DNA of 32,375 nt, from contig NC_057756.1 of NCBI RefSeq assembly GCF_004010195.1, positions 6,468,835 to 6,501,209 on the forward strand. The letters are read 5' to 3'. This DNA is from Chiloscyllium plagiosum. Lineage: Eukaryota. The position numbers and the translations under genes are program-made. The stretch's first letter is position 1. Each line of letters begins with the position of its first letter. Of the stretch, positions 1 through 32,375 are shown in pieces. A model generated the notes under the pieces. The model searched no databases. It had not been told where the DNA came from and worked only from the letters and a program-made list of their open reading frames with translations.

Positions 1-380
1 ACATTATTCCTATCCAGTTGTGCATAAATCCTATCCCTTACAATTCTCTCTAAGACTTTGCCCACAACAGAAGTGAGATTCACCGGCCTATAGTTACTAG
101 GGTTATCCCTACTCCCCTTTTTGAACAAGGGAACCACATTTGCTATCCTCCAGTCTTCTGGGACTACTCCTGTAGACAAAGAGGACATAAAAATCAAGGC
201 CAATGGCTCTGCAATCTCCTCCCTTGCTTCCCAGAGAATCCTAGGATAAATGCCATCAGGCCCAGGGGACTTATCTATTTTCACCTTTTCCAGGATTTCC
301 AACACCTCTTCTCTACATACCTCAAAGCCATCCATTCTACTTATTTGTGACTCAGTATTCACATCGACGACAATGTCCTG
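1..380 (-). mobile_element. CR1-type LINE ORF2 fragment (start of RT)
   Basis: Minus strand reads ANVVPLFKKGSRDNPSNYRPVNLTSVVGKVLERIVRDRI. Confidence 0.88.
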
Positions 381-1140
381 TTAGAAGTCTGTCCCATTTA
401 GCACAGTGATAGTGCCTCACACATGGAGATTATTCTCACTGTGAAGGCAAGGCAGTGGCCCCACAAGGACTGTGCGGTGGTCACTCTTACCGATACTGTC
501 CTGGACAGATGCATCTGTAGCTGACAGATTGGTAATAGTGAGACCACGTATGCTTTTTCCCTCTTGTTGGTTCTCTCACCACCTGCCACAGACATAGTCG
601 AGCAGCTATGTCCTTTAGGACACAACCACTTTGATGATTAGTTCTGCTGCTGAGGTGCTCTAAGTGGTGGACATTGTAATCTAACACTCAAAGTACACTT
701 TGTGCCCTGGTCTTCCTCAGTGCTTCCTCTAAGTATTGTTCAACGTGGAGGAGTACCGATTCATCAGCCAAGGGAGGACGCTATGTGGTAATCAGCAGGA
801 GGTTTCCTTGCTCATGTTTAACCTGAAGCCATGAAAGGTCATGGGCTTCAGAGTCAATGTTAAGGTCCCAGGGCAACTCCATCCCAACTGTATCCCACTG
901 TGCCACCACCTCTGCTGGGTCTGTCCTGTCCAGGGTTGGTGATGATGGGGTCTGGGACATTATCTGTAAGATATGATTCTGTGAGTATGACGATGTCAGG
1001 CTGTTGCTTGACTAGTCTGCGAGACAGCTCTCCCACCTTTGGCACTAACCCCCAGATGTTATTGGGCAAGGCTTTTGCAGGGCTGTTTCTGCTGTTTCCA
1101 CTAGTGTTTTTTCCTGTGCCGAGATCGATGCCAGGTGATT
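381..1140 (-). mobile_element. Degenerate LINE APE-endonuclease fragment (CR1/L2 group)
   Basis: ORF 860-1069 NIWGLVPKVGELSRRLVKQQPDIVILTESYL...DRPSRGGG; LWQVVREPTRG further on. Confidence 0.75.
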
Positions 1141-1194
1141 AATTTCTTTGGGACTTTGTAGTGATTGGTAAAACTGAATACCTTGCTTGGCCAC

Positions 1195-1468
1195 TTCAGA
1201 TGGCAACCGAGAGTCAACCACATTGCTGTGGGTCTGGAGTCACATGTAGGTCAGACCAGGTCAGGATGGCAGATTTATTTCCCTGAAGGACATTAGTGAT
1301 CCAGATGGGGTTTTCTGACAATTGACAATGGTTTCATGGTCATCATTAGATCCTTAATCCCAGATTTCAAAATCCATCATCTGTTGTGCTGGGATTCAAA
1401 CCTAGGTCCTCAGAACATTAGCTGGGTTGCCAGATTAATAGCCTAGCAATAATACCATTCATGGCCAC
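1195..1468 (-). mobile_element. tRNA-headed SINE-like repeat
   Basis: B-box-like GGTTTGAATCC on minus strand. Homologous copies at ~8645-8930, partial ~11050-11160 and ~13800-13900, and in plus orientation at ~14290-14490. Confidence 0.6.
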
Positions 1469-1479
1469 TGCATTCCAAA

Positions 1480-1890
1480 CAAACTGGGACCTTTTTTCCC
1501 TGAAGTGTAGGAGGCTGAGTGATTTTATAATCCACCTTATAGTGGATTATAAAATCACGAGGGGCATGGATAAAGTGAATAGCAAAGACCTGTTCCCGAG
1601 GGTAGGGGGGCCTGAAACCAAAGAGGTTTAAGATGAAAGAGGAAAGATTTAAAAGTGAACTGGAGGGCAATGTTTTCATGCAGAGGGTGGCATGTGCATG
1701 GAACGAAGTGCCAGAGGAAGTGGTGAAACTGGTAACAATTTCAATATTTAAAAGTCTTTTGGACAGCTGCATGGATTGGAAAGGTTTAGAGGGATATGGG
1801 CCAAATGCAGGCAAATGGGACTAGTTCACTTTAGGAAACCTGGTCAGCACGAGCGAGTTGGACCAAAAGGCCTTTTTCCATGTTGTACGA
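1480..1890 (+). mobile_element. CR1 LINE 3' end
   Basis: GNVFMQRVACAWNEVPEEVV...GYGPNAGKWD followed by a CR1-type 3' UTR. Confidence 0.88.
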
Positions 1891-2279
1891 TTCTTGTGAA
1901 ACTAGGAAGCTGTAAGCTGTGCTGAGGAGCCAAAGACTGAATGAAGAATGATGATTTATTGTCACCTATGCTTTGCAATGAACAACACAGTCAAATACGG
2001 TGAAAGGCTTCAATTGCTACAAATGGCACCATTTGAATACTTTGCAGATAAAAAGATAACACTGATAGAAAGTCCATCTTTATTCCACAGCCTCTACCAT
2101 GAGCCCCGAGCTGGCTGAGCATCGACACCTGCACTGCCCATACTGGACCACCAACGTAGGAGCTGCAACTCTCCAGGTGCCATCTCGTTCTTGCTGGGGC
2201 CACCCTGCCGATGGACACCAGGTTCCAGCTGGACCCACACTCACCCCACAACAAGGAGTCCCCTGCTCCCATCCGTCAC

Positions 2280-2610
2280 TGCTTGATCAACAACCAGGAG
2301 AACCCGGTTCCAGCGCCAGGCCGCCCACAACCTGGGCACCCGGGCCCAGGCCTACAACAACCAGAAGACATGGGCTCTGAGCTGACCACAATCAGGAGAC
2401 CCAGGCTCTGGGCCTACCAGAACCAGGAGAATCAGCTCTAGACCTGTCGCAATCAGCAGAATCTCCTGGCCTACCATAACCAGGAGACCTGTGTTCCCAG
2501 CATACCACAACCAAAAGAATCCAGTGACAGGTCTACCACAACCAGGAGGCCTATGCTCCAGGCATACCGGAACCAGGAGACCCAGGCTCTGGGCTTACCA
2601 CAATCAGGAG
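2280..2610. repeat. Degenerate 30-31-bp minisatellite, left part
   Basis: Unit about CCAGGAGACCCAGGCTCTGGGCCTACCACAA; anchors at 2390, 2421, 2451. Confidence 0.85.
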
Positions 2611-5600
2611 ACAGAGAACACAGAACATGGCCCTTCAGCCCTTAATGTTGCGCTGACCTGTGAAATTAATCTGATGCTCACCAAACCTACACCGTTCCAT
2701 TATTATCCATATTTATGTCCAATGCCCATTTAAACGCCCTTAACATTGACAAGTCTACTACAAAAGGCTATCCCTGATATCTGTCCTAGATCTATCACCC
2801 CTCAGTTTAAAGCTATGGCCCCCGAGTCAGCCTTCACCATCGGAGGACAAAGGCTCTCCCTGCCCACCCTATCTAACCCTCTGATTATCTAATACGTATC
2901 GATTATGTCACCTCTTAACCTTCTTCTCTGCAATCGAAAACAGCCTCAGTTCCCTCAGCCTTTCCTCGTAAAACCTTCCCTCCATACCAGCCAACATTCT
3001 AGCAAATCTCCTCTGACCCCTTTCCAAAGCTTCCACATCCTTCCTATAATGCGGTGACCAGAACTGTACACAATACTCCAAGTGCGGCCGCACCAGTGTC
3101 TTGTACAGCTGAAGCATGACCTCGTGGCTCCAAAACTCAATCCCCCTACAAACACCAACACACCACACACCTTCTTAACAACCCTATCAACCTGGGTGGC
3201 AACCTTCACCTGATATATGCACCTGGATACGAGATCTTTTTGTTCATCTGCACTACCATGAATTTTATCATTACACTGCATTACTGTTACTTCTTCCAAA
3301 GTGAACTACCTCACACTTCTCCACATTAAACTCCATTTGCCCCTTCTCAGCCCAGCTCTGCATCTTATCTATGTCCCTCTGTAATCCACAACATCCTTCG
3401 GCACTATCCACAACTCTGCCTACCTCAGTGTCATCTGCAAATTTACTAATCCAGCCTTCTATGCCCACATCCAGATCATTTATAAAAATTACAAACATCA
3501 GTGGTTCCAAAACAGATCTTTGCAGCATACCACTGGTAACTGAGCTCTAGGATGAACATTTCCAATCAACCACCACCCTCTGTCTTCTTTCAGTGAGCCA
3601 ATTTCTGATCCAAACCACTAACTTACCTTCAATTCCAAAACTCAATATCTTATGCAATAGCCTACCATGTGGAACCTTATCAAATGCCTTCCTGAAGGCC
3701 ATATACACCACATCAACCACTTTATCTTCATCCACCTGTTTTGTTACCTTCTCAAAGAACTCAATAAGGTTAGTGAGGCACAACCTACCCTTCACAAAAC
3801 TGTGCTGACTATCCNNNNNNNNNNNNNNNNNNNNNNNNNNNNNNNNNNNNNNNNNNNNNNNNNNNNNNNNNNNNNNNNNNNNNNNNNNNNNNNNNNNNNN
3901 NNNNNNNNNNNNNNNNNNNNNNNNNNNNNNNNNNNNNNNNNNNNNNNNNNNNNNNNNNNNNNNNNNNNNNNNNNNNNNNNNNNNNNNNNNNNNNNNNNNN
4001 NNNNNNNNNNNNNNNNNNNNNNNNNNNNNNNNNNNNNNNNNNNNNNNNNNNNNNNNNNNNNNNNNNNNNNNNNNNNNNNNNNNNNNNNNNNNNNNNNNNN
4101 NNNNNNNNNNNNNNNNNNNNNNNNNNNNNNNNNNNNNNNNNNNNNNNNNNNNNNNNNNNNNNNNNNNNNNNNNNNNNNNNNNNNNNNNNNNNNNNNNNNN
4201 NNNNNNNNNNNNNNNNNNNNNNNNNNNNNNNNNNNNNNNNNNNNNNNNNNNNNNNNNNNNNNNNNNNNNNNNNNNNNNNNNNNNNNNNNNNNNNNNNNNN
4301 NNNNNNNNNNNNNNNNNNNNNNNNNNNNNNNNNNNNNNNNNNNNNNNNNNNNNNNNNNNNNNNNNNNNNNTCTCTTGACAACTACCTCCCTGCCTGATAG
4401 GTATATATTTATCAAGGACCCGCAGTAGCTATTCCTTGAATAAGGTCCACATTTCAAGAGTGTCCATCCCCTGTAGTTTCCTTCCCCATCCTATGCATCC
4501 TAAATCTGGCCTAACTGCATCATAATTGCCTTTCTCCCAATTATACCTCTTTCCCTGCCCATTGCTATTGCAAACATAACCGAATTGTAGTCACTATTGC
4601 CAAAGTACTCATCTACCTCCCAATCTAACACCTGGCCGGGCTCATTACCCAGTACCAAATCCATTCTGGCCATCGCCCCTCGTTTGCCTGCCTACATACT
4701 GTGTCAGAAAACCCTCCTGCAAACATTGAACAAAAACTGACCCATCTAAACTACTTGAACTACAGTATTCCCAGTAAATATTTGGAAAGTTAAAGTTCCC
4801 CATAACAGCTACTCTGTTACTCTCGCTTCGATCCAGAATCATCTTCGCTATCCTTTCCTCTACATCTCTGGAACTATTCAGAGGCCTATAGAAAACTCCC
4901 ACAGGGTGACCTCTCCTTTCTTATTTCTAACCTCAGCCCAAACTGCCTCAATAGATGAGTCCTCAAACGTTCTCTTAGCTGCTGTAAAACTGCCCTTGAC
5001 CAACAATGCCACACCACCATCTATTTTACCATCTTCTCTGTTCTTACTGAAACATCTAAATCCTGGAACCAGCAGCAACTATTCCTGTCCCTCCTATTGC
5101 CATGTCTCTGAAATGGCCACAACATCGAAATCCCAGGTACCAATCCAAGCTGCAAGTTCACCCACCGGATGCTCCTGGCATTGAAGTACACACATTTCAA
5201 ACCAACTTCCTGATTGCCGGTGTCCTCTTGCAACCTGGTAAACCTATCCCTGACCTCATTACCCTCAACCTCCTGTACACAGGGATAAATTCATATTCCC
5301 AACCCTGGCTGCATGAGTTTAAACCACTCCTCCCCTCAAAGAGCATTAATAAATTCCCTCCCCCCAGGATATTGGTTCAGGTGAAGACTATCCTGTTTTT
5401 AGAGGTCCCACATTCCCCAAAAAGAGCTCCAATTATCCAAGAATCCAAAACCCTCCCTCCTGCACCATTCCTGCAGCCATGTGTTCAGCTCCACTCTCAC
5501 TCTGTTCCTTGCTTCACTAGCACATGGCATGGGCAACAAACCAGAGATAACAACTCTGTTTGTTCTCAGGCTAAGCTTCCACCCAAGTTCCCTGAATTTC

Positions 5601-6350
5601 TGCCTTCGATCCCACCTTTCTTCCTTCGTTGGTGCCGATATGGGCCACAACTTGGGGCTGCTCCCCCTCCCCCTCAAGAATCCCCAAAACACAATCAGAG
5701 ACATCACAAACCCTGACACCTGGGAGGCAACACACCAACTGTGAATCTCTCTCGTTCCCACAAAACATCCTATCTGTTCCCCTAACTATGGAGTCCACAA
5801 TGACTAAAGGTCTGCTCCTCTTCCCCCTTCCCCTCTGAGCAACAGGGACAGACTCTGCGCCAGAGACCTGTGCCCCATTGCTTATCCCTGGTAAGTCCCA
5901 CTTGTTGTTGAGGGGAACCATCACAGGAGATCTGTGAAATGCCTGCCGGTTCCCTTTCCTACCCCTGACGGTAACCCATCCACCTTCTTCACATGGCTGT
6001 GGAGTAACTACCTCCCTGTAACTCCTCTCAATAATCCCCTCTGCCTCTGAATGATCCAAGGTTCATCAAGTTCCAGTTCCAGTTCTCTAACACAGTTCTT
6101 GATGAGCTGGAGTTGGGTGCACTTCCCACAGATGAAGTCAGCAGGGACACTAAGGATGACCCTTACCTCCCACATACTGCAGGAAGAACATTCAACTGCC
6201 ATAACCTCCATTCCCATTATTCTAAATTCCCAAATGGACTGCTGAAAAAATGAAACACAAAAGAAGAAGGAGAATGGGTAGGAGATACGACCTGAGTAGT
6301 GTTTCAGTAAAGCAACCACCCAAATATGTAACCTTGTGACCTCTCTGACT
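2611..6350 (-). mobile_element. Near full-span CR1 LINE (ORF1 zinc finger + esterase, ORF2 endonuclease + RT, 3' UTR), internally deleted and gapped
   Basis: ORF1 ECSSCSMWEVR...CGKCTQLQL and VIVDSIVRGTDRMFCG...VCCLPG...VVAHIGTN; ORF2 LKCVYFNARSI, VFYRP, CLTNLIEFFE...KAFDKVPH, SKFADDT, LYKTLVRPHLEYCVQFWSP. Many frameshifts. Confidence 0.92.
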
Positions 6351-6354
6351 GCCA

Positions 6355-7125
6355 TCAGGAACTGAAGGACAGGCTCTGGGCCTACCACAACCTGGAGAAC
6401 ACAGGCTTCGGGCCTACAAGAACCAGGAAAATCAAACTCCGGACCTACCACAACTAGGAGAATGCAGCTCCCGGCCCACTGCAAACTGGAGATCGGGGTT
6501 CCCGGCCTACCACAAGAACGTGACCTGGATTGGGGCCTACTACAACTAGGAGACCCAAGCTCCAGACCTACCACAACCAGGACACCCAGGCGCCTGACCT
6601 ATCACAAACAGGAGACCCAGGCTCCATGTTCACCACAACCAGAGGAATCCAGCTCCAGACCTACTAAAACCAGGAGACCTGAGCTCCGGGCCTAATAAAA
6701 TCAAGGAGACCCTGGTTCCAGGCATACAACCCAGGAGACCCATGTTTCAGGCCTATCACAATCAGGAGGCATGGGCTCCAAGCCTACCACAGGCCCCAGG
6801 ACTACCACTATCAGAAGAACCCAGCTCCAGGCCTATCACAATCAGGAGAACCCAGGCTCTGGGCCAGCCTCAACCATGTGGACCCGGATTCTGAGTCAGC
6901 CACAACCAGGAGAAGCCAGTTCTGGGCTTAACATAAACAGGAGAGCTGGGCTCGGGGCCTACCTCACCAGGAGACCCAGGTTCTGGGCCTACCAGAACCA
7001 GGCAAATCTGAGCTCTGGGTCTACCATAAACAGGAGAATCCGGCTCCGGGCCTACCACAACCAATAACTGTTGCTACACTGATAAACAAGAGTCCCTGCT
7101 GTGAGCCGACCCCAACCAGGCATCC
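6355..7125. repeat. Degenerate 30-31-bp minisatellite, right part
   Basis: Same unit as 2280-2610, roughly 25 copies. Confidence 0.88.
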
Positions 7126-7379
7126 CTAGCTCCACTGTCAGGCCAGGCCAGATCACTGCCTTACCAAAAGAACCCCTTCTCCACAATGTCACCTTCTTTG
7201 CTGCCAACAGGAAGAAGAAGAAGAAAAAATTTTAAAATCAAAGCAAGGGTAAGGGAAGAAGGGAAGAAGCTGCCACCCAAAGTGGATGGGTCGAGGAGCC
7301 CGAACGCTGCCTAACGTGCCAGCACCACCATGTTGAATGTTGCTACCAGGCCAGTCCTGTCAGGATCTGCTCTGAATAT

Positions 7380-8480
7380 GTGGGTATTCACAATCACACA
7401 TTATCAAACTGTTCATGTCAGTTTGTTTTGTGAAACTGGGAGTGTTATGTTTCTGTCAGTTTCTGCTATGCAGATACTTGTGTGTATCACATGACCTTTC
7501 TCATGTGATCAGGTACTGCAATGTCAATGTACAACTGTAGCTATGGACCTTTTCTTCATACTGTTTATCTTTGTTTCTGCTATGTCAATTCTTGAGTGAA
7601 GTTATCGGTCTGTAACTCTCAGTTTTGCGTTTTAATGTGTGAGTGTGGTTATCAATCTCTACTAGTCAGTTTTGATTTTGTGACTATTTGTGTCTGAGAG
7701 TTTCTGCTATGTGAATATGTGAATGTCGTTATCAATCTGTACATGTCTGTTTCTGCTGTGTGAACATTTCAATTTGGTATCAATATGTATCTGTCAGTTC
7801 TGTTCTGTGAAAATGTGAGTTTATTTATCAATCTATTAATATCATTTTCTGTGACATCACTGTTTGTGTGCAGTTATCGTCACAGAGCCATGGAAATAGA
7901 CCCTTCAGTCAAACTCATCCATTCCAACCAGATATCTTAACCTAATTGAGTCCCATTTGCCAGCACTTGGCCCATATCCCTCTGAACCCTTCCTATTCAT
8001 ATACCCATCCAGATGCATTTTACATGCTGTAATTGTACCAGCCTCATCCACTTCCCTCTGGCAGCTCATTGTATACACGCACAACCCTCTGCATGAAAGA
8101 GTTGCCACTTATGTTCCTTGTAAGTTTTTCCCCTCTCAGCTCCCCCCCCCCCAGCCCTCTACTTCTGAACTCCCCACCCCATTATCAATGTATTTATGTG
8201 AATGTCTAAGTCTATGTATCAGCCTGTGCGTTTAGTTATCAACCTCTATGTCAGTTTATGTTGTATCAATTCTTGCATGAAGTTGTCAATACGTCAGTCT
8301 CTGCTATGTAAATATAGTAATCACTCTGTACCTGTCAGTTTCTGAAATATGAATTTGAGAGTGTAGTTGTCAATCTGTCCATTCCAGCTTCGGTTATGTG
8401 TGGGAGTGTACTTATCAGGCTGTATCAGTTGCTGCTATGTAATTATGTCTGTTGATGTTTCAATACGTAACTCCAGTTCT
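7380..8480. repeat. Degenerate ~48-bp minisatellite
   Basis: ATCAAT anchors at 7731, 7779, 7827; unit about TTATCAATCTGTACATGTCAGTTTCTGCTATGTGAATATGTGAGTGTAG; interrupted by CR1 at ~7880-8180. Confidence 0.75.
7880..8180 (-). mobile_element. CR1 3' fragment
   Basis: HLDGYMNRKGSEGYGPSAGKWD plus 3' UTR. Confidence 0.85.
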
Positions 8481-8644
8481 TTTTTTATATAATTCCTTCG
8501 CAGGATGTAGGCATCACTGGCCACTCCCACGTGGGCCTCCACAGCTACAATAGACACTGCTCCATCAACAAAGATTGAAGTGAGACTTTCCTGGTGCAGA
8601 TTCATGGTCTCATAAGACTAACGGATGCCAACACCAGGCATCAT

Positions 8645-8930
8645 TGGCGACGTCAGCATTTATTGCCCATCCCTATTTGCCCAGAGAGCAATTAAAAGTC
8701 AACCACATTGCTGTGGGTCTGGAGTCACATGAAGGCCAGAGCAGGTCAGGATGGCAGTTTCCGTCTCTAGTTAGTGAAATAGTTGGGGTTTTCCAACAAT
8801 CGGCAATGGTTTTATGGCCATCATTAGAGTCTTAATTCTGGATTTTTATTGAATTCAAATTTCACTGCTTACTGAGGCTGGATTTGAACCCTGGTTCCCA
8901 AAACATTACCTGGTCCTCTGGATTAACAGT
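8645..8930 (-). mobile_element. tRNA-headed SINE-like repeat
   Basis: Homologous to 1195-1468; GGTTCAAATCC on minus strand at ~8880-8891. Confidence 0.6.
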
Positions 8931-8934
8931 TGAA

Positions 8935-9585
8935 AGTTGTGGCACTGGAAAAGCACAGCAGGTCAGGCAGCATCCAAGGAGCAGGAGAATCAATGTTTTG
9001 GGCATAAGCCTTCATCAGGAATACTGGGGAGGGGAATGGGGGGAAAGGGGAATGAGAAGTAAATAGAAAGTTGGGAGTGGGGCTGGGGGATGGTAACTGG
9101 GAAAGTTATAGGTACATGGAGGTGGAGGGGTGATGGTGGTAGGTCAGAGAGGAGGGTGGAGCAGATAGGTGTGAAGGAAGATGGATAGGTAGGACAGTTC
9201 AAGAAGGTGGTGCCAATTTGGAGGGCTAGATCTAGGATTAGATGGGGGGAGAGGAGATGAGGAAACTGGTGAAATTGACGTTGATGCGATGTGATTGGAG
9301 GGTCCCAAGATGGAACATGAGAGTTCTTCACCCAGGCTTTGAGTGGCTTAGATTTGGTGGTGGAAGAGGCCCAAGACTTGCATGTCCTTGGATGGAGTGG
9401 GGGGGGGGGGGCGTGTTAAAGTGGTTAGCCACTGGACGGTGGGGTTGTTTGGTACGTGTGTCCCAGAGATGTTCTCTAAAACATTCTGCAAGTTGCCATG
9501 TAGAGAGAACCACATCGAGAGAGAAGTGTTTGGATGTGCAGGAAAATCTCTGCCAGGTGTGGAAGGATCCTTTGGGGCCTTTGGT
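8935..9585 (-). mobile_element. Penelope-like element 3' part (GIY-YIG fragment, terminal region with decayed hammerhead)
   Basis: LAECFREHLWDTRTKQPHRPVANHFN; terminal CTGATGAAGGCTTATGCCCAAAAC. Confidence 0.8.
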
Positions 9586-9589
9586 GGAA

Positions 9590-9942
9590 GTAAGAACAAA
9601 GAATTTTACAGCATAAGATCAGGCTGTTCGGCCGTCCAAGCCTGTGCCGAAACAGATCCTCTATCGAAACCTGACGCATATTTTCTAAAGATCTATGTTC
9701 CTTAGCTCCCTGCCCATATCTGTCTGGACGCATCTCAAATGACGCTATCATTCCCGCCTCTACCAGGCACCCTCCACTCTCTGCATGTATATCTCCCTGA
9801 AACTTTTCCACTTTCACTTTGAACTCATGACCTCTGGTAATTGTGTCCCCCACTCTGGGAAAAAAGCTTCTTGCTCTCCACCCTGTCTCTACCTCTCATG
9901 ATTTTGTAGTCCTCAATCAGGTCCCCCTCAACCTCCTTCTTT
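9590..9942 (-). mobile_element. CR1 3' fragment
   Basis: TRGHEFKVKVEKFQGDI...LVEAG plus 3' tail. Confidence 0.8.
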
Positions 9943-9950
9943 CCTCACAC

Positions 9951-10266
9951 TTAGATTAGGTTAGATTACTTACAGTGTGGAAACAGGCCCTTCAGCCCAA
10001 CAAGTCCACACAGACCCTCCAAAGAGCAACTCACCCAGACCCATTCCCCTACATTTACCTAACACTACAGGCAATTTAAGCATGGCCAATTCACCTGACC
10101 TGCACATCTTTGGACTGTGGGAGGAAACCGGAGCACCCGGAAGAAACCCACGCAGACACGGGGAGAATGTGCAAACTCCACAAACACAGTTGCCTGAGAT
10201 GGGAATTGAACCCAGGTCTCTGGCGCTGTGAGGCAGCAGTGCTAATCACTGTGCCACCGTGCCACC
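9951..10266 (-). mobile_element. HE1-type V-SINE (tRNA head, CR1-like tail)
   Basis: Minus-strand head GGTGGCACAGTGATTAGCACTGCTGCCTCACAGCGCCAGAGACCTGGGTTCAATTCCC, V-domain-like GGTTTCTTCCGGGTGCTCCGGTTTCCTCCCACAGTCCAAAGA, (AATCT)n tail. Confidence 0.88.
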
Positions 10267-10384
10267 GATTGCCCGGATTTGCCCGGATTGAACTCCATCT
10301 GCCATTTCTCTACCCAACTCTCCAATCTGTCTATATTCTGCTGTATTCTCTGACAGTCCCCTTCACTATCTGCTACTCCACCGA

Positions 10385-11045
10385 ATCATCAGTAACATGG
10401 AAACTATCCCTAATCCCCCACATCCGACAGGAAGAGCACATCACCTTACTAAAGGTCATCTTTACACCCAGGAAGTAACACAGGACAGACCCAGGAAGTA
10501 ACACAGTCTTGCTGCTTTAAAACCACTGCTCCACCTAACTTCATATCTATGGTTCATATTTTTCAAGTTTAATCAAGAGACAGATTGCCATGAAAACATA
10601 TAATCAAAAACATTCCACTCTACTCACTATTGTAGATCTAGCCACTTGGTTGTTCCCTTTCTATGATCTCTCCACACTGGTTTCTCCAAGGTCAGCTGTG
10701 AATTTCACTGTTTGTTTGCTTTCCTTAGAGGAATGTGAAGCCCGCAGGCTCTTGAAATCAAACAGCAGAGGCATTATCTGTGAAGGTTCACTGCTGGGTC
10801 AGACAGCAGTGAGCTTTCTTTTTTCATAGATTCACTTGCCACCATATAATCGCTGCCTTTGCCTCGCTTCCTTCCTTTTTAATATCCATTGTTTTGACCT
10901 TTGTTTCCCAAAGTTCCAAACCAATGTAGCAGCTTATAAAATTGTAATTACTGCTCCTGGAAGTTGAGGAAATCAGCTCCAAACTGAACATATCTTAAAG
11001 GAGCAGCTCTTCCAGCTACAAGTTTTTTTTCCCATCCTCCATCTC
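10385..11045 (-). mobile_element. CR1 5' UTR and ORF1 start
   Basis: VMCSSCRMWGIRDSFHVTDD at ~10385-10445, homologous to the ORF1 zinc-finger start near 6190; 5' limit approximate. Confidence 0.6.
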
Positions 11046-11540
11046 GTCAACAACATTGCTGTGGCTCAAAGGTCACATTTAGCCCAGACCAGATAAAGAT
11101 GACTGGTTTTCCCAGATTGGTTTTCCCGACAACTGACAATGGTTTCACGGATTCTTAATTTGTTTTCGATTGTGAAGATTTGACATACTGAGGGAGCCTT
11201 TTCTGTGCTGGGGATCCTTGTGACTCTGGCCACAATGATGAATGGACAAATTCACTTCCACATTGGAAGAAAACAAGACAGGCGGAGCAGAGTCCAACAG
11301 GGATCCCACAACAGGCCTAGTACATTCATAAGCATTGTAATATGTACTTTGCAGGCCCCAGAGGAGGCAGGCATTAAAGTAAATCAGAAAACAATTGGCA
11401 CAATGAGACTACCACAACTTGAATATGTGGGACATTGAGTTCATAAGGGAGGAAACTCTCCCCAGGCCATCAAAAACATGCCACAAACAATCACTGGCCA
11501 GGGAAGTGAGGACGCTATTGGGAGAATTTTATTCCTGGAG

Positions 11541-12268
11541 TGGTTCAGGTGAAGACTATCCTGTTTTTAGAGGTCCCACATTCCCCAAAAAGAGCTCCAA
11601 TTATCCAAGAATCCAAAACCCTCCCTCCTGCACCATTCCTGCAGCCATGTGTTCAGCTCCACTCTCACTCTATTCCTTGCTTCACTAGCACATGGCACGG
11701 GCAACAAACCAGAGATAACAACTCTGTTTCTTCTCAGGCTAAGCTTCCACCCAAGTTCCCTGAATTTCTGCCTTCGATCCCATCTTTCTTCCTTCGTTGG
11801 TGCCGATATGGACCACAACTTGGGGCTGCTCCCCCTCCCCCTCAAGAATCCCAAAAACACAATCAGAGACATCACAAACCCTGACACCTGGGGAGGCAAC
11901 TGTGAGTCTCTCTCGTTCCCACAAAACATCCTATCTGTTCCCCTAACTATGGAGTCCACAATGACTAAAGGTCTGCTCCTCTTCCCCCTTCCCCTCTGAA
12001 CAACAGGGACAGACTCTGCACCAGAGACCTGTGCCCCATTGCTTATCCCTGGCAAGTCCCACTTGTTGTTGAGGGGAACCATCACAGGAGATCCGTGAAA
12101 TGCCTGCCGGTTCCCTTTCCTACCCCTGAGGGTAACCCATCCACCTTCTTCACATGGCTGTGGAGTAACCATCTCCCTGTAACTCCTCTCAATAACCCCC
12201 TCTGCCTCTGAATGATCCAAGGTTCATCAAGTTCCAGTTCCAGTTCTCTAACACAGTCCTTGATGAGC
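11541..12268 (-). mobile_element. CR1 ORF1 segment, copy of 5373-6107
   Basis: Near-identical to 5373-6107, including the same apparent internal deletions. Confidence 0.92.
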
Positions 12269-12280
12269 ATCACCTCACAC

Positions 12281-12589
12281 TTAGATTAGGTTAGATTACT
12301 TAGTGTGGAAACAGGCCCTTCAGCCCAACAAGTCCACACAGACCCTCCAAAGAGCAACTCACCCTGACCCATTCCCCTACATTTACCTAACAGGCAATTT
12401 AAGCCTGGCCAATTCACCTGACCTGCACATCTTTAGACTGTGGGAGGAAACCGGAGCACCCAGAAGAAACCCACGCAGACACGGGGAGAATGTGCAAACT
12501 CCACAAACACAGTTGCCCGAGACGGGAATTGAACCCGGGTCTCTGGCGCTGTGAGGCAGCAGTGCTAATCACTGTGCCACCGTGCCACC
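12281..12589 (-). mobile_element. HE1-type V-SINE (duplicate of 9951-10266)
   Basis: Same sequence and flanks as the copy in arm A. Confidence 0.88.
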
Positions 12590-12987
12590 GATTGCCCGGA
12601 TTGAACTCCATCTACCATTTCTCTACCCAACTCTCCAATCTGTCTATATTCTGCTGTATTCTCTGACAGTCCCCTTCACTATCTGCTACTCCACCAAATC
12701 ATCAGTAACATGGAAACTATCCCTAATCCCCCACATCCGACAGGAAGAGCACATCACCCTACTAAAGGTCATCTTTACACCTTAACAATTGACAGACCCA
12801 GGAAGTAACACAGTCTTGCTGCTTTAAAACCACTGCTCCAGCCTAACTTCATATCTATGGTTCATATTTTTCAAGTTTAATCAAGAGACAGATTGCCATG
12901 AAAACATATAATCAAAAACATTCCACTCTACTCACTATTGTAGATCTAGCCACTTGGTTGTTCCCTTTCTATGAACTCTCCACACTG

Positions 12988-13426
12988 ATGTTTTAAAAAA
13001 AATTCTCAAGGTCAAGGACCAGGCTCGCAGGAAAGTAGTCTGACACAGAACAAACAGCCAAGAGGCGAGTCTGCTAGAATATAAGTGTTTTATTCCCCGC
13101 AGCGTCGCCACAACCAGGTCTCGTACTTACAACGGGTCTGGTTTATACTCACTCTACGTGTTACCGGAACTGGGAGCCGTCAGTTCTCGATTTTACACCA
13201 CATTCCACTGCTTGGCCCAATACATGTGTTACATTATGATTCACACATGTGTTGGGACATAATTTTACACCACATTCCACTGCTTGGCCCAATACATGTG
13301 TTACATTATTATTCACACATGTATTGGGACATAATTTTTAACCGTTTCACCACATTCCACTGCTTGGCCCAATACATGTGTTACATTATGATTCACACAT
13401 GTATTGGGACATAATTTTACACCACA
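12988..13426 (-). mobile_element. Solo LTR (ERV or LTR retrotransposon) with 4-bp target-site duplication
   Basis: ACTG at 12984-12987 and 13427-13430, single in the empty site (~10676). Minus strand starts TGTGG and ends AAAACA(T). Order: 72-bp repeats, TATAAA (13142-13147), AATAAA (13089-13094). Confidence 0.8.
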
Positions 13427-14289
13427 ACTGGTTTCTCCAAGGTCAGCTGTGAATTTCACTGTTTGTTTGCTTTCCTTAGAGGAATGTGAAGCCCAGAGGC
13501 ACTTGAAATCAAACAGCAGAGGCATTATCTGTGAAGGTTCACTGCTGGGTCAGACAGCAGTGAGCTTTCTTTTTTCATAGATTCACTTGCCACCATATAA
13601 TCGCTGCCTTTGCCTCGCTTCCTTCCTTTTTAATATCCATTGTTTTGACCTTTGTTTCCCAAAGTTCCAAACCAATGTAGCAGCTTATAAAATTGTAATT
13701 ACTGCTCCTGGAAGTTGAGGAAATCAGCTCCAAACTGAACATATCTTAAAGGAGCAGCTCTTCCAGCTACAAGTTTTTTTTCCCATCCTCCATCTCGTCA
13801 ACAACATTGCTGTGGCTCAAAGGTCACATTTAGCCCAGACCAGATAAGGATGACTGGTTTTCCCGACAACTGACAATGGTTTCACGGATTCTTAATTTGT
13901 TTTCGATTGTGAAGATTTGACATACTGAGGGAGCCTTTTCTGTGCTGGGGATCCTTGTGACTCTGGCCACAATGATGAATGGACAAATTCACTTCCACAT
14001 TGGAAGAAAACAAGACAGGCGGAGCAGAATCCAACAGGGATCCCACAACAGGCCTAGTACATTCATAAGCATTGTAATATGTATTTTGCAGGCCCCAGAG
14101 GAGGCAGGCCTTAAAGTAAATCAGAAAACAATTGGCACAATGAGACTACCACAACTTGAATATGTGGGACATTGAATTCATAAGGGAGGAAACTCTCCCC
14201 AGGCCATCAAAAACATGCCACAAACAATCACTGGCCAGGGAAGTGAGGACGCTATTGGGAGAATTTTATTCCTGGAGATATAGCTCATG

Positions 14290-14490
14290 GGAGGCAATTG
14301 TCTAGTGGTATTATTACTGGGCTATTAATCCAGAGACCCAGGAAATTTCCTGGTGATCTGGGTTCAAATCCTGCCACTGTAGATGGTGGAATTTGATTAC
14401 AAGAAAGGTTTCAAATTAAGAATGTATCCATTGTCAATTCTTGGGAAAATCACATTTGAATCACTAATGTCTTTTAGGGAAGGAAGCTGC
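14290..14490 (+). mobile_element. tRNA-headed SINE-like repeat
   Basis: A-box-like GTCTAGTGGT and B-box GGTTCAAATCC; reverse complement of the 1195-1468 family. Confidence 0.6.
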
Positions 14491-14518
14491 CCTCATATCG
14501 TGAATAAAAAATAATCGT

Positions 14519-15176
14519 ATGATACGAAAGTCGGAGGAGTTGTAGACAGTGAGGAAGGATGTGGCAGGTTACAGCGGGATATAGATAAGCTGCAGAGCTG
14601 GGCAGAAAGATGGCAAATGGAGTTCAATGTAGCTAAGTGTGAGGTGATTCACTTTGGTAAGAGTAATAAAAAGATGGGGTACTGGGCTAACGGTCGGATA
14701 CTTGGTAGTGTGGATGAGCAGAGGGATCTTAGTGTCCATGTACACAGATCTCTGAAAGTTGCCACCCAGGTAAATAGTGCGGTGAAGAAGGCACATGGCG
14801 TACTGGCTTTTATTGGTAGAGGAATTGAGTTCCGGAGTCCTGAGGTCATGTTGCAGTTGTATAAGACTCTGGTGCGGCCAGAGTCTTATACAACTGCATT
14901 GTGTGCAGTTTTGGTCGCCATACTATAGGAAGGATTTGGAGGCACTGGAACGGGTGCAGAGGAGGTTTACCAGGATGTTGCCTGGTATGGTAGAAAGATC
15001 GTATGAGGAAAGGCTGAGGCACTTGGGGTTGTTTCCATTGGAGAAAAGAAGGTTTAGGGGTGACTTGACAGAGGTGTACAAGATGATTAGGGGTTTAGAT
15101 AGGGCCGACAGTGAGAATCTTTTTCCACGTAGGGAGCCAGCTATAACAAGGGGGCATAGCTTTAAATTAAAGGGGG
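14519..15176 (+). mobile_element. CR1 RT C-terminal fragment
   Basis: LQRDIDKLQSWAERWQMEFNVAKCEVIHFG...CVQFWSPYYRKD...TRGHSFKL, running into a gap. Confidence 0.92.
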
Positions 15177-16324
15177 NNNNNNNNNNNNNNNNNNNNNNNN
15201 NNNNNNNNNNNNNNNNNNNNNNNNNNNNNNNNNNNNNNNNNNNNNNNNNNNNNNNNNNNNNNNNNNNNNNNNNNNNNNNNNNNNNNNNNNNNNNNNNNNN
15301 NNNNNNNNNNNNNNNNNNNNNNNNNNNNNNNNNNNNNNNNNNNNNNNNNNNNNNNNNNNNNNNNNNNNNNNNNNNNNNNNNNNNNNNNNNNNNNNNNNNN
15401 NNNNNNNNNNNNNNNNNNNNNNNNNNNNNNNNNNNNNNNNNNNNNNNNNNNNNNNNNNNNNNNNNNNNNNNNNNNNNNNNNNNNNNNNNNNNNNNNNNNN
15501 NNNNNNNNNNNNNNNNNNNNNNNNNNNNNNNNNNNNNNNNNNNNNNNNNNNNNNNNNNNNNNNNNNNNNNNNNNNNNNNNNNNNNNNNNNNNNNNNNNNN
15601 NNNNNNNNNNNNNNNNNNNNNNNNNNNNNNNNNNNNNNNNNNNNNNNNNNNNNNNNNNNNNNNNNNNNNNNNNNNNNNNNNNNNNNNNNNNNNNNNNNNN
15701 NNNNNNNNNNNNNNNNNNNNNNNNNNNNNNNNNNNNNNNNNNNNNNNNNNNNNNNNNNNNNNNNNNNNNNNNNNNNNNNNNNNNNNNNNNNNNNNNNNNN
15801 NNNNNNNNNNNNNNNNNNNNNNNNNNNNNNNNNNNNNNNNNNNNNNNNNNNNNNNNNNNNNNNNNNNNNNNNNNNNNNNNNNNNNNNNNNNNNNNNNNNN
15901 NNNNNNNNNNNNNNNNNNNNNNNNNNNNNNNNNNNNNNNNATGTGAGTAGGTACACAGGACAACGTGTGTGAAAATCTGGCTCAGAATGCATGAGCGTGT
16001 GTGTAGCACAGGCAGTCAGACTGAGAGAAACTGAGACAGCAAACACGATCCTCTTTGAACAAGATTTTTACTGTTAAACTGGATACCACCCAATGAGATC
16101 ATGGTGGAACAAGTTGCCAGATTTTGCATGTTGTCCTCCGTATCCATAGTGACCAACAGAGTCTCATTGGGATGTGTGCCTGTGGAAAAAGCACCAGAGA
16201 ATAAAACAGAGATCTGATCTCTGCAACAATGTGCTGACTGTGGATGGAGCATATGTAGAAGACATTGGGTCAGGTGTTGTGGGACGTGATAATCACACTC
16301 AGATTGGGACTGTCTATTTTAAAC

Positions 16325-16626
16325 ATGCCCTTCGGCCCAACAAGTCCACACCGACCCTCTGAAGAGTAACCCTCTAGCGTATTACTCTACACTTACCCCT
16401 GATTAATGCACCTAACCCACAAACCCCTGAACACTATGGGCAATTTAGCATGGCCAATTTGCCTAACCTAACCTGATTGTGGGAGGAAAACGGATCATCC
16501 GTAAGAAATCCACACAGACACGGACAGAACGTACAAACTCCACACAGACAGTCGTCCGAGGCTGGAATCGGACCCGGGTCCCTGGCACCTGTGAGGCAGC
16601 TAACCACTGAGCCACCGTGGCACCCA
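16325..16626 (-). mobile_element. HE1-type V-SINE
   Basis: Homologous to 9951-10266; head GGTGGCTCAGTGGTTAGCTGCCTCACAGG...GGGTCCGATTCC. Confidence 0.85.
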
Positions 16627-16719
16627 TAAACAACAACTAACAACAAGCGAAATCCCTGGTTCTAAGGCAAGTTTCTGATAAGGTGTCCTTCACAAATGCA
16701 GAGCCAAACATCAATTTTG

Positions 16720-18728
16720 ATAGTTAGAGTCATAGAGATGTACAGCGTGGAAACAGACCCTTCGGTCCAACCTGTCCATGCCGACCAGATATCCCAACCC
16801 AATCTAGTCCCACCTGCCAGCGCCCGGCTCATATCCCTCCAAACCCTTCCTATTCATATACCCATCCAAATGCCACTTAAATGTTGCAATTGCACCAGCC
16901 TCCACCACATCCTCTGGCAGCTCATTCCATTCACGTACCACCTTCTGCGTAAAAAAGTTGCCCCTTAGGTCTCTTTTATATCTTTCCCCTTTCACCCTAA
17001 ACCTATGCCCTCTAGTTCTGGACTCCCCGATTCCAGGGAAAAGACTTTGTCTATTTATCCTATCCATGCCCCTCATAATTTTGTAAACCTCTATAAGGTC
17101 ACCCTTCAGCCTCTGACGATCCAGGGAAAACAGCCCCAGCCTGTTCAGCCTCTCCCTGTAGCTCAAANNNNNNNNNNNNNNNNNNNNNNNNNNNNNNNNN
17201 NNNNNNNNNNNNNNNNNNNNNNNNNNNNNNNNNNNNNNNNNNNNNNNNNNNNNNNNNNNNNNNNNNNNNNNNNNNNNNNNNNNNNNNNNNNNNNNNNNNN
17301 NNNNNNNNNNNNNNNNNNNNNNNNNNNNNNNNNNNNNNNNNNNNNNNNNNNNNNNNNNNNNNNNNNNNNNNNNNNNNNNNNNNNNNNNNNNNNNNNNNNN
17401 NNNNNNNNNNNNNNNNNNNNNNNNNNNNNNNNNNNNNNNNNNNNNNNNNNNNNNNNNNNNNNNNNNNNNNNNNNNNNNNNNNNNNNNNNNNNNNNNNNNN
17501 NNNNNNNNNNNNNNNNNNNNNNNNNNNNNNNNNNNNNNNNNNNNNNNNNNNNNNNNNNNNNNNNNNNNNNNNNNNNNNNNNNNNNNNNNNNNNNNNNNNN
17601 NNNNNNNNNNNNNNNNNNNNNNNNNNNNNNNNNNNNNNNNNNNNNNNNNNNNNNNNNNNNNNNNNNNNNNNNNNNNNNNNNNNNNNNNNNNNNNNNNNNN
17701 NNNNNNNNNNNNNNNNNCCCTTCTTAAACAGTGGCACCATGTTTGCCAACCTCCAGTCTTTCGGCACCTCACCTGGACTATCGATGATACAAATATCTCA
17801 GCAAGAGCCTAACAATCACTACTCTAGCTTCCCACAGAGTTCTCGGGTACACCTAATCAGGTCCTGGGGATTTATCCACCTTTAACCATTTCAAACATCC
17901 AGCACTTCCTCCTCTGTAATCTGGACATTTTGCAAGATGTCACCATCTATTTCTCTACAGCCTATATCTTCCATATCCTTTTCCACAGTAAATACTAATG
18001 CAAAATATTCATTTAGTGTCTCCCCCATTTTCTGTGGCTCCACACGAAGGCCGCCTTGCTGATCTTTGGGGGGCCCTATTCTCTCCCTAGTTACACTTTT
18101 GTCCTTAATATATTTGTAAAAACCCTTTGGATTCTCCTTAATTCTATTTGCCAAATCTACCTCATGTCCCTGTTTTGCCCTCCTGATTTCCCTCTTAAGT
18201 ATACTCCTACTTTCTTTATACTCTAAGGATCACTCAATCTGTACCTGACATATGCTTCCTTCTTTTTCTTAACCAAACATTCAATTTCTTTAGTCATCCA
18301 GCATTCCCTGTACCTAACAACCTTCCCTTTCACCCTGACAGGAATATACTTTCTCTGGATTCTTTTCATTTCTGAAGGCTTCCCATTTTCCAGCCATCCC
18401 TTTACCTGCGAACATCTGCCTCCAATCAGCTTTCGAAAGTTCTTGCCCAATACCATTAAAATTGGCCTTTCTCCAATTTAGAACTTCAACTTTTAGCTCT
18501 GGGGTATCCTTTACCATCATGATTTTAAAACGAATAGAATTATGGTCGCTGGCCCCAAAGTGCTCCCCCACTGACACCTCAGTCACCTGCCTTGCTTTAT
18601 TTCCCAAGAGTAGGTCAAGTTTTGCACCTTCTCTAGTAGTTACACCCACATACTAAATCAGAAAATTGTCTTGTACGCATTTAAGAAATCCCTCTCCATC
18701 TGAACCTTTAACATTATGGCAGTCCCCT
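16720..18728 (-). mobile_element. CR1 LINE ORF2 (endonuclease end to 3' UTR), gapped
   Basis: TREGAKLDLLLGN...SDHNSIRF, NPKGFYKYIK, DWRLANMVPLFKK, TRGHRFRV...WNELPEDVVEA. Confidence 0.92.
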
Positions 18729-18974
18729 TGTAAAATAGAACAGTCAGGGGAAGGCAAACTTTTCCCCCTTTTCACAATAGTCAGCTGTCAAATTCAGAAA
18801 TTTAAACATCAAGAAACGTGGACAGCCATGTTGAAAAATGGATAGCACATCACAGACGATGATTCTGGAAGGGGAGTTTGGGGTAGGGGGCCTTGGGATA
18901 GGGTGACAAGTGCATGGAAAGGTGCCAAGTGCATAAGAGGAGGGTATCAAGTCGGTAGTGTACCAGATGGGCGT

Positions 18975-19112
18975 TGTGGTTTGTGTGTCAGTGTGTGTGC
19001 GCGCGCGTCTGTGTGGGTTTGTGTGTATCTGTGTTTCTGTGTTTGTGTCTGTGTCAGTATTTGTGTGTGCCTGTGTGTCTTGAATGTGTGTGTGTCTGTG
19101 TGTTTCAGTGTA
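18975..19112. repeat. Imperfect (TG)n microsatellite
   Basis: Visible TG repeats. Confidence 0.85.
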
Positions 19113-19694
19113 TGCTTTGTAGGGTCCTGGTCCGATGTCGGGACTGTGATTTTAGAGGGTCCCAGGATGGCGCAGTGTCATTGGTGGTGGGTAAGAGAAG
19201 TCTACTCAGGAGTTAGATGAGTTAGTATATCTGAGTAAGTATATCATTTAATTTCATTGCAACCATCAAAGGCACCAATTAAATAGAACATTTCAGAAGG
19301 TTTCAGGCAAAGAGGAGTATCCCAGTGGGAAATTCACTTTTCAGTCAGTTAAATCAGAGTATGTTGCAATACTGTCAAAGACAGTGAGACAGGTGGCAAG
19401 AAACAGAGGGAGAGAGAGAAATCATGTGAAAGAGGGTGCAAAAGAAGGACCAAGGGAAGGGATGAGAACAGAATGGCAGAAAGACAAGGAGAGGGAGAAA
19501 ATGACAGGGAGAAAGTGAAGGAGGAGAAAGTTAGGGGAGTGGGAGAGAAACAGATTGAGGCAGTCATTGAGAAAGGATTTGGGATAGACAGAGAGAGATA
19601 AAGTGAGAGAGGGAAGAAGAGTGGATTTTCCAGAATCTGAACTGCTTGATACTGACCGTGAGTTTGCAGTCAGTTGATTCACCTCGATTTCCAG

Positions 19695-19732
19695 TCATTT
19701 TGGTGCTTCATATTCAGCGACAACTGAGTCAT
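19695..19732 (-). CDS. A2M: A2M-family last coding exon, (D)DSVVAEYEAPK*
   Basis: Phase-1 continuation of ...YDYYHT-G gives DDSVVAEYEAPK-stop, similar to the A2M C-terminus DEFAIAEYNAPC. Strong polypyrimidine tract upstream, but the acceptor reads GG; an in-frame AG lies at 19724-19725. Confidence 0.8.
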
Positions 19733-21376
19733 CCGACAGAAACAAAAGGAAGAGAAGGATTGGTGCGTGGAGGGATAGACAAGGATAAACAGACTGGCAT
19801 CCCCAGTGGACAAACACACTTGGAACAAAATGAAAAGAATAGAAACTGGTGAAGAAAACCAGATTCTCAGGAATCATCACCAGGTTAGAAACAGGAGAAA
19901 TAAAAATCTGAGAATGAACACCAGTGTTCGACGCGGGAAAAATAAAAATACAGAAATCAAACCATGGATTGAAGTAGAAGAAATAAAAGTCCATGAATAA
20001 ACACCAGGATAGAATCAGAGAGAAAGTGAGGACTGCACATGCTGGACATCAAAGTCATAAAATGCTGGAAAAACACAGCAGGTCAGGCAGCAGCCGAGGG
20101 GCCGGAGAGTGTTTCGGATGGTCAGCAAACCTGATGCTTCTGGTCAGTATTGTTTAAACAACTGTTTCAACAAGCAATGAAGCATCTTCAGACAAAATGG
20201 AGCCAAGCAGTATTCAAGGTGAAGCACTTGTTGACAACAAAAAACTGATTAGTCTACAGACGAGTGATCAATTCTGATTGGCAGGTACACATTGCCTGCC
20301 AACAACTATATGACTGGTTCTCAGGCACTAAACAATTTGGGCCTGGTTACAATATCCAGAGAATAGATTTGATCTCCCCAGCTCAAGATCTACCGCTGTA
20401 TTCCCCTGTAGTCAGAACTCTCTTTAAATCTGAAAGTAAACTGGTTCTCTTTCCTGCAGCAGTCACTGTAAACTGTGAATTTTGACAGATAAATCAGAGA
20501 CTTTTTATTGGGGAACCAGTCACGCTATGCCTCGTGCAAGCCAGTGAAAGAATCTGGAGAGGGATGACTGAGAAAATGAGCTTTAACCATCTCATAATAG
20601 ATTGCATTCCCAGTCTTCCTCTGCCAATAACTGACAACATTTCCCTGTCTGTCTTTATACCTACCTATGCAAAAGGATCGGTGTATTAATTAGTCATGTT
20701 AAATGCTAACAGATGATAACTGCTTGACTGCATTCAGGATCTAATCACCTTTTTTAAAAAACAAGTCATTCTTTGTAAATATGCAAACTTGGTGTGTGTT
20801 TTCTGTCAACTTCAGTATAAAAGTTAGGTAGATTGTGGAATGCTGTGTGTGTTTTAAAATCTTTAACTTTAAATGATGACTCCAGTAAAGCTGGGCCTGA
20901 CTTCCAGCATGTCACTCCAGTGAGGGCTGGCAAAAAGACTGCTTTCTGTGGTGATGAATATAAATCTGGGCTGTCTGCTTGGTGCCAGGAATTTGATCAT
21001 CTGCTCAAGGTAGAAGAAGAACCTGGAGTAGGAAGGGGAAGATCCCATTGTAGTGGTCCATGTAGTGACAACATGAAGAGGACTAAGGAAGAGATTCAGC
21101 CCTGGCAATGTGAGGAGCTGGGCATCAAATTAAACAGAACCACAAGGTTAGTGATCTCTGGATTCTTAACTGAACACATGCAAATGACAAAGAATACATA
21201 AGACTATGGAAGTGAAATTTGTGTTCAACAACTGGCTTGGGAGAAATGAGTTGCCATTCATGAGCCAATGATATCAATACCAGAGAATATGGGATTTAAA
21301 CCATTGGGATGATCTGTACCTGAATCATGATGGGACCAATATTCTTGCAAACTACATAATTAAGGAAGTAAATAAT

Positions 21377-21527
21377 GAGTGGTGCTGGAAAAGCACAGCA
21401 GGTCAGGCAGCATCTGAGGAGCAGGAAAATTGACGTTTCAGGCAAAAGCCCTTCATCAGGAATAACTCTATTCCAGCACCACTCTGATGTAAACTCTGGT
21501 TTCCAGCATCTGCAGTCCTCACTTTTG
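21377..21527 (-). mobile_element. Short Penelope-terminal-derived element with internal inverted repeat and hammerhead core
   Basis: GAGTGGTGCTGGAA...TTCCAGCACCACTC; related copies at ~20020-20110, ~28526-28660 and 8935-9022. Confidence 0.7.
21428..21463 (-). ncRNA. Minimal hammerhead ribozyme motif
   Basis: CUGAUGA-A-GGGC-UUUU-GCCU-GAAAC-GUC; stem I is weak. Confidence 0.55.
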
Positions 21528-21744
21528 CCAATATCTGGACCACTACAATAGGATCTTCCCCTTCCTAGCCCAAGTTCTTCTTCAGCCCTGAGCAGATGAT
21601 CAAATCCCTGGCACCAAGCAGGATGAGGAATCAAGCTTGATAGATGTAGCAAATCAAGAGGCATGGTCATGACAAGAGAGCAAAGTACTAACAGAAATTA
21701 AAGGTCAGAGATTGGCAGGAAGGGCTAGATCAGATATTATAATG

Positions 21745-22560
21745 ATAGCAAAGCTAAAACCTCTGTAACTGAATGTATATAGAAATCATCATAAAGAAAG
21801 TAAACTGATAGCCTGCAATTAAATAAATAAATATGATCTATTACTATTGTAGAGGCATGGTTTCATGATGACAATGATTGAGGGGAATATAGCACTTGAG
21901 TAGAATAGAAAATCGGAAAATTGTGGAAGTGGCAGGTAGCACTATTAATCAAGGATGGCATTGACAGATGGATAGAGATGGTCCTGGTTCAGGAGACCAG
22001 GATGGAGAATTGATTTGGGTGGAGACAAGGAATAGTAGAGGAAAGAAGTCACTAATGGAAGTGGTCAACAGTTCCCCAACATTTACCACAATGTGGGACA
22101 AAGAATGTAAGAATGAATATTGAGTGCTGATGGTAAAGGGAAGACAATCATTTACAACAATGTATATATGAGCTGGAGAAATCATATTGATAGCAGTAAC
22201 CTCAGTGAGAACTTCAAGGAACACTTTCAAGACTGTTTCTTAAAACTGCATATTGTGAAACTGACTAGAGGCTTGGTATTGTGTAATTTAACAGGATTAA
22301 TTCATGATTCCAGAGTGAAGCACCTCAAAGTAGCAATGAGTATCATAGGGTTCAATGCTATAAGTTTGACAGGGAGAAGACTGGGTCTCTAAGACTAGTG
22401 CATTAAACATAAATAAAGTCAACCATGTGACATGAATGCAGACCTAGCTGAAGTGTAGGAGGAAACCATAGTTTCTTGTGCAAGACTGGACCAATAGAGA
22501 AGCTGTGTCAGATATTTCAGAATAGTTGAAATTAGCTTTCCTCTGTTAAGAAAATTCGAA
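21745..22560 (+). mobile_element. Highly degenerate CR1 endonuclease region
   Basis: Remnants such as YDLFTIVEAW, VALLIKD, LIWVETRNSRGKKSLMEVV; many stops. Confidence 0.6.
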
Positions 22561-23259
22561 AGAACCAATCCACTATCTACAGTGAAATAAAGAATTTCAA
22601 GAAACGCTGTTCCTGATCTCTATATACTTCCTACTCCTTTAGAGCACCTCACTGTCTTCCCTGCTCCTCCAACAGCATTAACTGTTGTTCCATCCATGTT
22701 TATCACATGCAATCCCTTCCTTTACTCAGTTCAGTGAAAGGTGGCCCATCCTTGAAACTGAAGTCACCACAACACCCTGCACCAATTGACCTACATGTAA
22801 TTCCCTAGAGTGGTTGCACTTGACATGGAGGTGTCCAGTGGCCCAGTACAGATCCTTGGACTCTAATAGAACCAAGCACCTGACTGACCGTGTAAATCTC
22901 CTTGGCGGAAAATTGGTCAAACCCCTGAATGACTGGTGATACATCCTAACTGACCAGAATGTCCCTTGCCCTCAATAAGGATTTGACTTCCAGACATGGT
23001 CATTCATTTAAAACATGCACAATTTGTTTGGTTGTTCAATGACTCAGGCTATGTGGGTATCATTGGCTGGGGGTGGCTGGAATGCAGATTTGGGAAGAAA
23101 TTCCATTCAAAATCACAAATACTGTGCACAGCTTTGCATTCTTTGTCAAAGAGAGGATGTAGATTCCCAGGAGTTGGCTCAGAGGAGATGTACTGGATTG
23201 ATAGCTAGAATTATGTGGGTTGTCTTTGAGAACCGAGTAACTAGGGGCAGGAGTAGACT

Positions 23260-24030
23260 GTTCAGAACCTCAAGGCTGCTCATCATTTAATAGTACCATG
23301 GTTCATTTCAACTCAGCCTGAACATCACTTTCCTCCACACTCCCTTCAAACTGTCACTAATTAAAAAGCTATCTCCTCCTTAGAGTTGGTCAATATTCTG
23401 CATCCACTGAACTCTTGGGGAGTGCATTCCACAGATTCTGAGAGAGAAGTAATTCTTTCTCATCTTCATTTTAAATCTGCCACTCCTCCTAAATTGATGA
23501 TTTCTTATTTTAGATTGACCCACAAGGGGACATAAACACTGTATGTTGACTTTGTCATTCTATATGCTTCCATTAGATCCCCTCCCATCATTCTACAGAG
23601 AGTAAAAGCCTAAACTGCTCACACTCTTTACAAGACAAACTCCTCAACTCTGAAACTGATCTAATGAATCTCCTCTGAACTGCAATTACATCTCACCTCA
23701 AGTAAGGGACCAATCTGTATGCAGTACTCGAGCATGGTCTCACCAATGTCTTTTGATACTCCACTTCCCTACTGCCTGGGGAAAGGTTGGAGAGACTGAG
23801 TTTGTTTTCACTGGAGGTTCGATGTGTCAGGACTGACAGGATTGGAATGTCTAAGAGCCTGAATGATCTTGAAAAGGTGAGGTGAGTGTGGAAAGGATAT
23901 ATCCTGATGGGGGTGAGTTTAGAACTAGAGGGCACTGCTTAAAAATGAGGGTGTCACTCATCAGAACAGAATTGAGGAAAATTTGTTTCTCTCAGAGAGT
24001 TGTATGAGTTTGGAACTCTCTACCTGAGAA
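23260..24030. mobile_element. Two old CR1 3' fragments in opposite orientation (about 23260-23760 minus, 23770-24030 plus)
   Basis: QKTLVRP on minus strand; LERLSLFSLE...RTRGHCLKMR on plus strand. Confidence 0.6.
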
Positions 24031-24091
24031 GATGGAGGCTGGTGTAGAAACATAACAGAGGATTGAGGAATGCTGTATAAATGGAGCTTAC

Positions 24092-24197
24092 CAGTATGGT
24101 AGTAATCATAAACTTTCACAATGGCAGGCTGCAGGTTTTCTACACTGAACTGATGGATGGTGTCAATGGATAATTGTAGCAGACTGTTCACTTCCAT
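24092..24197 (-). CDS. A2M: Alpha-2-macroglobulin-family gene, internal exon of receptor-binding (MG8) domain
   Basis: 106-nt exon: acceptor tctctctctccag, donor G|gtaagc, phase 0 to 1. Translates MEVNSLLQLSIDTIHQFSVENLQPAIVKVYDYYHT, matching the A2M-family motif L(K/Q)PA(I/V)VKVYDYY. Paralogue (A2M, A2ML1, ovostatin-like) not resolved. Confidence 0.93.
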
Positions 24198-24319
24198 CTG
24201 GAGAGAGAGATGAGATCAGGCCACTCACCACTAAAACAGTATTGTCACTGCAGAAGAAATGTCAGCTTCCAGATCTTAGACTTTCATCTCTGTTTCACTG
24301 TCTCTGTTTTTCACACAAC

Positions 24320-24813
24320 TCCTTCCACCCTCCCCTTCCCTATCTCTCCCTCTTATTCTCATTCTCTCTTTTATTATCTAATGTTGCTTCTCTTCCCTTC
24401 TGCCACCTCCCCTCTCTCTTGCTTTCTCTCATCTTATCTACTTTTGCTTCTCTTTCCTTACTCCACTCTCCCTTACCCCACTCTACAATCCTCTTCCTTT
24501 TATTCCTCTGCTGTCTAATCCTGCTTCTCTCCCCCCCACTCACTCTCTCTGCCCCACACTCTCTCTCTTCCTTTTATTCCTCTGCTGTCTAATCCTGCTT
24601 CTCTCCCTTCCCCTCTCTCTATTTCTCCAACCCTCCCTTTCTCTCTCAATCCCCGCCTCTCTCTCTGCACCAGCTCTATACATTTCTGTGACTTGTCTCT
24701 CTGCCTCGCTCAGTCACTGATATGTCCCTTTCCATCCCTCCTACACAGTCTCCCTTTCCTCCAGTTGTCCCTCTCACCTCTTCCACTCCTGCTTTCCTTC
24801 CCTCACCCACTCA

Positions 24814-24851
<38 letters not shown>

Positions 24852-24864
24852 CCCCACCCCTCCT
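24320..24864. repeat. CT-rich low-complexity intronic tract with (CT)n and an internal ~42-bp duplication
   Basis: TCTTCCTTTTATTCCTCTGCTGTCTAATCCTGCTTCTCTCCC at ~24492 and ~24566. Confidence 0.8.
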
Positions 24865-24891
24865 CCCCTCTCAGCATCACCCAGTGCTCAC

Positions 24892-24960
24892 TGGATCAAG
24901 GTACAGAAACAGGTGCCCATCTTGCAGTTCAACTTTTTTTATTTTGAAACTGTCCACACT
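24892..24960 (-). CDS. A2M: A2M-family exon (69 nt, phase 0/0), native copy
   Basis: Acceptor cattcatttcag, donor gtgagc. Translates SVDSFKIKKVELQDGHLFLYLDP, equivalent to human A2M LERSNHVSRTEVSSNHVLIYLDK (23 aa). Splices in frame to 24197 over a 694-nt intron. Confidence 0.9.
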
Positions 24961-25280
24961 CTGAAATGAATGACCGTAATTGAAAAACATTATTAATTAC
25001 AACAATGAATATTAATGAACCATTAACTACTAACCATTAACCAATGCTCGTATTGATAGAACAGAACTGGATACATAATAGCCCGCATTATAAAACTTTC
25101 AGTAATAGCCCGGTGGGTAGAAAGGAATTATGTGTGGCAGTCTTGGTCAAAGATGATATCATTGTCTTTGAATGGGATATAGTTCTTGAAATAGAATCCT
25201 TATAGAGTCAAAGAGATATACAACACGGAAACAGATTCTTTGGTCCAAATCAACTGTGTCAGCCAGATAGCCTAAATTAA

Positions 25281-26090
25281 CCCATGGGATCACCAATCTC
25301 GGGACTCATAGCAGAGGCAGTTATGCAAAGGTTAGAACAAACAGTCCTACCACAAATTCAACCCAAACTCTGGGTCAGATATGTCGATGACACCTTTGTA
25401 ATCATTAAAAACACGGAAATAGAAAAAACACAGGATCATCAACGCCACACTCACAGGAATCCGATTCACGAGAGAAGAAGAAAAGGACAACCAACTCCCA
25501 TTCCTAGACGTGATGGTACAGAGAACACCAAACGGAGAATTCACTACAAGGGTATACAGGAAAGCCACACACACAGACCAAGTCCTAAACTATGAAAGTA
25601 ACCACCCCAACACACACAAACGAAGCTGCATGAGGACACTATTCAAAAGGGCTACAACACACTGCAGTACACCAGAACTGCAAAAAGAAGAAGAGGAACA
25701 CCTATACAAGGTATTCACCATCAACAGATGCCTAAGAGAAAGACCCCTCTCAGCATCACCCAGTGCTCACTGGATCAAGGTACAGAAACAGGTGCCCATC
25801 TTGCAGTTCAACTTTTTTTATTTTGAAACTGTCCACACTCTGAAATGATTGACAGTAATTGAAAAACATTATTAATTACAACAATGAATATTAATGAAAC
25901 ATTAACTACTAACCATTAACCAATGCTTGTATTGATAGAACAGAACTGGAAACATAATAGCCCGCATTATAAAACCTTCACTAATAGCCCGGTGGGTAGA
26001 AAGGAATTATGTGTGGTGATGATGTCGCCTAGCCAGGGGACGAAACGTTTGCAACAAAAACTTCCAGCTCGGCGAACAGAACCACAACAA
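25281..26090 (+). mobile_element. 5'-truncated Penelope-like element (RT fragment + captured host DNA + 3' terminus)
   Basis: PMGSPISGLIAEAVMQRLE...WVRYVDDTF; LPFLDV...VYRKATHTDQVLNYESNHP; terminal TGATGA...GAAACG at 26017-26050. Confidence 0.9.
25771..25839 (-). CDS. Duplicate copy of the 69-nt A2M-family exon inside a Penelope-like element
   Basis: Identical to 24892-24960 (offset 879), acceptor caatcatttcag, donor gtgagc. Whether it is spliced is unknown. Confidence 0.5.
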
Positions 26091-26899
26091 TCTAGTCCCA
26101 TCTGCCAGCACTTGGCCCATACCCTTTCCTGTTCATATACCCATCCAGATGCCTTTTAGATGTCGTAATTGTACCAGCCTCCACCACTTCCTCTGGCAGC
26201 TCATTCCACATACACACCACCCTCTGCGTGAAACATCTGTCCCTTCAGTCCCTTTTAAATCTTTCCCCTCTCATCCTAGATCTATGCCCTCTAATTCTGA
26301 ATTCCCCCACCCCAGTGAAAAGACCTATTTTCTTACATCATCCTTGCTTCATTTGCACATCACAGTAAATCTTGTTTTTGTTCCTTTCTTCTCCATTCCA
26401 TTCAAGATTTTGAAAATCTCTGTCCGTTCTCCTCTCCAACTTCTGTCTTGGGAGAACTGTCGCAACATCTCTAATATTTCCTCAAAACTGAAAGTTCTTA
26501 TTCCTGGAAGCGTTCTGTAAATCGCTTCTGCACTTTCTCCAATGCATTCACATTGCCCCTATGATATGTGCCTACAACTGTACACACCACTCCAGCTGAG
26601 GTCTAACAAGTATCTTGCACAGATTCAACATCATCTCCCTATGCTTAAACTTGCTGCGACAAACTAGAACAATTCATTGTACCATGAAAGATCAAAGACA
26701 GAAAAATAATGGCCATAAGACGTGGGAATGTCAAACTCCTGAACATCTGAAAAGGAGTAAGAGAAAGAGAGAGAACGATAGAGCAAAAAAAAATCCACAG
26801 ACAAATAGAATAAAAATGGAGCACAGGTTATGGATCTTAAATCCTTGATCTAATTTAGTCTGGGAAGTTGAAAAGTACTGAGTTGGGAGATGAGCTGTC

Positions 26900-27200
26900 A
26901 TTCCAGGAGCTTGCATTGACTTCACTGGATTTATATAGCATAGCAAGGTCAGGAGTTCAGATTGAGAGCAAAGCCAGAAATTACACTGACGGGCAACTGG
27001 AAGTTGAGGGTTATGTTTGTGGACAGTGCTGAGGTGTTTACCCTAGTGTAAGGAAAGCAGCTGTCGATAAGATTGAAAGAAGTACAAGTAAAATCAGAAA
27101 GAATGGCTGGGAATCTGGAGGGGGAAGAGACAGTAAATGAAAGGCCAAGCACTGTATTTCCTACATTCACTTGGGGAGGGACAGAGTTCATTGCAGAGTG
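26900..27200 (-). mobile_element. Possible decayed Penelope GIY-YIG fragment
   Basis: KHLSTVHKHNPQLPVARQCN resembles the EHL...PVANHFN segment at 9328-9513. Confidence 0.4.
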
Positions 27201-27774
27201 ATGCAGGAAGTCAAAGAGGGAACAGTACCTGCAGAATTGTTAAAAGGTGTATTCGGCAGTGACATCACAATGATTGTGGAAGCTAGTCGGTTTCAATTTG
27301 GGTCAAAGCATATTGGCAAAATAGAGCTCAAAACATATTTTACTTGTGGACAGTTTAGGACTACTCAGTCACACAGCTCATCTTCACCCCATTACCATCA
27401 ATTCCCCTTTATCTACTTATTTCTAAATTAAAATGTTCAGATATGTCATGATACATTGATGGGGCAGGTAGGACTTTAATCCAAACACACTGCTGTCCCC
27501 TCTTTCTGTTTACACAGTTACTGAATTAAACAGCTAACCCCAGTCAGTAGCTTACTCTAACAGCACTGACAGATTCCTCACTTTTACTTAAATGGAACTT
27601 TTCAACACATGCAAACAATCATTGAACGTAGACTGACGGAAAATAAACAAAACAACTCTATTTCCTCTGCTTTACAACAGCCTTTTGTATTATCATTTTG
27701 TTTTCTTTCAACAATATCATGTTTAGTGACAAAATGGTCAGAACAAAACTTTTCTTTTTCATTGTTTTTGCTCC

Positions 27775-29240
27775 TCATCCCAGCAGTTGTCCCTCTTCAA
27801 TGATCTCATTTTTTTTTGAGCAAGCATTTGTGAACAGTAACCTGACAATGGATGACTGCGTTGGCACACTTGAATTGTGAATTCGTGCTACTTTACAACT
27901 TTTCCTTCAAATGGACAAGGTCAATCCTCAGCAAAACCCTTTTGCTGAGTGACTTTGTCCAAAGGAGGCCAGCTATCCACATAACAGTCTGTAGAGAAAG
28001 CTATTTTTTTAGATTGGCCTATGTGCACCCCTACATATATTGCTCCACTAGCCTCAGTGTTTCAGCAGCTGAGATGGTGTATTTTGGAGGTTACGTGAAT
28101 TGACTTACTAGGTGTTTGAAGCTAACCACTAAAGAAGATCACCAAGATCACGTTTCTTAGACCTTGGTCACCAACTTTGAAACTCAAAGCCTCCTAAAGT
28201 CAAGTTTTAGCCTTCTCTGTCTCATTGGGAGGCACATTTTCTCTATTTATCCATTTATGTGATAAGTATAGGTATACCCTCTCTGGTACCTCAGTTTACA
28301 CACCCAACTCACCAACTCCTTCTGTTAGGTTTATTCTATCAACGTATCTTTTAAAGTGTTTGTAGCCACTAAAACCTCTCAAGCATAAGGGCTTCCATGT
28401 GGTGTGTGTTCCACAGATTGCAATCAAATGTTCTTGCGTAACATTGTGATATACTCCTAAGGCCCTGTTCATTTCCAGGTTCTCTTTCAGAACTCTTATT
28501 GTGTTTACTGGCCCTCTACTTCTTTAGTCGAGACTGTGGTGCTGGAAAAGCACAGCAGGTCAGGCAGCATCTGAGGAGCAGCCTTTCGGGCATAAGCTCT
28601 TCAATCAGGACCACACTCTCGACTCTGATCTCCAGCATCTGCAGTCCTCACTTTCTCCTCTACTTCTTTACCTCATTTTGTCAATCTCTAAATCTGACTT
28701 TCCTGGCTGTCACCTTGCAAATGTAACTAACCTTTGCTTTCACCACTGGCTCTCCATATAGTGGTGATAGTCTTCTTTTCACTGGACCTTTCTGGTACCA
28801 TTGCTGCCAACATCAAGCTGCTGCCTCTGGGGAAAATAACTTTGGCACCATTTACTAAGTTTGTAAACTTTGTCCATAGTCAAACAGTCCTTACTCTGTC
28901 AAAATCTGGGTAATCATGCTACCCCACTATTGATGTCTGTGAACGGTCACATGCCTTAACTCTCTCTATGACTTGCTCATGTTCTGTAAGTGTATAATTG
29001 GTGCTAATTAGCTTTGAGGAAGGCACCCATAACAATCAGATTTCCAATGTGTATGATACAAGTTTTTCGATCATGAATGACAACCCTACCTGGGCCTTTC
29101 CACTATGACTGCTCTTCTCTTTTGTTACATGCCGATCCCTGGATTAAATCTGCAGGTTGAATTTTTTCAGACTTCAACCTTTCTCCCTGAATGCAGATCA
29201 TTGAGATGCACAGCAAGAGTGAAACTCATTGTAGCCAGGA
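27775..29240 (-). mobile_element. Decayed Ty1/copia-type pol (integrase C-terminus, RT start, RNase H)
   Basis: HLNDLHSGRK, KRE...WKGPGRVV (~29040-29230); QKEL...GV*TEVPER...LSHKWI...KAKT*L (~28190-28380); TISAAETL, CYVD, LRIDL (~27780-28085). INT-RT-RH order. Confidence 0.65.
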
Positions 29241-29569
29241 CATGATCAGATGCTGGAATCCAAAGTAGGCAGGCAGAAGGCTGGAAGAACATAGCAAGCC
29301 AGGCTGCATCAGGAGGTGGAGAAGTTGACATTTTGGGTGTAACTCTTCTTCAGGACTGGGGATGGGTGTAGGGGGAGCTGCAGATAGAGGGGTTGGCTGG
29401 GACTGTCACATCCCATCGGCCTTGTACCAGCCCTAGACCTCTTTGCAGGCTGCTGATGTGACATCGGCTATCTCACTCCTCTCCCCCACTTCAATCTCAC
29501 CCTCTCTGAAAGTGCAGCGGTCCACTCTCTCTGCACCAACAACTCCCCCCCTCTTCCCCACCGGTCCAT

Positions 29570-29822
29570 CATCACTCTTACATATTCACACACTCTCAGA
29601 CCCTCCCACATATACACACGTACAGCTCCCCCCGCCCCCACACTCACACCCATGCATGAACCCTCTCACAGGGTTATACCCCATCACACACTCACTCACT
29701 CACACACACAAACTTCACCAAGCTTGCACATACGCAAACACACTCTCTCATGTGCACTCACACTCATACTCACACACTCACATACACACACTCACTCTGT
29801 CGCTCTCCTACACACACACACA
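29570..29822. repeat. Imperfect (CA)n tract
   Basis: Visible CA repeats. Confidence 0.8.
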
Positions 29823-30312
29823 TAGGTTAATGGGGTGAATTTATATTTTCAGAATTATATTTGCACATACATTCTATTTTGCTCAAAAACTGAAGAATCT
29901 GCATGCAGTCAATAATATTTGTAATATTTTATAAATTCCTATTTTGGAAATAGAACCAGTCTGACTCAAGATTGGGATATAGACAGACTCTAAGCTCACA
30001 CTTTTAAGGCATTGTCTAAGTTGAAATGTCACCCTTTGTTCTAAAACATTAAGTTATCTTGAGAATGTGACTTAAAAGAAGTTCAGGGATTTACATATTA
30101 ATGACCCGAAACCAGCAAATCGATTCGAAAAGATGAAAGACCTAACGATCTAGGTTTGTTCAATGTATCATTGTATCACTGTCATGTTTTGTAATTAATT
30201 CTGTCTTAAGGTCCTGCTCCACAATCACCTGATGAAGAAGCAGCGCTTCGAAAGCTAGTGCTTCCAAATAAACCTGTTGGACTTTAACCTGGTGTTGTGT
30301 GATTTGTAACTA
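29823..30312 (+). mobile_element. Penelope-like 3' terminal region
   Basis: Ends in a hammerhead followed by AATAAA and CCTGTTGGACT...GGTGTTGTG; 5' limit approximate. Confidence 0.6.
30223..30263 (+). ncRNA. Minimal type-I hammerhead ribozyme
   Basis: CAC-CUGAUGA-A-GAAGC-AGC-GCUUC-GAAAG-CUA-GUG: intact core, 5-bp stem II, palindromic AGCU stem III, stem I CAC/GUG. Confidence 0.7.
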
Positions 30313-30329
30313 AGTTTCACAACTTCACA

Positions 30330-30993
30330 TCCTATCGACCTGCGACTCTACTTTCAAGAAACTATGAACCTGCACTCCAAGGTCTCTTTATTCAGCAACA
30401 CTCCCTAGGGCCTTACCATTAGGTATACAAGTCCTACTCTGATTTACTTTCCCAAAAATGCAGCACCTCGTATTTATCTAAATTAAACTCCGTCTGCCAC
30501 TCATCAGCTGACGAGTAGCAGATGATCAGTCAATTTGATCAGGATCCCATTGTGCTCTGAGGTAACTTTCTTTGCTATCCATGACAGCTCCAATTTTAAT
30601 GTAATCTGCAAATTTACTAACCATACCTCATATGTTCACATCCAAATCGTTTGTGTAAATGACGTAAAGTAGTGGACTCAGCACTGATCCTTGTGGCACT
30701 CCACTGGTCACAGGCCTCCAGTCTGAAAAACAACCCTCCGCCACCACCCTCTGTCTTCTACATTTGAGCCAGTTCTCCATCCAAATGGCTAGTTCTCCCT
30801 GTATTCCATGAGATCTAACCTTGTTAAGCAGTCTCCTATGGGGAACCTTGGTGAACACCTTACTGAAGACCACATAGATCACACCTACTGCTCTGCCCTC
30901 ATCAATCCTCTTTGTTACTTCTTCAAAAACCTCAATCAAGTTTGAGAGACATGATTTCCCATGCACAAAGCCATGCTTAATATCCCGAATCAG
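30330..30993 (-). mobile_element. CR1 RT fragment
   Basis: [14 protein letters not shown]...[10 protein letters not shown]...[13 protein letters not shown]. Confidence 0.92.
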
Positions 30994-32119
30994 TTCTCCA
31001 TCTCCTGATACTGCCTGGCTTGCTGTGTCCTTCCAGCCTCCTGCCTGTCTACTCTTTCAGGCAGTGTGTTCCAAGTTCCCATCACACACTCATTGAAAAA
31101 AAAATAATTTGCCTCAACTCCCCTCTTTAACATTTTACCTTTTCACTGAAATCTATGCTGCTTGTTATAAATCCTGTACTAATGGAACATATGCCTTCTT
31201 ATTGAATCATTGAGACAGAGGGAGAGAGAGAGGGAGAGAGAGCGATAGAAAAAGTGTGTTATTGAGTTACGCAACAGAGAAAGGGCCCTTTGGCCCATCA
31301 AGTTTTGATAACCAATTTATACCATCCACACTATCCCACTTTCCATTAGAAATTATTCACTGCATCTATGCCCCTCAATCTTATACAACTCTATCAGGTC
31401 CCTTCTCAGCCTTCACTACTTCAAGGGGAATAAACCCAGCCTGACCAAAGTTTCCTCAAAGCTCCATCCCAGGCAGCTTTCTGATGAATCTCATTCATAC
31501 CATCTTTCTATCCTTCCTGTACTGCGGATTCCAGAACTCCACACAATAATCTAGCTGTGGCCTAGCCTTTGATTTATACCGTTCCAACAACCTTGTCCTT
31601 ATATTCTGTGGCTTGGCTAAAAAAGGCAAGATTCCCACATAACTTCTTAACCACCTTATCTAGCAGCCATGTGAATTTCAGTGATCTCTTCAGTACCTTC
31701 TCGGCTGCCACCAGGAATGTAACTTGACCAGTAATCCAGCACCTATGGCTAATTTCTGAAGCTGAAATTAGAGTGCCTATGGGTGGACAGTTAACCATTT
31801 CTGAATTTTTTTTGTAAGGGCAATGAATGAATGAATTTTTTTTAAAGAATGAAATTGGCCATCCTTATCCAGTCAGGTGAGGCCCAGATTAAGCACCCTG
31901 CTAAAAGCTAATCCTCCCCAACGATTGGGAGAGCTATAAACCTGAAGCTGTGTCCCCTTCGTCCGAGATCCAACCCCCCTCTGCAGGATATGGGACTAAT
32001 GTCCTCCCATCAAGGATCCCGCCATCTCTCGGGATCTACTGACACCCTCAGCCCTTGAAAACCACGTGGCTAATTATTGCAGACAGTCCCTGACTGCCAA
32101 AGACTGCAAATAAAAACAG

Positions 32120-32375
32120 ATTGACAAGGATTTTAACAAAACTGGAGGGTTAGAGTTATAAAAAGGGACTGGATAAGCTGGGGCACTTTTCCCTTGAGCG
32201 TAGGAGGCTGACGGATGACAATAAAGAAGTTTTAAAAACCATGATCAAACAGGTAGATGAGAGTAAACCGGTTGATGTGGTGTATATGGATTTCAGCAAG
32301 GCATTCGATAAGGTTCCCCACAGTAGGCTACTGCACAAAATGCGGAGGAATGGGATTGTGGGAGGTATAGCAGTT
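32120..32375 (+). mobile_element. CR1 RT fragments
   Basis: LDKLGHFSLERRRL joined to VDVVYMDFSKAFDKVPHSRLLHK. Confidence 0.85.

Follow-up and report, generated by a model that had tools for sequence, protein, structure and literature searches.

Repair-mediated duplications are known in which a single-copy segment from less than 5 kb away, at most 619 bp long, has been inserted into an interrupted transposable element, with microhomology and a deletion at the site and no polyA. In the part of the report drawn on here, such duplications sometimes contain whole exons, one case is polymorphic, the tabulated deletions span 1–15 nt, and for the whole-exon cases ACSBG2 exon 7 and C17orf57 exon 20 evidence of coding constraint is given in neither (PMC2671141). 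Genome assemblies produce a lookalike, the heterotype false duplication, in which two copies share a scaffold, differ as alleles do, lie in a region that is heterozygous and fragmented, and yield an apparent extra exon; false duplications, in the passages of the survey used here, favour heterozygous regions, create false exon gains and are mostly separated by an assembly gap (PMC9516828). A further precedent comes from rotifers, whose Penelope elements capture host DNA: in the sections on Adineta vaga, intron-containing host DNA lies in a Penelope structure upstream of its 3′ terminal part, as a spacer before the terminal repeat or as a gene moved elsewhere (PMC3846280). A literature search for shark macroglobulin exon duplication with Penelope found no paper on the locus analysed here.

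The window, that is, the whole stretch of 32,375 nucleotides of Chiloscyllium plagiosum DNA that was analysed, was compared with itself. The segment at 24865–25137 (copy 1, the donor in its native intron context) is present again at 25744–26016 (copy 2): 273 bp, gap-free and in the same orientation, with 7 substitutions (97.4% identity) and a spacing of 879 bp. An assembly-wide search (G000) with the 273-bp segment returned two matches, both of them the copies in the window. Each copy holds a 69-nt minus-strand exon of phase 0/0 (SVDSFKIKKVELQDGHLFLYLDP) with intact splice sites (CAG before the exon, GTGAG after it), at 24892–24960 and 25771–25839, respectively; the exon is seen in spliced contigs of two public runs (X9 and X14), and its second copy, identical by sequence comparison, keeps only 27 nt of native intron after its donor site. 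This recurrence of a whole exon with both splice sites, and the 0/0 phase, had been pointed out in a preliminary description of the window, and both are found in the assembly. The same description called the copies identical, which is true of the exon and the donor side, to which full identity is limited, and untrue of the intron, where all seven differences fall (24970, 24975, 25020, 25049, 25072, 25097 and 25102 in copy-1 coordinates). The first and last of them lie 105 and 35 bp from the copy ends. Behind copy 1, the non-duplicated intron runs on at 25138–25200, and this continuation is seen in all contigs crossing the end of the segment. The duplication is confirmed as assembly text; for a chromosome, it is not confirmed.

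Copy 2 sits inside a Penelope-type element that itself interrupts an older repeat. The left part of that repeat tail, which we take to be a CR1/SINE-type 3′ end, occupies 25201–25280 (plus strand) and its right part 26091–26324 (plus strand), both placed by paired-copy comparison; in 21 of 23 paired copies no base separates the equivalents of 25280 and 26091, with no target deletion and a duplication (AA) of at most 1–2 bp. The element consists of a 5′-truncated Penelope-type reverse transcriptase (RT) fragment at 25281–25745 (plus strand; family alignment, and an RVT_1 match with E 1e-5, below the curated cut-off) and the element's 3′ end at 26017–26090 (plus strand; family alignment). Comparisons with the family rest on the best 40 scored of the 2217 candidates found at first look, from which 29 other loci were fetched. 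The RT fragment diverges by 1.36% from the family majority (6 of ~440) and carries a private 24-bp deletion near 25722, ~20 bp before the first junction with copy 2, that was found once in G000. Within those best 40 of 2217, copies with the left anchor continue with CC in 25 of 26 instances, and an inter-junction stretch of 563–577 bp is present in 9 of the 22 copies that have both anchors. It encodes a linker and the motif VVYKIPC...HYIGQTG, presumably that of a GIY-YIG endonuclease. The alignment to the family, which had been proposed as the way to fix the breakpoints, places 2 bp of microhomology (CC, 25744–25745) at junction 1 and leaves junction 2 blunt; polyA is absent. The position of copy 2 between RT and 3′ terminus, in place of the endonuclease-like stretch, agrees with the preliminary description, as does the clean split of the host repeat. 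For its label GIY-YIG, a Pfam profile search of a family copy with the endonuclease-like stretch gave no match. An Rfam search returned nothing at an E-value limit of 1.

The duplicated exon belongs to a gene whose neighbouring exons lie at 36500–36590 (outside the window), at 24092–24197 and near 19730, and which together with it encode the receptor-binding domain of an A2M/PZP-like protein (PF07677, E 3e-23; top PDB matches are A2M). The next exon of the gene (24092–24197, minus strand, MEVNS...YYHT) is tied to it by the joint 24198–25772 in X9 and X14. Compared with the known A2M/PZP domain (PF07677; PDB 1bv8, 1ayo, 6tav), the shark sequence agrees in domain, exon size and position, and keeps K1393 as K, but has R at K1397. 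Human K1393 and K1397 are given as LRP1-binding lysines in the part of the source used here (10.1101/2022.05.10.491262). Shark K16 and R20 align to them, and the exon starts at residue 22, two past R20. Both the assignment to the A2M family and the placement of the exon just after the lysine-bearing helix, as first proposed, stand. The names A2M and PZP vary among sources: the public 91-aa protein P0002 from Chiloscyllium plagiosum bears the source name ‘pregnancy zone protein-like', and its relatives are named A2M-like or PZP-like. P0002, the single member of its cluster, contains one copy of the exon, whichever of its two isoform names is used. Five relatives were returned, four with the exon once and one in which it is skipped. 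P0006, an annotated isoform of a related shark, is without the same 23-aa exon. The predicted structure of this domain (91 aa; mean pLDDT 49), with a helix at 16–22 and two strands in the exon, is too weak for use.

Elsewhere in the gene, the acceptor of the last coding exon reads GG, not AG, in the assembly (19733–19734), and a stop follows APK in this exon where relatives go on with RLEIEV; either base errors or rare variants would account for both. At 24145, all four runs compared have T, which gives Asn as in related sharks, where the assembly codes Ser. Contigs of X1 and X9 leave out a 74-bp unit in a pyrimidine tract (24491–24564, 43 bp of it repeated).

Six of 24 public runs were compared (X1, X4, X5, X9, X14 and X21), five of them as contigs that show presence only and that are simplified assemblies according to the portion of their description used here (10.1101/2024.07.30.605881). 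X21 was read as raw reads, of which ~2/100 of the run was sampled and 0 were placed; X9 and X14 were treated as RNA solely on their spliced joints. Where unique DNA meets a high-copy repeat, the assembler can discard short connecting links. None of the pieces listed crosses either junction of copy 2 or the private 24-bp deletion, and contigs cannot show absence.

In X1, an unbroken 370-bp contig covers 24874–25231 with all seven copy-1 letters and 0 differences. Its depth, 12.9 within the segment and 13.8 in flanking sequence, fits one copy, though depth is no copy number; a faint copy-2 signal (0.7–1.4) appeared in one comparison and was absent on repeat. Another X1 contig (25219–25302, 0 differences) spans the 5′ junction of the element, a pattern that G000 contains once; only 22 of its letters fall on the element side, which is under the 31-letter bar and makes this a weak anchor. 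Because X1 has this junction together with copy-1 letters only, the element apparently exists without copy 2, which suggests that the Penelope insertion itself is real and earlier than the copy.

Copy-2 letters are present in X4, X5 and X9, and X9 contigs match copy 2 with 0 differences over 25810–26016. In X14, a contig covering 24931–25241 has the copy-2 letters at 24970, 24975, 25097 and 25102 and extends to 25241 in ordinary intron, and in X9 a contig covering 25073–25217 has those at 25097 and 25102 and likewise continues past the segment into ordinary intron. Since these contigs reach ordinary intron, at least four of the seven copy differences are allelic at the real locus, where allelic divergence is ~2% (7 in 311). 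The remaining three, the copy-2 private letters 25899, 25928 and 25951, are carried into ordinary intron by no single contig; they stand on separate contigs that merge before it. Over 25869–25981, X9 has two arms (depth 13.0 and 13.8), one identical to copy 2 and the other differing from it at three places, and both lead into one contig running on to ordinary intron; this is the pattern of a heterozygote. X4 has three letter sets and X5 apparently three too, judging by a contig that ends at 25096. So many in a single sample require a pool or a second locus. Sequence past 25137 is continued by contigs in X1, X5, X9 and X14, and the loose end CAGTC... lies behind 26016 in X1, X4 and X9; in these three runs, ordinary intron is the only sequence found behind 26016 among the pieces listed.

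Our leading explanation, to which we give a probability of about 0.5, is that the second exon copy arose when the assembly falsely duplicated an allele. The assembled animal would be heterozygous for the exon region, and the full copy-2 letter set would be an allele of a single exon locus. The assembly would have set this second allele into the adjacent Penelope remnant, in a part that it had failed to resolve, and the two junctions would then be products of software. The surroundings resemble those of heterotype false duplications: divergence between alleles is ~2%, the 232 kb around the gene contain 14 gaps and only its last four exons, and five nearby duplicates are present. Nothing in these 232 kb matches residues 1–1357 of a relative's protein, and C47, which carries the window, gave no match to the A2M middle domain (PF00207). 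Unlike typical cases of that class, as far as the excerpted survey describes them, there is no assembly gap between the copies (the nearest N to them is 6,359 bp away), and the evidence consists of contigs from other samples (PMC9516828).

Several observations speak against a false duplication. The junctions and the nearby private 24-bp deletion look like repair, and no software step is named that would have made them. The copy ends are asymmetric about the outer differences (105 and 35 bp), which is unlike a simple bubble arm. The three letter sets of X4, and perhaps X5, need pooled samples if the locus is single. Finally, a 90.5% identical inverted copy in a block of C1 is an example of older local copies inside repeats.

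The five duplicates are direct non-tandem pairs of at least 200 bp whose members share at least 94% identity and lie within 8 kb of each other; they fall between the window start and 41687, a stretch with 36,815 called bases. With the same criteria, 574,550 bases from 12 blocks elsewhere contained 0 direct pairs and one inverted pair. The ~37-kb stretch was delimited after the data had been seen, and some of its pairs are repeat-derived. Substitution divergence within the local pairs is 0.9–2.6%, a range like that of alleles here. This excess shows a regional cause, either stacked haplotypes or a duplication hotspot, and is no proof of error. If the second exon copy is an assembly error, local ‘captures' at 97–99% identity in this genome, above all those in the fragmented C47 stretch, need read support before being taken for Penelope biology.

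The main competitor, quite possible though short of even odds, is a repair duplication that followed the insertion of the element and was not fixed: a break in the old Penelope copy would have been patched from DNA 0.6–0.9 kb away, with the loss of ~570 bp. A direct copy of 273 bp whose source is local, 879 bp away, and which stands in an interrupted repeat with 2 bp of microhomology, a deletion and no polyA, fits what such repair leaves behind; the single donor lies within 5 kb and the copy falls in the range of 50–619 bp, in line with the class as far as the report was drawn on (PMC2671141). There is no gap near the site, X1 suggests that the element preceded the copy, and two alleles together with a duplicate would give the three letter sets of X4 and, apparently, X5. 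The assembled sequence departs from the runs in other places as well (24145 in four of four runs, 24491–24564 in X1 and X9). Against this, the deletion far exceeds those of the published table: 563–577 bp, gauged by nine of 22 family copies, compared with 1–15 nt there. In X9, copy-2 letters stand at a depth equal to that of the other arm, with the exon spliced singly and both arms leading into ordinary intron, and the five nearby duplicates share a common, allele-level divergence. The preliminary description had recommended a search for captures in other Penelope copies; in this family, none of the 29 other loci (from the best 40 of 2217) carries a non-repeat local copy of at least 50 bp, and none of the nine other local copies checked lies inside the same Penelope family.

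Two versions of the repair duplication differ in how common the copy would be. That it is recent and rare, copied from an allele still segregating, seems doubtful; that it is a common polymorphism, the full copy-2 letter set being the duplicate itself, is harder still to credit. A false duplication and a repair duplication predict nearly the same public data. If real, the locus would be one more repair-mediated duplication, of the class described in 2009. Apart from its ~570-bp deletion, it would differ from the cases in the consulted part of that report in its host-gene orientation and intact splice sites, and in being known from an assembly only (PMC2671141); it would be notable only for carrying a complete in-frame exon, its two splice sites included, in sense orientation and not fixed. 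The preliminary description had offered later repair as its alternative and misassembly as what would undo the event; both are live readings, at the respective strengths given above, and an event at insertion is disfavoured.

It had favoured one insertion with a template switch. In detail, the RT would have begun with 74 nt of the element, switched to the host plus strand at a point 143 bp upstream of the target, taken 273 nt from there and returned to the element RNA at CC. With copy 2 then expected to accompany the element on every chromosome, and X1 combining the 5′ junction (22 element letters, weak) with an unbroken contig of copy-1 letters only, we regard this as very unlikely. In its favour, the host repeat is split cleanly and the target has lost no bases, and rotifer Penelope elements capture host DNA in the sections cited (PMC3846280). 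The seven differences compare with 7.4 expected if the copy is as old as the element, but at least four of the seven are allelic and cannot date it. Dating does not decide the matter, because seven differences fit the age of the element (P 0.53) and three fit it poorly (P 0.06). The polarity of the host pre-mRNA would be wrong for a sense RNA template, an antisense template being left open in the parts of the rotifer study used here (PMC3846280). Like the Adineta vaga structures, the shark sequence has intron-containing host DNA upstream of the 3′ terminal part of a Penelope element; it differs in that the host DNA replaces the endonuclease region, has its donor close by and seemingly came later than the insertion.

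The spliced contigs bear on a longer protein. In them the exon is followed immediately by the next one at a depth of 1212 (X9) and 242 (X14), and preceded by the previous one at 678 (X9). Tandem inclusion through 25771-to-24960 joints, which the preliminary description had raised, finds no counterpart there: a single exon is seen in the spliced contigs of X9 and X14, the public 91-aa protein has one copy, and no copy-to-copy joint is among the joints listed for these two runs, in which minor forms can drop out and whose animals may lack the copy. That the copy is real and segregating, and that carriers splice in both copies to make a longer A2M-family isoform, has in our judgement only a very slim chance. 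If true, a repair patch in a dead Penelope element would have made a polymorphic isoform with a second strand pair in the receptor-binding domain, right after the helix with the LRP1-binding basic residues, and exon duplication would have been caught before fixation. The locus would be relevant to protein evolution only if this double inclusion held.

Other rearranged stretches were encountered in the assembly. Within the window at 9943–14277, the segments 9943–11540 and 12273–14277 recur in order at 0.9–2.2% divergence; between them stands a 730-bp copy of 5373–6107, with a 4-bp filler at one join. Either stacked haplotypes or a complex duplication would explain this arrangement. Some 42–78 kb from the window start on C47, upstream of the gene's last four exons, an 11.5-kb unit is present three times with 3–5% divergence; no exons of the A2M/PZP-like gene were found in it. 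In a 50-kb block of C1, positions 45837–45952 repeat, in inverted orientation, 116 bp of DNA from 2.4 kb off, at 90.5% identity and with repeats on both sides; this copy is probably an old, real local capture.
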